This document shows, piece by piece, positions 1 through 60,274 of a stretch of DNA of 60,274 nucleotides (position 1 is its first letter; each line of letters opens with the position of its first letter). The translations under genes and the position numbers were made by a program. Below the pieces are notes generated by a model that worked only from the letters and a program-made list of their open reading frames with translations, did not search any database and was not told the origin of the DNA. The stretch is from Escherichia phage phiG7, in sequence record OQ791410.1; one strand, 5' to 3'.

Positions 1-127
1 TAAACCGCGTTTTGCTAACTTTATGCATTTCCGCGATGAAACTGATCAGGCTTTAGATTAAAAAGTAATTGAGGGTTCAAAGTATATTACGTTACAATGA
101 GCACGAACTTAAAAGAGAGGCGTTAAA
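1..127. repeat. 127-bp exact duplicate of window end (60148..60274); positions 1..61 are the 3' end of the DNA ligase CDS
   Basis: Positions 1-127 are identical to 60148-60274 by direct comparison; consistent with circular contig overlap or terminal redundancy. Confidence 0.9.
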
Positions 128-855
128 TGGCCATTGAAATTAAAATGTCTTCACAAGTAGTGCAAGACACAGGCGTTAAAATTCTGGTTTACGGTGAAGC
201 TGGTATGGGTAAAACCAGCCTTGTAGCCACACTACCTAAACCAATTTTGATCAGCGCAGAGTCCGGTCTGTTATCTATTGCAGCGGAAAACCTTAATCGC
301 GTTTATGGTAACATGGGATTGCCGATCGTTTATGACATTCCTGTTATCGAAGTTAAATGTCTGGAGGACGTTGAAGCTGCTTATCAGTGGTGTGTAACTC
401 CAGCTAACCAGCAGTATTTCGATTCTATTGCGCTTGACAGCTTGAGCGAAATTGCTGAACAATGTTTAAACAATGCGAAAAAAGGAACAAAAGATCCTCG
501 TCAAGCTTATGGTACTTTGCTTGAAAAGATGCAAGATCTGATCCGTAAATTTCGCGATATTCCTGGCAAACATGTTTATATGTCTGCTAAAATGGGCAAA
601 GACAAAGATGAAGTCTCCGGTGTTACCGCGTATGCTCCATCTATGCCTGGGTCCAAATTGGGGCAAATGCTCCCTTACTTCTTCGACGAAGTGTTTCGTC
701 TGAATGTAAATAAGGATCAGCAAGGTAACTCATATCGTTACTTGCAAACTCAACCGGACTTTAATACAATCGCTAAGGATCGTTCGGGACGTTTAGATGC
801 GGTTGAAGTCCCACACTTAGGTTCTGTTATCAACAAAATGAAAGGTATCAACTAA
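127..855 (+). CDS. Sak4-like RecA-family ATPase (single-strand annealing/recombination ATPase)
   Basis: Walker A GEAGMGKTS near N-terminus; RBS AGAGAGG upstream; adjacent to SSB-like gene. Confidence 0.6.
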   Translation: MAIEIKMSSQVVQDTGVKILVYGEAGMGKTSLVATLPKPILISAESGLLSIAAENLNRVYGNMGLPIVYDIPVIEVKCLEDVEAAYQWCVTPANQQYFDSIALDSLSEIAEQCLNNAKKGTKDPRQAYGTLLEKMQDLIRKFRDIPGKHVYMSAKMGKDKDEVSGVTAYAPSMPGSKLGQMLPYFFDEVFRLNVNKDQQGNSYRYLQTQPDFNTIAKDRSGRLDAVEVPHLGSVINKMKGIN

Positions 856-1736
856 TGACTATGCCAACTAATTTCCACTTTGACGCGAGCAGTTATCAAG
901 CACCTTCTTACGGCGCATTGCCGAAAGGTTGGTATAAAGCAGTAATTCAAGAATCTGAATTTAAACCGACCAAAAATGGCGGTATGGCGATCCAGGTAAC
1001 GTTCAGCATCATTGACGGTTTTGCTAAAGGTCGTAAAATCTTTGCTCGCTACAACGTCATCAATGACAATGAAGATACTGTGCGTATCGCTTACGAGCAA
1101 TTGGGCGCTCTGTCTCATGCAGTTGGTGTAATTCGCTGGGATACTCCTGCTCAACTGCATAACATTCCGCTGAACCTTCGTCTGAAAGTTCGTTCTCAGG
1201 AAGGTTATGAAGACAGCAACGAGCCGAACGGTTACGCTAACATCAACGATCCGGTTAAGTATGCAGAAAAAGCAGCAGAGGCTCCATCAATGGGCGCTCC
1301 AGCAGTAGCTAACCCGTTTGGTGCAGGTGCTCCAGCACAGCAGCCAGCATTCCCGGGCGCAGCACCACAGCAGCCAGCAGCTAACCCGTTTGCTCAGCAA
1401 CAGCAAGCACCTGTACAACAGCAAGCTCCGGTGCAGCAACAGCAGCCAGTTCAGCAGCCTGTGCAGCAACCAGCACCGCAGCAGGGCGCAGCAGCGCAAC
1501 CGTGGCAGAACGCCGCACCGCAGCCGTGGGATAATCCTGCTCAAAACGCAGCACCACAGCAGCCAGTTCAGCAATCTCCGGTACAACAGCCAGTAGCACC
1601 GGAAGCAGCTCAGCAGCCGTGGGCGCAGCAGGTAGCACAGCCGGGCCAGGCAGCAGCACCGCAACAGCAAGCGCAGCCACAGCAGCAAGCTGAACCGCAT
1701 CCGGCACAAGCAGCAGTCCCGCCGTGGCAGCAGTAA
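855..1736 (+). CDS. putative ssDNA-binding protein (DUF669-like) with Q/P/A-rich low-complexity C-terminal tail
   Basis: ATGA start/stop overlap with upstream ATPase; globular N-domain then repetitive QQPAxQQ tail; followed by terminator. Confidence 0.45.
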   Translation: MTMPTNFHFDASSYQAPSYGALPKGWYKAVIQESEFKPTKNGGMAIQVTFSIIDGFAKGRKIFARYNVINDNEDTVRIAYEQLGALSHAVGVIRWDTPAQLHNIPLNLRLKVRSQEGYEDSNEPNGYANINDPVKYAEKAAEAPSMGAPAVANPFGAGAPAQQPAFPGAAPQQPAANPFAQQQQAPVQQQAPVQQQQPVQQPVQQPAPQQGAAAQPWQNAAPQPWDNPAQNAAPQQPVQQSPVQQPVAPEAAQQPWAQQVAQPGQAAAPQQQAQPQQQAEPHPAQAAVPPWQQ

Positions 1737-1762
1737 GTTAACCCTCCCTCTGTAGTGTCCCT

Positions 1763-1790
1763 AAGCCGTCGAAAGACGGCTTATTTTTCT
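1763..1790 (+). terminator. rho-independent terminator
   Basis: Hairpin AAGCCGTC-GAAA-GACGGCTT followed by ATTTTTCT. Confidence 0.7.
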
Positions 1791-1801
1791 AAGGTACTCC
1801 A

Positions 1802-2710
1802 ATGGCTATTTATATTGCAGAAAAAACACTTCAAGCAATCAATGACGGTGTGCAAAAAGATCAGGGTGGGACTTACCGTAAGTATCTTGGCGTAGTCATT
1901 CCCACAATTGAAGACGCATATCGCCCCGAAAGCGGAAACCGCAGCCACTTAGGCGCTTCCCTTATTGGACAACAATGTGCTCGCAAGCTGTTCTACGGAT
2001 ATCGCTGGGCTACGCGTAAAGAGTTCGATGGACGCCAGCTCCGCCTATTTAACCGCGGACATCTGGAAGAAGCGCGTTTCATTGCTATGCTTCTTGCGGC
2101 AGGTATGCAGGTCTACCAGCAGGATGAAAACGGACACCAGTTCCGCATCAGCGAAGCGGGTGGACACTTTGGCGGTTCCTGCGATGGTGTGGTTATAGGT
2201 TGTCCGGACGTTCAGCCTGGAATGCCTGTGCTTACTGAAATGAAGACCCACAACGATAAGTCTTTCAAGAAGCTGAAAGCTAAAGGTGTCAAAGAAGCTA
2301 AACCTGAGCACTATGTGCAGATGAACGTGTACATGCGAAAGCTTGGACTTGGTGCAGCGTTATATCTTGCTGTAAACAAGAACGATGATGAAGTTTACGC
2401 AGAAATTATTCCATTTGATCCTGTCACTGCGGATATGTATATTGATCGTGGTGTGCAGATTGCTATTGCTACGGATATTCCTGACCGTGCATTCAAAGAC
2501 TCTACCTTCTTCGAATGCAAATGGTGCGACCACTCCTCATTGTGCTGGCGTAAAACTATGCCGGAAGTAAACTGTCGCACATGTCAATTTCTTGAGCCAA
2601 AAGATGATGGAACATGGTATTGCAATTTCCATTCCGTTGCAGTAGATACGCAGGGTCAAAAAGTTGGTTGTCAAAACTATCAAGTAGCTAACTATTACGG
2701 GAAAGATTGA
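1802..2710 (+). CDS. PD-(D/E)xK exonuclease, Cas4/RecB-like with C-terminal Cys cluster
   Basis: Motif D...EMK (CDGVV...LTEMKTH) and four C-terminal cysteines (CKWCDHSSLC...CRTC). Confidence 0.55.
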   Translation: MAIYIAEKTLQAINDGVQKDQGGTYRKYLGVVIPTIEDAYRPESGNRSHLGASLIGQQCARKLFYGYRWATRKEFDGRQLRLFNRGHLEEARFIAMLLAAGMQVYQQDENGHQFRISEAGGHFGGSCDGVVIGCPDVQPGMPVLTEMKTHNDKSFKKLKAKGVKEAKPEHYVQMNVYMRKLGLGAALYLAVNKNDDEVYAEIIPFDPVTADMYIDRGVQIAIATDIPDRAFKDSTFFECKWCDHSSLCWRKTMPEVNCRTCQFLEPKDDGTWYCNFHSVAVDTQGQKVGCQNYQVANYYGKD

Positions 2711-2712
2711 TT

Positions 2713-4689
2713 ATGCAGCTCCGCGATTATCAACAGGAAGCAGTTTATAGCGTATTCCGCTATTTTGATGCTGAAAAGGGTAACGCGGGGAACCCTTTGA
2801 TCCTGTTACCAACAGGGACAGGAAAATCGCTCGTTATCGCGGGGTTCCTCGATCTGCTTTATAAATGGTATCCAAACCAGCGCGTAATGATGTTAACTCA
2901 CGTCAAAGAGTTAATTGCACAAAACTATGATAAATTAATGAAAGTCTGGCCGGAAGCGCCAGCAGGTATTTACAGCGCAGGTTTGAAGCGTAAAGAAGTT
3001 TATAATCTTATCACATTTGCGGGGATTGCATCTGTTGCTAAGCATCCTAAAAAGTTTGGCAAGGTTGATCTAATCTTTGTGGATGAAGCGCACCTTATTA
3101 GTCCGCGTGATGCAACAATGTATAAGAAGTTCTTTGCAGCATTGCGTGAAGTTAACCCGTATTTAAAAATTATCGGTCTTACCGCTACACCTTATCGACT
3201 GGGTTACGGCTCAATTGTTAAGGAAAACGAAGACGATGATGCTTTATTTGATAAAGTAACGTTTGATGCGACTACCCCTGAAGCCTTTAACTGGTTCCTG
3301 GAGCAAGGTTATTTGCTTCCGGTTGTGCCAAAGCGTACAAAGATGGAACTGGACCTCAATGGTGTAGGGAAACGCGGTGGTGAGTTTATTCAAAGTGAGC
3401 TGCAAAGTGCGGTGAACCGCGACGACGCAACACTCCGCGCACTTGAGGAAGCCATTGAATGTGGTGAAGACCGTCAAAGCTGGCTTATATTTTGTTCTGG
3501 TATTGAACACGCTAAAGATGCGTGTGATATGCTGAACGATATGGGTATTAGTTGCGGATGTATTCACTCAAAGCTTGATGCAAAAGAGCGTGATGAAATT
3601 ATTGAAAAATTCAAGCGTGGAGAGTTTCGAGCGCTGACGAACAACAACGTCTTAACCACAGGTTTCGACCATCCGATGCTTGATCTAATTATCATGCTTC
3701 GCCCCACTGCCTCGGCGGTGCTATGGGTTCAGATGTTGGGTCGCGGTACGCGTCCGGTATATGCGGAGGGCTTTGATCTTTCCACGCAGGAAGGTCGCTT
3801 GCAAGCTATTGCAGCAAGCCCTAAGCAGAACTGCCTTGTACTGGATTTCAGCGGTAATACGCGTCGTTTGGGCCCTATTAACGACCCTGTTAAACCCAAG
3901 CGACCGGGCGAAAAAGGTGCTGGTACTGCTCCGGTTAAAGAATGCGATGTGTGCGGGTCGTATAATCATGCATCTGCTCGCTATTGCGGTGGCTTTGCAC
4001 CAATTCCTATGGACAGCGTTACACAGGAACAAGTTCAACAATTATATTTGAAGGGATTCAGACTACGTGGAACGGATTATGTTAAAGAAGGATTTTGCGG
4101 TCATGAGTTTAAGTTCCAGACGAAACTTAAAAAGGCAGCAAGTACCGAAGCACTGATCAAACAGGACATTCCGGTAGTTGAAGACTTCAAAGTTACGCAT
4201 GTGACTTATGCGAAGCACACTAAACGCAATGACAGCTCCAAACCTCCAACAATGAAGGTGACTTATTATTGCGGTAGTAAAATATTCAGCGAATGGGTAG
4301 CTCTACTTCATGGTGACTGGGCAGGTCGTAAAGCGGTTGCATGGTGGAAGAAAAGGACGCATCTTCCTTTACCACAAACTATTGAAGAAGCTCTTGATGT
4401 TGCTGCAATGCTTAAAACACCGAAATACATCAAAGTTCATACCAATAAGAAATGGCCTGAGATATTGAACTATGATTATGATGGTACGTGTTTCGGTAAG
4501 TTTGAAGCACCGCAGGACGACGAAGCTATTCAAGTTAAAGTATACGGGCAGGATGGAACAACCGAAGGTCCAAGCTATAACGATGATGTGAGCTGGGATG
4601 ATATTGTTTCGCAGAATACGCAAGGTATAACGGTGAACAATGTGGTTAATCCTGTGCAAGTAGATGATCCGGATTACGTTCCGTTCTAA
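2713..4689 (+). CDS. SF2 DEAH-box DNA helicase with C-terminal zinc-ribbon extension
   Basis: Walker A PTGTGKS, DEAH box (FVDEAHL), LTATP motif; CDVCGSYNHASARYC downstream; ATG at 2713 preferred over TTG at 2707. Confidence 0.7.
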   Translation: MQLRDYQQEAVYSVFRYFDAEKGNAGNPLILLPTGTGKSLVIAGFLDLLYKWYPNQRVMMLTHVKELIAQNYDKLMKVWPEAPAGIYSAGLKRKEVYNLITFAGIASVAKHPKKFGKVDLIFVDEAHLISPRDATMYKKFFAALREVNPYLKIIGLTATPYRLGYGSIVKENEDDDALFDKVTFDATTPEAFNWFLEQGYLLPVVPKRTKMELDLNGVGKRGGEFIQSELQSAVNRDDATLRALEEAIECGEDRQSWLIFCSGIEHAKDACDMLNDMGISCGCIHSKLDAKERDEIIEKFKRGEFRALTNNNVLTTGFDHPMLDLIIMLRPTASAVLWVQMLGRGTRPVYAEGFDLSTQEGRLQAIAASPKQNCLVLDFSGNTRRLGPINDPVKPKRPGEKGAGTAPVKECDVCGSYNHASARYCGGFAPIPMDSVTQEQVQQLYLKGFRLRGTDYVKEGFCGHEFKFQTKLKKAASTEALIKQDIPVVEDFKVTHVTYAKHTKRNDSSKPPTMKVTYYCGSKIFSEWVALLHGDWAGRKAVAWWKKRTHLPLPQTIEEALDVAAMLKTPKYIKVHTNKKWPEILNYDYDGTCFGKFEAPQDDEAIQVKVYGQDGTTEGPSYNDDVSWDDIVSQNTQGITVNNVVNPVQVDDPDYVPF

Positions 4690-4704
4690 TTGACTTCAAC
4701 ATCT

Positions 4705-4740
4705 AATGCCCCTACTATTGGGGCATTACTTATTTATAGG
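4705..4740 (+). terminator. rho-independent terminator
   Basis: Hairpin AATGCCCC-TACTATT-GGGGCATT followed by T-rich tract. Confidence 0.65.
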
Positions 4741-4748
4741 GGATTGCA

Positions 4749-5252
4749 ATGTACGTCCTAATTGATACAGATAAATTTGAACTCTTGGCAAAGCATCCCA
4801 ATTGGCTGACACTACACCAACTTGGAATTATTTGTTGCCCTGAGTCAACACTGGTAACACCAGTAGACGATTTACACGATCTTGAAGATGTTGATCTTCA
4901 AATGCTTTATATTAACTTGACAGAAAACTTAGGAGCTGCACCTTATGAACGGGAAATCGTTGAGCGCATTTTGTTTGATTACTTTACGCAACTTCCAGAA
5001 ACAATCATGGATCACGCCCAAATCAGCGCACAAGCCGAATTCTGTGTGGAATACGATATCCAAGGCTTTTGCTCACCTCAAATTGGGCAATACGTTCCGT
5101 CAATGGATGAAGGACTTTGGAAACCTGTCCGTGTCAAATACGATGCTGAACGGGAGGGTGGTATTATTTCCGGTGCCAGGGTCGTTTGTGAGCGACCCGC
5201 ATTGCAAGCTACATGGACGCCGGGCAGAGGGCAAAGAGCTAGTAAGTTCTAA
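4749..5252 (+). CDS. hypothetical protein
   Basis: 167-aa ORF with RBS AGGGGA upstream; no recognisable motif. Confidence 0.4.
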   Translation: MYVLIDTDKFELLAKHPNWLTLHQLGIICCPESTLVTPVDDLHDLEDVDLQMLYINLTENLGAAPYEREIVERILFDYFTQLPETIMDHAQISAQAEFCVEYDIQGFCSPQIGQYVPSMDEGLWKPVRVKYDAEREGGIISGARVVCERPALQATWTPGRGQRASKF

Positions 5253-5360
5253 GCTTGATCAAAAATATTTTTAAAAATGTTCAGATAAGGGGTTGCGTGT
5301 CACAAAATCCTTTGGTACATTTAACCCCGTTGGTAACAAACGAACCCATAACAATTCGGA

Positions 5361-6173
5361 GTGAAGAGAATGAGCAACATTGAAGACAAAAAAGCCGCTG
5401 CCGCTGCTGCCGCTGCTGCCGCTGCAAAATCTGCTAAACCTGCAAAGAAAGAAGCTACTGTGAATGATGCAGAAGCTAAGAAAGCCGCTGCTGCTGAAGC
5501 TGCACGCGTAGCAAAAGAGAAAAAAGAAGCAGAGAAAAAAGCTGCCGCTGAAAAGAAACAAGCTGAAATCCGCACTGAAGCGGAAAACAAATTTAATGCG
5601 ATTGCTAACGCTGCTGAAATCCTGAAAAACTCTTTGGCTACCGTCACCGACGAAAGTACTGTTGAACAAATCACGGAAGCAGAAACTCAGGGATCTGCAA
5701 ACCTGAAGACCATTAAAGAAGCTCTGAAAGAGCTGAAAGCTGTCGTTAAGAAGTCTAAAGGTGAAGACCTGTCCGGTGCTGTAACTTCTGCCCAGGGTCT
5801 GGTGGATGGTCTGGAAGCTACTATTAAAGGCTTCAAAGACAAGATCCGTGCTGCAAAACAGGCAGAAAAAGAAGCGGAAAAAGCACGCGCTAAAGAGCTT
5901 CGTGAGAAAGAAAAAGAAGCTAACCGTATGCCGGAACAGAACGGTGTTCGCCGTCCGCAACCGGAAACTTCCTGCGGTCGTGCCTGGGCTCTGATGGACC
6001 AGATTAGCGCTACGCTGGGTCAGCCTGCTCCGATCTCTTATGTTCTGAACCTGGCTGGTCGACATGGTCTGAACGAAGATACCGTTAAAACCCAGTATGC
6101 ACGCTGGAAGAAATTTAATGGTGTGACTGGTCGCGTACCTGTACCAGTACCGGAAGCCCTGAACGGCTTGTAA
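5361..6173 (+). CDS. Ala/Lys-rich coiled-coil protein with poly-Ala run (histone H1-like composition)
   Basis: RBS GGAG upstream; 12 consecutive Ala encoded by GCCGCTGCT-type 9-bp repeats; AEKKAAAEKK repeats; followed by terminator. Confidence 0.5.
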   Translation: MKRMSNIEDKKAAAAAAAAAAAKSAKPAKKEATVNDAEAKKAAAAEAARVAKEKKEAEKKAAAEKKQAEIRTEAENKFNAIANAAEILKNSLATVTDESTVEQITEAETQGSANLKTIKEALKELKAVVKKSKGEDLSGAVTSAQGLVDGLEATIKGFKDKIRAAKQAEKEAEKARAKELREKEKEANRMPEQNGVRRPQPETSCGRAWALMDQISATLGQPAPISYVLNLAGRHGLNEDTVKTQYARWKKFNGVTGRVPVPVPEALNGL

Positions 6174-6198
6174 TATCAAAACATATCACGTTATAATG

Positions 6199-6227
6199 AA
6201 AGCGCCCAATGAGGCGCTTTCTTTTTC
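6199..6227 (+). terminator. rho-independent terminator
   Basis: Hairpin AAAGCGCC-CAATGA-GGCGCTTT then CTTTTTC. Confidence 0.7.
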
Positions 6228-6242
6228 ACTGGAGGATTTAAG

Positions 6243-6950
6243 ATGAGTATTAATCAACAAGCTCCCGAGTCTCGTTCTAAAGAAAACGATATGTATTTAG
6301 ACGTGCATTCGGTATTCTCTACCATTCAGGGTGAAGGTCCATTCTGCGGTCAACCTGCGGTATTTGTGCGCCTTGCTGGATGTAACCTGCAATGCCCGGG
6401 CTGCGACACGGATTATACTGTTGGTCGTTCTCTTTATCACATTGTTGATATCATGCGCTTGATTGAAAGCCGCAAACTGGAGTCTGGCAATAACACCTCA
6501 CTTGTGGTTATTACTGGGGGTGAACCATTCCGTCAGCAAATTAACCCGTTTGTTGAACAACTGTTATCACGCGGGTATCTTGTGCAGATTGAAACGAATG
6601 GGTCTATGCCTTTACCTAAGAACTTTTCCCAGCTACCTGTCATTGTATGCAGTCCTAAGACTTCAAAAATTCATCCTACTGTGCTGTACCGAGCAAACGC
6701 ATTTAAATATGTGCTTAAAGCGTGCTGTGTAAACGTGGAAGACGGTTTACCGCTTCAGGCATTAGATCATCAAGCTACGCCATTTATCGCTAGACCTCCG
6801 AAGGGGTTCAAGGGTAAGATATATTTACAGCCAATGGACGAGCAGGATGAAGATCTTAACCACAGTAACATCCAAGCGGTTGTCCAAAGCTGTATGAAAC
6901 ACGGGTACACGTTGCAGCTTCAGGTTCACAAATATATCGGGGTGGAATAA
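6243..6950 (+). CDS. queE: 7-carboxy-7-deazaguanine synthase (radical SAM)
   Basis: Radical-SAM CxxxCxxC motif (GCNLQCPGCDT) and QGEG motif; RBS GGAGG. Confidence 0.75.
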   Translation: MSINQQAPESRSKENDMYLDVHSVFSTIQGEGPFCGQPAVFVRLAGCNLQCPGCDTDYTVGRSLYHIVDIMRLIESRKLESGNNTSLVVITGGEPFRQQINPFVEQLLSRGYLVQIETNGSMPLPKNFSQLPVIVCSPKTSKIHPTVLYRANAFKYVLKACCVNVEDGLPLQALDHQATPFIARPPKGFKGKIYLQPMDEQDEDLNHSNIQAVVQSCMKHGYTLQLQVHKYIGVE

Positions 6951-7249
6951 TGCGTGTATTAAGTCAGGTTGTGCATACTAAAGAAGTTGAATACTTTGGT
7001 AATAAGCTTGATGTCCCTGAATGGGTACGGTGGTTGGCTACGGATCAAGACGGTACAGTTTACGGATTCGAGTATGAGCCAACGTTGATGGACAGTCAAA
7101 CTAAATGGACATCATACTGGGAAGATGATAACTTTTGTGAAATGGCAGAAGTTGACCTTGAAGGTATGGATTATAAACAAACATTAGTGAAGGTGAAAAG
7201 AAATGATCACTTTGGAAGAAGCGAAACAGCATCAGGAAATGATCACTGA
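6950..7249 (+). CDS. hypothetical protein
   Basis: 99-aa ORF, ATGA-type coupling to queE. Confidence 0.35.
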   Translation: MRVLSQVVHTKEVEYFGNKLDVPEWVRWLATDQDGTVYGFEYEPTLMDSQTKWTSYWEDDNFCEMAEVDLEGMDYKQTLVKVKRNDHFGRSETASGNDH

Positions 7250-7415
7250 GCTGGTAGAAAAACTTAATTCTGCAATTGCTCACGCTACTATGCAGGGCGT
7301 GCATGTAGAATTAGATATTAATCACGTTAGTACAATCGGGGCACGCAATCATCCAATTGTGATGTCAAACGTAACAATCAACCCTTGTGATATTAAAGGT
7401 GTAGAAGATGAATGA
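7203..7415 (+). CDS. hypothetical small protein (paralogue of next ORF)
   Basis: RBS AAGGTGA; sequence pattern similar to 7408..7596 product. Confidence 0.35.
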   Translation: MITLEEAKQHQEMITELVEKLNSAIAHATMQGVHVELDINHVSTIGARNHPIVMSNVTINPCDIKGVEDE

Positions 7416-7596
7416 AGAAACTGTAATTCTTATGCAGAAAATTCAACGTTTGCAAGACGAGTTGAATGACGCTATCTGTCGTGCTGCATCCAAGAACATA
7501 CATTCGGAGCTTGAGATTCATAAGCGTCAGATGACATCTGATGATGTAGTTGAACAAGTAGTCGTTAACCTTAATATTAGCCTTAAAGGTTTCTAA
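7408..7596 (+). CDS. hypothetical small protein
   Basis: 62-aa ORF overlapping previous by 8 nt. Confidence 0.35.
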   Translation: MNEETVILMQKIQRLQDELNDAICRAASKNIHSELEIHKRQMTSDDVVEQVVVNLNISLKGF

Positions 7597-7597
7597 A

Positions 7598-8320
7598 ATG
7601 AATAAATTAGATAAACTGGTATTCCCTGTAAAAAATCATAACTCCGCCGTTGTCGTCCTGTCTGGCGGCCAGGACAGCGTAACCTGTTTGGGCCTTGCCC
7701 TTAATAACTATGATAAGGTCTACGCTATTGGTTTTGCATACGGTCAACGTCATAACATTGAGCTGGCTTGTGCTAATCAAATTTGTAAAGAGCACGATGT
7801 CCCATTTGTTGTCTTTGAATTACCTGCTTTGAAACAGATTGGCAATAGCACTTTAATCGGGAACGAAGGTGATGTTAACGAACATCACGAACAGCACAAC
7901 AACCTTCCGGCAAGCTTTGTGCCAAACCGTAATGCGCTTTTCCTGACTACTGCGCACGCCTACGCGCAGAAAGTTGGCGCCAGATATGTGGTTACAGGCG
8001 TGTGTGAAACAGACTATAGCGGTTATCCAGATTGCCGCCAGCAGTTTGTAGACCTGCTTGAAGCTACATTAAACGTTGGATATGAAACTGATATTCATTT
8101 TGTTACACCGCTTATGCGTTTAAACAAAGCGGAAACGTTTGAGCTGGCGGATAAGGTTGGCTTCTTAACCACAGTAATTGAACAGTCCCATACTTGCTAT
8201 AACGGCGTCCGTCGCACTCTGCATGACTGGGGATATGGCTGCGGGGAATGCCCTGCGTGCAAACTTCGTGCTAAAGGGTACAGTGAATTTATGGATAACG
8301 CTTACAGTAAACACGTTTGA
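7598..8320 (+). CDS. queC: 7-cyano-7-deazaguanine (preQ0) synthase
   Basis: PP-loop SGGQDS motif, VTGVCETDYSGYPDC block, C-terminal zinc site CYNG...CGECPAC. Confidence 0.85.
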   Translation: MNKLDKLVFPVKNHNSAVVVLSGGQDSVTCLGLALNNYDKVYAIGFAYGQRHNIELACANQICKEHDVPFVVFELPALKQIGNSTLIGNEGDVNEHHEQHNNLPASFVPNRNALFLTTAHAYAQKVGARYVVTGVCETDYSGYPDCRQQFVDLLEATLNVGYETDIHFVTPLMRLNKAETFELADKVGFLTTVIEQSHTCYNGVRRTLHDWGYGCGECPACKLRAKGYSEFMDNAYSKHV

Positions 8321-8440
8321 TCTTACCGCGAAAACCGCACCGCTAGCGCATTGTTTAGGGTGCGGGAACCCAACTATACTACTAAAGCTTTTAAACCCAA
8401 CAACCAGCGAATACCGCTGTTAAAACTGGAGAACAAAAGT

Positions 8441-8920
8441 ATGAAATTTATCGTCGCTTATTTGGCTGCAATTACATTCGTAAACCTGGGCTTTTCCTAC
8501 CTTCCAATGCTTAACACGCCTCTTGGCGTGGTCCCGATGATGGCTTTCTTTGTAGGTATTATCTTTGTTCTGCGTGATTACGCACAGCGTAACGCTGGCA
8601 AAGGCGTCATCCCTGCAATGATTGTAGGTTGTATCCTTAGCTGGGTGTTCGGAGATCCTGCTGTTGTAGTTGCATCCGTTGCATCCTTTGCTCTTAGCGA
8701 GTTTGCGGATTATGCGGTATACACGATTACTAAGAAGCCTTTCCATCAACGCGTATTTATCAGCTCTTTGGTAGCTGTACCGATTGACTCCATTGTGTTC
8801 TTAAGTATTATAGGTATTGTTAATCCGGGATCAATGGTAGCAATGAGCTTAAGTAAGTTCACAGCATCTGCCATCCTTTGGGTCGTTTACGAAGTTCATT
8901 CACGTACAGCGAGAGCGTAA
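8441..8920 (+). CDS. small multi-pass membrane protein, possibly YhhQ/VUT-family queuosine-precursor transporter-like
   Basis: Several hydrophobic helices; embedded in deazaguanine cluster; start at MKFIV (RBS GGAG) preferred over 8351. Confidence 0.4.
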   Translation: MKFIVAYLAAITFVNLGFSYLPMLNTPLGVVPMMAFFVGIIFVLRDYAQRNAGKGVIPAMIVGCILSWVFGDPAVVVASVASFALSEFADYAVYTITKKPFHQRVFISSLVAVPIDSIVFLSIIGIVNPGSMVAMSLSKFTASAILWVVYEVHSRTARA

Positions 8921-8921
8921 A

Positions 8922-9479
8922 ATGAAAGATAATTTGAATAAAATTTGGCACCAACACGACGGTAAAGGAATGCCTATTTTTCTTCGTAATGAGAAGTTTG
9001 AAGTTCGTTTGCGCAACGGTACACACGTTAAGAATCTATTACATGGATGGGATTGGGCTATAGAAGGGCGTTCAGCTATGGATGAGGATAGCCCTTATAA
9101 AATTCAAGATATTATAGCCTGGCGATATATCGTTGCGGATGATTACGTCAAACAATCTATTGAAGCAAATTTGCCCGATTGGAGAACTGATAAAACCGCA
9201 ATTTTTACCAAATATGAACCATCTAAAATTCCCATGAATAAATATCAGAAAATTATTTATGGTAAAGATCAAAACGGCAATGTTGTAAAATGCATCGTGG
9301 ACGTGTATGATGTCTTGGAAGCTTGGAAAACAACTAACCCAGCTTTACAACATTTAATTAAAAAGGCGTTGCAGCTGGGCGAACGCGGTCATAAAAGTCT
9401 GGTAGAAGATTTGAAAGACATTATTGCGTCCGCACAGCGTGCATTAGAAATTGAACAGTCTAAAGAGGTATCAAAATGA
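8922..9479 (+). CDS. hypothetical protein
   Basis: 185-aa ORF, RBS GAGAG. Confidence 0.4.
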   Translation: MKDNLNKIWHQHDGKGMPIFLRNEKFEVRLRNGTHVKNLLHGWDWAIEGRSAMDEDSPYKIQDIIAWRYIVADDYVKQSIEANLPDWRTDKTAIFTKYEPSKIPMNKYQKIIYGKDQNGNVVKCIVDVYDVLEAWKTTNPALQHLIKKALQLGERGHKSLVEDLKDIIASAQRALEIEQSKEVSK

Positions 9480-9985
9480 GCTATACAGTAATTCGTTCAC
9501 ATGAAATTTGCGCCGGGCATCGTGTTGTAGGTCACGAAAGCAAATGTCGCCACCTCCACGGTCACAACTATAAGTTTCACTTTAAGGTTGCTCCGAAGCA
9601 TGGATGCGGAAAAGTAGTGACACGAGGAAAGCTGATTGAGGACGGTCTGGACAGCGTTGGGCGCGTGATCGACTTTAGTGTGGTTAAAACTACACTCTGC
9701 CAGTGGTTGGAAGATAATTGGGATCATAAATTTTTAGCCTTTGAAAAAGATCCTATGATTAAAGCGTTATATTACGCAACACCAAAGGACATTAATGCAA
9801 CGTTTAACGATATGTATACATTCCAACAATCCGTTGTATTTTTACCTTTCAACCCAACTGCGGAAAACCTAGCTGCATATATGGTTGAAGTAATTGGTCC
9901 GCTACTGCTTGACGAGCATGGTGTTCAACTTGTAGAATGCACCATCGAAGAAACTTCGAAATGTCACGTAAACTATAGCCTGTAA
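9476..9985 (+). CDS. queD: 6-carboxy-5,6,7,8-tetrahydropterin synthase
   Basis: CxxxHxH-type motif (CAGHRVVGHESKCRHLHGHNY) typical of QueD/PTPS. Confidence 0.75.
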   Translation: MSYTVIRSHEICAGHRVVGHESKCRHLHGHNYKFHFKVAPKHGCGKVVTRGKLIEDGLDSVGRVIDFSVVKTTLCQWLEDNWDHKFLAFEKDPMIKALYYATPKDINATFNDMYTFQQSVVFLPFNPTAENLAAYMVEVIGPLLLDEHGVQLVECTIEETSKCHVNYSL

Positions 9986-10021
9986 GTATGACCACATTAA
10001 CAAACAAGGAAACTGCAAACC

Positions 10022-10633
10022 ATGAGTGAATTTACCAAAATGATTAACGATGCGGAAATTAGACACAGCATTGAGAAGATTTTAAAGTTAATTGAAAATG
10101 GAGACACAGATACAGAGTTACGCGAAGGTCTTATCGAAACTCCGGCGCGTGTAGCAAAAGCTTATGCTACATGGTTTGGCGGTTATGGTGTCGATATTGG
10201 CGGGCTGTTTAAAACCTTTGAAGATGGTGCGGAAGGTACGGATGAAATGGTCATTGTCCGTGATATTCCTGTATACAGTCATTGTGAGCATCACATGGCC
10301 CCTATCATCGGTCGTGCTGTTGTGGGTTATGTTCCCAATGGGAAGATCGTTGGGCTTAGTAAACTGTCTCGCGTAGTTGATGCTTTTAGCCGTCGCTTGC
10401 AAGTCCAAGAGCGTCTAACTAACCAGATTGCAGACGCTATCCAGGAGCATTTAAACCCGAAAGCTGTATGCGTTTATATTGACGCCAAACATATGTGCAT
10501 GGAATCGCGCGGAGTTAAGCAGGTATGCGGCAGCTCTACTATTACCAAAGCGTTCCGGGGCGCTACAGAACTGGAGCATGGTAGCGATATTGGTAAAGAA
10601 TGGCGCCGGGAGTTCCTGGAAGCTTGTAAATAA
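10022..10633 (+). CDS. folE: GTP cyclohydrolase I
   Basis: [17 protein letters not shown] and GLSKLSR blocks characteristic of FolE. Confidence 0.8.
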
Positions 10634-10651
10634 TAGATAGCTTTACAGATC

Positions 10652-10690
10652 AAGCCCATATCGGTCATAATACTGGTATGGGCTTTTTAG
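10652..10690 (+). terminator. rho-independent terminator (long loop)
   Basis: AAGCCCATA ... TATGGGCTT stem then TTTAG. Confidence 0.5.
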
Positions 10691-10704
10691 TCATTGGGGG
10701 AAAT

Positions 10705-10911
10705 ATGTCAAGACAACTAATCTTAGAGACAGCATTCTACCAGCTTAAAGCAGGTACTGCGGATGCTTGTTCTGCAATACAGAATGATGCGCCTACAGAT
10801 GTCTTAAAGCAGCAGCTTATTGACGCTAAACATCGCGCGGACGAAGCATTTAATGAAGCGTGGCGTACTTTAGAACTAATTGATCAGTTTGGAGGACCGT
10901 TCCAAAAATGA
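10705..10911 (+). CDS. hypothetical small protein
   Basis: Start at MSRQL preferred; overlaps next gene start. Confidence 0.35.
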   Translation: MSRQLILETAFYQLKAGTADACSAIQNDAPTDVLKQQLIDAKHRADEAFNEAWRTLELIDQFGGPFQK

Positions 10912-11828
10912 ACGTTTTTATGGCAGCAGTTTACACGAACGGATATATGCCTGGACAGCAGCGTTATGAAAAACTGTCCGAGCATGAGAAAAATATCACG
11001 CGCAATCTGCCCCATATTTTGGAATCATATCACTACGTTGGGCGTCAGAAGTATGTTGATCAAATGCGTGCGGACGGGGCTAAAGTGTTTCTCGACTCCG
11101 GTGCATTCTCTGCGCACTCTTTGGGTGCGCACATTGATATTGTTGAATACTGCGAATACATTAAGCGCAACAAAGACATCCTTCGCGTAGAAGATGGTGC
11201 AGTAATGGCCTCGGTGCTTGATGGTATCGGTGATCCACTGCAAACCTACCGTAACCAGCTTGAAATGGAAGCACGCGGTGCTAAACCGTTACCGTGCTTT
11301 CACTTTGGTGAGGACTTCCGCTATCTTGAATATTACATGAAGAACTACGAATATATCACGATTGGTGGCATGGTAGGGCGTTCAACGGACACGCTTAAAA
11401 CTTGGCTGGACCGCATGTGGGACAAATACATTTGCGACGGTAGCGGTCGTCCTAAGATTAAGCTTCATGCATTTGGTATTACGTCCACAACCATTATGGA
11501 GCGTTACCCGTGGTATAGCTGTGACTCATCCTCCTGGATTCAAGCGGCAGCGTTTGGAAGTGTGGTTACTCCTCCGTGGGGCCCAATGCGCGTATCTGAT
11601 AAGTCACCAGACCGTCACCATTTTGGTAAGCATGTTTCAACGCTAACTGAAATTGAACAGGACGCTGTCCTTAAATACCTTGAGCAAAACGGTTTCACTT
11701 ACGAACGTTTATCAACAATCTATGAATCACGTGCCGCCTTCAACTTATGGGCGTATGGTGTAATTGCTGCAAACATTAACGCTACCCATGACGGCACATT
11801 CCGTGATCGTGTAATGGAGTTGTTCTGA
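10908..11828 (+). CDS. dpdA: DpdA-like DNA-guanine transglycosylase (TGT-fold)
   Basis: TGT-like blocks FLDSGAFS, ITIGGMVG, YSCDSSSW; location with queCDE/folE. Confidence 0.6.
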   Translation: MNVFMAAVYTNGYMPGQQRYEKLSEHEKNITRNLPHILESYHYVGRQKYVDQMRADGAKVFLDSGAFSAHSLGAHIDIVEYCEYIKRNKDILRVEDGAVMASVLDGIGDPLQTYRNQLEMEARGAKPLPCFHFGEDFRYLEYYMKNYEYITIGGMVGRSTDTLKTWLDRMWDKYICDGSGRPKIKLHAFGITSTTIMERYPWYSCDSSSWIQAAAFGSVVTPPWGPMRVSDKSPDRHHFGKHVSTLTEIEQDAVLKYLEQNGFTYERLSTIYESRAAFNLWAYGVIAANINATHDGTFRDRVMELF

Positions 11829-12055
11829 TGGCTAACTTAAGAAGACCAAAAGGTAAACGTAAATATACTCACACAGGCGTAAGAATTAATTATTACGGTG
11901 AAAACAGAGTAGTATTCCTCCACAAGACACCTAAGCAGTGGCAGGATCCGTCAGGTACATGGTTTAATGCACAAGGAAAACAAATGGGACTTTATGGATA
12001 CCCTCCTACTTGTGAATTAGATTTAACCACAATTAGAGCAATCGAGGATCGCTAA
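11828..12055 (+). CDS. hypothetical small protein
   Basis: 75-aa ORF, translationally coupled. Confidence 0.3.
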   Translation: MANLRRPKGKRKYTHTGVRINYYGENRVVFLHKTPKQWQDPSGTWFNAQGKQMGLYGYPPTCELDLTTIRAIEDR

Positions 12056-12291
12056 TGATACCAGTGTGTGAAGAATATATTACTTCCCAATCTAAAGCTG
12101 GGGGTAAAGCGGTAGGTCGTGTTGCTATCGCTAAGTTAACAAACGCGGGCTATGTACCAAAAGTTACCCCACCACCCCCTGAGCCCTGGATATGGGAGAA
12201 AAACGAGGGCCGTATTATGGCCATTACATCGTATATGGGACCTTTTAGATTAAAGATTGAGTATCTTGTAGACTTAGATGGGGACTCCTAA
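12055..12291 (+). CDS. hypothetical small protein
   Basis: 78-aa ORF, translationally coupled. Confidence 0.3.
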   Translation: MIPVCEEYITSQSKAGGKAVGRVAIAKLTNAGYVPKVTPPPPEPWIWEKNEGRIMAITSYMGPFRLKIEYLVDLDGDS

Positions 12292-13244
12292 TGCTTAACG
12301 CTCTTAAATTCGTTCAAGGCTCCGTTGCTAAAAAGGAACTGGTAGAAGGGCTTACCAGTTTTCTTATTCGTGACGGACAGGTACAAGGCTTTAACGGTGT
12401 TATTGCACTGGGCAGCCCTATTGAGCTGGATATTGATTGCAAGCCTGAAGCCGGTCCAATGATCAAGGCTATTTCAAACTGTGATGAAACAGTGCAGTTA
12501 ACAATGATGGCTAACGGTAAGCTGAATATTAAGTCAGGTCCGTTTCGTGTCGCTATACGCTGCATCGATAAAGAAACTCCGCATGTATTCCCTGAAGGGG
12601 ATCTGTATGAAATAGATGGTGCTCGCTTCGTTCATGGTGTGAAGTCAGTTGCTCCATTTGTAGGCTCGGATGCTTCCCGTCCGTGGGCTTGCGGTATTCT
12701 GATTAATAACGGTAGCCTGTTTGCTACAAATAACGTCACCATTGCGGAATACTGGTTTGGTAATCAGTTCCCTATCGATTGCATAATACCTTCCGTCGCA
12801 ATTAAAGAAATACTGCGTATTAAAGCTAACCCGACGCATATTCAGGTTAGTAAAAATAACGTAACGTTTCATTATCCGGAAGGTCGCTGGTTGCGGACAC
12901 AGCTTATTGATGCAGAGTGGCCCGATATACGTCGTATTTTAAATGTTCAATGTAATGCACATCCTGTTGATCCAGGTCTTTTCGAAGGCTTGCATAAAAT
13001 CAAACCTTTCGCTGAAGACAGACCTCGTGTATATATTGAAAACGGTCTAGCCCGTACTCACTACGATGATGCGGAAGGCGCAAGCTTCGTATTGCAGGAC
13101 CGGACAATTACGGGAGTGTACAATATTGATATCCTGCTATTGCTTGAAAATGTGGTTAAGACTGCGGACTTTAGTTTGTATCCGCAACCTTGCGCATTCT
13201 TTGGGGAAAATCTTCGCGGTGTATTAATTGGAGAACGTGTTTAA
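12291..13244 (+). CDS. DnaN-like DNA polymerase sliding clamp (beta clamp)
   Basis: Blocks resembling E. coli DnaN by eye: LIDAEWPDIRRIL vs LVDGRFPDYRRVL, IIPSVAIKEILRI vs VIVPRKGVIELMRM. Confidence 0.55.
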   Translation: MLNALKFVQGSVAKKELVEGLTSFLIRDGQVQGFNGVIALGSPIELDIDCKPEAGPMIKAISNCDETVQLTMMANGKLNIKSGPFRVAIRCIDKETPHVFPEGDLYEIDGARFVHGVKSVAPFVGSDASRPWACGILINNGSLFATNNVTIAEYWFGNQFPIDCIIPSVAIKEILRIKANPTHIQVSKNNVTFHYPEGRWLRTQLIDAEWPDIRRILNVQCNAHPVDPGLFEGLHKIKPFAEDRPRVYIENGLARTHYDDAEGASFVLQDRTITGVYNIDILLLLENVVKTADFSLYPQPCAFFGENLRGVLIGERV

Positions 13245-13836
13245 TGAAATTTTTGATTGACGGTCATCGTGACCGTATAGCTTTCCGTAAGACCCAATGG
13301 CCGGAAGGCGTTGTTGGACAATTATTAACACCATTGACCAGATATACTCGCGGTGAACCTGTATTTGCAATTGATAACGGCGCATACAGCGGGTTTCGTG
13401 AGAAAGAGTTTATTTCTCTTCTTAAACGAGAATATCATGTTAAAGAGCAATGCTTATTTGTCTGCGTTCCAGATAAAGTTGGGGATCATAAGGCTACTCT
13501 TGAAATGTGGGGCAATACAACCATCTAGCGGACGGTTGGAAGAAAGCATTTGTAGCCCAAGACGGTTGTGATAGTATTCCAAATGAAGCGGATTGTATCT
13601 TTATTGGCGGAACTACGGAGTTTAAAGATTCTGAACATGCTGCGGATATTGTTTTATGGGGATTGGAAAATAATAAGCATGTTCATATTGGACGTGTAAA
13701 CGGACCTGAGCGTTTTGCTAAATTTCACGTACTTGGCGCACATACTTGCGACGGTAGTGGTGTCAGTCGTTATGACCATATGATTCTAGCAATTAAAGAA
13801 GCAATGGAGCGGATTAAATGCGAACCGATGCTATAG
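13244..13836 (+). pseudogene. second, shorter DpdA/TGT-like paralogue interrupted by a frameshift at a G4 run (13509-13512)
   Basis: ORFs 13244..13528 and 13507..13836 in different frames; one extra G fuses them (..LEMW|GQYNHLAD..); blocks AIDNGAYSGF, IFIGGTTEF, HTCDGSGV parallel the DpdA gene. Confidence 0.5.
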
Positions 13837-15803
13837 GTTTCTTTTGGCAGGACTTACCGCCTGAGCCAAAAGCAAAGAAAGAAAAGATCAAACGTTTACC
13901 GCCGGAGCGGACTTGGGAGCGCCCGGATTATTTGCCTAACCTTGAGGAAGCGCGGAACTTCCAATACAACCTGTATACGCAGGACGAACTTATTCAAGCA
14001 TGGATTAACCGCGAACCGCTTGTATACGATATTGAATGTTATCCAAACTATTTCTTAATCGCGTTTCGCGGAGTACGGACTAAGAAAGTTGTCTACTTCG
14101 AAATGTATCACGGTTGTAGTTTGAATTGCTTGTTACTTAACTGGATAATGACAAACTTCCTTATCGTAAGCTTTAACGGTAACGGGTACGATATGCCAAT
14201 TGCTACGCTTGCGCTTAACGGCTGCTCTAATGCTCAGCTTAAAGATGCAACCGATAAGATAATCGTGGAAGACTGGCGTCCTTCCGATGTGTTGAAGAGT
14301 TACCGCCTTAAGCGTATGCAGAACGTTAACCACATTGATATTATGGAAGTTCTGCCTGGATCTGGTGGTTTGAAACAATATGGCGGACGTGTACATACTC
14401 GCCGTATGCAGGATTTACCGTTCAAGCCAAATACAATGTTGACGCAGGACCAGATGTTAATTGTACGCTGGTACTGTATTAACGACCTTGTACAGACAGA
14501 AGAATGTTTTATTGCATTACAAGAACCTTTGCACCTTCGTGAAATTATGTCGCAAGAATACGGTGTGGATCTGCGTTCACGTTCTGATGCGCAGATTGCA
14601 GAAGACGTAATTAAACACGAAATTCAAGCATTAACTGGTGTGCGTCCCCAGCGTCCCCAAGTTTATCCTGGAACAAAGTATGCGTATAACATACCGGACT
14701 TTATTCGTTTTCAAACACCTCTGATGAATAGTGTTTTGGATATTGTTCGGGACTGCCGTTTTGTTGTTAGCGATAACGGTGGCGTTAGCTTGCCCCCAGC
14801 GTTAACAGGTCTTGAAATCAAGATTGCGGACGGTGTCTACCGTATGGGTATTGGCGGTTTGCATAGCTCCGAAGAGTGTGCTGGTCACGGTAAAGAGCCT
14901 GGTATTAAGAAGCGGGACATTGACGTAACGTCTTATTACCCTTCAATTATTCTTAATCAGGGATTATACCCTGAGCAGTTGGGACCAGCGTTCCTTCGTG
15001 TTTATAAAAGTATTGTAGATCGCCGTATTGCAGCTAAGCACTCAGGGGACAAGAACACAGCCAACACGCTGAAGATCGTAATCAACGGATCGTTCGGTAA
15101 GTTAGGGTCTATGTGGTCCGTACTGTACGCGCCGCAATTATTGATACAGGTAACTATCACAGGGCAACTATCACTGTTAATGCTTATTGAAGCATTTGAG
15201 CTGAACGGTGTTAAAGTAATTTCAGCGAATACCGATGGTATTGTGGTTAAGTATCCCGACCACATGCAGGACTTCGTTGATAACATGATCAAGTGGTGGG
15301 AATCCGTCACAGGTTTTGAAATGGAATCCACTTATTATGACAAGCTATATAGCGCGAACGTTAACAACTATGTAGCTGTCAAAGAACCTGATGCAGAAGG
15401 TAACGTTGAAGTTAAGCGTAAGGGCTGGTTTGCCAAGACAGGACTTCAAAAGAACTGTACTGGTGAAATTATTATGGAAGCTGTATGTGAATGTTTGGCC
15501 CACGGTACGCCTGTTTCTCGTACTATACGCAATTGCAACGATATTAAAAAATTCATTATCCTACGTGCGGTGAAAGGTGGCGCGGTATGGAATGGCGAAT
15601 TTTTGGGTAAGGTTGTACGCTGGTATTTAAGCACCAATGAAGAAACCCCTGAAATAATCTATGCTAACTCGGGCAACCGTGTAGCTGGTAGCGCGGGAGG
15701 TGTCCCAATCATGACGCTACCGGATAAAATACCGGACGACATAGATTATGATGCTTATATAGCTAAAGCAGAGAAGTATCTCGAAGACATGGGATACGCC
15801 TAA
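13818..15803 (+). CDS. family B DNA polymerase with 3'-5' exonuclease domain
   Basis: Exo motifs YDIE, FNGNGYD, YCINDL; polymerase motifs DVTSYYPSII, KIVINGSFGKLG, NTDG. Confidence 0.75.
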   Translation: MRTDAIGFFWQDLPPEPKAKKEKIKRLPPERTWERPDYLPNLEEARNFQYNLYTQDELIQAWINREPLVYDIECYPNYFLIAFRGVRTKKVVYFEMYHGCSLNCLLLNWIMTNFLIVSFNGNGYDMPIATLALNGCSNAQLKDATDKIIVEDWRPSDVLKSYRLKRMQNVNHIDIMEVLPGSGGLKQYGGRVHTRRMQDLPFKPNTMLTQDQMLIVRWYCINDLVQTEECFIALQEPLHLREIMSQEYGVDLRSRSDAQIAEDVIKHEIQALTGVRPQRPQVYPGTKYAYNIPDFIRFQTPLMNSVLDIVRDCRFVVSDNGGVSLPPALTGLEIKIADGVYRMGIGGLHSSEECAGHGKEPGIKKRDIDVTSYYPSIILNQGLYPEQLGPAFLRVYKSIVDRRIAAKHSGDKNTANTLKIVINGSFGKLGSMWSVLYAPQLLIQVTITGQLSLLMLIEAFELNGVKVISANTDGIVVKYPDHMQDFVDNMIKWWESVTGFEMESTYYDKLYSANVNNYVAVKEPDAEGNVEVKRKGWFAKTGLQKNCTGEIIMEAVCECLAHGTPVSRTIRNCNDIKKFIILRAVKGGAVWNGEFLGKVVRWYLSTNEETPEIIYANSGNRVAGSAGGVPIMTLPDKIPDDIDYDAYIAKAEKYLEDMGYA

Positions 15804-15812
15804 TTCTACCTG

Positions 15813-15838
15813 CAGACCCTTCGCGGGTCTGTTTTAAT
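15813..15838 (+). terminator. rho-independent terminator
   Basis: CAGACCC-TTCGC-GGGTCTG then TTTTAAT. Confidence 0.7.
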
Positions 15839-15866
15839 ATATGCATACAACAAGAGGAGATGCAAA

Positions 15867-16151
15867 ATGAGCTTAGTAGACGATTACAACAAAGGTAAAA
15901 TCGACGCGGTGGAACTTAACCGTCAGCTTAATAAACAAAATGAAGAACGCAAACAAGGTAAATACCTTACAATGATTGTTGCGCTTATCTTCACTGTTAT
16001 TGGGGGATGTGTTTACGGCTACATTAACCACACTGTTGAAGTTGGCAACGAATGTCGCGCTAAATATCCAATTCACGTTGGTGTAACTCCACAGGAAGAC
16101 ATTGATGCGCTTCTGGAACTTCAAGCCTTATGTCGTAAAGGGAAAGCATAA
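15867..16151 (+). CDS. small membrane protein
   Basis: RBS AGGAG; one predicted TM helix. Confidence 0.4.
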   Translation: MSLVDDYNKGKIDAVELNRQLNKQNEERKQGKYLTMIVALIFTVIGGCVYGYINHTVEVGNECRAKYPIHVGVTPQEDIDALLELQALCRKGKA

Positions 16152-16444
16152 TGAAACGTTTATTACTCGTAGCTTTGCTGATAGCGCCTGGCGTCCAAGC
16201 TGTGGATTTAAAGGATGCAGCAAAGAAACTATGCCAAGACCATCCTATTAAGTTACAATGTGAAGAACTTGTATCAAGCATGTTAACCCATTCTTACGTG
16301 ATGGGCCAAACGCAGCTTGGATGTGAGTTAGGTATTATTGATGCGTGCAAAGCAGCGCGCACCAATAAACATTTTGAAAAGAACGCACGTTGGCTGGAGC
16401 AGCGCATTAGAACCCTTGATCATAGGGGTACTTTTGGGGGCTAG
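16151..16444 (+). CDS. small secreted Cys-containing protein
   Basis: N-terminal signal-peptide-like MKRLLLVALLIAPGVQA; six Cys. Confidence 0.4.
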   Translation: MKRLLLVALLIAPGVQAVDLKDAAKKLCQDHPIKLQCEELVSSMLTHSYVMGQTQLGCELGIIDACKAARTNKHFEKNARWLEQRIRTLDHRGTFGG

Positions 16445-16476
16445 CCGCGTGTAAAACCTTAAAGGGGTATATTAGC

Positions 16477-16683
16477 ATGGCTGGTAAAGAAAAGAGCGTA
16501 GCAAGCGATTTAGGTGTGGATGTAGTAAGTCGCGAACCGTGGCAACATGGGGATAAACCAGTAGTTTACATTCATGTCTATTACTGGAATAATATGACCG
16601 CTGAGCAACAAGAAGCGTTAAAGGTTTTAGCCGACGTTATTGTTGTTCCAGATGAGCCAACTCCGGAATCACCGGAAGCGTAA
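16477..16683 (+). CDS. hypothetical small protein
   Basis: 68-aa ORF, followed by terminator. Confidence 0.35.
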   Translation: MAGKEKSVASDLGVDVVSREPWQHGDKPVVYIHVYYWNNMTAEQQEALKVLADVIVVPDEPTPESPEA

Positions 16684-16690
16684 TAAAATA

Positions 16691-16716
16691 ATACCCGCGT
16701 TCGCGCGGGTATTTTA
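16691..16716 (+). terminator. rho-independent terminator
   Basis: ATACCCGCG-TTCG-CGCGGGTAT then TTTAAGG. Confidence 0.7.
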
Positions 16717-16720
16717 AGGA

Positions 16721-16909
16721 GTGAATATGGCTAGAGCAGCAAAAGGTTACAGACAGACTTTTAAGCTAATTGGGGGACCGTGGGACGGACAAAAAGTTCA
16801 ATTATATAGCGCGGGAACTTTAGAATTTTCCGTTGCAAGTTTTGATCCTCGCCCTGGGCGTTATGTACCATCAAGCTATCGTAATACTTTAGAATGGGAG
16901 TTTACTTAA
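16721..16909 (+). CDS. hypothetical small protein
   Basis: 62-aa ORF, RBS AGGAG. Confidence 0.35.
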   Translation: MNMARAAKGYRQTFKLIGGPWDGQKVQLYSAGTLEFSVASFDPRPGRYVPSSYRNTLEWEFT

Positions 16910-17115
16910 TGAATGAATATGTAGTTATTTATTTCATTATTGGTGCTGTGATTGCAGCAATGACTTATTTCTTTTGTTGGAATAATTATGATTATGCGCT
17001 AGCTCATAAGAAACGTTGGGAGAAAATTGTGAGTCTTCTATGCATACTTGTTTGCTGGCCAGTCGCTATTATTGCGACTACTTATGATCAATACATGTAC
17101 AGGAGAAGACGTTGA
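16894..17115 (+). CDS. small membrane protein
   Basis: Two hydrophobic helices. Confidence 0.4.
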   Translation: MGVYLMNEYVVIYFIIGAVIAAMTYFFCWNNYDYALAHKKRWEKIVSLLCILVCWPVAIIATTYDQYMYRRRR

Positions 17116-17393
17116 TGGAATACTTGCTAGTAATTGTTGCGCTGTTTCTTATTATTGTGGTTATAATGACAGGAGACAGTAACGAGAAAGGTTTCACAGC
17201 AATGAGCAGGGCGTTATTACGTGCCCTTGCTGTCGCACTGCTTGGAACCAGCTTTGCTATGGCGTTTGGGATTGTGGAGATCCCTAGCACCTATTACGGT
17301 TTTGTTAAAGTTCAACATCAACTCACTTATGCTACCGTCGTCGGATTGGGTGCTGTAACACTTGCAATCCTGTCAGCTTTTCATAAGCGTTAA
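17112..17393 (+). CDS. small membrane protein
   Basis: Three hydrophobic segments; last gene of plus arm. Confidence 0.4.
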   Translation: MMEYLLVIVALFLIIVVIMTGDSNEKGFTAMSRALLRALAVALLGTSFAMAFGIVEIPSTYYGFVKVQHQLTYATVVGLGAVTLAILSAFHKR

Positions 17394-17395
17394 AG

Positions 17396-17420
17396 AAAGG
17401 GGCGTTTGCCCCTTTTCTCT
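17396..17420. terminator. bidirectional rho-independent terminator at convergence of the two arms
   Basis: AAA-GGGGC-GTTT-GCCCC-TTTT, A-tract and T-tract on either side. Confidence 0.7.
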
Positions 17421-17595
17421 TCTTAGAATATACGAAAGAAAGCACCGTATGGGTATACGCCAAAAGTATTGAAAACAGGCGGTGCAAAAGCATTCACAAA
17501 CACCGGAGTTGGCGCTACTGGTTGAAACGTCTTGCAATTACACGCTGCTTGAGCCAATTGCCCCTGAAGTATACCTGCTTGTGTTGCAGGACTGC

Positions 17596-17867
17596 CTAAA
17601 CAGTCAGGTTAGTACCGTTCTGCCCCTGAATGGTCTGAAGAGTACCGTTGTTAATGGCTTGCAGAATTGCGTTGGTGTCAACAGAAGCTTGAACTTCCAC
17701 CGGACCAGCGAAGTTACCGCGACCACCCCAACCACCATTGCCACCCCAACCGTTACCGATCCAGGAACCAATCAAACCACCGATCGCACCACCAATACCA
17801 GCCGCACCAGCTTCACCGCCGAAACCGTGCCACCGAGATTAGTAGGTAAAAGAGTCATGTCAGACAT
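17596..17867 (-). pseudogene. glycine-zipper, microcin-like small protein (possible double-glycine leader MSDMTLLPTNLGG), reading frame broken after the GG motif
   Basis: RBS GGAG 8 nt before ATG at 17867; frame 1 stops after 31 aa; the adjacent frame is open for 81 codons rich in GxxxG (AGAAGIGGAIGGLIGSWIGNGWGG); one extra G in ACGG would fuse leader and core. Confidence 0.4.
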
Positions 17868-17993
17868 AGGAAAATCTCCATATATGGATTTGTTAAGCGG
17901 ATGTAACCAACTGGTTACGAAGTAAAGCATACCCATTAACATGCTTTTTACAATGATCCATATGTAAAGATTTTGTAAATTAGGATTGACAGC

Positions 17994-18022
17994 CAATAAA
18001 AAGCGCGCCCGGAGACGCGCTG
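17994..18022 (-). terminator. rho-independent terminator after tail fibre gene (minus strand)
   Basis: AGCGCG-8 nt loop-CGCGCT followed on minus strand by TTTTATT. Confidence 0.65.
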
Positions 18023-18038
18023 AGGAAGTTAGATGTGG

Positions 18039-19799
18039 TTATGGAAGGTTAGTTTGCTGTGAACCATTCGCTTCTTTTAGTGCAGCTAATTCCGCTTCTA
18101 GGTTCTCCACCTTTTCCATCAAAGCAAGAATTGCTTCATGGTGCAATGCCGCAGCTATACCGGAAGTGTTTACAGACTTCACATCACTCACGGATGAACC
18201 ATTGCGTAAGGTAACAGGAGAGAACTTTGTTTCGGATACTGCTTCAGGGAAATCCTTCTCTACATCCTGAGCAATAAATCCATACCCAACTGACCCATTT
18301 GTTTCCAATGTCCATTTAACGCCTTTAATGTTCCGCATCTTGGACAGTGGATCGTTTATACGCTCAATATTACTTTTAATGCGTTTGTCGGATAAACTTC
18401 TCCATTCTTGGCATTTTGCTATACCGTCCGACCCAAAAAGATAAGATGCAGCTCCTCCGCTTCCGTCATAGACGTTAAGCTGCATCCTATCTAACAACGT
18501 ACTATCGGAGCGAATACCACCAAGAATCCAGCTTCCATCATACCAATCGCCGCTTATAGTGTTTACAAAATACCCTTCTCCAACATTGGCGTAGTTTATC
18601 ATCCTTATGGCGTTTCTTTCTATGGCGCTAACTCCAACGGAGTTTAATGGCTGTGCAAGGAAGTCTTTTGCTCGTACATATGCGTCAACCTGTATTGCCC
18701 CATCACTTCTCAGTGTCCCGATCTGTGACTCTGCGTTTGGAAGGCGCAATGTACCATCCTGACCAAATGCCCATTCCTGAACACCATTTGATAACACCGC
18801 CCCTGATTCGCTGCTCAATCCATCAATCTTTCCGTAAGATTGCAAATACGCTTGATGTGTGGTAGTCGTACCTATCTTGTATTCTGATTTTACACTACCC
18901 CCTCTTACAATTGTTCCAGAAGAAGGTTTGACAGCGTCAGCGTTTATTACACTCCATGCTGTATTTGCCGCAACGAAACCACCTGACGCACGGATTACCC
19001 ACACACCGACAAAGTTTCGTGTAAGAATTTCATCAGTTGATTGTCCGTAAATTGGACTTGAAATTGAGGCATTGAAATCACAGGTGTTATAACGCCCAGC
19101 GAGCACCGCTGGGCCTGGGGGTATACCATCTCCTTTTCCTTCCGGAAATGCATTATTATTTGCGGTAAAACAACCACCTGTATGACCTAATACCTGGCCG
19201 TAAGTTTGAGCGGAATATGTGGTGAAAAAACCTGTAATATTTGGCGCAGCGGATTCGAACAGTTGCCCATTTGCAGAGGAGTTTCCACCATCACCTCGAC
19301 CATAAAGTGCGCGAATGGACCCCTCTTGAACACCGTTTTTATCTGGTACGCGGAAAGTTGTTACTCCGTCGCCAGAGGAATATCTGCCGCGTTTAAATTT
19401 ATTAGACAGCCATTCACTATCATCTATAAGCCCGACCATTTGAGCGTAATTCCATAATTCAGGCCAGTCTGCACGGTTAAGTAATTGCCCGTCCGATGTA
19501 ACCTCATAAGGTTGAACGTAAGCGCGACTATCCCGGAGATGGAAATCCCCTACCCCGTAATTCATTACCCCGTTCATTGTTGGACCAACTGTACCTGTGT
19601 TGATTAAGTTCTCAACCCAACGTTTAGTTGCTGCATCATAATCGCTAACTGGGTCCCCAGCTAATGGCGTAGACCCAATTGGTCGAACGTTTAACCACGC
19701 GGCAGCGCGGTCCGCAAGATCAGATAAATTATTACTTTTATCCATCTTTTCGTCTTTAAGTTTTGTAATGTCCTGAGGGATATTAGTATAAGTAGTCAT
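18039..19799 (-). CDS. tail fibre protein with C-terminal intramolecular chaperone (peptidase S74-like) domain
   Basis: C-terminal SDKRIKSNIE motif and coiled coil typical of self-cleaving chaperone domains. Confidence 0.6.
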   Translation of the reverse strand: MTTYTNIPQDITKLKDEKMDKSNNLSDLADRAAAWLNVRPIGSTPLAGDPVSDYDAATKRWVENLINTGTVGPTMNGVMNYGVGDFHLRDSRAYVQPYEVTSDGQLLNRADWPELWNYAQMVGLIDDSEWLSNKFKRGRYSSGDGVTTFRVPDKNGVQEGSIRALYGRGDGGNSSANGQLFESAAPNITGFFTTYSAQTYGQVLGHTGGCFTANNNAFPEGKGDGIPPGPAVLAGRYNTCDFNASISSPIYGQSTDEILTRNFVGVWVIRASGGFVAANTAWSVINADAVKPSSGTIVRGGSVKSEYKIGTTTTHQAYLQSYGKIDGLSSESGAVLSNGVQEWAFGQDGTLRLPNAESQIGTLRSDGAIQVDAYVRAKDFLAQPLNSVGVSAIERNAIRMINYANVGEGYFVNTISGDWYDGSWILGGIRSDSTLLDRMQLNVYDGSGGAASYLFGSDGIAKCQEWRSLSDKRIKSNIERINDPLSKMRNIKGVKWTLETNGSVGYGFIAQDVEKDFPEAVSETKFSPVTLRNGSSVSDVKSVNTSGIAAALHHEAILALMEKVENLEAELAALKEANGSQQTNLP

Positions 19800-19809
19800 T
19801 GATCACCTC

Positions 19810-20076
19810 TTATGCCCATTTACGTACACAGGGATTCTTAATAATGAATTGTTCAAGCTCTAACAAGTCTACATTGTTATCTATTATTCTTATGTTTATA
19901 TAATAACCCTCTTTGCCAATGACAACTGGAGTCCTACTTTTCGGGTCATCTACTATGAGGACAAAACCAATTTCATCTACAAACACTTTACCGTAGTTTG
20001 TCTTAAGCCAGTTACTATTAATGACAACATCCCGATAATGTTTTTCGTCTTTAAATTGCAAATGAATATCTTTCAT
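19810..20076 (-). CDS. hypothetical small protein between tail fibre genes
   Basis: 88-aa ORF. Confidence 0.35.
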   Translation of the reverse strand: MKDIHLQFKDEKHYRDVVINSNWLKTNYGKVFVDEIGFVLIVDDPKSRTPVVIGKEGYYINIRIIDNNVDLLELEQFIIKNPCVRKWA

Positions 20077-20077
20077 T

Positions 20078-22186
20078 TTAAACTTTCTCCCTCATTTGAC
20101 TATCCGTTAATACTCGATTCCATATTCTAAGATTACGAATATGACCATACAATTTAGTTGGATCTGAAGGTCTACCACCTATCTCCAGCAAGGAATCCGG
20201 AGATAGTCCTTCCCACGTTGAACCGGAGGATGTTACATTCTTAAAACCATTCAAAAACGATGTTACATCCCCGTTTTTTGTATGTATAAAACCCCATATG
20301 GAGGGGATGCCAACACCACTAAATGAAGCTCCGTTTGAGCCTGTAGAACGTCCAGTTTCCTTATTTAAAAAGTAAACGCTAGGCACTCTTGTAGCTATAA
20401 GCATCTCCGATACAAAAGATTCCCCTGCTATATTATATTTACTGTTATCCATTATCATCGGGTACGTATTAACTAATTCAAAGCTATCCCAGTTAATACT
20501 TACCTCAGCAAGGAATGAAATATTCGTCCCTGAGAAATTATTTCTTGCAGGTATGGTAACATAATCCAGAGCCCTTGTTGCAGGCGTGCTTCCCGTAATA
20601 ATGAAGGAGGATGCACAAAAACCCTTTTCAAATTGCGGAGTACAAAATGATATTGTATCCCCAACTTGCAAGTTATCCCCGTTAGAGCCGCGAGCATAGT
20701 TAATACTCCCAATCATGGCACCTGCAATAGCAGAAAATTTACATGTTATTTCAACTTTCAGCCATCCATTATCTTCTTTGATGATTCTGTGTGTTACAGT
20801 TCCTCTAGCTTCAAGTTTAGATGTCACCTCCCCTGTGTCGCACGACACTATAGATCTTACAACAAGAATAAGGGCATTATCTTCTCCTAACGCATAGAAT
20901 TGAGGAATTATGGAAATATTAGTTGCTTTCACTCTAATAGATAAGGTTGCGTATTCGTTCTGTTCACAATATATGTTGTTATTGTATTCGCAATAAAATA
21001 GTGATGGTGTATCACCTTGACCGTTTTCATTTGCAGTTGCGGTAGTATATGTAAATCCATATTTATCAACGCCGTGGGTAACGTCGCTACGATACTTATC
21101 ACTATTCAATGAAGCTGGGTCATTGCTGTAAGTTATGTGGTTTGTCCTCTGGCCTTCAATCAAGAGTCCTTGCTTTTCAAATCTAGGTTCATCGATATTG
21201 GCAATGCAAAATTCACCATGTTTATTTATGTATGTTGCATTTGACGCACGCGAGAAACTAACAACCTTATCAGAAGGCATTGTAATAACATCTTCACCAA
21301 CTGTTATTTTCTTATACCCGGGCGAGTAACCTGCAATCATATCAAGCGAGTCATTAAATGGAATCCATACGTCAGGGAATGGCTGAAGATCCGGAGCCCT
21401 GTTAGCTGCAACTTCCGCACGATCTGCTTCTGCCTTTGCACGGTCCGCGTCGCCCTTAGCGCTATTTGCGCTACCAGCAGCGTTACCAGCTTGTTGTCCC
21501 GCTTCGGTAGCACTATTACTTGCTTGTGCGGCTGAAGCAGCGGCAGCGTCTTTTAGCGTGGTAGTTTCCGTTACTGCGCTGTCCTTAATACCCTGTGTGT
21601 CTGTTTTTAACTGCTCAACATCAGATTTTAGACCTTGAATTGTGGTCACAGCTTGTGATGCAGTATTAGCGGAACCAGCAGCGCCAGCCTGTGCTTGTTT
21701 AGCAGCGTCTTCGCTAGCTTTAGCATCATTTTTATAGACAAGTGCATCCGAAGCAGATTGAGCAGCCGAAGCCTTACTATTGCGAGCGTCCGTAGCATCT
21801 GCGTTTGCCGCCGCAGCAGAGCGACCAGCTTGCAAAGCATATTCTTCAGAGTTAGCTACAAGTTGTTGGACTTGTTTAATAACGTTCGGAGTTAATTCTT
21901 CTGGTGCCCAGTTAATTAAATAACCGTTCAGCGAACCTTCAGGGCTGTCGGAATAAATGACGATCTCACCAGCTTTATAAGGCTCAAGACCCTGCGGCCC
22001 AATAATTACTTTGTAATGCCCTGCTTGTACAGTTACATTATAAGCACCTTCACCATCTGTACGAAATACAGCCTCGCTACCATTAAGAACGGTAATTGTG
22101 TTCCCTTTTGCTAAAAGGGCAACAGTAGCGTTAACAATCGGTTTATTTAAACCATCTGTCAAAATACCATATAAACGAGTTGCCAT
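20078..22186 (-). CDS. side tail fibre protein with Ala-rich central region and LamG-like C-terminal domain
   Basis: Start at MATRLYG with RBS AGAGG; Ala-rich region; C-terminal LRIWNRVLTDSQM resembles LamG/ConA-like domain end. Confidence 0.5.
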   Translation of the reverse strand: MATRLYGILTDGLNKPIVNATVALLAKGNTITVLNGSEAVFRTDGEGAYNVTVQAGHYKVIIGPQGLEPYKAGEIVIYSDSPEGSLNGYLINWAPEELTPNVIKQVQQLVANSEEYALQAGRSAAAANADATDARNSKASAAQSASDALVYKNDAKASEDAAKQAQAGAAGSANTASQAVTTIQGLKSDVEQLKTDTQGIKDSAVTETTTLKDAAAASAAQASNSATEAGQQAGNAAGSANSAKGDADRAKAEADRAEVAANRAPDLQPFPDVWIPFNDSLDMIAGYSPGYKKITVGEDVITMPSDKVVSFSRASNATYINKHGEFCIANIDEPRFEKQGLLIEGQRTNHITYSNDPASLNSDKYRSDVTHGVDKYGFTYTTATANENGQGDTPSLFYCEYNNNIYCEQNEYATLSIRVKATNISIIPQFYALGEDNALILVVRSIVSCDTGEVTSKLEARGTVTHRIIKEDNGWLKVEITCKFSAIAGAMIGSINYARGSNGDNLQVGDTISFCTPQFEKGFCASSFIITGSTPATRALDYVTIPARNNFSGTNISFLAEVSINWDSFELVNTYPMIMDNSKYNIAGESFVSEMLIATRVPSVYFLNKETGRSTGSNGASFSGVGIPSIWGFIHTKNGDVTSFLNGFKNVTSSGSTWEGLSPDSLLEIGGRPSDPTKLYGHIRNLRIWNRVLTDSQMREKV

Positions 22187-22310
22187 TTTTACCTCTTGTT
22201 TCGCAGAGTTGATCAATTAATGGATGCACTATGGCATACAAATATGGTAAATTAAATTAGAATATAAAACAATATTGTCTACCATCTTTAACCACATTGT
22301 TGGAGTAATT

Positions 22311-23276
22311 ATGCCAGAGGGTATTTATATAAACTACAATGACGGCAGACCTGCAATGCAAATAACAGCAGGATTACGCGCTCCGTCTTTCTGCGCCAAC
22401 TTCAATCAACGCTGTCAATCCGATAAGACGCTAACCATCAATACACCTCTGACGCCAGGATCGCAGCTTGTCGTTATTATGACTAACCCAGTTGAAGTAC
22501 TGGAAGTATTTGATCAGACGCTAGTTATCCCCGATCCAATGTATGTAACGTCCGTAACCCGAAACGGGGACGGTGGAGTTACGTTGCGAGGTGCGGACGG
22601 ACTGGGTGCCTATAGGGGACTGCCGCAATGGGCAGGGGTGATTATGGAACTGCTACCTGTAGGAACGCGAAACGAGGGTCTATTTGCGGCTAACTCCACG
22701 GACTTCACAGCAATATCCAACGCAGCCTTTCTCATGACTTGTCAGTATTCCCAGTACGTATGGGTTAACGGCAGTATGCCATTACCTGTCGGTGGTGTTC
22801 CGTTTGCTCGCTGGAACGACCCTAACGTGTCAGTAGGTTTTGATGGTTCGAATATTATCGTTCGTAACGCAGCATATGGTGGAATTGATGACGTAGCGGC
22901 TTCTGTTGGAATGGAATTAGTAATATTTAACAATACTCCCCCACAGCCTGGTGATGGTATTACCATGACGAACAGCGCGGGGCAGGTTACGTTCTCCACG
23001 GTTAAGAAGCCTTTTGTATTCAACGGAACAGTAGATCTTAGCGCAGGCTGGCAAAATATTGGTAACAGCTTAATACAACTTGCATACACAGGCACGCTTA
23101 TTGAGAACAACGGAGGTTATAATCATATTCGCATGAACGGGATTCGCATGGCAGATAATGTGGTAGGTGCTGCAAGAAACCGCGTGGTAGGCAACTACTC
23201 GCGACAACAATTCCAAATGCCCGGTCGTAACGTGGTGATCTCAACACCGCTCATAGCTATACCAAATATGTATTAA
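22311..23276 (+). CDS. hypothetical protein on the opposite strand inside the tail module
   Basis: 321-aa ORF, RBS GGAG, AT-rich upstream region, terminator directly downstream. Confidence 0.45.
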   Translation: MPEGIYINYNDGRPAMQITAGLRAPSFCANFNQRCQSDKTLTINTPLTPGSQLVVIMTNPVEVLEVFDQTLVIPDPMYVTSVTRNGDGGVTLRGADGLGAYRGLPQWAGVIMELLPVGTRNEGLFAANSTDFTAISNAAFLMTCQYSQYVWVNGSMPLPVGGVPFARWNDPNVSVGFDGSNIIVRNAAYGGIDDVAASVGMELVIFNNTPPQPGDGITMTNSAGQVTFSTVKKPFVFNGTVDLSAGWQNIGNSLIQLAYTGTLIENNGGYNHIRMNGIRMADNVVGAARNRVVGNYSRQQFQMPGRNVVISTPLIAIPNMY

Positions 23277-23277
23277 T

Positions 23278-23299
23278 AAACGGGGCATGGGCCCCGTTT
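23278..23299. terminator. bidirectional terminator
   Basis: AAACGGGGC-ATGG-GCCCCGTTT. Confidence 0.65.
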
Positions 23300-23309
23300 G
23301 AATGTTTAA

Positions 23310-25961
23310 TTACCAGCGTCCTACTATGACAACACCACCGCCGGATAACGGAACGCGAATACCGTTACTATCAATTGTAATACCTCCATTTCCGTTGAAA
23401 CCAAATTGACCAGCGTTAGCGACGACCGTCCCTCTGACGGTAACGTTATTAAATACGCAATAACCGTCTTTTGTAATTGCCCAACCTTGATCGTTACCAT
23501 TCCAGTTATTGGACTGAATAACATTACCAATCTTGGCATTGGTGATTGAGCCATTCTCAATAAAGGCTTCTTGTAAGAAACTTTGACCGTTTTTAATAGC
23601 AAAAGCAAGCTGTGCTGCTCCAGCTACAGGATTATAAATAGCAAAGTTGTCCGCACTCACCATGAAGTAAGACTGGAATTGTCCTCCGCTACCTTCAATA
23701 CCTAACTGCATACCTGCAACGTATTTGTTACCATTATTGTCTATTTGAACCTTTTGGCCCCATTGAGCGGAAAGTTTGCCGTTAAGGTCTGCTAGTGCCT
23801 GTGACTGTTCTTGCACGGTGACAACAACATCACTCACTCTGGTCTGAACAGAATCTATCTTTGTAGCCTGTCCTTCAACTACTTTGGACAATTCCGTTAC
23901 ACCGTCATCAACCTTTTGCACAGTCTCCATGAGGTTTTTGAAAGTCTCAGTTTCTTGAAACTCTTTATCCATGATTTCTATAATCTGTGCGGTTTCTGCC
24001 CATACACGAGCTTCAACTTCCACAAACGCGGACGAGCCAAAGGCGTTGATTGTTCTTATATACCAGTAATAAGTGTGGTCATTGAGTAAGTTATTTTTCT
24101 GCCATATAGTTCCCATACCTTCACGGGTAGCATCACGCTCGACAACATCTGTATTAGCAGATGGCAGTTTTGTTTCACCAGATGTCCAGAAATCAAATTG
24201 TGTGCTAACACTAGTCAGCTCTGCAATCTTTGGTATAAGAGTTAAAGAAAAATAACCGTTCTGTATCTCAACAGATGAAGGTGGCGGTGGAGCTTGAATA
24301 TTAAACTCCAGATAAGCTTCTGGTGATATTGCACCGCTGTGAGATACAGCTTGAACGTGTGCGGTATACGCCCCACGCAGCAACCCAGTAACGCGGACGC
24401 TTTGGCCAGGGACTTGTGCGGTCCAAATAGTAACGCCTCCCTGTCGCACAGCTACGCGGTTATATGCGACTTGCCCCATGTTTGTCCAGGATAATACCCC
24501 CTGTACCACATCACTGATTTGCAATATCTGGTATTGAAGATTTTGAGGTTGAGCAACACCACCACTTGGCAAGTCTACAAGATCCGGTCTGTCCATAGGT
24601 TTACCAATTGCATCGTCCCACATTTCCAGGAAATCTTGACGTAATGTAAGGTTAACACCACCTTTAGGGTTAAAAGACCATTTGGTAACGCGCATTTCAA
24701 CATTCTTCATGCCAATCTGCGTAATGGTAACTTTTACATACATTCCTGGACGGAACTTATAACCCTTCATGTTACAAGGGATTTCAATTGTACGTCCAAC
24801 ACGTTTACGACGTAGAATAATATTAGACAAACGTTGTGCCTGATATTCACTAGTTACAAAACGAAAATCCATGTCCTGAGTTATTTCCCCGCCATCCTTT
24901 TCCACCCATTCCTTAACCACAACTGGGGGGAAGTCTGCTTCAACGTAGTTCTGCTTCGGATCAATAAATGTCCCTGTGATGGTGTTTGTGCGCTCCTTAT
25001 AAGAAGTCTCTGGAACAATCTTAATATCCCCAGCAATACAACTTTCGTCCAGCGTCATTGTTGCTGGACCGTAATATGCGCCAACCAGAAGACCGTGTTT
25101 ACCCGCCACATACGTTAGCTCGCCACCACAAGCTTGCAACATAGCATCCAGAATTTTGGAGGGGGCTTCATCTACTTCAAATTCACCGTTAATTTTATAA
25201 CGGCGCTCTGTAGAACCATCAGCGTTATTGACGTATTCATCACAGATGTTAGCAGCTTCTTTGAACTGGTCCCAGTTAATATCTTCATCTTTTCGCTTTA
25301 AATACGTGCGGAAGTAATCAAGTATTACTAAAGCTGCATTATCGCTAAATATGGTATAGCCAGAACGAGGATCATATACACGGCGTCCTCTTTTAAGAAG
25401 CTTAATGTTTGGCAAACCAGAAGGGAATTTTTCTGCATTAAATTTAAAGCTAATGCGAAGCCATGCAATCCCTTTCCCAATCATATCCTCTTTCCAGGAA
25501 GGGCAATTGCTTAACATGAATGGATCTACAGTCTGACGGTCGTTATGAAATTCCCAAGTAACATACTGTTCGAAAGTCTGTACAAGATCATCCCCAAGCC
25601 AAATATCACCAATCCCCTCCAATGGATGTGAAGCTACAACAAGCGCCATATGCAGGAGTTCGTCTTCGTCTTGATCACCAGGCTGCTCCTCGGCAAACGT
25701 CATAACACCGGAAGCAACCGTTGTCCCGTATACTACTGTTCGGGACGCTGCGGCTGCTCGTAAAACCTGCTTACGCTCTTGTTGACCTTTATAAGCATTA
25801 AAGTTCATATTAGGTGTCTTAGTTAAAAGAGCACCTGCCGCAGTTGCAGCCATACCAATAGCTAAAGCTACACCCGTAGCAATCCACCCCGCCGCAGCGG
25901 CAGCGGAAGCGCCTAAAGCTATTGCTGCTCCAATTATTGCTGGTGGCATTAGACCCTCCAA
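23310..25961 (-). CDS. central tail fibre / host-specificity protein (lambda gpJ-like)
   Basis: C-terminal region resembles lambda J by eye (GYFSLTLIP...FDFWTSGE...YYWYIRTINAFGSSAFVE vs GYFQITATP...FEFWFSEK...YYFYIRSVNTVGKSAFVE). Confidence 0.65.
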   Translation of the reverse strand: MEGLMPPAIIGAAIALGASAAAAAGWIATGVALAIGMAATAAGALLTKTPNMNFNAYKGQQERKQVLRAAAASRTVVYGTTVASGVMTFAEEQPGDQDEDELLHMALVVASHPLEGIGDIWLGDDLVQTFEQYVTWEFHNDRQTVDPFMLSNCPSWKEDMIGKGIAWLRISFKFNAEKFPSGLPNIKLLKRGRRVYDPRSGYTIFSDNAALVILDYFRTYLKRKDEDINWDQFKEAANICDEYVNNADGSTERRYKINGEFEVDEAPSKILDAMLQACGGELTYVAGKHGLLVGAYYGPATMTLDESCIAGDIKIVPETSYKERTNTITGTFIDPKQNYVEADFPPVVVKEWVEKDGGEITQDMDFRFVTSEYQAQRLSNIILRRKRVGRTIEIPCNMKGYKFRPGMYVKVTITQIGMKNVEMRVTKWSFNPKGGVNLTLRQDFLEMWDDAIGKPMDRPDLVDLPSGGVAQPQNLQYQILQISDVVQGVLSWTNMGQVAYNRVAVRQGGVTIWTAQVPGQSVRVTGLLRGAYTAHVQAVSHSGAISPEAYLEFNIQAPPPPSSVEIQNGYFSLTLIPKIAELTSVSTQFDFWTSGETKLPSANTDVVERDATREGMGTIWQKNNLLNDHTYYWYIRTINAFGSSAFVEVEARVWAETAQIIEIMDKEFQETETFKNLMETVQKVDDGVTELSKVVEGQATKIDSVQTRVSDVVVTVQEQSQALADLNGKLSAQWGQKVQIDNNGNKYVAGMQLGIEGSGGQFQSYFMVSADNFAIYNPVAGAAQLAFAIKNGQSFLQEAFIENGSITNAKIGNVIQSNNWNGNDQGWAITKDGYCVFNNVTVRGTVVANAGQFGFNGNGGITIDSNGIRVPLSGGGVVIVGRW

Positions 25962-26365
25962 ATATCCGTAATTTCGATCTTATTAAGCGGGAACGTTTCC
26001 ACACCGTTTGGGCCCATGGCCCATACATATCCCGTCCATAATATGCCAGCAGTTAAGCCTAAAGCTCCCTTAAATGTAACCACATCGCCTCTTTGCGCAT
26101 AATTTTTATCAACACGCTCACTCAGGTAAGCATCCAGCAAGGTTGGAAGATAAGCTGTTCCGACTTTTTCAATTGAAAATCGCTTGCTTCCAAGCTCTGT
26201 GCTATATTTACCTGCTATCTGATTATAAATATTTGTGTTGTATTGTGCATCAACACATTTAGCGGCAAACGTACAGCAATCGTTTTCGCCCCAAGAAAAA
26301 GGAGTCGATGCTAACTCCTTTACTGTGGTTAATAAACGTGTCTGCCATCCTGGCATTTTACTCAT
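25949..26365 (-). CDS. tail assembly protein, NlpC/P60-like (gpK-like)
   Basis: Position between minor tail protein and J-like gene; Cys-containing GENDCC block; start moved to MSKMPGW to avoid 175-bp overlap. Confidence 0.4.
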   Translation of the reverse strand: MSKMPGWQTRLLTTVKELASTPFSWGENDCCTFAAKCVDAQYNTNIYNQIAGKYSTELGSKRFSIEKVGTAYLPTLLDAYLSERVDKNYAQRGDVVTFKGALGLTAGILWTGYVWAMGPNGVETFPLNKIEITDIWRV

Positions 26366-26942
26366 ACGTGAATCCTGGCGCATCTTTTTTACTCCCCCAA
26401 AAGATTGAACGTTCAGCCATTTGCGCAACATATCTAAAGAACCGATCACCCGGATGTAAACGTTGCTGACTTTCATCCGTATAGCGATCCGGTAAACCCT
26501 GCGACCAACGCTCAAAGACATTGGCAATAACATAACTCAACGCATTCTGTTGCCCTGCTTGTAAAGCAGTGTCTGTGATAAACCCTTCAAATAATACGTT
26601 TGCACCAGTGACAACGCCTTGATCGTTCATAACCGCAAGATAGCAAATAACATTGCGACCAATAACTTCTTCGTTTAACGTTTCTCCTACAAGACTCATA
26701 TCCAGACCGCTAAGTGCCATGGACATAGTGCTTGAGCTTGTGCTGTTTTCTTCTGTAACCGATCCAACATCCCCTAGAGTGCCTACACCAAGAAAAGTCT
26801 GACCATTGATAATAACAGTTCCTGTTCCAGTATGAACGCGGGTTATACCGGAAGGGAAGTCTATTTCCGCTGCCAACACTAGCGCAACGTTTGGTTGCTC
26901 CATTGCGCTAAGAAGGCTGTCGCTAAACGGACTGAATAACAT
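26358..26942 (-). CDS. minor tail protein
   Basis: Position in tail module between tape measure and J-like genes. Confidence 0.4.
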   Translation of the reverse strand: MLFSPFSDSLLSAMEQPNVALVLAAEIDFPSGITRVHTGTGTVIINGQTFLGVGTLGDVGSVTEENSTSSSTMSMALSGLDMSLVGETLNEEVIGRNVICYLAVMNDQGVVTGANVLFEGFITDTALQAGQQNALSYVIANVFERWSQGLPDRYTDESQQRLHPGDRFFRYVAQMAERSIFWGSKKDAPGFTYE

Positions 26943-27526
26943 TAAAATGCCTCCGAGAATTTTAAAGTAAAGGAGTTATTAAAAGCAGGCTGACGTTTAA
27001 CTCCATTTGTGTTTTCGGCTAAACGGAAAGATCCTTGTGGTTTCTGAGTTTCAATCTTTGCACCGTTTGGAGGGATGCTTCTTAACATCGGGGCAATATT
27101 TAAAATCACGTTACCAGAAGAATCACTCCAAGCATCTTCTGTTATTAATTTTAATTCATTGTTCACTGCGATGTAGTCCCCTTCCCATAATACCTTACGG
27201 TCAGGAGTCCAGCCCTTAGTTGACAAAGTTGTCCCAGTGTTATTTGCCCCATTAACCACAGGTGATCCCATTGGAGGTCGACCCCAGCGACCAAAATCCT
27301 GAAGCATAATCCGACCAGCTTTACCATCAAGTTTGGCTAACGTTGATTCAAGCTTTCTAGACTGCCAATCATTTAAATTGCTGAATGTTAGCGTAGCTTC
27401 CCATCGCGATCCAGGATAGGACACAGTTTGGGAAGCCCCATTGAAGGGGCTTGTAAATTCTACAGCGTTTGAGACTAGATACCATTCCATTTCCGATGGT
27501 CTAAGCTCTTCGGGCCAAGTGAGCAT
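26942..27526 (-). CDS. minor/distal tail protein
   Basis: Position immediately downstream of tape measure gene. Confidence 0.4.
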   Translation of the reverse strand: MLTWPEELRPSEMEWYLVSNAVEFTSPFNGASQTVSYPGSRWEATLTFSNLNDWQSRKLESTLAKLDGKAGRIMLQDFGRWGRPPMGSPVVNGANNTGTTLSTKGWTPDRKVLWEGDYIAVNNELKLITEDAWSDSSGNVILNIAPMLRSIPPNGAKIETQKPQGSFRLAENTNGVKRQPAFNNSFTLKFSEAF

Positions 27527-27529
27527 ATA

Positions 27530-30500
27530 TTACCCCATTGCAGTTCTACGAATTGTTCCTCGGGATGCAAAGTCAGTAAGAACTTTATTATATCCCTGCT
27601 CCGCACCATCACGAGCTGCTTGCTGCATGGCTTGCGTGAGCGCAGCATCGCCATTTCCTTGCACCGTGATATACTGAACAATGCTAACACCACCGGACAT
27701 ATTCACGCCACCTTGTTGTGAAGATTGACTATCCAGGAAGCGGTTTAACTTGTCATTAGACGGGGCATTAAGTACACGTTCACCTTTATCCAATAACCAT
27801 GTACCTTCGCGCGGAACATTATCAATACCGTCATGCGCCATACCAGCGATTGCTAAGCCACCCACAGTAGCAGCAGACGCATAACCCATAGCTTTCACTA
27901 TACCAGCCATAGCTGCGCCCATTGTAGCACCGCCTTGCTGTGTACCCCACGCAAGCGCCGCTGATGCCGCTGTCTCCGTGTTAGCAAGGATTGATGGGAT
28001 TTGCATTGCTTTCTGTGCGGCAAACATTGCCTTATAAATAAAGTTCTGTTTACTAACACCTTCTTCCAGCCCTGACAGTATAATACCCAACGATTCCTGA
28101 GAAAAGGATATCATTCGGTTCATAAGAACTTTATCCAGATTTTCCCTTTCCATGCTCGCTTTCTTCAAGACTTGGGTTTTAGCATCTTCGTAAAGCTGAT
28201 AGTAAGCTAGATCATCGGCTCGTTGTTTTGCATTAAGCTCTGCAATCTTTGTATTTTGCTCGTACGCGATTTTTTCATAGTCTGTCATACCTTCATCTAA
28301 CAGACCCTGAGCAAACTTACGATTCTTCTTACGCTCGTCCAGTTTCTTTTGAGCTTCTTCTGCATCGTAAATTGCAGCAGCAAGACTAACGACTTCTGCT
28401 TTTTCCGCAGCCGTTGCAGACGCATTGAGCTTATTAAGTGCCACCGCTTGCGCTTTCGCTTTGGCGTTTTCCTTAACCCCCGTGGTTACTTCGTTAAGCT
28501 TGTTTCGTAAATCGTCAATAACCTTAGCGTTTTGTTGATCCGCCTTAATAGCGTCTTTTGTAGCTTTAGTCCGGTTTCTCTCTGCTTCTTCAAGATCATA
28601 GTTTTTGCCAAGAGCTTGGGCTAAATCTTGAGCATATTTAACAAGCTCTTTAGCGGATTCGCTTGTTGCCTCTGAGCTAACGTCCTGACCCATAGCTACT
28701 TTGCGAATAAGACTTCCGTATGTATCCGCATCCTTGCCCAGCGTCTGATACAGTCCACTAAGGATTGCAGCTTGGCGAGCATTGCCAGCACCCTTAACCG
28801 TGTTAACATCAATCTCACGGTTAACGTCCCCGAGTTGACCTTTAAAGCGATCCAATACTTTTTCGTCAATTAACGGACCGGATTTAATGCTAAGGACAGC
28901 CTTCATATCCGCAGCAAGCTGACGCGCTAGAGGGATTATTTTCTCTATAGCGGGGCTTGTCATTTCAAGCACATTGTTATATCGACGTTGTGCGTCTTCC
29001 GCGCGTTCAGCAGCTAGCTTGACGTTATCCGTAGCAATCTGTAAGTTCTTTTCCGCACTAGCAGTATCACGACCGGACGCAGCACGGCGTTTTAATTGTG
29101 CTTCATAGAACTTCTGTGTTTCTGTAGCAGATTTTAAAGCGGTCTGTTCCCGCTTCATTTGCTCTTCAAGTTCAGGAAGAATTGCTCTAGCTTTGACCGC
29201 GTTAGCTGCCAACTGAGCTTCAGTCATTTGCATCAGTTTTTCGCGTACACTGTCAACACTATCTGCAAATTGATTATTTTCAGCACGACCTGCTTCCAGC
29301 GACGCTTTATAGGAGTAAATTGCACCCGCTGCCAGCATTGCTACACCAACAGGACCGCCAATTAACCCCATAGCACCGCGCAGCACGCTCATTGCTGTAG
29401 CTGCCCGGCTTGCGGCTGGTACAGTTGCATTAAGAGCAGCATTGAGCGCTTGCCGCGCTTGTACGTCCGCCATAATTGCCGCAGAGTGAGCACGGGTAGC
29501 ATTGATAAGCGCAAGGCGAGCACCCGCTTCCGCTGCCGTACCCTTAGCAACCGCTAACGCACCGCGTGCAACCTGCAAAGATGCAAGGGAAGCAGCACGG
29601 TCCGCAGCCGCTTTTTGTGCAGTAACGCCAATGGAGCTTTGCATCACCGCCGTAGTTGCCGCAGTTTGTGCAGCTTCCATCTGAGATGCTTTTGCAGCAG
29701 CTATAGACGCTTTAGTCTTAGCAAGCATTGCCGTAATGATACGGGCGGTGATCACTGTGGCTAAAGCTGAACCAACCGTTACAACCGTTCCTAAGTTTTC
29801 GGATAATGCAACAAACGTCTGTCCCAATGCAGCGACCGCACCTTGAGTCTTTTGGGATTCGCCCATAAACTTAGTCAGGTTGTTTGTTGCAACTGTCCAT
29901 TGCTGGTTGAACGTTGGCATAGTGCGGCTAAATTCTTTATCAATTGTATCCGCAGCACCAGACAACGATTTGATAACCACATCTGATGTTAACTTTCCGC
30001 TGTACGCCAGCTCACGCAATTGTCCAATGGTAACGCCTAACGAATCGGACATGATTTGAGTTAAGCGCGGTGCCTGTTCTGCAACAGATCGGAATTCATC
30101 CCCGCGCAAAACACCGGATGCCATCGCTTGCGAAAACTGAATAAGAGCAGCACTTGCTTCATGGGATGTTGCACCGGAAACAATCATTGCTTTGTTAATT
30201 GTTTCCGTGATACGTCCAAGCTCCATACCAGTCATACCAGTATTCTTCATCGCACGCTGGAGACGGGAGTACAGAGTTGCAGTCGCTTCCAAGCTTGTAC
30301 GTGACCGCTGGGCAATATCAAACACGCGTTGCTGCGCATCCGCAACGGTTTCATTACCCGTACGAGCCAGTTCAAGTTTGTTGGTGAGGATAGTCCAGGA
30401 GTCCGATAGCGAAATAACACGGCTAATAGTGTCAACGCTAATCATTCCTACAATTGCAGCATCCAAACGACTTGTGACAGTTGCAAGTTCGTTAGATGTG

Positions 30501-30646
30501 TTAGACAATGTTTTATAGCTGGAGGTAACACGTTGAGCAGACCGCTCCGCTGTGTCACCTGTACGCGCTAAGTTCCGCAACATGGAGTCCGCGGTACTAA
30601 TCCCTCTCGCGTCAACTCTGATTACTAGCGAAGCGGTTTCGGCCAT
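27530..30646 (-). CDS. tail tape measure protein
   Basis: 1038 aa, Ala/coiled-coil rich, directly downstream of G/GT chaperone genes. Confidence 0.8.
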   Translation of the reverse strand: MAETASLVIRVDARGISTADSMLRNLARTGDTAERSAQRVTSSYKTLSNTSNELATVTSRLDAAIVGMISVDTISRVISLSDSWTILTNKLELARTGNETVADAQQRVFDIAQRSRTSLEATATLYSRLQRAMKNTGMTGMELGRITETINKAMIVSGATSHEASAALIQFSQAMASGVLRGDEFRSVAEQAPRLTQIMSDSLGVTIGQLRELAYSGKLTSDVVIKSLSGAADTIDKEFSRTMPTFNQQWTVATNNLTKFMGESQKTQGAVAALGQTFVALSENLGTVVTVGSALATVITARIITAMLAKTKASIAAAKASQMEAAQTAATTAVMQSSIGVTAQKAAADRAASLASLQVARGALAVAKGTAAEAGARLALINATRAHSAAIMADVQARQALNAALNATVPAASRAATAMSVLRGAMGLIGGPVGVAMLAAGAIYSYKASLEAGRAENNQFADSVDSVREKLMQMTEAQLAANAVKARAILPELEEQMKREQTALKSATETQKFYEAQLKRRAASGRDTASAEKNLQIATDNVKLAAERAEDAQRRYNNVLEMTSPAIEKIIPLARQLAADMKAVLSIKSGPLIDEKVLDRFKGQLGDVNREIDVNTVKGAGNARQAAILSGLYQTLGKDADTYGSLIRKVAMGQDVSSEATSESAKELVKYAQDLAQALGKNYDLEEAERNRTKATKDAIKADQQNAKVIDDLRNKLNEVTTGVKENAKAKAQAVALNKLNASATAAEKAEVVSLAAAIYDAEEAQKKLDERKKNRKFAQGLLDEGMTDYEKIAYEQNTKIAELNAKQRADDLAYYQLYEDAKTQVLKKASMERENLDKVLMNRMISFSQESLGIILSGLEEGVSKQNFIYKAMFAAQKAMQIPSILANTETAASAALAWGTQQGGATMGAAMAGIVKAMGYASAATVGGLAIAGMAHDGIDNVPREGTWLLDKGERVLNAPSNDKLNRFLDSQSSQQGGVNMSGGVSIVQYITVQGNGDAALTQAMQQAARDGAEQGYNKVLTDFASRGTIRRTAMG

Positions 30647-31451
30647 TATCTTCTCCTTTTTCTTCTACCTTTATTTTGATTTTGCATTTGACTTTCCATG
30701 AGTTTAGCATTTTGTTCAGCTTCTGACACGCGCTTTTCAAGCCATAGCTGCCGCAGTATTTCGCATTCGTACGGTTGAAGACGTAAGCCCATTGTCACTT
30801 GATAGCTGTGCAATTCTGTATAACTAAAATCTCCTCCAGTGTAGATATCATCAAATAAAGTAGATAGATATTCGAAGCAAAGCGGTATTTCCTTTTCCCG
30901 ATATTCTTTAAGCTTAGGTGGCGTCTTACCAGACTGTTCCTCAACCTTTTGCAGTTGCGATAATAAAGAAGATCCCCCGCCGGGGACTTTGCTATTTAGT
31001 TCCCATTGGAGGATCTTCTTATCAATTAACTGTCTGCGCGCTTTTAGAAAAAATTACTATCTTTAGCGGCAAATACGTTAAGGTCTTCTCGGACAGTTGG
31101 GTTCTCCGTTAAGAACTCAAACACGTTATCAACAGTCGGTGGCTCGTCAAAAGTCCAACCTGCTACAAGGTTACACAGTGAACGGGTAAGGATATCTTCC
31201 TTCATAGCATCCGTTACTTCACCGTCTTTACCCTGCATAAGCGCCAACAGTTGACGCTGTGCTTTCAATTCTGCGTCACGATACTCTGTGCAGTAGCGGC
31301 TACGAATGTAGAGTTTTTCGCCAGTGTCGCCTACACCAGGAATAACCACATTCATTGGCTTAGTGTTTGCCGGGTCATTTGCCCGGCTCACAGTTTTAAA
31401 ATCACGGAAGCTTTTAGCTACTGCAACTTTGGCTTTTTTGGTGTCGGTCAT
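30646..31451 (-). CDS. tail assembly chaperone GT fusion via -1 programmed ribosomal frameshift
   Basis: Slippery heptamer T_TTT_TTC at 31047-31053 (minus strand) just before G stop; -1 frame open for about 125 codons ending in TAATG overlap with tape measure start. Confidence 0.7.
31044..31451 (-). CDS. tail assembly chaperone (gpG-like)
   Basis: 135-aa ORF between major tail protein and tape measure genes. Confidence 0.65.
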   Translation of the reverse strand: MTDTKKAKVAVAKSFRDFKTVSRANDPANTKPMNVVIPGVGDTGEKLYIRSRYCTEYRDAELKAQRQLLALMQGKDGEVTDAMKEDILTRSLCNLVAGWTFDEPPTVDNVFEFLTENPTVREDLNVFAAKDSNFF

Positions 31452-31460
31452 TTCTTATCC

Positions 31461-32384
31461 TTATGCTTCCGCTAAAACGCGGGTAATTTTGATGGAACTT
31501 GCGGTTGTTGGGTCCAGCAATCCGCGGTAGCCCATATTAAGCATGATATCGCCTTCACCGTCAATAGGACGCGGAGCCTCTGTGAATTTCACGCGAGGGA
31601 TTTCCACGGTGTATTTTTGTTGCGGATTGCTTGGGTCAATCAGATCAAACTTGATTGAAGTTTCCACTTCATCCAGATACTTCTTACGCAGTTTGTTATC
31701 CAGGAAGTAAACGTTAGCTGTACCAGTTACAGCACGGCGACCAGCAGACGGTTCAATGGAGAACTTCGAGCCAACAACGAAGCGCGGGGAGATATCGTTT
31801 TCAACGGTAAGACCGATTTCCGTAATAACGCTAATTTCCTGACCGCCTTCCAGCAAGCGACCGGAGAAGCCGTCCATCGGTGAAGAAGTTGTACGAGCTT
31901 TAATGGAAGCACCGGCAGGAAGTGATTCAGCAATTTCCATGGAGCGACCAACAATACCAAACTCTACTGTGGTCATGTTTTCAGCTGACAATGCGAAAGT
32001 CATGCTGTTAACTTCACAACCGCGATAGATTGTGTATTTACCTGATGGCAGATCTGCGTTATAGTCTACAAAAGTAAATGACTGGCGAACAATACCACCT
32101 TTAAGGACGTTCTCCTGCCATTCACCGCGCAGCGCTGCCGCAATGAGGTCGTCAAACGTACCGAAGGACATTTCGCCCGTTACCGTACCTTCAACGCTTC
32201 GAGCGCCAAGACGGAAGTCTGCGGTTTCTGCGTCATCACGCAGTTCTTCAGACTCCAGCGTCGCGATGTTAATATCCAGACCGGAACTCGTCACACGAAA
32301 CGGGGTAAACTTTGCGTTCGCTGGAGTTGTGTTGCTCACATCTTCTTTGACGTAATAACACGAATAACGTGAACCTGTAGCCAT
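31461..32384 (-). CDS. major tail protein
   Basis: 307-aa ORF directly upstream of chaperone G/GT. Confidence 0.55.
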   Translation of the reverse strand: MATGSRYSCYYVKEDVSNTTPANAKFTPFRVTSSGLDINIATLESEELRDDAETADFRLGARSVEGTVTGEMSFGTFDDLIAAALRGEWQENVLKGGIVRQSFTFVDYNADLPSGKYTIYRGCEVNSMTFALSAENMTTVEFGIVGRSMEIAESLPAGASIKARTTSSPMDGFSGRLLEGGQEISVITEIGLTVENDISPRFVVGSKFSIEPSAGRRAVTGTANVYFLDNKLRKKYLDEVETSIKFDLIDPSNPQQKYTVEIPRVKFTEAPRPIDGEGDIMLNMGYRGLLDPTTASSIKITRVLAEA

Positions 32385-32398
32385 ATTTAGATCCTCAC

Positions 32399-32848
32399 TT
32401 ACCTCGGCTCACGAGCCGACCAATAGATTGTAATAAAGTTAACGTCCCAGTTGTCTTCAACCCCGCCTTTGGTAAAATCATTGAGCGAAGTTTGTCCACC
32501 CTGCGAAAAGTCTAAGCTGACAATTCGTATCGTGTGGTCATCCGGGCACGGGATACGCAAGCCCAGTTTAAACTTTTTCCGAATGGAATCCAAGATTTGA
32601 TTCTGTTTAGACGTTCCAGTGTTTAACGGACTGTACACTGTGACTTGATAGAATCCTGGAATTTCATTCAGACCGTTGTCACCTAGCGTTGCCGCGTATG
32701 TGGATGCAGGTGCATTGATTGCCTTTAACCACATCTGATTCGCTTTGGGTGTAAACTTCTTGTTCTTCCAAGCTATACCGATATCCGGTCCAACGGCTTC
32801 ACGTAGCATCTTATTAAATGCGTCATTGATAAAATCGTATCCCAGCAT
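32399..32848 (-). CDS. tail terminator / tail completion protein
   Basis: Position upstream of major tail gene. Confidence 0.35.
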   Translation of the reverse strand: MLGYDFINDAFNKMLREAVGPDIGIAWKNKKFTPKANQMWLKAINAPASTYAATLGDNGLNEIPGFYQVTVYSPLNTGTSKQNQILDSIRKKFKLGLRIPCPDDHTIRIVSLDFSQGGQTSLNDFTKGGVEDNWDVNFITIYWSAREPR

Positions 32849-33255
32849 TATAGTTTTCCTTCTACAATAGCTTGGCGTATCAACATTGGTAGCTTCGCTA
32901 CGTTAATACGCACCATGCCATTTGGCGCTTGCTGCGACCAACCAAGATATTCAAGTTTCGGAGCATACGGGGTTAAGTTGCTAAAGTAGAAAGTCCAGTC
33001 TTTATCATCTGGCAACTGTCTTACGATAACCCTAGCTTCCGCTTTAGCTAATTCCCCAGTAGGATCGAGGCGGATAGTTTCCGTCGCATATGGTGCACCA
33101 ATGGATGAACGCCAACCGCCTTTTGTACGTCCGGTCTTAACAGGAGTATCCTGAATTACATTCTCCGTGAACTTGACAACAACCTTCTTGGCTTGCTCCC
33201 CAGTCTGGACAAGCACCTTTTGACTTGCACGCCGTATATCCGCCCCGAATCCCAT
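32848..33255 (-). CDS. head-tail joining / tail completion protein
   Basis: Position in head-tail connector block. Confidence 0.35.
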   Translation of the reverse strand: MGFGADIRRASQKVLVQTGEQAKKVVVKFTENVIQDTPVKTGRTKGGWRSSIGAPYATETIRLDPTGELAKAEARVIVRQLPDDKDWTFYFSNLTPYAPKLEYLGWSQQAPNGMVRINVAKLPMLIRQAIVEGKL

Positions 33256-33635
33256 TATCGCGTCACCTTGAAAGTATAAAGAACAGAAACATTAGCAGGT
33301 CTTGTATCAACAAACTCGTTAATTGTCCATACTTCCAACTCACCATCAGGAGACATACGCTCAATGCGTGCAGTTATTGCTTTATCTCGTGTCAATGGTG
33401 GATTCATTGGATAGGTTAAGACTTTCAATTCGCCAGTAGCAACAAGGCTCCCACCGATCATTTTTTCCTTCGGAGAAAGAAAAGCTCCGATAAATGGGTA
33501 GCGTTTTTCAACACTAGGATCGTCCCACTCATCTTGACCTTCACCTTTTTCCATGACCACAAGGGTACAGTTCACGCCAGCGTCGTTGATCATTTGCTTT
33601 GCAGCTTCAACTAACTGCTCATAAGGAAAGCTCAT
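33255..33635 (-). CDS. head closure / head-tail adaptor protein
   Basis: Position in head-tail connector block. Confidence 0.35.
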   Translation of the reverse strand: MSFPYEQLVEAAKQMINDAGVNCTLVVMEKGEGQDEWDDPSVEKRYPFIGAFLSPKEKMIGGSLVATGELKVLTYPMNPPLTRDKAITARIERMSPDGELEVWTINEFVDTRPANVSVLYTFKVTR

Positions 33636-33638
33636 AAA

Positions 33639-34145
33639 TCACCGTATTAATCTGTTACCCATTTGATAACCCAGCAAAGGTGATAAAAACGTCATAGCTT
33701 TATCATATGTTTTTGCTGGACCTGACTGTGCTGTGCTACCAGTTGCATATTCAATCTCAAGACCTTCTACTTTAGTTCTTTTGACTGCATATGCAGTAGT
33801 TTTCCCATTAAGAGGACCGCCAGTAGCTGAGTCCGCTGTAAGCTGGCAAACAGCGTTTATAAGCGCCTTTGGTAAGGGGCTTTGGGGTAGCTCGAACCCA
33901 TCCACAAACACCCCGTAGCGTGGCCAATTTAGCGGTTGCTGTGGGTCCATTTTATAACCCTTAAACCGTTGACCGTACCCTTCCACAAAATCCATAGCAT
34001 CGAAGATCTTTGTCTTTAAATCTTCATCATCACTTGGAAGAACAATACCTCGCATTGCGGCATACATGCGGACTTGTTCAATGGTCACATAACTGTTGGC
34101 GTCCGGTACACCAGTACCATCTTCAACTATCAGTGGAATCTCCAT
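33639..34145 (-). CDS. head-tail connector protein (gp6-like)
   Basis: N-terminal pattern (TIEQVRMYAAMRG...SDDEDL...IFDAMDFVE) typical of gp6-like connector family. Confidence 0.45.
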   Translation of the reverse strand: MEIPLIVEDGTGVPDANSYVTIEQVRMYAAMRGIVLPSDDEDLKTKIFDAMDFVEGYGQRFKGYKMDPQQPLNWPRYGVFVDGFELPQSPLPKALINAVCQLTADSATGGPLNGKTTAYAVKRTKVEGLEIEYATGSTAQSGPAKTYDKAMTFLSPLLGYQMGNRLIR

Positions 34146-34283
34146 CTTTCTTCCTCATTGCGATGGTTGTAGGGATAAGTGGCGGGAGCTCTTCTTCAGG
34201 AACAGAAACGGCGTCTTCTTGACGCCGTTTTCTATTACGTCGGAGGAGCCACAACACATATTGTCTATGGCTCATTTCCATGA

Positions 34284-34937
34284 TTAACCTCGACGCATCA
34301 CATTACGTGCAACCATACGGGCGACCGGATCGTCAATAGGGTTCTGGAAGCGATGGTCAGAAAGCATGTCTTCCGGTTTACGTTTTTTCTGCGCTTCAAG
34401 ATACATCTGAGTTGCAGTAAGACCGGACTTAGGACGACGACTTTCCTGCTCAACGATAATCTTATCCAGATCCGCTTGAACGTCGGCAATAGCAAGCTCC
34501 AGAGCGTGCTTAGTGTGGGCAATCTCTTTAACCACATCGCTAAGCTTTTCACGCTTCGCTTTTAGCTCTTCATCGCTTAGGCTGGAAGTGTCACCGATTT
34601 TTTCCGGCTCCAGAAGAGCACGCAGTGCTTCGCTAATCTTAACTTCGATTTGCATCGTTGCAACCGCGACTTTCTTTTGTTCTTCATGAGCTTTCTCCTG
34701 TTTGACAGCTTCATGTAAAACTGGATCAGCAGATTTAACAGGTTCCACTGGCTCTGGCTCTTCCAGCACGCGGTTATCGCGGGTAAACAGCGGAGCAGCA
34801 GTTGTAATATCGTCGCGGGTTAAAGACGGGTTAGCAGTAGCGAAACGCAGAGCGTCAACTTTAGGTAGACCGTCGCTAGTCCAATGATTCGGGTTATCCG
34901 GATCAAGTTCTAACAATGCTTCAATTAATGTCTTCAT
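34284..34937 (-). CDS. hypothetical structural-module protein
   Basis: 217-aa ORF between capsid and connector genes. Confidence 0.35.
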   Translation of the reverse strand: MKTLIEALLELDPDNPNHWTSDGLPKVDALRFATANPSLTRDDITTAAPLFTRDNRVLEEPEPVEPVKSADPVLHEAVKQEKAHEEQKKVAVATMQIEVKISEALRALLEPEKIGDTSSLSDEELKAKREKLSDVVKEIAHTKHALELAIADVQADLDKIIVEQESRRPKSGLTATQMYLEAQKKRKPEDMLSDHRFQNPIDDPVARMVARNVMRRG

Positions 34938-34954
34938 TGTTTAATCCTTATTTT

Positions 34955-35278
34955 TTAGGTCACATTAATAACACATGTACCAGTAACACTATCCTTTGCC
35001 TTGGACCTTACTGTCAAGTTTGAAGTACCACTGCTTGCGGTTGTGGTCACGGTAATTGTACCGTCCCCGTTGTCTTTAATTGTAGCAGAGGAACCGTCAA
35101 CTGACGCGCTATACGCTTTGTTTGTAGTTCCGCCTGGGACAAAGTTTATTTTAACAGTAACCGTCTTTACTTCTGAAGTTGTGGTGTCAATCTTAGCAGG
35201 ATCGAGAGTAATCGAAATTGGCTCCACCTGCAACGATTTTTCCATCAAGTCATGTCGTTCATAACGTTGATAACGCAT
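34955..35278 (-). CDS. Ig-like domain protein (possible capsid decoration)
   Basis: Beta-rich T/S/V composition typical of Ig-like domains; immediately downstream of capsid gene. Confidence 0.4.
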   Translation of the reverse strand: MRYQRYERHDLMEKSLQVEPISITLDPAKIDTTTSEVKTVTVKINFVPGGTTNKAYSASVDGSSATIKDNGDGTITVTTTASSGTSNLTVRSKAKDSVTGTCVINVT

Positions 35279-35347
35279 GGTTGTTCTCCTAAAAAAGAGG
35301 GGACATAAATGTCCCCAAAATACTACAGCGCGGCGTTGAGTGAAGCC

Positions 35348-36409
35348 TTAGGAACCCTGATACTCACGAGTGATCAGGCGTGCGACTTTAAGCTGCTTGC
35401 GCTCAGGGAACGCACGACGCCAGGAATCTTCATGGGCCAGGTTGTTAGTGGTAGCAGCGTTAGACGGACCACCTTTAGCAGTTTGGGCAGCAGCCCAAGC
35501 ATGACCGACCGGATGCAGAATCCATTCAACACGGTTGTGAAGAACTTCTTCACCAGCGCCATTGTTAGCAGCTTCGTCACGAACCACAGCAGTCGGAACT
35601 TTTGGTGAACCAGCACCCATTGCAGTCGCGCCCGGACCGAACAGCCAGCTTTCGAAGACACCAGTAGCCGGATCATGTGGCATGGAGTCGTCTTCGATAA
35701 TGCGCAGGCCCTGATAATACTCAAACTGAGTTTCACCGCGAGCATCTGGAATGAAGTCGATCAGGTTCAGCTGACGCATACGGTTACGGACGGTAGAGTG
35801 TACCATAATCATGGTCAGACCACGAGCAGCATCACCCATCGTTGCCGTTGCGTTGATGAAGTTAGACGCGGTAAAGTTGGTCTGGTTGTTTACAAACGAA
35901 GAACCGGAAATATCGAAAGTCAAATCGTCGTTATGGGATTTCTTCGCATTAGCAAATACACCTTTCCAGGTTGCGATGTATGCAGCTTGCAGACGGCGAA
36001 CCCACCACGCAGACACGCGGTTGCCGATAGCGGTCATTGGGTCGTTACCGATCAAAGCTGATACCAGATCCGCAGAACCCCAGGATTTCGAACGACTCAT
36101 ACGAACCTGAACTTCAGAACCGGTAGTGATGTTTGACGGTTTGGACGGAGCACCTTTATCGATCGCAATATCTTCGTCTTCGTCTTTCAGGTCATTATAG
36201 AACGGCTCGTTAAAAGTCAAACCTGCACCAGCAAGGTTAGCAGATAAACGCTCGTCCATTACAACCGCACCGGATTGGATCAGGGCAGAAAGTTCAGCGG
36301 TCTGCGTCTGCACATAACCAGTGAAGATCTCAGGGACAATGACATCCTTCAAACGAGTCAGGTCAGTTTCGCCACGACCAAATGGTAGAATAATTTTAGA
36401 TTTAGACAT
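35348..36409 (-). CDS. major capsid protein
   Basis: 353-aa ORF downstream of portal/scaffold; RBS GGAGA. Confidence 0.6.
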   Translation of the reverse strand: MSKSKIILPFGRGETDLTRLKDVIVPEIFTGYVQTQTAELSALIQSGAVVMDERLSANLAGAGLTFNEPFYNDLKDEDEDIAIDKGAPSKPSNITTGSEVQVRMSRSKSWGSADLVSALIGNDPMTAIGNRVSAWWVRRLQAAYIATWKGVFANAKKSHNDDLTFDISGSSFVNNQTNFTASNFINATATMGDAARGLTMIMVHSTVRNRMRQLNLIDFIPDARGETQFEYYQGLRIIEDDSMPHDPATGVFESWLFGPGATAMGAGSPKVPTAVVRDEAANNGAGEEVLHNRVEWILHPVGHAWAAAQTAKGGPSNAATTNNLAHEDSWRRAFPERKQLKVARLITREYQGS

Positions 36410-36484
36410 ACTTGTCTCCAGGAAAAGGATTGATTTGTTTACTGTTGGTAGCCTTTCCCCGTGGAAGGCTGTTTAGGAACCCGT

Positions 36485-36517
36485 GTCCCTGATGTGTTGA
36501 AACTTAACATCAGGGAC
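36485..36517. promoter_or_regulatory. perfect 11-bp inverted repeat (stem-loop) between scaffold and capsid genes
   Basis: GTCCCTGATGT-11 nt loop-ACATCAGGGAC; not followed by a U-tract. Confidence 0.5.
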
Positions 36518-36531
36518 GTCGGGATGTCAAC

Positions 36532-37404
36532 TTATTTCTTAGCAGGACGTACAGGCTTCAGCGGATCTACGCCATTCTTTTCAGCTAAGCGTTTAGCTAA
36601 AGATTGATTAGTTTTCCAGAGATTCATCTGCTTAGAGATGTTCCAACCGTCGTGACTGTATGGATCTTCACCGTGATGGCCACCCGCGCCCGGACCAGAT
36701 GCACCACCACCAGCAGATCCTTCAACCCAGTGCGGACGTTTCGGAAGGATTTCGTTCAGCCAGTCAGCCGGAGTTAGGTAAGGAGTTACACCAGCCCCAT
36801 CTTTCGTAACCACATTACCGTTCTCGTCGACAGTCATTTGCAACTGCGCATAAGTTACAGCGTCTTCGATAGCAGATGGACGCAATTTAGCACCAGAAGC
36901 AGCGGCAATAACTGCATCTTTAATCTTCGCTTTAGTTTCGCGAGCGCGGTAGCCTTCAATTTCCTGCTTAACCGTGTCACGCTCGGTGATAACAGTTTGC
37001 AATTGGCGCTCAAGCGGAGCAAGACGGGCTTTGACCATCTTCTCAATGTCTTCCGGATTGCCTTTACCGCTAGCAGCAGCTTCCAGCTCAGGAATACGAT
37101 CCAAATCCGCCAGGACTTCTTCAACCGGACGCCCCAGTGCGCTAATTTGTTGTTTCACCTGACGATGATCGTTACGCTCTTTTGCTAACGCACTTTCCAG
37201 ACGACGAACGCTATCAGCAGGTGCTACACCTTTGACTTTTGCAAGAACGTATTTACCACCCTGCTCTGCGTAAAGAGTTGCAAATTCCGCTGGGATTTCT
37301 TCCGCAGATGCATACTCGTATTGCAATTCCACATCACCTTCACCGCGAGCGCGTGGATTAATTAGAGCAAAACCAACACTAATAGCTACAGAACTCTTTT
37401 TCAT
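36532..37404 (-). CDS. putative scaffolding protein
   Basis: Position between portal and capsid; coiled-coil-like central region. Confidence 0.4.
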   Translation of the reverse strand: MKKSSVAISVGFALINPRARGEGDVELQYEYASAEEIPAEFATLYAEQGGKYVLAKVKGVAPADSVRRLESALAKERNDHRQVKQQISALGRPVEEVLADLDRIPELEAAASGKGNPEDIEKMVKARLAPLERQLQTVITERDTVKQEIEGYRARETKAKIKDAVIAAASGAKLRPSAIEDAVTYAQLQMTVDENGNVVTKDGAGVTPYLTPADWLNEILPKRPHWVEGSAGGGASGPGAGGHHGEDPYSHDGWNISKQMNLWKTNQSLAKRLAEKNGVDPLKPVRPAKK

Positions 37405-37499
37405 TTCTTATCTCCGTTGTCACCCGTGTGACGTTTTTGGGGCTGAGCCGTCCCAGCCCCGTGTTCGTTAATATAAACCAATCAATTTGGAAGTTGCAA

Positions 37500-38996
37500 C
37501 TATTCTTTATCGGAAGCGTCGTCTTCCTTAGGATCTTTGTTTACTTGCTGCTCTGCGTTTAAATCCGCTTTAGCATCATCGGGCAGAGGCCACTTCTTAA
37601 GCTCTTCTTCAAGAATTGCCATTTCTTCTTCAAAGCTTAATGTGGTTAAGCCCTGATCAACAAGCCATCCATGAATAGACTGCAAGCTGATCGGGGCCTT
37701 AAGGTTGCGTGCAGTAATAATTTGAACAAAGTCCTGACCGTTAAACATGCTCTTGGTAAATTCAAGATTAGGCTTAACCACAACTTTCTCTGGATCAGCA
37801 CCCATCCATTTAGCGCAGACCTTCAGCAAGTTTTCCAAACCTGCCGCACCAGTATACGCAATTCGAATCAGGCTAGCGGTACGCGCAGCAATACGCGTTT
37901 TCATAGCTTCGCCTGACTCCTGCGTGCTCTTGGTGTTGTTCACCATCTGCCCGGCTTTAATCTGAGCTTCTTGTTTATCCGCTGCTAGTGCAAGGCGTTG
38001 CTCGGACAAACCGTCACCGCTAACGCCTACATATTTAGCGTCACCCCCAAGAGCAACGTTAATGACCGCTCCAGGACCGATGCGCTGAGGGGCTTTATCT
38101 CCATTCTCACCCGAGCCACCAACAACAACTAACGTGTCCTGACCCTGCATATGCAGACTTTGACGGTAATCAGCGTCGCTTCGGTACATGCTTAGGCAGA
38201 TGTTAGCTAGCCCCAACAATGGAGGCGCTTCCGGTGCTGGTGTAATATCTGTTGTATTGACAAACTGGAAAGGTATTTCGTCCAGCGTGTTACCTTTATA
38301 ATAAGGAGCAATCATTTGCCCTTCATCATAATTAGTATTGTTGATAAATAAATGCTGGGAGTAGACCGCCCCACCTGCAACTTCATCTGTGTCCATCGGA
38401 CCTAATTGCAGGACGCGATAACGCTTCTCTTCTTTCCAGTCAAACTGATTGACACGTACAGGACCGCTTTCATCCAGTACAACCATGTTCAAGTTGATAT
38501 TACCCAGTTCATCTTTACCATCATCCCAGTTGATAATGGATAAAGCATCATAAACGCTAATATACGGTCTGTTATTTACATCCTCACCTTTTGGCAAGTC
38601 CAGAAGCAGGCCCAAACGTCCATTTTTTAACTGCATTTCGTTGATGCGACGTAGCAGAGCAATAATGTCTTCACCATCCGCAGTACACAGCTCCCGCATG
38701 TACTCCATTTCAGGAGGAAGCTGGATTGTAGGGGGCTTCTGGTGCAACAGACCTAAATTATTTGTGACAGCACTTGAATAATCGTCAGGGAAGTTAGCAC
38801 GCAGACGATAAGCGAGCCAACGTTGAAAGCCCAAATCATTAGGATTATTCATCCCATCAATAATCATGGAAGCTAAAGGTGGCAGATATTTAACACCTTC
38901 TTCCTTAATTTTATCTTCACCCTCATAGCAGTCGTTGCACTTAACCCATGCATCCTTCCACTTGTCATATAGCGGGTGAGTTGCATCAATACCCAT
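37500..38996 (-). CDS. portal protein
   Basis: 498-aa ORF immediately downstream of terminase large subunit. Confidence 0.65.
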   Translation of the reverse strand: MGIDATHPLYDKWKDAWVKCNDCYEGEDKIKEEGVKYLPPLASMIIDGMNNPNDLGFQRWLAYRLRANFPDDYSSAVTNNLGLLHQKPPTIQLPPEMEYMRELCTADGEDIIALLRRINEMQLKNGRLGLLLDLPKGEDVNNRPYISVYDALSIINWDDGKDELGNINLNMVVLDESGPVRVNQFDWKEEKRYRVLQLGPMDTDEVAGGAVYSQHLFINNTNYDEGQMIAPYYKGNTLDEIPFQFVNTTDITPAPEAPPLLGLANICLSMYRSDADYRQSLHMQGQDTLVVVGGSGENGDKAPQRIGPGAVINVALGGDAKYVGVSGDGLSEQRLALAADKQEAQIKAGQMVNNTKSTQESGEAMKTRIAARTASLIRIAYTGAAGLENLLKVCAKWMGADPEKVVVKPNLEFTKSMFNGQDFVQIITARNLKAPISLQSIHGWLVDQGLTTLSFEEEMAILEEELKKWPLPDDAKADLNAEQQVNKDPKEDDASDKE

Positions 38997-39007
38997 ATAC
39001 CCTCCAG

Positions 39008-40567
39008 TTAAATACCGATAGTTTTACCGACACCTGTATAAACAGCTTGATCCAGAACCATATAACGTACTTCATCGCCCATATGGTCTTCACATTCCGT
39101 ATCAACGTCGTCCTGATCTACTTCATCGCGCGGAAGACTTGGAACCAGTTCAAAGAAATAATTACAGTTATCGAAAACATACATTGCTGGATTTTCACGC
39201 GGTCCCGGCAAAGGTTTACCGTTTGCATCTTCCCGCAATGCAGCTTTAAGAAACTCACGCATTTTCTGCCATCCGCGTTTACGCGACCCAGCAGATTTAT
39301 CACTTCTCTTCCAATGGATACCGTTATACAGCTTACCGTTAAGACGGATTTTCTTCGCCATTGTTGCGGCGGTGGAGTTATTGTTCTCCAGATCCCAAAT
39401 AGAATTATCCGCAGGTCCAGGAACTACACGGTCGTGTATACCCCAGGCCAATTCCCGCTCCAGTATACCGCTTGCAATCTCTGAGTCCAGCAAATGTAGA
39501 CCTTCGTTTGTTTTACCGTTAGTGCCGTACCATTCGTTAATACGGAACAAGTCACCGCGAACAGTAGAGAAGGTAGTACCATCTTCACGTACAACATCCG
39601 AACCGTCACTAATAGCCCACCAGCCAACGGAGAATGGTTTTGAAGAACCCCAGTCGAAAGAACGTGTAATCTTCCAGCTTGATGGGATTGGGAATGGGCG
39701 TATTTTATGAACAGTGCTACGCCACAGATCATCGAACATACCGCCGGAGGTGATATCCCAGCTACCGCCTAACCATGCAGCTCGTTTGTTCGGGTCTGTG
39801 ATGGACATAAGCTCTGCAATATATTTCGGGCTCAGGTTTTTGTTCTCACGATAAGATCCGAAGATATGGCATTGCGTCGTAACCACATCTTCCTCTTTCT
39901 GCGTCCGCGGGTTAAACACTCGCGTAGTTTTCCTGAGTATCTTACCCATCGGTGCAGCGTCAATGAAGCGTTTCTTAACCCAGTTATGCCCCGCACCAAA
40001 CGGGTTACTGGTAGCAAACACTTCCAGAGGAATGTCTGGTAAATATGTAACAGTACCGTCCGGATTGATGATTGGATTATCTTCGGGTAGGAATGATGAA
40101 CGGTTACAGGACATCATTGCTTCAAACAAACGCCCGTCCGGATACTTTGTTAATTCGTTCCATCCGATAAACGGGTATTCGTGACCATGATAAGACCAAT
40201 AATCCTTTTCTTTGCAAGCAACACGGAACAGCAATTCTTCCCCAGTAGGCCAAACCCATTTATAATCAGACTTGGAACTAAGGAATTTAGCACCGTCTTT
40301 AAATTCAGGAAACCAACGCTGTGACTTAGTTACAAGGTCATCAAGGTTTTTATATTCACGGTCGAATATAATACCCTTCCAAAATTTACCGTACCCTACG
40401 CCAACATTCTTACGGAAACGCATAAGCTGGCAGTCTGTTTTTCCAGGACCGCGAGTTCCGTGGTATAAGATAATATCAGCAGGGCAGGATAGAGCGAGTG
40501 TCTGTGAACCTGGATGTGGCTTCCAGACTACTCGCGGCATGTTATCAGGTTGTCGGTTTAGCTCCAT
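39008..40567 (-). CDS. terminase large subunit
   Basis: Walker A-like HGTRGPGKT; size and position. Confidence 0.75.
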   Translation of the reverse strand: MELNRQPDNMPRVVWKPHPGSQTLALSCPADIILYHGTRGPGKTDCQLMRFRKNVGVGYGKFWKGIIFDREYKNLDDLVTKSQRWFPEFKDGAKFLSSKSDYKWVWPTGEELLFRVACKEKDYWSYHGHEYPFIGWNELTKYPDGRLFEAMMSCNRSSFLPEDNPIINPDGTVTYLPDIPLEVFATSNPFGAGHNWVKKRFIDAAPMGKILRKTTRVFNPRTQKEEDVVTTQCHIFGSYRENKNLSPKYIAELMSITDPNKRAAWLGGSWDITSGGMFDDLWRSTVHKIRPFPIPSSWKITRSFDWGSSKPFSVGWWAISDGSDVVREDGTTFSTVRGDLFRINEWYGTNGKTNEGLHLLDSEIASGILERELAWGIHDRVVPGPADNSIWDLENNNSTAATMAKKIRLNGKLYNGIHWKRSDKSAGSRKRGWQKMREFLKAALREDANGKPLPGPRENPAMYVFDNCNYFFELVPSLPRDEVDQDDVDTECEDHMGDEVRYMVLDQAVYTGVGKTIGI

Positions 40568-41102
40568 CTTCAGTCTCTTTAACTAGTCGTTGTTGAGACT
40601 CGGATGCAGTTTTTTCCCATTCGTCAATATTTGCTACAGCAGGGACTATCATTACGCCGCCTCTGTTAGTAACATCAATTTTAGCCTTCTTGGGCGCATC
40701 CAAATCATAAATTTGTGCAAGCTTGCCCAATGCAGCTACTCTAGCAGCTTGAGAAGATCCCGGTCCTGTATAATGAGCTTCACGTTTTAATGCTTCAATG
40801 ATATGCTGACGCTCTAGGTCTGCTTCAATGTTAGCTTGCTCAGAAGTACGTTGAACACGGGATCTTTCAATCTCCTTGAGCTTCCATCGAACGTAACAGT
40901 CCGTGGCAAAGCGTTGGCCAAGCTCCTGTGCAAACATAGCATTGAACCCGCATCTCATGCAAGCGTTAGTCCAATTGTAGTCGAACATATACTCAGCAAC
41001 AACTTTGTCACGTATTGCCATCTCGTCAGCGGACAAGCTATTTGCATACTGGATATAGTTCGTCCAGTCACGATCATATTGCTCTTGACTTGCCCCGTTC
41101 AT
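40545..41102 (-). CDS. putative terminase small subunit
   Basis: Position immediately upstream of large subunit. Confidence 0.45.
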   Translation of the reverse strand: MNGASQEQYDRDWTNYIQYANSLSADEMAIRDKVVAEYMFDYNWTNACMRCGFNAMFAQELGQRFATDCYVRWKLKEIERSRVQRTSEQANIEADLERQHIIEALKREAHYTGPGSSQAARVAALGKLAQIYDLDAPKKAKIDVTNRGGVMIVPAVANIDEWEKTASESQQRLVKETEDGAKPTT

Positions 41103-41122
41103 GGAAGCTCCCCTTCTTATTG

Positions 41123-41428
41123 CTATTTAGGCTGAATATAATTGCTTGATCCTACAAAATCAAGCGAAACATTTTCAGCTTCATAGCGTATGATTTCCTT
41201 AACCCTTAGCTTACATTCAGTCAGAGCAGTTTCTGTATCCTGTAAACGTCGGATAATATCTCTTGTGTAAACCAAAGGAATTTTCTCAACTTCCCGACAT
41301 TCCACCAGTAGATGCGCGGGTAGTCTTACCTTCACTATCTGTGGAGCTGGAGGAGGTTGAGTCTGCGTCGAGCAACCTGCGCAAATCATCAGGAATACGC
41401 TCGTTAAGATAAGCTTTGACGTCAGCAT
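41123..41428 (-). CDS. o-spanin (Rz1-like lipoprotein)
   Basis: Signal peptide with Cys cluster (LMICAGC), Pro-rich mature region; overlaps i-spanin in another frame. Confidence 0.5.
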   Translation of the reverse strand: MLTSKLILTSVFLMICAGCSTQTQPPPAPQIVKVRLPAHLLVECREVEKIPLVYTRDIIRRLQDTETALTECKLRVKEIIRYEAENVSLDFVGSSNYIQPK

Positions 41429-41762
41429 TGCTTTTCTCCAGTGTCTGCAACTTGTCCTGAAGCAACTTGTGGTTATGTTGTTCATCTTGAATTACAGAAG
41501 TTAGTTTCTTGAAAGAGTCCGTGTCCTTCTCCCTTTGTGCAGCAAGAAATACAACAGCCTCGCCCAGCTTTGCATTGTCTTTCTCCACAACGGTTAAACG
41601 TTCTTCAGCCAAACTTAAATTTGATTTGTTAAGCTCGTTCTGTGACCACAGGTAGGCGGCCACCCCGCATAAAAACACTACCGCGCCGATCATCAAATAC
41701 TCGATAAACAGACGCGGTTTAGCTTTTATAAAGCCGAAGAAGTTATTTAGAATCATTTTCAT
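41286..41762 (-). CDS. i-spanin (Rz-like)
   Basis: N-terminal TM helix, coiled-coil periplasmic domain. Confidence 0.55.
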   Translation of the reverse strand: MKMILNNFFGFIKAKPRLFIEYLMIGAVVFLCGVAAYLWSQNELNKSNLSLAEERLTVVEKDNAKLGEAVVFLAAQREKDTDSFKKLTSVIQDEQHNHKLLQDKLQTLEKSNADVKAYLNERIPDDLRRLLDADSTSSSSTDSEGKTTRASTGGMSGS

Positions 41763-42087
41763 GTTTGCAGTCCTCTGAGTCGAGTTTGATCCCTGTCCGC
41801 GATGCTAGAAGCGACTTTAGAGCTTTTAGCGTAGCACGTGAACCCGCCCAAGCGAATAGGCCAGCAAGGCCAAAAGCGAACCAAAGGCTGATATTAAACT
41901 CCCTGTAGATTGCATACATTATAACGCCAAAGAACGCGGCGGATAAGCCTTCAAGACATGCAATGCTTATCCGTACCTTCTTACCAGCGTCAATTGTACG
42001 CATGACGTAACCGAGAGCTCCCCCAATGAGGGAAATCAGAGCAAACCCCGCTAGAACTGCCCAATGTTCGTTCGATGAGTTGAACAT
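41743..42087 (-). CDS. holin
   Basis: Small protein with multiple TM helices and charged C-terminus; strong RBS GGAGGG before ATG at 42087. Confidence 0.55.
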   Translation of the reverse strand: MFNSSNEHWAVLAGFALISLIGGALGYVMRTIDAGKKVRISIACLEGLSAAFFGVIMYAIYREFNISLWFAFGLAGLFAWAGSRATLKALKSLLASRTGIKLDSEDCKHENDSK

Positions 42088-42096
42088 GTTCCCTCC

Positions 42097-42118
42097 AATA
42101 AAAAGGGGCTGACGCCCC
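42097..42118 (-). terminator. terminator-like hairpin between endolysin-like and holin genes
   Basis: GGGGC-GTCA-GCCCC followed on minus strand by TTTTTATT. Confidence 0.5.
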
Positions 42119-42123
42119 ATCAG

Positions 42124-42561
42124 TTAAATTACCATTGCAATAGCGCGGTTGATTACGTCGTCCGTGTAAGGCATCATGCCATTTTCATGACGAATGATTG
42201 CTTTTACCAAACCTGACATTATCGTCTTGTCGAAGACATTGATTGGATCGTTAGGTTCAACACCAATTGCTTTGGCAACAGAACGGATATACGCTTCCGT
42301 ATCGTTTTCGTTAGGTGGGGCCCAGCGAGCGATAATTTCACGTACAGTGTCGATGTTTTTCTTACCCACATTGGGCAAGCCTTCGCGTTTGGTGTAGTTG
42401 GTCAGGACTTTAGCTAGAGCACGGATGCCGTAAATCGGTTGCGTGAACTGTGCAAAAGATTTGTCGGTCCGCTTATCAACAGGGACCAATCCCTGCCAAT
42501 TATCACCCCAGCGAATGTTACCTGGATTGTTGTTACGAATACCACGAGGTTGAAGCGCCAT
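42124..42561 (-). CDS. putative endolysin (peptidoglycan hydrolase, family not assigned)
   Basis: Position immediately upstream of holin and spanins; IRNNNPGNIR motif; start at MALQPRG chosen. Confidence 0.35.
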   Translation of the reverse strand: MALQPRGIRNNNPGNIRWGDNWQGLVPVDKRTDKSFAQFTQPIYGIRALAKVLTNYTKREGLPNVGKKNIDTVREIIARWAPPNENDTEAYIRSVAKAIGVEPNDPINVFDKTIMSGLVKAIIRHENGMMPYTDDVINRAIAMVI

Positions 42562-42643
42562 ATCGAGTTCCTCCGCTTGACATGAACCACTGAAGGGTAA
42601 CAGAGAAACTTGATACGGCGCAAGGAGAATTGATCTAAGAAGA

Positions 42644-42904
42644 TTACCCGTCAAACCACTCGCTAATGTACCAGCTAACAAGACCTTTTCCACCTTTATC
42701 GACCCCGTAGCTGGAGTAAAAAGTGAAGTTATCGGGTTCGTGTTGCAGGATAACCATAAAGTCATGCTGAGTGCTGTCAATAATTGCAATGGCGATTTCC
42801 TCGTTATCTGTGATAAAGATTTCGCCACCAATTACAACATGCGTCCCGTGGTCAACTACCTTGCTGTGATAAGCAGGTGGGATCAGGTGACTGAATGTAG
42901 TCAT
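42644..42904 (-). CDS. hypothetical protein
   Basis: 86-aa ORF. Confidence 0.35.
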   Translation of the reverse strand: MTTFSHLIPPAYHSKVVDHGTHVVIGGEIFITDNEEIAIAIIDSTQHDFMVILQHEPDNFTFYSSYGVDKGGKGLVSWYISEWFDG

Positions 42905-43366
42905 TTAAAAACCCTCAAACGATATTGTATCAACGCCAAGAAATGCACATGTAGTATGCTTGATTGCTAGCTCGATAGCTTCGCGTGCGCTTGCACCAGC
43001 AGCTAGAGCACCCGCAGCAAACACGCAGCCACTGCCATCCGACCCCCATCCATCCAGCATGGGTTCGCTCAAAGTACCATCATTATAAATAAAATGGCAA
43101 GTACCTTCCGGAGTAACCGCAAGACCGCAAGTTTGCCCGTAATCATCTTTGCTGTAAAGTTTAATATCAGGGAACTTAACAGGCTCAGGACTATTAAAAT
43201 AACGCAGCACTTGGTCAGTGAATGCAGTCAAACCGCACAAGCCCAGTAAAAACCGTCCACGATGTCCATTTACACTATGAACTTTCTTATAAGCAGTCAC
43301 AGCTTCCCCGCGCATAACTCCACGGTCCGCAGCTAATACTTTTCCATCGTAAGCAATGGTTGTCAT
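42905..43366 (-). CDS. HslV/proteasome-like Ntn-hydrolase family protein
   Basis: N-terminal MTTIA (Thr nucleophile after Met), GDG-like and GSDGSG...SAREAIELAI blocks resembling E. coli HslV by eye. Confidence 0.55.
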   Translation of the reverse strand: MTTIAYDGKVLAADRGVMRGEAVTAYKKVHSVNGHRGRFLLGLCGLTAFTDQVLRYFNSPEPVKFPDIKLYSKDDYGQTCGLAVTPEGTCHFIYNDGTLSEPMLDGWGSDGSGCVFAAGALAAGASAREAIELAIKHTTCAFLGVDTISFEGF

Positions 43367-43548
43367 TTAATTTTCCTTTGGTCTTGGATAATAACAATAC
43401 ATAAAACAAACAGAATAAGACAGATGCACAGTCCTGTACTTGCAAAGATTCGGATAACCGTGGAAGGTTGTTCGACTACTGTATAGGTATAAAGCCCAGC
43501 GAACATTAACGTCGCAAATAAAAACAATTCGGCGTATAGTTTGGTCAT
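43363..43548 (-). CDS. small membrane protein
   Basis: 61-aa ORF with hydrophobic helices. Confidence 0.35.
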   Translation of the reverse strand: MTKLYAELFLFATLMFAGLYTYTVVEQPSTVIRIFASTGLCICLILFVLCIVIIQDQRKIK

Positions 43549-43610
43549 TGTGTACCCCTCTTATTCGATGGGTACACAATACAATGAAGGGTTATCTGAT
43601 AGCAAGGTTT

Positions 43611-44033
43611 TTAATTAAGCACAATCTCAACGTCTTTAACCCAAGTATGAATGATAAATGCTCCTGGCTGTTCAGGATCTTGATCCGGGCCAACGTAGAA
43701 CTTTTTACCTTCCCAACCTTTAATTGGGTCATGTACAATAAACTTGTGATTAGTTGTATCGATCACAACCTGATGCAGTGCTCCAGGAACATTGAGACTT
43801 GGGACAGTGCACAAAAACAAACCACCCATGTATATAGTTTCACGCCCACCGCCTACAGAACAGATGTGGTCAACATTGTTTTGTACTAGATATTCGGAAA
43901 TTGTTATTTCCCAATTGTTGTAATATCGATCATGAAATTCCGCAATTACTTCTTCTACAGGTCTATTAAGGATCATTGCCAGACACGCAGAAACGCATGT
44001 ATTCAATGTTGGTTGCTTGACATGTTTAATCAT
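43611..44033 (-). CDS. C39-like (papain-fold) cysteine peptidase
   Basis: Cys motif QPTLNTCVSACLAMIL and His/Asp motif HQVVID...IVHDP as in bacteriocin-processing C39 domains. Confidence 0.55.
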   Translation of the reverse strand: MIKHVKQPTLNTCVSACLAMILNRPVEEVIAEFHDRYYNNWEITISEYLVQNNVDHICSVGGGRETIYMGGLFLCTVPSLNVPGALHQVVIDTTNHKFIVHDPIKGWEGKKFYVGPDQDPEQPGAFIIHTWVKDVEIVLN

Positions 44034-44034
44034 T

Positions 44035-44505
44035 TTACGCCTCGTATATAACTTCCGGCTCGTTATTATAAGGACGCAGCAGCAAACGCGCTACCAGCGC
44101 CGTACGCTCGCTTAACCCTTGCGGATGCACAAACCCAACAAACTGGTAGTGACAACCGCGCAGGTGGTGCAAGCTCTTAGCACAATGACACGCTTCCAAA
44201 CGAAGTGTCTCGCCCGACTGCCATTTAACCACAATGGTAGAGCTCGCGGTCATGTTAATTTCTACATCACCGATTTCAACCTGAAGACGCAGAACATCTT
44301 CTACAACGTTGCGGACATATAGCAGGATCTGCGATGTAGGCATAACAATGAGCCCATTCCAGTCCTTCCCGCGACCCAATCCGCAATAACGCGCAAAGTT
44401 GGCTATCAACTGCGTTTCTGTAACCTGTTTTACTTCAAACGACTTCTTCAGTTGGCAGTCTTTGGATTCGTCCATTGCATCAACAATAGTTTTAACGTCA
44501 GCCAT
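44035..44505 (-). CDS. hypothetical protein
   Basis: 156-aa ORF. Confidence 0.35.
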   Translation of the reverse strand: MADVKTIVDAMDESKDCQLKKSFEVKQVTETQLIANFARYCGLGRGKDWNGLIVMPTSQILLYVRNVVEDVLRLQVEIGDVEINMTASSTIVVKWQSGETLRLEACHCAKSLHHLRGCHYQFVGFVHPQGLSERTALVARLLLRPYNNEPEVIYEA

Positions 44506-44508
44506 TAT

Positions 44509-44901
44509 TTACTCCGCTAATGTGTAAGGAATACCGGATGCTTTAATCCGTCTGTACATGTCCATAGTACCAGCTCCGCCTGGAAACACAATAGCGTGAT
44601 CTGGTTTGGGATCAGTATCCAGCATTAATTGATTGCGGTAAGCGCCCGCTTGTGCATTATAAGCACCTCTGGCGTTATACCGTATCTTTGTATTCGGTAA
44701 GGAAAGATTGTTCCACGGCGCAGGAAACGCCTCCGTCTTAATACCGTTTCGCTCCGCCCAATGTGCGCAAATGCGGTCAACACCGTCAGCGTCACCGTGG
44801 CGAAGTGTGGTTATCCTTCTTTGCATATGCAGCTTATCCAATTGAGCGTAAATATACTCCACATGCTTAAAATCTCGACCTCCGGTGACGACTAATAGCA
44901 T
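44509..44901 (-). CDS. possible SLOG/DUF2493-like protein
   Basis: N-terminal LLVVTGGRDF motif. Confidence 0.3.
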   Translation of the reverse strand: MLLVVTGGRDFKHVEYIYAQLDKLHMQRRITTLRHGDADGVDRICAHWAERNGIKTEAFPAPWNNLSLPNTKIRYNARGAYNAQAGAYRNQLMLDTDPKPDHAIVFPGGAGTMDMYRRIKASGIPYTLAE

Positions 44902-44964
44902 TATTTCTTCTCCAATGGTTTTAACATTTCGTCAATGAAGCCTTTCCAATATTTGATATTCTCT

Positions 44965-45237
44965 TCAATCACCAATAATCTCCTTAAAACGATTATACAA
45001 ATCACGATAGAACAAAGGACCATATTTATTACGACGCAGGAAGTCCTTTGCTACAGATTCCAGGGCATCCGCCCGTTTAGCTTTTTCTTGTAAATCAAGA
45101 ATCTTCTGAGCAACATCTTCAGCTTCTTCTCTTTCTCCTTGAAATATATAAAGCTCTTGCCCAAAAGCGCGAATCAAAGGTGCATCAGAACCAACATAAA
45201 ACTTCACCATACGTTTAGCAGCTTCAGTGACGTTCAT
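44965..45237 (-). CDS. hypothetical small protein
   Basis: 90-aa ORF. Confidence 0.3.
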   Translation of the reverse strand: MNVTEAAKRMVKFYVGSDAPLIRAFGQELYIFQGEREEAEDVAQKILDLQEKAKRADALESVAKDFLRRNKYGPLFYRDLYNRFKEIIGD

Positions 45238-45523
45238 ATGTAGTAATCTCCTTCAATGTACCGCGCCAGTCACTACCTTCAAGGTCAACTTCACCGCAGT
45301 AGCGAACTCGCCAACCATCAAAGTTTATCAACCATTGTTTCTCCGCTTCATAGAAAGCAGGTTTTTCGTCATAGCAATGTACTTTACCGTCTGCATCTAC
45401 AGCGATAAAGTTAGCCCACGGCTCAACAGGGATAGCAGACCCGTAATAGTCTGTAAATACTTGCGTTTCTTTGTTAACAGAAGGAATTGCGTGTCCTGTT
45501 TCATCCATTCCTAAATACAACAT
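45224..45523 (-). CDS. hypothetical small protein
   Basis: 99-aa ORF. Confidence 0.3.
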   Translation of the reverse strand: MLYLGMDETGHAIPSVNKETQVFTDYYGSAIPVEPWANFIAVDADGKVHCYDEKPAFYEAEKQWLINFDGWRVRYCGEVDLEGSDWRGTLKEITTYERH

Positions 45524-45525
45524 AG

Positions 45526-45768
45526 TCAGTACCCTTTAAGTTTACGGCATTCATTGCAGCGCCAGCGCCCTTTGCGGTATACCCGTTCGTGCCCGCGCTT
45601 GCATCTGTTTGTTACTAAGGACAACTTTAGCCTACTTGCTTTGATATGTACAGATTCAACGTCTCTTCTAAGATAGTAAGCTATTTCTTCCGCCGAAATC
45701 TTGCCAGCGTTGACCTTTAGCAAAGCAAGATCCCTTGCGGTCCACTTTAAACCATTCCGCGGAAACAC
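45526..45768 (-). CDS. small DNA-binding-like protein with C-terminal zinc ribbon
   Basis: CKRGH...CNEC Cys/His cluster; basic residues. Confidence 0.3.
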   Translation of the reverse strand: MFPRNGLKWTARDLALLKVNAGKISAEEIAYYLRRDVESVHIKASRLKLSLVTNRCKRGHERVYRKGRWRCNECRKLKGY

Positions 45769-45818
45769 ATCTCCTCCAGATAATTAAGGGCTCCGTAGAG
45801 CCCATTATAGATTGATAA

Positions 45819-46097
45819 TTATACTTCTTCCAGGAAATTGGCGCCTACAAGACCAGTATAACTGATTTCGTAAGCACCCTCTTCTTCATCGTATTCATCG
45901 CCACCCTGGCTAACAATTACAGTATGCTTCCACTGCCCGAAAAGGATATGCAGATCAAACACCACCTTATTTACAGTGACAATAGAACCGGCTTTCAGTT
46001 CTCCGAACACCGTACCATCGCCCGGAGTATAGCCTACAGCGCCAATATCTGTGGTTAAACGATACTCTTTACCTTCAACAATCTCTTCTACAAGCAT
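45819..46097 (-). CDS. hypothetical small protein
   Basis: 92-aa ORF. Confidence 0.3.
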   Translation of the reverse strand: MLVEEIVEGKEYRLTTDIGAVGYTPGDGTVFGELKAGSIVTVNKVVFDLHILFGQWKHTVIVSQGGDEYDEEEGAYEISYTGLVGANFLEEV

Positions 46098-46349
46098 TTA
46101 AGCCTCCGAACTAACATTAACTAAAGAATTTACCCAACGACCTTCTTCGAAAGGAAACTTGCAGATATATTCGGATTTACCCATATCCTCATACCATTTG
46201 TCGTAATCGTCGCATTCGTCTATATAAGGTTCCTTTTCATATGCGTATAGATCTTCGCATTTATCAACTGCAAGCCAGTTTGCCCAGGCAGGTACTACAA
46301 CCTGAGTCCCAAAATAGTTAACAATCTTTTTCCCCTCTTCTATACGCAT
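46098..46349 (-). CDS. hypothetical small protein
   Basis: 83-aa ORF. Confidence 0.3.
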   Translation of the reverse strand: MRIEEGKKIVNYFGTQVVVPAWANWLAVDKCEDLYAYEKEPYIDECDDYDKWYEDMGKSEYICKFPFEEGRWVNSLVNVSSEA

Positions 46350-46525
46350 TCTTCTTGCTCCTCTACATATTTAGTGACACATTTTTGAAAATTAAGAACG
46401 ATATTTTTCTCTTTTACACTATGAAATGTAAAACGATCCGGTGTAATCAGCCAACCTTCAAACCTTTTAGTTTCATCATTCCAAAAAGCCCGACCATAAT
46501 AACCAAGATAAGGTCCAAGTCTCAC
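46340..46525 (-). CDS. hypothetical small protein
   Basis: 61-aa ORF. Confidence 0.3.
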   Translation of the reverse strand: MRLGPYLGYYGRAFWNDETKRFEGWLITPDRFTFHSVKEKNIVLNFQKCVTKYVEEQEECV

Positions 46526-46544
46526 AATTTCCTCCGCTTAACCA

Positions 46545-47018
46545 TCATTTACCGTGGTTTTCGTGGAAATTATACAGCAATTCCGCTTCCTTTCGTACCT
46601 TAACTGCTTCATCAAATTTGTCAAAACGACCTAAAAATACATTCTTTTTATTCGCTCTTATAGTTACAAACCATTTTAAATTCTTTCTGTCCCAACTTAC
46701 ACCAGTAACTCCGCTTGTGTTACTGATATATTTTCCTTTATTTTGACAGTTTACTACAGCACTAACTAAACGTAAATTTTCAATTCGGTCATTTTGTCGG
46801 TCATGGTCAATGTGATCAATTTCCATACCTTCCGGAATAGTTCTTCCGTGCATTAACCACACAATGCGGTGCCGTAGGTATTGCTTACCTTCAAATACTA
46901 TTCTCGTGTATCCATCCTCTTGAACACATCCTGCTCTGCTACCTGCGTTTATACATCGTCTACTTACTTTCCAATAAAGGACTCCGTCCCTATATTCAAA
47001 TATATCGTTCCAGTTCAT
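46545..47018 (-). CDS. HNH endonuclease with AP2-type DNA-binding domain
   Basis: HNH motif EIDHIDHDRQNDRIENLRLV; AP2-like GVSWDRKNLKWFVTIRANKKNVFLGRFD. Confidence 0.65.
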   Translation of the reverse strand: MNWNDIFEYRDGVLYWKVSRRCINAGSRAGCVQEDGYTRIVFEGKQYLRHRIVWLMHGRTIPEGMEIDHIDHDRQNDRIENLRLVSAVVNCQNKGKYISNTSGVTGVSWDRKNLKWFVTIRANKKNVFLGRFDKFDEAVKVRKEAELLYNFHENHGK

Positions 47019-47038
47019 ATCAATACCTTGTCACCAGA

Positions 47039-47134
47039 CTAATTTCGCATTGCCAGTACAACAATTAGCACCATTAACATTGCTCCAGCTACCATACCGA
47101 GCACAAATGCACTAGCTAATCCAATTAAACTCAT
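47039..47134 (-). CDS. 31-aa hydrophobic peptide
   Basis: RBS GGAG 8 nt upstream; single TM-like helix; below ORF-track threshold. Confidence 0.25.
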   Translation of the reverse strand: MSLIGLASAFVLGMVAGAMLMVLIVVLAMRN

Positions 47135-47228
47135 TTCAATATCTCCGATCAGTTTTATGTCATCAATATTTTAGCAATAACCCCCAAATTTTCAATGATG
47201 AATATGTTGATAGGGGTAGTTTCTAAGG

Positions 47229-47520
47229 TGGGTCGGGTCCATCTTCGCATGTAGGTGGATATTAAAATGACAGGTGTGTATGTGGGCAACAACATAGTTG
47301 ACGAGTTAGATTTTCAAACAAGGATACTATCAGGATGGACAGGGCACTCCCCAGCGCTCCAAGTACCTGGAAAAGGATGGGTCGGGTCGCGCGGCTGGGC
47401 CTGCGTGGGTCGGTGTGCGCTGTGCGAGCTGTGCGCGACGCTGTGCGCCTGTTTCGCCCGAGCTAATGCATTACCATTACCTATGTGCATTAGCTCGCTA
47501 GCGTGGCGCTGTGTGCGTTA
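47229..47520. repeat. GC-rich short direct repeats (TGTGCG x5, GGGTCGGGTC x2) plus 9-bp inverted repeat GCTAATGCA/TGCATTAGC
   Basis: Read directly; the only plus ORF here (47255..47560) gives a Cys-rich product that looks like a repeat artefact. Confidence 0.6.
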
Positions 47521-47676
47521 TAGCACCGCTCCTCCTTTACGGGCTTTACGAGCTGCATAACGCTGTTCCATTACTTCGTTGTATTTGCGATCCCATTTAG
47601 CATCCATTACTTCGGTCACGATCAGTGCTACCAGTGGACCTACTACTGCGACGACCATCATTATTAAGATTAACAT
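47518..47676 (-). CDS. 52-aa small membrane protein
   Basis: RBS GGAG; N-terminal hydrophobic helix then basic tail. Confidence 0.3.
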   Translation of the reverse strand: MLILIMMVVAVVGPLVALIVTEVMDAKWDRKYNEVMEQRYAARKARKGGAVL

Positions 47677-47888
47677 TTTGTTTTCTCCGTTGTTTGGTTG
47701 ATGTGTGTAGTATCAGGTATCCAAGCGAAGTTGATTAGGCCAATTGTGCTATTTGCACAATTCAGCATATATACTTTTACCGCGTATCATGGCGCTATAC
47801 CAGCCGTGAGCCGCATACTCTTCACGCATAGCTGCAATCAATAACGCGTGCTGTGCGCGTGTAAGCGAGTATTTGCGTGTCATAGTAG

Positions 47889-48173
47889 TTACCCCTTAAT
47901 CGCAATGAAGAACGTGATGCCGAGCGCTTTGTGCATGATTTCGCGTGCTGCGCGGATACCTTTATTCTTCGCAGCATGAGCAGCTTGCAACGCTGTATCG
48001 TGAACGATATTTTTAGCTGTGGTGTTGTCCACGTTAAGGCGGAAAGCAAAATCGGTTAGCGCGATGCATTGGCGGTTAGCATTGCGTGCAACGACAGACC
48101 CTTTTTGCAGGTTAACGATGATTTGTTTTTCGTTATTGCAATGGTCGAAGAACGACATAGTAACGATGGACAT
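47889..48173 (-). CDS. hypothetical protein, first gene of minus arm
   Basis: RBS AAAGGGG; 94-aa ORF. Confidence 0.35.
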   Translation of the reverse strand: MSIVTMSFFDHCNNEKQIIVNLQKGSVVARNANRQCIALTDFAFRLNVDNTTAKNIVHDTALQAAHAAKNKGIRAAREIMHKALGITFFIAIKG

Positions 48174-48435
48174 GATGTAAACCCCTTTAAGTTAATTTGT
48201 AGTACCCTTGCGGTATGTGTATATAGTAGTGCTAGACCGATCATGTGTCTACACCTTTTTGCATCTTTTTATAAAAATATTTTTGGCAGCTTTATATGTA
48301 TGTGTGCGCCCGCGCGAATACTCCAGATGATGTGATGTTAGTTAGGCCGTTTGTGCTAAACATGCAAGGCAAGCATAATTTTCACTAGATGCAAAACAAT
48401 ATCAAAATAGCACTTTTGGCCTATTCAATATCACG
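48174..48435. promoter_or_regulatory. AT-rich divergent intergenic region (probable divergent promoters)
   Basis: No credible ORF; flanked by divergently oriented genes. Confidence 0.45.
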
Positions 48436-48648
48436 ATGCAAGGCTATTATTACTTCAACAAAGCAATACTGCTTAACCACATCAAGGGTTGCATCATGGA
48501 ATTCAAATTAGTGGAACTCGCGTCCGGTAAAATAGCTGGTTATGTATCTGCTCCAAGTTGGGAGGAGGCCGAAATCTTCTTAATGGGTCAGTTCGATATG
48601 TACATTAGCGAAATTTACAAGGAATACAATTTGGTACAAATTAAGTGA
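48436..48648 (+). CDS. hypothetical small protein (possible start at MEFKL, 48496)
   Basis: First plus-arm ORF. Confidence 0.3.
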   Translation: MQGYYYFNKAILLNHIKGCIMEFKLVELASGKIAGYVSAPSWEEAEIFLMGQFDMYISEIYKEYNLVQIK

Positions 48649-48716
48649 TTTATATCTTTCCTAGTTGATCTGACTGGGCAATAATAAGTCAACTTAAACA
48701 AAACGAGGATTACATC

Positions 48717-48965
48717 ATGGCTACTTCTATCATCACCAAATTTTTGGCACCAACTAACACCAAAGGCGCACGCATTGCAGTTAAAGGTTTTGGCAAGCGC
48801 AAAGTCTATAGCTGGGACTATGCTATCGACGTAACGCTTAACCATAAAGCAGCAGTACAGCAGTTCCTCAAAGCGTTTAACGCCGAAAACGACACCGACT
48901 ATGGCATCGTTGCTTTCGCAAGCATGGATATCGCAACCGCCGATTTCGTAGCAATCGTGCAATAA
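48717..48965 (+). CDS. hypothetical protein
   Basis: RBS GAGGA; 82 aa. Confidence 0.4.
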   Translation: MATSIITKFLAPTNTKGARIAVKGFGKRKVYSWDYAIDVTLNHKAAVQQFLKAFNAENDTDYGIVAFASMDIATADFVAIVQ

Positions 48966-49038
48966 GTTTTCTTATACCTTGCCTACTATCACGGTAGGCA
49001 ATAATAAGCAAACTAACTTTAACGAAAGGAGCTATACC

Positions 49039-49653
49039 ATGTCTAAAGTAACTCACCGCGAACAGGACAAAATGCGTTACACCATGAAAACGAATGCACG
49101 CCGCGCTCTTAAGACCCGCTGGGGCCAGGTTGCACGCGACGCACACGAACAGTTAATCCATCAGGACGACATTGGTTTTTACATTATCGAGAAGGAAGTC
49201 CTTCAGGTGCTGCGCGAGCACGAAAAAGCTCAAAAGCCCGAGCAGAAAGTCCCCGCACCGACCGCCGCGCCAGCTGCTAGCGTCTCGGTACTGCGCCCGA
49301 TGGTAAATCCGGAAATTGTCAAAAGCTGCCTCGAAGCTTTGGAGCAGGAGGAAGAGAAAGATATGAAACACGCAAAAGCTGCCACGCAGGTTTCTGAAAT
49401 CAAAATTGAAGAGCCAAAAGCTGCCGCGCCAAAACAAAATGCAAAAGCTGCTCGCTGCGATTTCAAAAATGGCGCTCGCAAGCCGCTTAAAGGGAAAACT
49501 GCCGAAGTGTGGGCAATGGGTGACAAGCTTCTGAAGGAACTGGGCCTCACGCCGGAGCTGAAAGAGATGAAAGCTGCAATGCCTTCTTACAACGGGACAA
49601 CGGTCGCCATTCAGTTCTACGCCTGGCGCAAATACAACGGACTGGAGGGTTAA
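49039..49653 (+). CDS. hypothetical protein
   Basis: RBS AAAGGAG before ATG at 49039. Confidence 0.4.
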   Translation: MSKVTHREQDKMRYTMKTNARRALKTRWGQVARDAHEQLIHQDDIGFYIIEKEVLQVLREHEKAQKPEQKVPAPTAAPAASVSVLRPMVNPEIVKSCLEALEQEEEKDMKHAKAATQVSEIKIEEPKAAAPKQNAKAARCDFKNGARKPLKGKTAEVWAMGDKLLKELGLTPELKEMKAAMPSYNGTTVAIQFYAWRKYNGLEG

Positions 49654-50004
49654 TTAAATGCAAGCGCTCATTCAATTCTGGCTGGACTATAATGATTTTC
49701 TGGTTGTTATACCTGTATGTAAAATTATCGCAGCAAATCAAAAATTAAAAGCAAGGTATTCACTGGCATAATCTATAACCACACTGTTCACTGACGGGCT
49801 TCTGCGGGAGCCCTAAGGATAAGAAAATGCAATTAGATAGCTTCGCAACTCAATACTTAAAAGACCTTCAACGTCGTGTAAATGAAGCTCGCGCCAAAGA
49901 AGGCCTTAAACCTCTAAACCAGTCCCAGCTTGTTGGCGAATTAATCGAGCAAGCTGCTACTCAGTCAACATTATTTGTTGGCTCTGTATTCGTCCGCAAA
50001 TAAA

Positions 50005-50677
50005 TTCTAACTTCTCCGGGCCAGCCCTCCTACTGGTCCGGTTAACCGCGCAATAAAGTCCTCCTCCAATATCCCGCGATTAAGCGCATTATAGCTTGAT
50101 ATACCTTCCGATCACAATAGTTCAATAAATTTCCCTCAAAAGCACTTGACTTCTCATTTTTGATCTGCATCCGTTCAGGTTTATGAAGTTTTATATGGTT
50201 TATATAATGACCATAAACTCGTCAAATAATACCAATAGGTAATATATGCATTAATAATAAATCCTTATTTTATATATATTTATAGTTATTATTTACTATT
50301 AGTTTAATTATATTTGTTTTAGTTAGTTGACTGAAAGTTTATAAGTTTATAGGGAGCGAGCCAACCGAGATTTCATAAAATGCATAGTATAGTGGTATAG
50401 TGACATTCACTATGTTTCACTACTACTACTAATTCTTTGTTTGAAAACGGGGTAATAAGGGGAAAACCGTAAACTTATAAACTTTGCTCTGTGTCAAAAA
50501 TAAAAATTAGTGAATAGTGAAATAGTGGTTTATAGTGGCAAACTTTTACAAAGCCAGTAACGGCGCACTATACACATTTTGCCCACTATGTACGCCACTA
50601 AGCACTATATTAAAACAATCCTTGCAAATAGCTAATGTCTGTTTTATAGTGGCTTCACCAGTTGACTAGGAGGATTT
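50005..50677. repeat. AT-rich intergenic region with at least 8 TATAGTG(G) copies in both orientations and a 16-bp inverted repeat pair (50334-50349 / 50470-50485)
   Basis: Direct reading; no ORF of 60 aa or more. Confidence 0.7.
50622..50650 (+). promoter_or_regulatory. sigma70-like promoter candidate
   Basis: -35 TTGCAA, 17-bp spacer, -10 TATAGT, about 27 bp upstream of RBS AGGAGG of the 50678 gene. Confidence 0.45.
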
Positions 50678-51421
50678 ATGAGCGAAGAAACTATCACATC
50701 CGCACCATTAACATCTAAAACTGTGGTTAAAGATTTGTGTTTTGCTGCGTGGGTTGTGCAAGCTTGCTCGCAGTTGCGCGGTGCGCCAACCAAATCACAG
50801 GCGCTTGCTATGGTGGAGGATTACTTCAACGAAGATGTGGAACAGCCTGTTAAAAAAGCTGTAAGACAAAAAGCGGGAAAGCTGGATGCAGAACGGGCGG
50901 CTTTCCTTGCATGGGTTAGCGATAAGCTAGGACATGATCTGGATGCCAAAGAGCTTCGCAGCTATACGGGCAAATTCAATTACCACATGGGCAAGGGTAA
51001 CGACCCATATGAAGAAGCATTTAAGGTAAAAGAAGATAAGGGTAAGGCGGGGCGCAAGGAAAACGTCGATCTTAAAGCATGGATAGAGCGCCAAGCCTTG
51101 CTCAAAGGAGATCCTTTGACAGATAAGGAAGCGGATAAATTGACACATCGTTGGTACAGGATGCGCCGGAGCGGCGATGTTCGGGACTGGGATAATCGCG
51201 GTCGCTGGCCTACCTGTTCCCTGCACCATTATGAAACCGCTACTGCTATCCGTGTCAAGCTCGGCGCTCATTGGGTAGACCTTGCACTATACAGGGATGC
51301 TGAGCAGGCTAAAAATATTCTTCCGAACATTGATAATTGGCTTATTAGCTTAAGACAGGGAAGGGAGCCGCAGGACGTTATGTTAGAAGTTAGTAACCAT
51401 ATTATCACAACTCCGCAATAA
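50678..51421 (+). CDS. hypothetical protein (first gene downstream of iteron region)
   Basis: Strong RBS AGGAGG; 247 aa. Confidence 0.45.
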   Translation: MSEETITSAPLTSKTVVKDLCFAAWVVQACSQLRGAPTKSQALAMVEDYFNEDVEQPVKKAVRQKAGKLDAERAAFLAWVSDKLGHDLDAKELRSYTGKFNYHMGKGNDPYEEAFKVKEDKGKAGRKENVDLKAWIERQALLKGDPLTDKEADKLTHRWYRMRRSGDVRDWDNRGRWPTCSLHHYETATAIRVKLGAHWVDLALYRDAEQAKNILPNIDNWLISLRQGREPQDVMLEVSNHIITTPQ

Positions 51422-51485
51422 TGCAAAATAGTTGCAAAGTAAGGCTTTACTGTGTATTGTGTGGACGGTTGTAACGGAGGGTATT

Positions 51486-51689
51486 ATGGATCACGAATCG
51501 GAATTTGATTTGAACTACATAACGGCGGCGGAAATCGAAGACCGTTATGGCATATCTAAGTTTAAGATGTCGCGCATACGTGACAGCATCCCGGGCGCTA
51601 TCAGAATTGCTAACCAGTACATCTACAAACGCTCCTTAGCAGTGCCCGCTCTGGAAAAGATGCAAGGCGATAAGCGTCGGAGGTCATGA
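51486..51689 (+). CDS. small DNA-binding (HTH-like) protein
   Basis: Start at MDHESEF with RBS GGAGGG; ITAAEIEDRYGISKFKMSRIR resembles a helix-turn-helix. Confidence 0.35.
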   Translation: MDHESEFDLNYITAAEIEDRYGISKFKMSRIRDSIPGAIRIANQYIYKRSLAVPALEKMQGDKRRRS

Positions 51690-51901
51690 TGGTACTTTAT
51701 GAATTTGGTCAAACTAAGCTTCGGGAACAGGGTTGGTTTATTGGGCATTACATGCATTACCGCACAGCTTATATTATGGTTGCAGACGCTATCGTTTACC
51801 TTGGACATTATGAGAGCTATCTGGATGCCGAGAAAGCCATTAACAAGACTAAGGAATGTTTATTAGCTGCGGTTGGTCGTGCAATGGTTGGTTCTCTGTA
51901 A
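51686..51901 (+). CDS. hypothetical small protein
   Basis: 71-aa ORF. Confidence 0.3.
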   Translation: MMVLYEFGQTKLREQGWFIGHYMHYRTAYIMVADAIVYLGHYESYLDAEKAINKTKECLLAAVGRAMVGSL

Positions 51902-51912
51902 AAGGATAAGTC

Positions 51913-54255
51913 ATGGAACTATTTCCCGCTGAAATTAAAGCTTTCCCACAATGGGCGGTCGCCGATGCAGATAAAAAGCCGCTTGTATGGGATAACGATA
52001 TCGGACGTTTGATGGCGGCGGACGTTACCGATCCGGATATGCTAATGACGTTTGAAGCTGCCAAAGGTTGCGCCGCTCATTTCAATAAACCTTACATCGG
52101 CTTCGTGCTTACTGCACAAGACCCGTTCACCTGCATCGACCTGGATGTGAAGAACGCAACCAACGAACCGGATCCCAAGAAGCACACAACGCCAGAACAG
52201 TTGCGCCGCTTCGAACAGATCATGACCGCGTTCGATACTTACACCGAAGTAAGTCGCTCAGGCTTGGGCGTCCACCTGTGGTTAAGAGGGAACATCGGTA
52301 AAGGTCGTCGACGTGATGGTGTCGAGGTTTATAGTCAGGAGCGTTTTATTATTTGCACGGGCAATCCTGTTTATAACAAACCAGTTGCCGAACGTAATCA
52401 TTACCTTACTATGCTTGTGAATGAAATTGATCTTCAGCGCAAGACATATGAAATTGAACTGGTAGAAAAAGATCCGGTAGAAGACGATGCGACTATTCAC
52501 CAGCGCGCACTTGAAGCGGACAACGGGGATAAGTATGCACGCCTATTCAATGGCGAATGGGTTGAAATGGGATTCCCTTCCCAGTCTGAAGCAGATCTTG
52601 CTCTTATTTCTATGTATGCATTTTACACAGAAAGTAATGAGCAATGCCGCCGTCTGTTCCGTTATAGTGCACTGGGCAAACGTGAGAAGGCTAATAAGAA
52701 CAATGTTCATATTGACCGTTGTTTGCGTATGTGTCGCGGTCGTATGGAGCGTGAGCGCATTGCTCAGGAAAACGTAGCGGCGCTGGCGCGGGATTACGCT
52801 GCTCGTATGCAAGCCGCACACAGTGCAATTCAGCAGGTAACGGAAATGCCTGTAATTGTCGAAACAACACAGGGGCAGACAGTAGTTGCGGAAAGTACAT
52901 CCATTGATGCAACAGCTATTGACTGGCCACCGGGACTCGCTGGGGAGCTTGCGAAGTACATCTACAAAGCATCCGTCCGACCAGTAAAAGAAATCTCTAT
53001 TGTGACCGCGCTCGGCTTTATGGCTGGGGTATGCGGGAAAGTATGGCAGATCCCGCAATCCGGTCTTAATGGCTATTTTGTCTTAATTGCTCGTTCTGGT
53101 GTTGGTAAAGAGACGTTGAACAGCGGGCTGTCTAATATAGTTAGCCAGATTCAGGACAAGTTTCCGCAGATTCATAGCTTTGTATCTTTTGATAGATGCG
53201 CTTCTGGATCTGCACTGCGTAAATCTTTTGCAGACAAACAATCTTTTATCAACCTGAATGGTGAGTTCGGTAAGATTATCAAAGCAATGGCAACGGCTCC
53301 AGCAGGCTCGCCGATGCAAAGTTTCAAGAATGATCTTACCGATGTTTATCAAAAGTCCGGTCAGATGTCTATTGTTGGTGGTATGTCTTATTCTGATAAG
53401 GCTAATAATACTGAAGCTCAACAAGGTGTGGCATATAGCATCATGGGTGAAACGACACCGGATACGTTCTTTGAAGCATTAACCCGAGAAATGATGGAGG
53501 ATGGATTCTTATCCCGTTTCCATGTTGTACGCTATGAAGGTGATCGACCACCTTTAAACAAAAATCAGCAGACTACAATGGATCAGCATTTGAAGGACAT
53601 GGTGTGCCATCTTGTTAACCACACTTTAGTAACCATGGCAAAGCATCAGAGTATTGAAGTACAGTTTAGCCCGGATGCGGAAGCATTATGCGATCAGTTT
53701 AACGATGAATGTGATCGCAATATTAACGCAACCAAAGACGAAGCGATCCGTCAGCCGTGGAACCGTGCTCACCTAAAGGTCTTGCGACTTTCTGCCTTGT
53801 TAGCTGTTGGTGAGAACTGGATCAATCCGGTGGTACAAACCTATCATGTGCAATGGGCTTTGGACTTCGTGCGTCATGGGCAGGATATTATTATGAAGGA
53901 ATGGCATAGCGGAGGCATTGGGACTAATGATGAAGCTCGTATCCGTACTATGTGTCAGGTCTGTGTGAATTATCTAACTAAAGACTGGGTGAAAGTTAAA
54001 CGTGTAGATTTGCGCAAAGAAGGTATTATCACGCGGGGTGATATTACTACGCGTCTTGCAAGTAAGTCCGCGTTTAAAAACTATCATCACGGATTATCCG
54101 CTGCAATCGAGTCTACAATCAAGGAGATGGTTGCTATGGGTGCACTTGTTCCGGTAACACGGGAGGAGACTATTAAACTGGGATTTACTGGGGCAGCTTG
54201 GCGCATTACGCAAGATGTTGAAGGAATTATGGCAAACTTAGGTGAAGAGGAATAA
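51913..54255 (+). CDS. primase-helicase (AEP-type prim-pol domain fused to P-loop helicase)
   Basis: Prim-pol motifs CIDLDV and SRSGLGVHLW; Walker A ARSGVGKET. Confidence 0.65.
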   Translation: MELFPAEIKAFPQWAVADADKKPLVWDNDIGRLMAADVTDPDMLMTFEAAKGCAAHFNKPYIGFVLTAQDPFTCIDLDVKNATNEPDPKKHTTPEQLRRFEQIMTAFDTYTEVSRSGLGVHLWLRGNIGKGRRRDGVEVYSQERFIICTGNPVYNKPVAERNHYLTMLVNEIDLQRKTYEIELVEKDPVEDDATIHQRALEADNGDKYARLFNGEWVEMGFPSQSEADLALISMYAFYTESNEQCRRLFRYSALGKREKANKNNVHIDRCLRMCRGRMERERIAQENVAALARDYAARMQAAHSAIQQVTEMPVIVETTQGQTVVAESTSIDATAIDWPPGLAGELAKYIYKASVRPVKEISIVTALGFMAGVCGKVWQIPQSGLNGYFVLIARSGVGKETLNSGLSNIVSQIQDKFPQIHSFVSFDRCASGSALRKSFADKQSFINLNGEFGKIIKAMATAPAGSPMQSFKNDLTDVYQKSGQMSIVGGMSYSDKANNTEAQQGVAYSIMGETTPDTFFEALTREMMEDGFLSRFHVVRYEGDRPPLNKNQQTTMDQHLKDMVCHLVNHTLVTMAKHQSIEVQFSPDAEALCDQFNDECDRNINATKDEAIRQPWNRAHLKVLRLSALLAVGENWINPVVQTYHVQWALDFVRHGQDIIMKEWHSGGIGTNDEARIRTMCQVCVNYLTKDWVKVKRVDLRKEGIITRGDITTRLASKSAFKNYHHGLSAAIESTIKEMVAMGALVPVTREETIKLGFTGAAWRITQDVEGIMANLGEEE

Positions 54256-54280
54256 ATAAAGGACCTTTCGGCCCTTTATT
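54256..54280. terminator. bidirectional terminator-like hairpin
   Basis: AAAGGACC-TTTC-GGCCCTTT (one mismatch) with flanking A/T tracts. Confidence 0.45.
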
Positions 54281-54281
54281 G

Positions 54282-54506
54282 TTAGTTGAGATAGTAATCA
54301 TCGACGTCGTACCTTGCCATAATTTCGGATGCTTCCGCCGCACTTTCCGCTTCTTCATAGGCTTGCTCAGCGTCGTCATAAGTACCGTAATACATCCAAC
54401 CTTCACCCATTGGACGGATATATGCTTCAAATTTGCCAGTACGCGGGTGACGTACAACTTTATAATCCGCGCCCATTGTGCTATATACTTTATTCAGCAT
54501 GACCAT
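54282..54506 (-). CDS. small acidic protein on the opposite strand within the replication arm
   Basis: RBS GGAGG; promoter-like TTTACA-17 bp-TACTAT upstream on minus strand. Confidence 0.45.
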   Translation of the reverse strand: MVMLNKVYSTMGADYKVVRHPRTGKFEAYIRPMGEGWMYYGTYDDAEQAYEEAESAAEASEIMARYDVDDYYLN

Positions 54507-54747
54507 TTTGTAATCCTCCGCTCTGTTTATGGGTTAATAGTACAGTTAGACTGATCAGATGTAAAGGCAAATCGTGCTATTTTATAGATGCATTTCAAGT
54601 CTAAAGTTGTTGCATACATCGCAAGTCCTGCTATACTTACAGCATAAAGTTAACGGAGGGAACAATGTTCGAGCTTTTAAAATTATTTGCGGGTGCTATT
54701 TTCGTAGCTGGTTATTTCTGGTTTATGTATATTCTGTGAGGTGTAAG

Positions 54748-54975
54748 ATGAAAATTGAATTAGAAGTTATTGAAGGTCAGGCTCCGGTTGATGAATTTGG
54801 TCACATTGACAATGATGTAATTATTATCGGATTAGACGGTTCTTTACATGCTGTAGGTAATCAAAATGTAATGGGAGGTCTTTGTAATTGTTGCAGTGAT
54901 AATTTTCCAAAACACAATCGATATATTCTCATCCCTAAAAATATCAAAGACTGTGAGGTGTGTGATGAACATTAA
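54748..54975 (+). CDS. hypothetical small Cys-containing protein
   Basis: RBS GAGGTG; CNCC and CEVC pairs. Confidence 0.35.
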   Translation: MKIELEVIEGQAPVDEFGHIDNDVIIIGLDGSLHAVGNQNVMGGLCNCCSDNFPKHNRYILIPKNIKDCEVCDEH

Positions 54976-55219
54976 AGATTTTCCTGTGTTACCTAGAGTG
55001 ATACCGCCTAAGTCTACTAGCACATATTTCAGAATAGGATTTATCTTAGAATACCAATTAAATCTTCTCGGCCATTTAACAAAAGAGTTAGAAAAACTGA
55101 AAATTAATAATATTGGGCAATTGCGCAAAAAGCTCAGGGTTAAACTCCGTATAAGTGAATTGAATAAATGTATTGCACAGCTTTCTAGATATAGAACAGT
55201 AGTCAAGTTTAAGCTGTAA
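54965..55219 (+). CDS. hypothetical small protein
   Basis: ATG overlapping upstream stop. Confidence 0.3.
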   Translation: MNIKDFPVLPRVIPPKSTSTYFRIGFILEYQLNLLGHLTKELEKLKINNIGQLRKKLRVKLRISELNKCIAQLSRYRTVVKFKL

Positions 55220-55267
55220 GTATTAACTAACTTATACAATGTATTAACGAAACAGAAAAGGTGGACT

Positions 55268-55585
55268 GTGATGAGTATTGTAAACACTATCTGTGAAGCA
55301 ATTTATGCGGAGCTTATTCGTATTGAAACTAATCTGCATAAAGAAGGGCGAAAAGAAATCAAAAGAATTCTTGTAGATTTCCCAACGGCAATGGATATTC
55401 GAAGAGATGGTCATTTATACTATTGGGGTAGTGAATACATCGACGAATGTGATGGGGGGCATTGTATCCACATGGCTATTATGAATTACCCTATTGTTCC
55501 AACCGATCAAGTAACAGGTTTTGAGTTGATGTTAAATGATGGTACTTTAGCACCAAAAGCGGCAAAGGGAACCGCGCAAAATTGA
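55268..55585 (+). CDS. hypothetical protein
   Basis: RBS AAGGTGG; 105 aa. Confidence 0.4.
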   Translation: MMSIVNTICEAIYAELIRIETNLHKEGRKEIKRILVDFPTAMDIRRDGHLYYWGSEYIDECDGGHCIHMAIMNYPIVPTDQVTGFELMLNDGTLAPKAAKGTAQN

Positions 55586-55897
55586 AGCTTGCCATTCAAG
55601 ACTGCATCCTTTAAGATAACCACAGTTAACGAGGTTTAACAATTTAACAACATTAACTTAGTGAACGATGCTTAACTCAAGCCCTTGAAAGCGGTAGCTG
55701 TACCTCCTTACAGCAACTACTTTCGCTGGGCTTCCTGGAGCGGACAGGATAAACCCGCAACTTACTGAACGATGTGAACGATGTTTAACGCGACGGCGCC
55801 AGATGTACCAAACCGTCACCAGCCTTTGGCGAGGCTGTACAAGTAGGCCAGGATAGACGAAGACGGCAGTCAAAGTAAGCTATCCGACAATCAAGAG

Positions 55898-55930
55898 AGC
55901 CCAGGAATCCTTATGCCTGGGCTTTTTTGT
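55898..55930 (+). terminator. strong rho-independent terminator
   Basis: AGCCCAGG-10 nt loop-CCTGGGCT followed by TTTTTTGTT. Confidence 0.8.
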
Positions 55931-56002
55931 TCCTTGAGATCAACAGAACTTCAATATAAAATTCTTTATGAAGTGTTTTACATTAAAGTTATGGAGACAA
56001 AC

Positions 56003-56470
56003 ATGGCAGTAAATATTCGCGCTAAAGGTCAACGCGGTGAGCGGGAAGTATGCGATTTCTTTAATGCAATTTATGCCGAAATCTACGCAGAGCTGGGGAT
56101 GCAGTTACCGGAAAAACCTATTGCTCAGCGTAACCAGAATCAAAGTGCGGTCGGTGGTTGCGATATTAGCAATACATGCCACCATGCGGTTGAAGTAAAA
56201 AACCATGCTACGCCACAGGTGAACACATGGTGGAAGCAGACTGTTCAATCCGCTAAAGAGCTTGGCAGATATCCAGTTCTGATGTATAAAATAGAACGTA
56301 AAGGATGGAAGGTTGTTCTACCACTCAATCCAGTTGTCTTTAGCAATGGCGAGTGGCAGTGGTACGAAGTTAAAGATTCCATCCGCGCGGAGATTAGTCT
56401 TGATGACTACCGCATTATTTTTAAAGCGCACGCGAAACAATGGTTGATTGATCGCGGTTCAATCCAATAA
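56003..56470 (+). CDS. PD-(D/E)xK nuclease, Hjc/RecU-like Holliday junction resolvase candidate
   Basis: KGQRGEREV N-terminal motif and D...EVK catalytic motif (GGCDIS...AVEVKN). Confidence 0.45.
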   Translation: MAVNIRAKGQRGEREVCDFFNAIYAEIYAELGMQLPEKPIAQRNQNQSAVGGCDISNTCHHAVEVKNHATPQVNTWWKQTVQSAKELGRYPVLMYKIERKGWKVVLPLNPVVFSNGEWQWYEVKDSIRAEISLDDYRIIFKAHAKQWLIDRGSIQ

Positions 56471-56479
56471 GGTGAAATT

Positions 56480-57073
56480 ATGACTGACGTATTAAATAAC
56501 ACGCACACTATTTCTATAACTAATTCTAGCGTAACTGCTACATCCTTTGCGCCAACTCTTCTCGGGGTGAAGCGGTTAACTGATACGGCAATTCTACCAG
56601 CGTTCGCTACTGCTGGGGCAGCTTGCTTTGACCTGCACGCGGATCTCAAAAGTGAAGACGGTTGTGAACAAATCATTTTCTCATACGAGCACGTATTCCG
56701 TACAGGGTTAGCATTTGATATCCCTAAAGGATATGCGCTTATGGTCTATTCCCGGAGTGGGCATGGATTCAAAAATGACGTGCGTTTGGCAAACTGCGTG
56801 GGCGTTATTGATAGCGATTACACTGGCGAAGTTAAAGTTAAGCTCACTATTGATAATGATGGTAGTTTTATAGTCAGTCATGGCGACCGTATTGCGCAAG
56901 CTATGCTTATTAAGGTGCCTTGCGTGCAACTGGTAGAAGTAGACGAGCTCAAAACTACTGAGCGCGGTGCTAATGGCTTTGGGTCCACTGGCACGTCTGC
57001 CAATGTGGTTACATCAGAGGAAGAAGCTGCTACGCATCCGATCATGACTTCACGTCATTTAGATAAAAAATAA
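56480..57073 (+). CDS. dut: dUTP diphosphatase (dUTPase)
   Basis: Motifs RSGHGFK, GVIDSDYTGEV, GDRIAQ, RGANGFGSTG. Confidence 0.85.
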   Translation: MTDVLNNTHTISITNSSVTATSFAPTLLGVKRLTDTAILPAFATAGAACFDLHADLKSEDGCEQIIFSYEHVFRTGLAFDIPKGYALMVYSRSGHGFKNDVRLANCVGVIDSDYTGEVKVKLTIDNDGSFIVSHGDRIAQAMLIKVPCVQLVEVDELKTTERGANGFGSTGTSANVVTSEEEAATHPIMTSRHLDKK

Positions 57074-57136
57074 GTCTTGCCTAAGCACATGGATGTGCTA
57101 TTATACATACATCGAAACACAACAGAGGACAGAAAA

Positions 57137-57547
57137 ATGTTCGACGCAGATAAAGCAGTACAAGCAACAGAAGCAGATGTAATTGAGTGGTATAAAACTA
57201 AAGCGGAATTGCAGAAGCTGCAAGCTCGTGAGCGAGCACTCCGTGATAAGATTATTAAGTCCTATTTCCCAGCGCCGTCTGAGGGGACTAATAAAGTTGA
57301 AATTACTGGCGGGGTTATGAAAATGACCCACAAGATTGATCGTAAGATTGATCTTCCAAGTCTTAACGGAATCCTGGGCGATCTGATTAAAGTTGGTGTT
57401 AACGTTGATCAGCTTGTGGAAAATAAACCTGTATTGAAAGTTGCGGCTTGGCGTAAACTTACAGCGGAGCAAGCCGCAGTCTTCAACCAGTGTGTTGAAT
57501 CTAAAGTTGGATCTGCATCACTGGAAATCGTTCCAAATAAAGCTTAA
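57137..57547 (+). CDS. hypothetical protein
   Basis: RBS GAGGA before ATG at 57137. Confidence 0.4.
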   Translation: MFDADKAVQATEADVIEWYKTKAELQKLQARERALRDKIIKSYFPAPSEGTNKVEITGGVMKMTHKIDRKIDLPSLNGILGDLIKVGVNVDQLVENKPVLKVAAWRKLTAEQAAVFNQCVESKVGSASLEIVPNKA

Positions 57548-57589
57548 CTACATTAACGGGCGGTCAATCCGCCCAAGAGGAAACTAAAA

Positions 57590-58381
57590 ATGCGTAAAGA
57601 ATTTCAGAAAGCTTATCATGCCCTGTTAAAAGGTGTTGTAACTGTCAAAGTTAAGTTTGAAGCAGGTGGTCGTCTTTATACCTACCGTGCCCTGGAAAGC
57701 GACGAACTACAACCGGGCGATACTGTTGTTATTCAATATAACGGCAAGTTCTTTACTACGGAAGTAGTAGAAGTGGATCAGTATCCGGACTTCAGCAAGG
57801 ATGTTGAATATAAATGGATTGTGTGCAAAGTGGACGAAGAACGCTATGCCCACTTCCTGGAACAGGAACACATGTTCGAACAACAGATGTTAGCTCTGTC
57901 TGCAAATAAAGAAGCAGAAGCGACCAAGAAAGAACTGATCGAGTTGTACGGTGAAGAAAATGTTGGTTATTTGGCAGGTATTGCCCAGGGCAAAGTGACG
58001 GTTCCAACATTGAATGACGTTATTGAAACTATGCTACACAACTTTGCGGATGGTGCAGATCTTAACGGTAGTGTTGTTGAGTTTAAAACCGGACCGTATA
58101 ATAGCGAAGCTGTACAACGTCAGAAAGATTTATATGTACAGGTGCTTGGGCGCGGTTTACGCAAGATGGAAGGTCCGCGTGTGGACTGGGAAAGTCGTTA
58201 CAATAAACACATCGCTAAGATGCATAATCTGAACGGTTTTACATGGCGTGATTTTATGGCACCGGGCGCAAGTAAAGAGAGCGGCGAAGACGTAGAATCT
58301 GCTAAAATCTTGTTTGATCGTTTCAAGCGCAAGCAGTATCCGATCGAGCAATATATCGAAGAGTTCAAAGACAAATTATAA
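57590..58381 (+). CDS. hypothetical protein
   Basis: 263-aa ORF, RBS AGAGGA. Confidence 0.4.
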   Translation: MRKEFQKAYHALLKGVVTVKVKFEAGGRLYTYRALESDELQPGDTVVIQYNGKFFTTEVVEVDQYPDFSKDVEYKWIVCKVDEERYAHFLEQEHMFEQQMLALSANKEAEATKKELIELYGEENVGYLAGIAQGKVTVPTLNDVIETMLHNFADGADLNGSVVEFKTGPYNSEAVQRQKDLYVQVLGRGLRKMEGPRVDWESRYNKHIAKMHNLNGFTWRDFMAPGASKESGEDVESAKILFDRFKRKQYPIEQYIEEFKDKL

Positions 58382-58393
58382 ACGGGGGGAATA

Positions 58394-58624
58394 ATGGCTG
58401 TAAGAAAGATCAAAGCGACAGATGCGCTTCCTGGAATGATTTACCGTGACTTTTACGGTAACGAAATGAAAGTAGAAAGTATCTGTCATTACGAGCAGGA
58501 TAATACGATAGCCCTTACCTTTGCTTTCGGGCGCCCAGGAGATGGTTTCCGTCTAACCTTCCAAAATGAAGAAGAGATTGAAATCGTGATCCCTGAAGAA
58601 CCGGAAGAATCTATTCCTGCATAA
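58394..58624 (+). CDS. hypothetical small protein
   Basis: 76-aa ORF. Confidence 0.35.
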   Translation: MAVRKIKATDALPGMIYRDFYGNEMKVESICHYEQDNTIALTFAFGRPGDGFRLTFQNEEEIEIVIPEEPEESIPA

Positions 58625-58668
58625 CTTACAAGGGAGTCTTTCGACCCCCTTTTTATTAAGGAAAAACA

Positions 58669-59292
58669 ATGAGAGTAACAATTATTTCTGATGCAAGTTT
58701 TTGCCCAAATACAAAAGCCGCGGGATATGGTGGATGGGTAGTCTGTAACCGTGGAAATAATGCTAACGGTGGTCCATTACGCGGTGCTCAGGATAACAAT
58801 GCAGCCGAAACAATGGCAATTTGTAATGTCATTTGGGAAGGATTGAAAGCTAATTTAATTCAATCGGGTGATCATTTAATTGTGCAAACAGATTGTTCAA
58901 CAGCTATTAAAGTGTATAAAGAGGCAAGCTGGAAAAGCGAACAGGAAGGTACAGCTTTCAAATGGTTGAACGATCAACTTCGTAAATATAACCTTACTAT
59001 TGAGTTTCGCCACGTTAAAGGTCATACAAGTAATCAGGACCAGCGTAGCAAAGCTCAAAGATTTTGTGATGAACGTGCGCGTTCTGCTATGCGATTGGAA
59101 AGAAGTAAGATCCGTTTGCAGGAATGCAAAGAGCTTATTTCCGAAGCAAAGAAAAAGGAAAATAGACCTAAAAAGGGTAGCGGACATTTACGTCGTAATA
59201 CCCGTATGAAAGAGAAAGCTGATATGCTTACTAAACGTGAGCGTGAACAGCATTATACAGAAGCTGACTATCAAACTTGGATGAGGTTGTAG
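58669..59292 (+). CDS. ribonuclease H-like protein
   Basis: RNase H blocks DAS...GYGGW, NNAAETMAI, TDCSTAI, VKGHTSN. Confidence 0.55.
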   Translation: MRVTIISDASFCPNTKAAGYGGWVVCNRGNNANGGPLRGAQDNNAAETMAICNVIWEGLKANLIQSGDHLIVQTDCSTAIKVYKEASWKSEQEGTAFKWLNDQLRKYNLTIEFRHVKGHTSNQDQRSKAQRFCDERARSAMRLERSKIRLQECKELISEAKKKENRPKKGSGHLRRNTRMKEKADMLTKREREQHYTEADYQTWMRL

Positions 59293-59293
59293 T

Positions 59294-60208
59294 ATGTCTT
59301 TTAAACCACATTTAGCAACTGACGCGGTTGAAGAAAAGATTAAGTTTCCGTGCTGCATACTGCCTAAAATTGACGGTGTACGCGGTTTAAATCCGGATGG
59401 GCAAATAGTAGGGCGTAGCTTAAAGTTGTTTAAAAACCGCCATACAAGCGCAATTTTCAGCGGTCCCCAGTACATGGGCTATGACGGTGAACTTGCAGCA
59501 GGGGTGGAGACAGATCCGGACCTGTGCCGTAAAACAACCAGTGCGGTAAACACAATTGAAGGTGAACCGTTCCTGAAATGGCACATCTTTGATCTGTGCG
59601 CTGAAAGTGTTGCAGGGATGGGCTATGAAGCACGCTACAACATGATGAAAGATTTCATAACCACACAGCACGCGAAAGGTGAACTGCTCGATTTGCAAGT
59701 TGTGCCCATGTATGTGGTTAAGTCTTTAGAAGAGCTGCTCTACTGGGAAAACATCTGGCTTGATATGGGTTATGAAGGTATTATTATCCGTGATCCAAAC
59801 AAGCCTTACAAACATGGGCGCGGTACAGTTCGAGAAGGCGGATACCTTCGTATTAAACGCTTTATTCAGGAAGATGCTATTGTCCTCGATATTATTGAGG
59901 GTGAAACTAATCTTAATGAAGCCACTGTTAACGAGCTGGGAAGGACTACACGATCTTCACATCAGGAAAATAAAGTTCCTAACGGTATGATCGGGACGCT
60001 TGTTTGTAAAGACGTTAAGACTGGCAATACAATCAACGTTAGTCCTGGTAAACTAACACAAGAGGATAAGATTTATTATTGGAATAACCCTGACAAGATT
60101 AAAGGTCGGACTATTTCATATAAACACTTTCCTCATGGCGTTAAAGATAAACCGCGTTTTGCTAACTTTATGCATTTCCGCGATGAAACTGATCAGGCTT
60201 TAGATTAA
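59294..60208 (+). CDS. ATP-dependent DNA ligase
   Basis: Adenylation motif KIDGVRG, motif EGIIIR, C-terminal OB-like region. Confidence 0.75.
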   Translation: MSFKPHLATDAVEEKIKFPCCILPKIDGVRGLNPDGQIVGRSLKLFKNRHTSAIFSGPQYMGYDGELAAGVETDPDLCRKTTSAVNTIEGEPFLKWHIFDLCAESVAGMGYEARYNMMKDFITTQHAKGELLDLQVVPMYVVKSLEELLYWENIWLDMGYEGIIIRDPNKPYKHGRGTVREGGYLRIKRFIQEDAIVLDIIEGETNLNEATVNELGRTTRSSHQENKVPNGMIGTLVCKDVKTGNTINVSPGKLTQEDKIYYWNNPDKIKGRTISYKHFPHGVKDKPRFANFMHFRDETDQALD

Positions 60209-60274
60209 AAAGTAATTGAGGGTTCAAAGTATATTACGTTACAATGAGCACGAACTTAAAAGAGAGGCGTTAAA

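Follow-up and report, generated by a model that had tools for sequence, protein, structure and literature searches.

The Rep proteins of SaPIs act as self-loading helicases; through a C-terminal winged helix they bind iterons of 5-6 nt that lie to either side of an AT-rich region (PMC9371898). A primase, an SF3 helicase and a winged helix follow each other in that order in P4 alpha and in ORF904 of pRN1 (PMC2777425). For NrS-1, DNA synthesis was proposed to start in a sequence-specific manner at a defined place in the genome (PMC7102993; PMC8718748). The order of functions within one polypeptide seen in P4 alpha and ORF904 is shared by the primase-helicase described here, whose winged helix is predicted.

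In lambdoid phages (ori with O iterons) and iteron plasmids (RepA, RepE or pi), clustered iterons adjoin an AT-rich unwinding element. The specificity of the initiator in iteron replicons co-varies with the iteron word, autoregulation takes place through iteron-like sites in the initiator promoter, and origin and transcriptional control are commonly combined. The lambdoid and iteron-plasmid initiators recruit the host DnaB helicase and have no enzymatic domains; the lambda iterons are located inside the O gene. At the papillomavirus (E1/E2) and SV40 core origins, short words of 5-6 bp placed head-to-head beside an AT-rich element direct the assembly of an SF3 helicase, and papillomavirus E2, which has its own sites beside the origin, both helps the loading and regulates transcription.

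Phages of Seuratvirus and the wider Queuovirinae are 7-deazaguanine-modified, are present in the BASEL collection and have been studied for anti-restriction; our literature searches found no described replication origin for either group. The window analysed here is the whole of record OQ791410.1 (Escherichia phage phiG7, 60,274 nucleotides), a complete Seuratvirus genome that matches SeppeHuegi at 97.7%. We propose that positions 50179-50653 probably form an iteron-type replication origin fused to the promoter/operator of the replication operon, with the primase-helicase and a 247-aa protein (p247) as its readers, and from the comparison of related sequences we give this reading a probability of roughly 0.6. 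The initial annotation had suggested a candidate origin or regulatory hub with the layout of an origin plus initiator. This is the best-supported interpretation after the in silico comparative analysis, but the roles within it need to be redistributed: the TATAGTG copies track p247, and the primase-helicase is tracked by the GTTTAT words inside the 16-bp inverted repeat. The term regulatory hub probably applies to the TATAGTG part, which overlaps the putative operon promoter.

Architecture of the gene-free stretch

The longest non-coding stretch, noted as such in the initial annotation, extends from 50004 to 50677 and comprises 674 bp without an ORF of at least 50 aa in any of the six frames, the runner-up having 212 bp. 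All the features listed in that annotation were recovered at their positions. The region is situated directly upstream of the primase-helicase operon, adjoins the head of a block of DNA-metabolism genes (dUTPase, ligase, Sak4, SSB, helicase, clamp and polymerase) and divides the replication genes from a set of small ORFs of early type (47.2-50.0 kb). It contains two families of short repeats, called here class 1 (TAGTG family) and class 2 (GTTTAT family). The features of the locus are as follows, with the strand given in brackets.

50016-50042 (+): GC-rich hairpin, just 3' of the stop codon of the upstream 58-aa ORF
50043-50178 (no strand): left block, conserved, of normal GC content
50179-50219 (no strand): class-2 cluster a, with direct copies GGTTTATG, AGTTTTATA (imperfect) and GGTTTATA and one inverted copy CATAAACT
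50222-50333 (no strand): AT-rich core, candidate DNA unwinding element, with a GC content of 8-18% in the composition profile
50334-50351 (+): class-2 cluster b, two tandem copies of AGTTTATA, left arm of the 16-bp inverted repeat
50388-50429 (no strand): class-1 cluster I, forward copies TATAGTGG and TATAGTGA followed by inverted copies TTCACTAT and TTCACTAC, continuous with the TAC triple
50449-50466 (+): G-tract element CGGGGTAATAAGGGGAAA, adjoining class-2 cluster c on its 5' side
50470-50485 (-): class-2 cluster c, two inverted copies of TAAACTTATAAACTTT, right arm of the 16-bp inverted repeat
50507-50539 (+): class-1 cluster II, left arm, four forward copies TTAGTGAA, ATAGTGAA, ATAGTGGT and TATAGTGGC
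50563-50610 (-): class-1 cluster II, right arm, four inverted copies GCGCACTATA, GCCCACTATG, GCCACTAAG and GCACTATAT
50622-50653 (+): putative sigma-70-like promoter of the replication operon, TTGCAA-17-TATAGT (hexamers at 50622-50650)
50678-51421 (+): p247 gene, 247-aa protein, Seuratvirus-only ORFan, candidate binder of the class-1 repeats
51486-51689 (+): p67 gene, 67-aa protein, weakly HTH_17/MerR-like
51913-54255 (+): primase-helicase gene, AEP prim-pol with helix-bundle, DUF3987/D5-like SF3 helicase and C-terminal domain
53890-54252 (+): primase-helicase, C-terminal domain (residues 660-780), a predicted winged helix that varies together with the class-2 word

The hairpin at the left end (RNA fold of -16.8 kcal/mol, z = -2.75) is near-identical across all relatives, and its counterpart carries a terminator annotation in SA80RD and SA126VB. 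A T-run is absent from both strands of the hairpin, which probably marks the end of the upstream early operon. The left block is about 99% identical even in phages in which the right half has been replaced, and it carries a promoter-like sequence on the minus strand (TTGTGA-18-TATAAT, 50117 to 50088) that matches at 10 of 12 positions. According to the repeat maps, a G-run occurs at the position of the G-tract element in all variants.

An exact-match search of the region for the DnaA box consensus TTATCCACA gave no hits, and only two GATC sites are present. With E values of up to 1 admitted, Rfam returned no match in 49500-51000, and the whole genome had none at the gathering score; ARAGORN detected no tRNA or tmRNA in the gene-free region. 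A structured RNA or tRNA was rejected on these results. A 44-aa ORF inside the arrays (50535-50669), annotated in several GenBank records (SeppeHuegi, KS_A8 and KurtStettler), begins with GTG without a Shine-Dalgarno sequence and is not conserved in groups C and D, L063 and L066, while group B has an equally long but non-homologous ORF in its place. It was rejected as a gene and is probably spurious. The cumulative GC skew, named as a check in the initial annotation, turns near 47-50 kb and follows the switch in gene orientation; because it is confounded by gene orientation, it cannot discriminate an origin.

Two repeat families and the AT-rich core

The initial annotation had counted at least eight copies of TATAGTG(G), a number that holds with one mismatch allowed, whereas exact TATAGTG occurs only six times in the region (11 times in the genome). 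ATAGTG was found 10 times in the region and 33 times in the genome, and the 5-nt core TAGTG/CACTA 13 times in the region. The class-1 word is not over-represented genome-wide, but its clustering is extreme: within 300 bp there are ten copies of ATAGTG here, at most three elsewhere in the genome and at most three in 60 Markov-1 genomes. Among 1000 simulated sequences of the local AT-rich composition, not one reached the observed count.

The two arms of class-1 cluster II converge over a spacer of about 24 bp. Its right arm is kept in groups A, B and C, with CCCTA instead in group D. In cluster I, all copies read TAGGG/CCCTA in CAjan, Seurat, slur01 and SLUR76. The triple TAC repeat (50420-50429) reported earlier is real, and the comparison with relatives identifies it as the degenerate tail of the class-1 family, which reads CACTA-C-TACTA here and ACCCTA-G-TACCCCTA in CAjan.

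The exact 16-bp inverted repeat (50334-50349 and 50470-50485) was confirmed as well. Its arms are tandem copies of a second family, (A/G)GTTTAT(A), which had been missed as a family in the initial annotation and which forms three clusters (50179-50219, 50334-50351 and 50470-50485). Two of the three flank the AT-rich core, cluster a on the left and cluster b on the right. Six copies of GTTTAT lie within 320 bp, with at most three elsewhere in the genome and at most 3-4 in the Markov simulations, and simulations of the local composition reached this count in 1 of 1000 cases. The core itself constitutes the most AT-rich 110 bp. It is kept across primase types I and II, and alignment columns 86-195 are nearly invariant in groups A-D.

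Co-variation of the repeat words with the operon proteins

The N-terminal primase domain of the primase-helicase was assigned to PF22763, the NrS-1-type helix-bundle of Pfam, and to PHROG 3022 (DNA primase). Sequence matches in the PDB were SaPI5 PriRep5 (7OLA), the best with E 8e-11, which spans only the primase domain (residues 61-264), and the NrS-1 primase-polymerase. The D5/SF3-type helicase domain is covered by PF13148 (DUF3987; residues 492-653, E 5e-13) and by PHROG primase/helicase families. A homology search with the C-terminal 141 aa alone found no homologues. Structure prediction from an alignment built from full-length primase homologues gave a winged helix for the C-terminal domain.

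The co-variation analysis was performed on 24 related Seuratvirus-like loci; a scan of IMG/VR yielded only three loci with the primase query and 42 loci with the 17-mer AATAATACCAATAGGTA, 41 of which were chance matches. Over its last 120 aa the primase falls into three discrete alleles. Identity is 99-100% among the members of one allele (100% for 23 of the 24 loci) and 37-46% between alleles. The nine loci with allele I carry GTTTAT 6-9 times and GTTTTG 0-1 times, the 13 loci with allele II carry GTTTTG 4-7 times and GTTTAT 0-1 times, and the two loci with allele III carry ATTTTAY 5-7 times and the other class-2 words 0-1 times. The class-2 word was strictly concordant with the C-terminal allele in 24 of 24 loci, with none discordant, a result whose statistical weight is much lower than this fraction suggests, since the loci stand for just three primase alleles and a few recombination events.

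The class-2 words are swapped at homologous positions, and the sequence between them is conserved. At the positions of cluster a, GTTTTG/CAAAAC accompanies the C-terminal type II and ATTTTAT/ATAAAAT type III; cluster b is replaced by AGTTTTAGGTTTTTGG in type II phages, and cluster c by CCCAAAACCCCAAAACTTT in type II and GTAAAATTCGTAAAATTC in type III. The class-1 arrays, p247 and p67 separate the class-2 words from the primase C-terminus and assort independently (type I with TAGTG or TAGGG, type II with TAGTG or GGAATA, type III with TAGGG or TAGTG), so the pairing of class-2 word and primase is not simple adjacency. Divergence within the primase begins near codon 300 and ends exactly at the stop codon, and the DNA downstream is again 96.6% identical. 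Moreover, in allele III the helicase part is type-II-like (80% identity), and the C-terminal domain and the word are its own, which points to the C-terminal domain as the determinant of the class-2 word. The mapping of domain to word is not one-to-one, because in Hafnia phage yong3 GTTTATA-like words go with a fourth sequence of the C-terminal domain (44% to allele I).

The class-1 family occurs across the related loci in three states: TAGTG, TAGGG, or absent with GGAATA instead. Between phages of the same host its word switches in concert at all of the approximately 13 positions, and a phage-encoded reader is therefore required. Residues 61-125 of p247 are the only part of the protein that partitions by class-1 word, with an identity of 49-81% within and 30-39% between words among seven variants. 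Likewise, the class-1 arrays are missing wherever p247 is missing. The arrays directly adjoin the 5' half of the p247 gene, and their co-variation could simply reflect linkage.

No recognisable DNA-binding domain was detected in p247 with Pfam, NCBIfam or a PDB sequence search (no matches in each), and Foldseek against BFVD matched only its own homologue. Its C-terminal beta-beta-beta-alpha domain was considered as an AP2-like DNA binder and is retained only as a lead, with no support from Pfam or hhalign (probability 0.2 for the alignment of p247 to the AP2-like protein of group E). This segment gave weak, short Foldseek matches to HNH-endonuclease-associated domains and does not track the class-1 word.

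A homologue of p67 is also found directly upstream of the primase in Vid5 and PaMx25. The protein tracks neither repeat class and differs between groups A and D, though the class-2 words are common to both. As a class-1 reader it was rejected on the basis of L063, in which a putative recognition helix of A/B type (SKFKMSRLRDS) occurs together with TAGGG words.

Origin, operator and priming readings

The promoter-like sequence TTGCAA-17-TATAGT described earlier is indeed present at 50622-50650, with agreement at 9 of 12 consensus positions, and its -10 is covered by a single class-1 copy, TATAGTGGC (50645-50653). The equivalent promoter of CAjan, TTGCAA-17-TACCAT, is followed by AGGGT, which is CAjan's own class-1 word, and the annotated promoter of SA126VB (TTGCCA-17-TATAAT) overlaps GCCACTAGCACTAT. 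A class-1 copy overlaps the putative promoter, at the -10 or the -35, in every group. The scan, which covered 1.5 kb, gave six promoter-like sites, where chance alone would give 3.6 ± 1.5.

Such promoter overlaps, together with the promoter-like sites, would also suit a region of transcriptional control only, in which the arrays would be operators for p247, p67 or a self-repressing primase and would time the replication/DNA-metabolism operon, and the AT-rich core would be promoter or UP-element DNA. The location between the early-type ORFs and the replication genes and the weak HTH_17/MerR-like character of p67 are consistent with it, as is the small repressor ORF56 upstream of the prim-pol helicase gene of pRN1 (PMC4234260). 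However, at least 13 sites, two head-to-head arrays and a second word family at the 8-18% GC core exceed the needs of an operator, the layout matches known origins (PMC9371898), and the second family is tied to the winged-helix tail of the replicative helicase; we regard control alone as unlikely. Moreover, the origin and control roles are not exclusive.

It is also improbable that the TAGTG arrays are priming sites, at which the AEP/helix-bundle part would recognise GTGG or GTGA in the single-stranded template, the forward array starting leftward and the inverted array rightward synthesis. The copies here read TAGTGG or TAGTGA, the primase has an NrS-1-type helix-bundle domain, NrS-1 as the closest characterised prim-pol is most efficient at 5'-GTGG-3' and 5'-GTGA-3' (PMC8718748), and the converging arms would be expected to give divergent leading strands. 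However, CAjan, Seurat, slur01, SLUR76 and L066 have TAGGG, without GTG, at all positions, and the AEP and helix-bundle (residues 1-300) of the TAGGG phages are 99-100% identical to those of the window. The class-1 word therefore does not follow the priming domain, and this domain was rejected as the main explanation for the reading of TAGTGG/TAGTGA.

A cis site of another kind, unrelated to replication (such as a recognition array for pac/cos packaging, a partition-like site or a hotspot of recombination created by homing endonucleases), is highly improbable. Terminase small subunits do recognise short repeats in arrays, relatives carry HNH endonuclease genes at several places in this highly mosaic module, and some GenBank records begin close to the region. 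However, the repeats co-vary with the primase C-terminus and p247, and homing accounts for the mosaicism and not for concerted word changes at every copy. The terminase gene cluster lies about 10 kb away on the opposite strand.

In the preferred reading of an origin fused to the operon promoter, the primase-helicase would recognise the class-2 words (A/G)GTTTAT(A) through its predicted winged-helix domain, on both sides of the 8-18% GC core (50222-50333) and inverted at 50470-50485. It would assemble there as a self-loading SF3 helicase, melt the AT-rich core and prime with its own AEP domain, so that replication would start at this place. p247 would bind the class-1 words (T)ATAGTG(G) in the head-to-head arrays (50388-50429 and 50507-50610) and at the -10 copy (50645-50653), and as an accessory factor it would autoregulate the operon, assist or license the firing of the origin, or both. 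With p247 and p67 encoded in the same operon, origin binding and melting may require a helper.

The locus is similar to SaPI Rep/PriRep systems in the combination of primase, SF3-type helicase and C-terminal winged helix (predicted here), in 5-6-nt iterons of opposite orientations on both sides of an AT-rich region, in initiator-specific iteron words and in an origin that adjoins the initiator gene (PMC9371898). Unlike in SaPIs, where the origin is downstream of rep and one iteron family works with no accessory protein needed, the region lies upstream, fused to the operon promoter, and has a second, independently assorting family tied to the 247-aa ORFan. ORF904 of pRN1 is likewise of the AEP prim-pol and helix-bundle type, and a small DNA-binding protein, with which p67 can be compared, is encoded just upstream of it (PMC4234260), whereas the primase of P4 is DnaG-type and not AEP. 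The cis sites of P4 and pRN1 differ in sequence and position from those described here; the pRN1 origin is downstream of orf904, and no cognate site could be shown for its winged helix.

With the NrS-1 primase-polymerase the protein shares homologous AEP and helix-bundle domains. In NrS-1, however, the priming domain recognises single-stranded template at two single 8-nt sites, the proposed origin, while here the words follow the C-terminal domain and form arrays. Lambdoid origins and iteron plasmids are alike in their clustered words with an AT-rich element, in the co-variation of word and reader and in the sites within the promoter; homology of p247 to their initiators was not detected. The papillomavirus E1/E2 and SV40 origins are alike in principle, as an analogy and not by membership: there is no sequence or fold relation to E2 or to the T-antigen origin-binding domain, and the helicase here is proposed to read DNA via its C-terminal winged helix.

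By this analogy, a tentative extension is that the origin may need two keys, the winged-helix tail of the helicase reading one word family and p247, a protein without structural precedent, reading a second, independently exchangeable family and licensing or repressing firing in an E1/E2-like manner, with the alleles (three tails with their words and at least three class-1 states) acting as compatibility groups. If so, such groups among co-circulating Seuratviruses could be kept by selection when phages co-infect a cell, while homing endonucleases residing in the module would reshuffle them, and group E phages would have swapped the second key for the AP2-like protein and GGAATA repeats. The analysis provides a testable map of which 6-7-bp words should bind which protein domain, and the natural allele swaps predict the results of domain-swap and site-swap experiments. 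p247 is a candidate for a new origin-accessory protein, and the design of prim-pol, SF3 helicase and winged helix known from P4, SaPI and pRN1 is probably also the origin-recognition device of this common lytic siphophage group.

Three further phages are too distant for controlled co-variation. No repeats were found within the stretch of Vid5 examined, PaMx25 has a small repeat set, and the Nonagvirus JenP1 carries an analogous AT-rich repeat region with different words.

Setting and repeat architecture of the non-coding region

With its 60,274 bp, the window comprises the complete genome of a lytic E. coli siphophage of the genus Seuratvirus (Queuovirinae), and the surroundings of the region are 97.7% identical to phage SeppeHuegi (BASEL collection). 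Plus-strand genes run from 47.2 kb across the record end to about 17.9 kb, and minus-strand genes occupy 18 to 47 kb. The GC skew follows this orientation and is therefore uninformative on the origin. The region is located between small early-type ORFs (47.2-50.0 kb) and a DNA-metabolism block, which starts with a 247-aa protein (p247), a 67-aa protein (p67), a 71-aa ORF and a 780-aa primase-helicase, followed by dUTPase and ligase and, past the record end, by Sak4, SSB, a Cas4-type exonuclease, a helicase, DpdA, a clamp and DNA polymerase. In most relatives a gene for 108 aa (327 bp; L006 2506-2832, L007 2505-2831, L014 2507-2833) separates a 58-aa ORF from the non-coding region; it is missing in the window (junction 50003/50004), whose match to SeppeHuegi is therefore in two pieces.

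All features listed in the initial annotation are present in the sequence. The stretch is indeed the longest non-coding one, with 674 bp free of any ORF of at least 50 aa compared with 212 bp for the next longest, and both the exact 16-bp inverted repeat and, as a sequence match, the promoter-like TTGCAA-17-TATAGT were recovered. The count of at least eight TATAGTG(G) copies holds with one mismatch allowed but not for the exact word: the region contains TATAGTG six times, ATAGTG ten times and the TAGTG/CACTA core 13 times. The arms of the inverted repeat are tandem copies of a second word, (A/G)GTTTAT(A). No Rfam family or tRNA match was found in the region. Class 1 denotes the TAGTG-type and class 2 the GTTTAT-type family.

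Features of the region and the genes downstream
50004-50677, ORF-free region
50179-50219, third class-2 cluster, three direct copies (one imperfect) and one inverted
50222-50333, most AT-rich part (8-18% GC), flanked by class-2 clusters 50179-50219 and 50334-50351
50388-50429, small head-to-head class-1 array of two forward plus two inverted copies that merges into the TAC triple
50507-50539 and 50563-50610, large head-to-head class-1 array, four forward and four inverted copies, respectively
50645-50653, single class-1 copy over the -10 of the putative promoter
50678..51421, plus strand, p247 gene
51486..51689, plus strand, p67 gene
51913..54255, plus strand, primase-helicase gene

Class-1 words are not enriched genome-wide, and their clustering is unique to the region: ATAGTG reaches 10 per 300 bp here versus at most three anywhere else in the genome or in 60 simulated genomes, and none of 1000 simulations at local composition attained the observed count. 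Class-2 words are likewise uniquely clustered here. The feature is real. GenBank annotation in relatives comprises a terminator, a promoter and in some the 44-aa ORF described below, and nothing further.

In every locus, and with any word type, a G-tract (50449-50466; GGGG-N6-GGGG in the window) immediately adjoins the inverted class-2 cluster c on its 5' side. The block 50043-50178 has normal GC and is about 99% conserved even where a phage's right half is replaced. On its minus strand lies the best-matching promoter-like site of the region (TTGTGA-18-TATAAT, 50117 to 50088), which would read back through the hairpin 50016-50042; KS_A8 has an annotated 42-aa ORF on that strand (50042-50170). 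The block might give rise to a small antisense RNA or be bound by a conserved factor, for instance p67.

A 44-aa ORF with a GTG start and no Shine-Dalgarno (50535-50669, plus strand) lies within the class-1 arrays. The records of SeppeHuegi, KS_A8 and KurtStettler list it as a hypothetical protein, and in WildeMaa a CDS of 135 bp is annotated at the equivalent position. It is missing from two sets of relatives (groups C and D) and from L063 and L066, the ORF of equal length in group B is non-homologous, and it is probably an annotation artefact.

Class-2 words and primase-helicase alleles

The primase gene (51913-54255) is a recombinant mosaic. Alleles I and II are 99-100% identical over residues 1-300 (AEP prim-pol and helix-bundle domain) and diverge from near codon 300, with 57-70% identity in the helicase part and 30-45% in the last 120 residues, a predicted winged helix. 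The divergent DNA block stops exactly at the primase stop codon, beyond which identity is 96.6%. The C-terminal domain forms three alleles in 24 loci and the class-2 word is concordant without exception, although these loci represent only three alleles and few recombination events.

Class-2 words by allele of the primase C-terminal domain
Allele I, 9 loci: GTTTAT 6-9 copies, GTTTTG 0-1
Allele II, 13 loci: GTTTTG 4-7 copies, GTTTAT 0-1
Allele III, 2 loci: ATTTTAY 5-7 copies, other words 0-1

Simple adjacency does not explain the pairing, since the class-2 words are separated from the primase C-terminus by the class-1 arrays, p247 and p67, which assort independently; of nine conceivable pairings of class-1 with class-2 words, six were seen. 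Allele III has a helicase part near allele II (80%), with a C-terminal domain and class-2 word of its own, and this comparison points to the C-terminal domain as the determinant of the class-2 word. Hafnia phage yong3 has a fourth C-terminal domain sequence, yet carries GTTTATA-like words.

Genes for HNH homing endonucleases occur at differing points of the module in relatives (L002 5932-6456, L011 4516-5040, L015 1981-2463, L066 2724-3188 and 5064-5597, L013 350-679), either in the p67/primase interval or upstream of the non-coding region; the window has none here. It is plausible that they are what makes the block of candidate origin, p247, p67 and primase so extremely mosaic. Aeromonas phage SD04 (MH230177) and Cronobacter phage CSP1 (KY982929), labelled with non-Escherichia hosts, show about 85% DNA identity to the module, and their primase is allele II, as found in E. 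coli Seuratviruses, which reflects either real host breadth or questionable host labels.

Class-1 words and p247

p247 is restricted to Seuratvirus-like phages (three profile hits among 1.8 billion representative proteins), with identities within the genus from 99% down to about 40%. Searches of Pfam, NCBIfam and PDB sequences and of BFVD with Foldseek detected no DNA-binding domain or structural relative other than its own homologue. When k-mers were counted in the homologous non-coding stretch of 14 phages, ATAGTG occurred 6-10 times in all those whose p247 shares 53% identity or more with that of the window, while CAjan, Seurat, slur01 and SLUR76 (p247 42-44% identical) have ATAGGG 11-12 times and no ATAGTG; where p247 is missing, GGAATA-type words are found. 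Maps and alignment showed the same architecture across these phages, with the word exchanged copy by copy. As all phages compared infect E. coli, the concerted change at about 13 positions implies a reader that would be phage-encoded and differ in specificity between phages.

With three further p247 variants from public assemblies (L063, L065, L066), p247 proved to be a mosaic in which residues 61-125 alone split cleanly by class-1 word (49-81% identity within versus 30-39% between words) and other segments shuffle independently; linkage contributes to this association, since the arrays directly adjoin the 5' half of the p247 gene. p67 has weak HTH_17/MerR likeness, and its place immediately ahead of the primase is kept even in Vid5 and PaMx25. 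It was ruled out as the class-1 reader: L063 combines a TAGTG-type helix with TAGGG words.

Seven Seuratviruses (L016, VogelGryff; L017, GottfriedDienst; L067, L068, L070-L072) lack p247 and TAGNG arrays. Instead, there are 8-10 GGAATA/TGGAATAA words, among them an insertion to the left of class-2 cluster a. Three small ORFs precede the primase gene, coding for a p67 homologue, a protein of 93 aa that weakly matches the AP2 domain (E 2e-4) and one of 89 aa. The accessory module looks functionally replaced.

Candidate origin and alternative readings

The most economical reading of these comparisons is an origin of the self-loading-helicase type (probability about 0.6), and comparative evidence supports, in refined form, the earlier proposal of an origin or regulatory hub with its initiator. 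The winged-helix tail of the primase-helicase would dock on class-2 words on both sides of the AT-rich core, hexamers would assemble and melt the core, and priming would be carried out by the protein's own AEP domain. p247 bound at the class-1 arrays would repress its own promoter, help or gate loading, or both. Between alleles I and II hardly any change is seen in either the AT-rich core or the priming domain, which, speculatively, would fit a conserved priming site.

A purely transcriptional control region is a less probable reading, which may hold for class 1 and is compatible with a combined origin and operator; it accounts less well for the class-2/winged-helix association and the AT-rich core. 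A role of the class-1 arrays as priming sites is doubtful. The copies in 50388-50539 read TAGTGG/TAGTGA and so hold GTGG and GTGA, the motifs preferred by the homologous NrS-1 primase-polymerase and reported as the most efficient for template recognition (PMC8718748), but TAGGG phages carry an identical priming domain, and the match is probably coincidental. Packaging or other cis sites are very improbable; no supporting evidence was found.

The feature is best filed with iteron origins of self-loading primase-helicases, as a hitherto undescribed case; a literature search found no description of an origin or iterons of Seuratvirus or Nonagvirus. The papillomavirus origin, with two proteins (E1/E2) and two site types, is functionally alike in layout, by analogy only. 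The best PDB sequence relative of the primase-helicase is PriRep5 of SaPI5. The Rep proteins of SaPIs, also self-loading helicases, recognise through a C-terminal winged helix 5-6-nt iterons whose words are specific to the SaPI and which stand in opposite orientation to either side of AT-rich DNA (PMC9371898). P4 alpha and pRN1 ORF904 share with the window protein the order primase, SF3 helicase, winged helix (PMC2777425), and pRN1 encodes a small repressor upstream (PMC4234260). Unlike in all four systems, the region lies upstream of the putative operon promoter and is fused to it, the two word families assort independently, and the second protein, p247, is outside known families. This second "key" protein, which has no fold match beyond its own homologue, may be an interesting twist of the candidate origin. 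The finding is unsurprising in kind, and its value is an unusually clean, experiment-ready specificity map.

In the sister genus, Nonagvirus JenP1 (L020 1187-1560) has an analogous 940-bp AT-rich non-coding region upstream of the replication operon, with repeats of its own: three copies of CTTTATAAAT together with inverted ones, three of AAAACTTTGCA, and an inverted repeat of 24 nt. The proposed origin design may therefore be general in Queuovirinae.

Follow-up and report, generated by a model that had tools for sequence, protein, structure and literature searches.

What is encoded between positions 55586 and 55930 of Escherichia phage phiG7, in a stretch that lies between two genes and seems to hold none of its own? 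The window, i.e., the whole stretch of DNA that was analysed (60,274 nucleotides, OQ791410.1), is an essentially complete Seuratvirus genome of ~60 kb (Queuovirinae; relatives CAjan, Seurat and the BASEL phages Bas21–25); PMC6884629 attributes 7-deazaguanine DNA to this phage family. The original prediction, made from the letters of the window, took the stretch for a small RNA or regulatory locus; this reading was supported by conservation, a promoter, a terminator and compensatory changes, and one property was missed by it, the tandem duplication of a ~105-nt unit within the region. The locus is a new, previously unannotated phage ncRNA family of a known general kind and of unusual modular build; it is very probably a stand-alone gene for a structured RNA of ~300 nt on the plus strand, with the predicted transcript running from ~55624 to 55928.

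Genomic context and conservation

The locus sits in a plus-strand block of replication and nucleotide-metabolism genes. On its 5' side an AEP-primase/DUF3987 gene (51913–54255, 780-aa product; 1.3 kb upstream of the locus) is followed by a few small genes with no assigned function; the best solved relative of the 780-aa primase-helicase was PDB 7OLA, deposited as 'DNA primase'. The true start of the next gene on the 3' side was set at 56003 from the annotations of relatives; the gene is called 'RusA-like resolvase' in GenBank and PHROGs, but its Pfam match is PF24608, a phage PD-(D/E)XK endonuclease. In GenBank records the locus is left blank, or a spurious minus-strand ORF is called.

The 901 bases around the locus matched 30 GenBank phages at 95–99% identity. 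In 16 relatives the locus was 97.4–100% identical to the window and the flanking genes 77–98%; it was the best-conserved segment of its neighbourhood when compared with the neighbouring genes of these relatives. For slur01 the identity is 58.7% in the upstream protein, yet 98.4% in the intergenic DNA; in Bas21 (GottfriedDienst) the locus matches the window at 100%. One divergent ortholog was found, in Salmonella phage STP-SP5 (~80% identity). Pattern scans of IMG/VR, a protein-based scan and a metagenome scan for further homologs returned only near-identical copies and L146, a metagenomic contig of 61 kb; the search with a degenerate 15-base pattern gave noise only.

Coding potential

No conserved ORF was found in 55586–55930, in agreement with the original prediction, which had seen no credible one; the sole ORF of at least 60 aa was indeed that at 55658..55873 on the minus strand (71 aa). 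It is cut to 32–35 aa in L009, L144 and L146, frameshifted in slur01 and unrelated in STP-SP5; short plus-strand frames were not conserved between the window and STP-SP5. A coding frame conserved in relatives was thus ruled out, the ORFs being broken among them, and a coding role is unlikely. The view that the locus is a small protein gene, read from the minus-strand ORF, can appeal to annotated CDSs in BASEL-collection records (53 aa, minus strand, hypothetical protein) and in Dru_SM1 (29 aa, plus strand); besides the broken ORF, the indels among relatives (1, 2, 8, 9 or ~100 nt) are not multiples of three, and conservation above that of real genes nearby speaks against functionless sequence as well, so that both are extremely improbable.

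Transcription signals and the 3' end

The features of a stand-alone sRNA gene, i.e., a promoter, a U-tailed terminator, the lack of a conserved ORF and conservation above neutral, are all present at the locus; coordinates are collected in Table 1. The start of transcription is predicted at ~55624; the promoter of STP-SP5 reads TTGACA-17-TAATAT and is nearer consensus than that of the window. The strong terminator with which the region had been said to close was found, with stem arms at 55892–55905 and 55916–55929 and GC core GAGCCCAGG/CCUGGGCUU; it was missed by the pattern scanner because its 10-nt loop exceeds the scanner limit of 8.

Table 1. Features of the locus and its 3' flank (positions of the window).
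Feature	Position	Strand	Basis
Sigma-70-type promoter TTGCCA-17-TAAGAT	55589..55617	+	Pattern scan; identical in all close relatives
5' leader, six T[T/G]AAC pentamers with 8–10-nt period	55624..55679	+	Cluster unique in genome
Hairpin P1, module 1	55680..55732	+	20 pairs, 6 with compensatory changes; invariant loop
26-nt H-type pseudoknot closing module 1	55733..55758	+	Covariation in orthologs and L146 extra unit
Inter-module junction: AACUUA, then TGAACGATG twice, then TTTAAC	55759..55789	+	Ortholog alignment
Module 2 core, predicted helices P3 (55792–96 / 55813–17, loop CGCCAGAUGUACCAAA) and P4 (55820–26 / 55831–37)	55792..55837	+	
3' domain, hairpin P5 (55851–56 / 55880–85) and inner hairpin	55843..55891	+	Comparison with HNH-carrying relatives
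Intrinsic terminator, 14-bp stem and UUUUUU tail	55892..55930	+	Inverted repeat, fold −21.9 kcal/mol; kept in STP-SP5
Promoter-like site TTGAGA-17-TAAAAT for downstream PD-(D/E)XK nuclease gene	55934..55962	+	Pattern scan

No variant lacks a terminator, not even those with a replaced 3' part. VogelGryff-type phages lose the homology at 55842; they have an inserted HNH endonuclease gene and another nuclease allele, and a different terminator stands at the equivalent position. In the HNH-carrying relatives the 3' domain is swapped for ~50% diverged sequence with a hairpin at the equivalent place; the VogelGryff-type hairpin (AAAUAAGG/CCUUAUUU) differs in helix register from P5 of the window. This exchange shows, at the level of predicted folds, conservation of structure and not strict covariation.

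The terminator lies 70 nt 5' of the next gene. Between the end of the adjoining upstream gene (55585) and the locus no terminator was found, therefore read-through transcripts would carry the locus as a 3' UTR too.

Repeat units and modules

Three repeat families recur within the locus at a spacing of 104–105 nt. The units 55655–55758 (module 1) and 55759–55872 (module 2) are paralogous (z = 6.8 vs shuffles), with variable hairpin sequences at equivalent positions of the unit alignment; a module consists of a T[T/G]AAC(GATG) repeat tract and a variable hairpin domain, to which internal modules add a pseudoknot. In the same alignment the module-1 loop ACCUCCUUA stands opposite ACCAAACCGUCA of module 2, which lies inside the longest invariant run of the locus.

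The TTAAC array that had drawn attention to the region was recovered, with copies starting at 55626, 55636, 55644, 55653 and 55672, plus one at 55785; five TTAAC in 55 nt make the densest cluster of the genome (~0.009 such clusters expected genome-wide). Plus-strand clusters of the wider pentamer T[T/G/A]AAC (at least four per 70 nt) occur in the whole 60 kb only at 55626–55672 and 55750–55785, ~100 bp apart; the former holds six copies at spacings of 10, 8, 9, 9 and 10, the leader pentamers being those at 55626, 55636, 55644, 55653, 55662 (inside TGAACGATG) and 55672. One leader repeat is missing in STP-SP5 (8-column alignment gap), and the pentamer spacing there is still 8–10 nt.

For TGAACGATG the predicted number of three copies was correct and the coordinates were one base low, the copies starting at 55662, 55766 and 55775; these are exactly the three occurrences in the whole window, all at the locus. 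The copy number of this 9-mer in the junction varies by phage (three in Dru_SM1 instead of two), and 55760–55767 is the most variable stretch of the locus. In L146 an extra unit of ~108 nt is placed between modules 1 and 2, giving three modules; it opens with TTAACGATG, continues with hairpins of its own and closes with CCAG-GA-CUGU-A-CUGG-AUAAAC-ACAG, i.e., the same pseudoknot as in module 1 built from different stems. The extra unit is paralogous to module 1 (z = 5.0); a search for its origin gave no match in GenBank phages.

RNA fold and covariation

On folding, the region scored better than 100 of 100 dinucleotide shuffles (z = −4.5). The short GCTGTA/TACAGC hairpin of the original prediction is real and forms the tip of a much longer helix. 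Pairing was analysed in ten distinct orthologs (85 predicted pairs; controls: 500 shuffles and slid partners). Standard pairs were found in 99.1% of the predicted pair cells; compensatory changes were present in 7 of the 85 pairs vs 1.2 ± 0.9 in shuffles (0/500 reached seven) and 0–2 with slid partners; changes on one side of a pair are compatible with G-U pairing on the plus strand only.

Six of the seven compensatory pairs fall in hairpin P1 (dG −26.4 in the window, −20.3 in STP-SP5). One of these paired changes, C55684U + G55728A, occurs in L009/L149, near relatives of the window, and again in the divergent STP-SP5. The P1 apical loop ACCUCCUUA (55702–55710) is invariant in orthologs and mostly unpaired in the ensemble (0.69). 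The pseudoknot is composed of S1 UCCUG/CAGGA, L1 GA, S2 GCGG/CCGC, L2 A and L3 UAAAC; 97.8% of its cells were paired, 4 of 9 pairs were compensatory and both stems covary, as judged from five sequences only, and the STP-SP5 change in stem S2 was also seen in the ortholog pair analysis. In module 2 the stretch GACGGCGCCAGATGTACCAAACCGTCA (55792–55818) is invariant, STP-SP5 included; P4 pairing is kept through two one-sided changes to G-U, and P3 and the terminator stem, both predicted, show no variation among orthologs. Long-range helices proposed by RNAalifold were not supported; the junction that they use is rewritten in L009.

Taken together at the sequence level, these comparisons show a folded, modular and conserved non-coding element on the plus strand, between promoter and terminator signals.

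Searches against known RNAs, host sequences and targets

The Rfam covariance scan suggested along with the original prediction was run: Rfam 15, whose families include phage-associated motifs, 6S, C4, preQ1 and tmRNA, gave no match at gathering thresholds in the whole window, nor in L146; at E ≤ 10, four chance-level matches only were obtained in 55400–56100, the best of them being the terminator. ARAGORN detected no tRNA or tmRNA in the window or in orthologous loci. Nothing relevant was found in the literature on sRNAs of Seuratvirus, Queuovirinae, CAjan or Nonagvirus, and no published transcriptome data were found for Seuratvirus.

The P1 loop ACCUCCUUA reproduces the 3' end of 16S rRNA (anti-Shine-Dalgarno) exactly; ACCUCCUUAC equals the last nine 16S rRNA bases and the first spacer base (checked against E. 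coli K-12 rrsH), an identity of 9–10 nt that falls short of significance as a local alignment (p = 0.28). A search for antisense targets in the phage genome gave 12 nt as the longest complementarity, which is chance level; no extended match to the anti-SD loop was found in the phage genome, no ribosome-binding site stood out as a target in this phage or in 9g (cross-genus seed/target comparison included), and the similarity search of E. coli, which has no power for short pairings, gave no match. As no target was found, trans action and anti-SD masking are proposed from the anatomy of the RNA.

Several known RNA types were compared with the locus and set aside. The sequence TTTAACAATTTA(A)CA matches the E. 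coli K-12 rrnH leader around boxA (14/15, p ~0.017, statistically weak), the match being confined to the boxA 3' half and the spacer; a boxA/nut antitermination site was rejected, the core GCUCUU(U)A being absent (GAGGUU in the window, GAGUCU in STP-SP5). A CsrA sponge of CsrB/RsmZ type is unlikely because GGA is not enriched (5 observed vs 4.9 expected) and the GGA of the pseudoknot loop is polymorphic (GGG in 9 of 16 other sequences). In a screen for mimicry of CRISPR I-E/I-F repeats the similarity was marginal: GGAUAAACC is common to the locus and the type I-E repeat with 5' handle, the handle A being G in most relatives; the best alignment, AGCGG---GGATAAACC, had p ~0.04 uncorrected, and a type I-E repeat mimic was discarded, the Cas6e stem CCCCGC/GCGGGG being absent. 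The preQ1-I riboswitch was likewise rejected: the H-type topology is present, but L2 is a single A without the ligand-pairing C, and no model match was obtained at E ≤ 10. ToxI-like antitoxin RNAs of type III systems consist of near-identical tandem repeats of ~34–45 nt followed by a terminator and then a ToxN/AbiQ-type toxin gene; here the units, at ~105 nt, have diverged strongly, the 9-mers fall short of that repeat length, and the downstream gene is the PF24608 nuclease, so that this type was rejected too.

The same position in other genera

Related genera also have, between the primase region and the PD-(D/E)XK gene, a non-coding stretch that is structured and is flanked by a promoter and a terminator. 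In PSTCR4 (fold z = −8.0) and 83AMN (fold z = −2.8; loop CCUCCCUGA on a 9-bp stem) little or nothing separates the non-coding region from the preceding primase gene, and clusters of GT[T/G/A]AA[A/C] are found in it. Nonagvirus has a compact unit of ~115 nt at the syntenic site, with the loop GUAG-UUA-ACCCCUUUUC kept between 9g and Ec1-ASingh/Kpn2-P2 on differing stems (z = 5.4); the hairpin common to 9g and Ec1-ASingh shows the loop ACCCCUUUU. In Vid5 a tRNA-Ser stands at this site instead. By local alignment cross-genus homology was not significant, except within Nonagvirus (PSTCR4 gave a marginal, collinear match pair), and the elements of other genera are therefore treated as positional analogues. 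C/U-rich apical loops recur in these elements; the recurrence is only suggestive because short C/U motifs are common.

Interpretation

In the reading preferred here, host RNA polymerase would start at the sigma-70-type promoter and stop at the strong intrinsic terminator, and an RNA of ~300 nt would be released. This RNA perhaps acts in trans, as a riboregulator with invariant exposed loops, a proposal made tentatively from the sequence of these loops. The module-1 loop ACCUCCUUA may pair with Shine-Dalgarno regions (UAAGGAGGU), by which translation initiation on target mRNAs would be blocked; module 2 would offer a different invariant loop, CGCCAGAUGUACCAAA. The variable A/U-rich junctions are possible processing sites, and the pseudoknots may shield the 3' ends of released units. 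Two observations fit a riboregulator less well: conservation over nearly the full ~300 nt and periodic repeats are atypical of seed-driven sRNAs, and they agree at least as well with protein binding or a DNA-level role. The stand-alone RNA, in turn, has to reckon with upstream genes that lack a terminator of their own, so that it may also, or instead, be a 3' UTR.

A bolder form of the riboregulator reading, which we regard as unlikely, is an expandable cassette array, in which modules of ~105 nt are gained, lost and swapped. Each would consist of a repeat tract, a 'payload' hairpin that can be exchanged and has its targeting loop, and a cap formed by the pseudoknot; by copying the anti-Shine-Dalgarno sequence, one payload would mask ribosome-binding sites or compete for them. 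Gain, loss and swapping are suggested because L146 has three modules and the HNH-carrying variants differ; the repeat tract might serve a partner protein or processing, and the pseudoknot cap might stabilise the released unit.

The evidence for a role at the DNA level is of a different kind, and it makes a replication origin or cis replication region a somewhat unlikely reading that deserves weight: the T[T/G]AAC(GATG) repeats would be iterons bound by the phage primase-helicase, and a structured transcript would activate or prime initiation. Both T[T/G/A]AAC clusters that the genome contains are found here, with an 8–10-bp period that unit-wise gain and loss of repeats preserves; as in iteron origins, the direct-repeat cluster is close to a probable initiator gene, the locus lying in the replication module 3' of the relative of 7OLA. 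The repeat-bearing regions that adjoin the primase genes of PSTCR4 and 83AMN, the likeness of GTGAAC to the P4 alpha iteron and the conservation over the full length also fit a DNA element. Against it, the compensatory changes replace one base pair by another and G-U pairs are confined to one strand, both signs of plus-strand RNA folding; the GC skew goes with gene orientation and has no turning point at 55.6 kb; no AT-rich unwinding element lies between the repeat clusters (GC ~50%); repeats with a mean period of 9.2 bp do not stay on one face of B-DNA; a strong terminator immediately 3' of the RNA is what a free RNA would more typically have; and the compact Nonagvirus unit is sRNA-like. The origin and RNA readings are not exclusive, and both would hold for an origin transcript that has to fold.

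Conservation of the whole RNA and not only of a seed is also what a decoy or sponge would show, in which repeated single-stranded motifs (UUAAC, UGAACGAUG) or the rRNA-like loop titrate an RNA-binding protein or defence nuclease of host or phage. The short motifs occur 6 + 3 times in predicted partly single-stranded regions, their copy number varies among phages and the architecture is modular; no known binding motif fits, however, GGA not being enriched, the CRISPR I-E likeness being marginal with no Cas6e hairpin, and the boxA-like TTTAACAATTTA lacking the GCUCUU core, and a sponge is judged distinctly unlikely. Very improbable is an element acting only in cis, whether as 3' UTR or terminator of the upstream operon, as leader, attenuator or antiterminator governing read-through into the nuclease/dUTPase genes, or as a riboswitch-like element. 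The open path of transcription from the upstream gene, the closeness of the terminator to the next gene and a 26-nt pseudoknot with the topology of preQ1-I aptamers, in a phage family making 7-deazaguanine DNA, can be cited for it. The locus has its own promoter, however, and the downstream gene another; the resemblance between the P1 base and the terminator stem is lost in STP-SP5, therefore no alternative pairing is conserved; module number and content vary and the 3' part is exchangeable; and the preQ1 comparison failed as described above. A purely cis role of the locus is unlikely.

Relation to known systems

S. aureus RNAIII and RsaE, Listeria LhrC1-5 and the streptococcal csRNAs are sRNAs with C/U-rich loops that mask Shine-Dalgarno sequences; LhrC and the csRNAs exist as several paralogous copies, some in tandem. 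The locus resembles them in C/U-rich hairpin loops complementary to SD and in its intrinsic terminator; it differs in lying in a lytic coliphage and in having no sequence or Rfam relation to them and, compared with LhrC and the csRNAs, in that its modules are fused in one predicted transcript of ~300 nt with different loops, repeat tracts and pseudoknots. RNA C and RNA D of T4 are stable small RNAs of unknown function, encoded beside tRNA genes and processed from tRNA precursors; they too are structured, abundant-looking non-tRNA RNA genes of an early or middle region, and the tRNA-Ser at the syntenic site of the relative Vid5 provides a further parallel, whereas homology is absent and the locus has its own promoter and terminator.

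Among origins, that of lactococcal phage c2 is transcript-dependent, as is that of ColE1 with its RNA II; the P4 alpha iteron is TGTTCACC (reverse complement GGTGAACA), and P4 crr consists of two direct repeats of ~120 bp, ori and crr being bound by the alpha primase-helicase. PDB 7OLA we take to be the primase-replicase of a staphylococcal pathogenicity island (SaPI), whose origin adjoins its own gene. The locus has in common with the c2, P4 and SaPI origins a non-coding region near an initiator gene, clusters of short direct repeats, direct repeats of ~100 bp and a promoter-driven non-coding transcript (predicted at the locus); it departs from them in that its evidence favours RNA folding and an AT-rich unwinding element is lacking. 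The frameshift pseudoknots of luteoviruses and the preQ1-I aptamers are compact H-type pseudoknots, with which the pseudoknot of the locus agrees in its layout (S1, 4–5 bp; L1, 2 nt; S2, 4 bp; junction, 1 nt; L3, A-rich); the copy at the locus stands outside a coding frame, has no preQ1 family match and recurs at the ends of modules. CRISPR repeats are mimicked by phage RNAs that have been described as Racr (PMC10651486) and Cracr arrays (bioRxiv 10.1101/2024.10.29.618823). Like these, the locus is a short array of non-coding units in a phage genome, with GGAUAAACC in both; unlike them, its likeness to the repeat is marginal (p ~0.04), the Cas6e stem is absent and the putative 'spacers' are structured and covarying.

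Significance

Seuratvirus and related Queuovirinae are widely isolated coliphages (Bas21–25 included) whose genomes are annotated for proteins only, and the RNA of the locus is directly testable in a K-12 host with existing phages. Conservation above that of the neighbouring genes compared implies an important function, either in the takeover of host or phage translation or in replication. If the RNA is a riboregulator, exchangeable pseudoknot-capped hairpins with a loop copying the anti-SD sequence would be an unusual riboregulator design; if the locus is instead an origin, the still unlocated replication origin of this phage group would be placed.

Genome Layout and Primase Gene

The window looks like a complete genome of ~60 kb. 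Its GC skew reverses twice, at ~17 kb and ~47.5 kb; gene orientation switches at exactly these points, and the skew thus mirrors the direction of transcription and gives no independent signal of an origin. The 780-aa 'DNA primase' combines an AEP prim-pol domain (NrS-1-like helix bundle) with DUF3987. Among solved structures its best relative is PDB 7OLA, a SaPI primase-replicase that was deposited under the name 'DNA primase'. On the strength of these domains and this relative, the protein is a candidate self-loading initiator.

Nuclease Gene and Neighboring Reading Frames

In GenBank and PHROGs, the gene 3' of the terminator of the non-coding RNA carries the label 'RusA-like Holliday junction resolvase'; its product matches Pfam PF24608 (phage PD-(D/E)XK endonuclease), and for this reason the RusA label is probably wrong. 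A start at 55913, proposed by the ORF finder, was rejected: that frame reads through the terminator, and the real start is 56003. Some relatives (WildeMaa, SHIN8, Greed and STP-SP5) have an inserted ORF of 100 aa, function unassigned, that separates the terminator from the PD-(D/E)XK gene; it gave a weak match to phrog_5486 and is absent from the window. An apparent unannotated ORF of about 91 aa (ATGAATGTAACTG...TGGTATGA) occupies most of the 'gap' 5' of the nuclease gene in phage 9g.

Coordinates of features in the window and in syntenic loci (L-numbers) of related phages and contigs
Feature	Source	Position	Remark
'DNA primase' gene	window	51913-54255	780 aa
Nuclease gene	window	56003-56470	
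100-aa ORF	WildeMaa	L002 2234-2536	
100-aa ORF	STP-SP5	L005 2495-2797	
Apparent ORF	9g	L014 3040-3315	
HNH gene region	VogelGryff	L003 3145-3784	
HNH gene region	Dru_SM1	L006 2639-3278	
HNH-type variant		L142	
Extra RNA module	ERZ1026901 NODE-154	L146 1131-1238	~108 nt
Syntenic RNA unit	Providencia phage PSTCR4	L017 2945-3330	fold z = -8
Syntenic RNA unit	Vibrio phage 83AMN	L016 3020-3495	
Syntenic RNA unit	9g	L014 3330-3495	
Syntenic RNA unit		L015 3340-3488	
Syntenic RNA unit		L019 3340-3480	
tRNA-Ser(GCU) gene	Pantoea phage Vid5	L018 3197-3284	

Variation of the RNA Gene

Some Seuratviruses carry an insertion, a gene for an HNH homing endonuclease, that separates the RNA from the nuclease gene. 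In these variants different sequence begins at window position 55842 and takes the place of the RNA's 3' domain, of the terminator and of the nuclease allele (61% aa identity); this puts the recombination junction within the RNA gene. A metagenomic Seuratvirus contig (61 kb) carries an additional module between modules 1 and 2, with hairpins of its own and with the same pseudoknot built on different stems; a search of this module against GenBank phages gave no match.

RNA Units in Other Lineages

Four other lineages have, at the syntenic site, unannotated units composed of promoter, structured RNA and terminator. In Nonagvirus the unit measures about 115 nt, and its loop ACCCCUUUU is conserved; in Kpn2-P2 an annotated CDS overlaps the start of the unit. 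In phage Vid5 the site of the Seuratvirus non-coding RNA holds a tRNA gene. This stretch between genes appears to be a hotspot for RNA genes.
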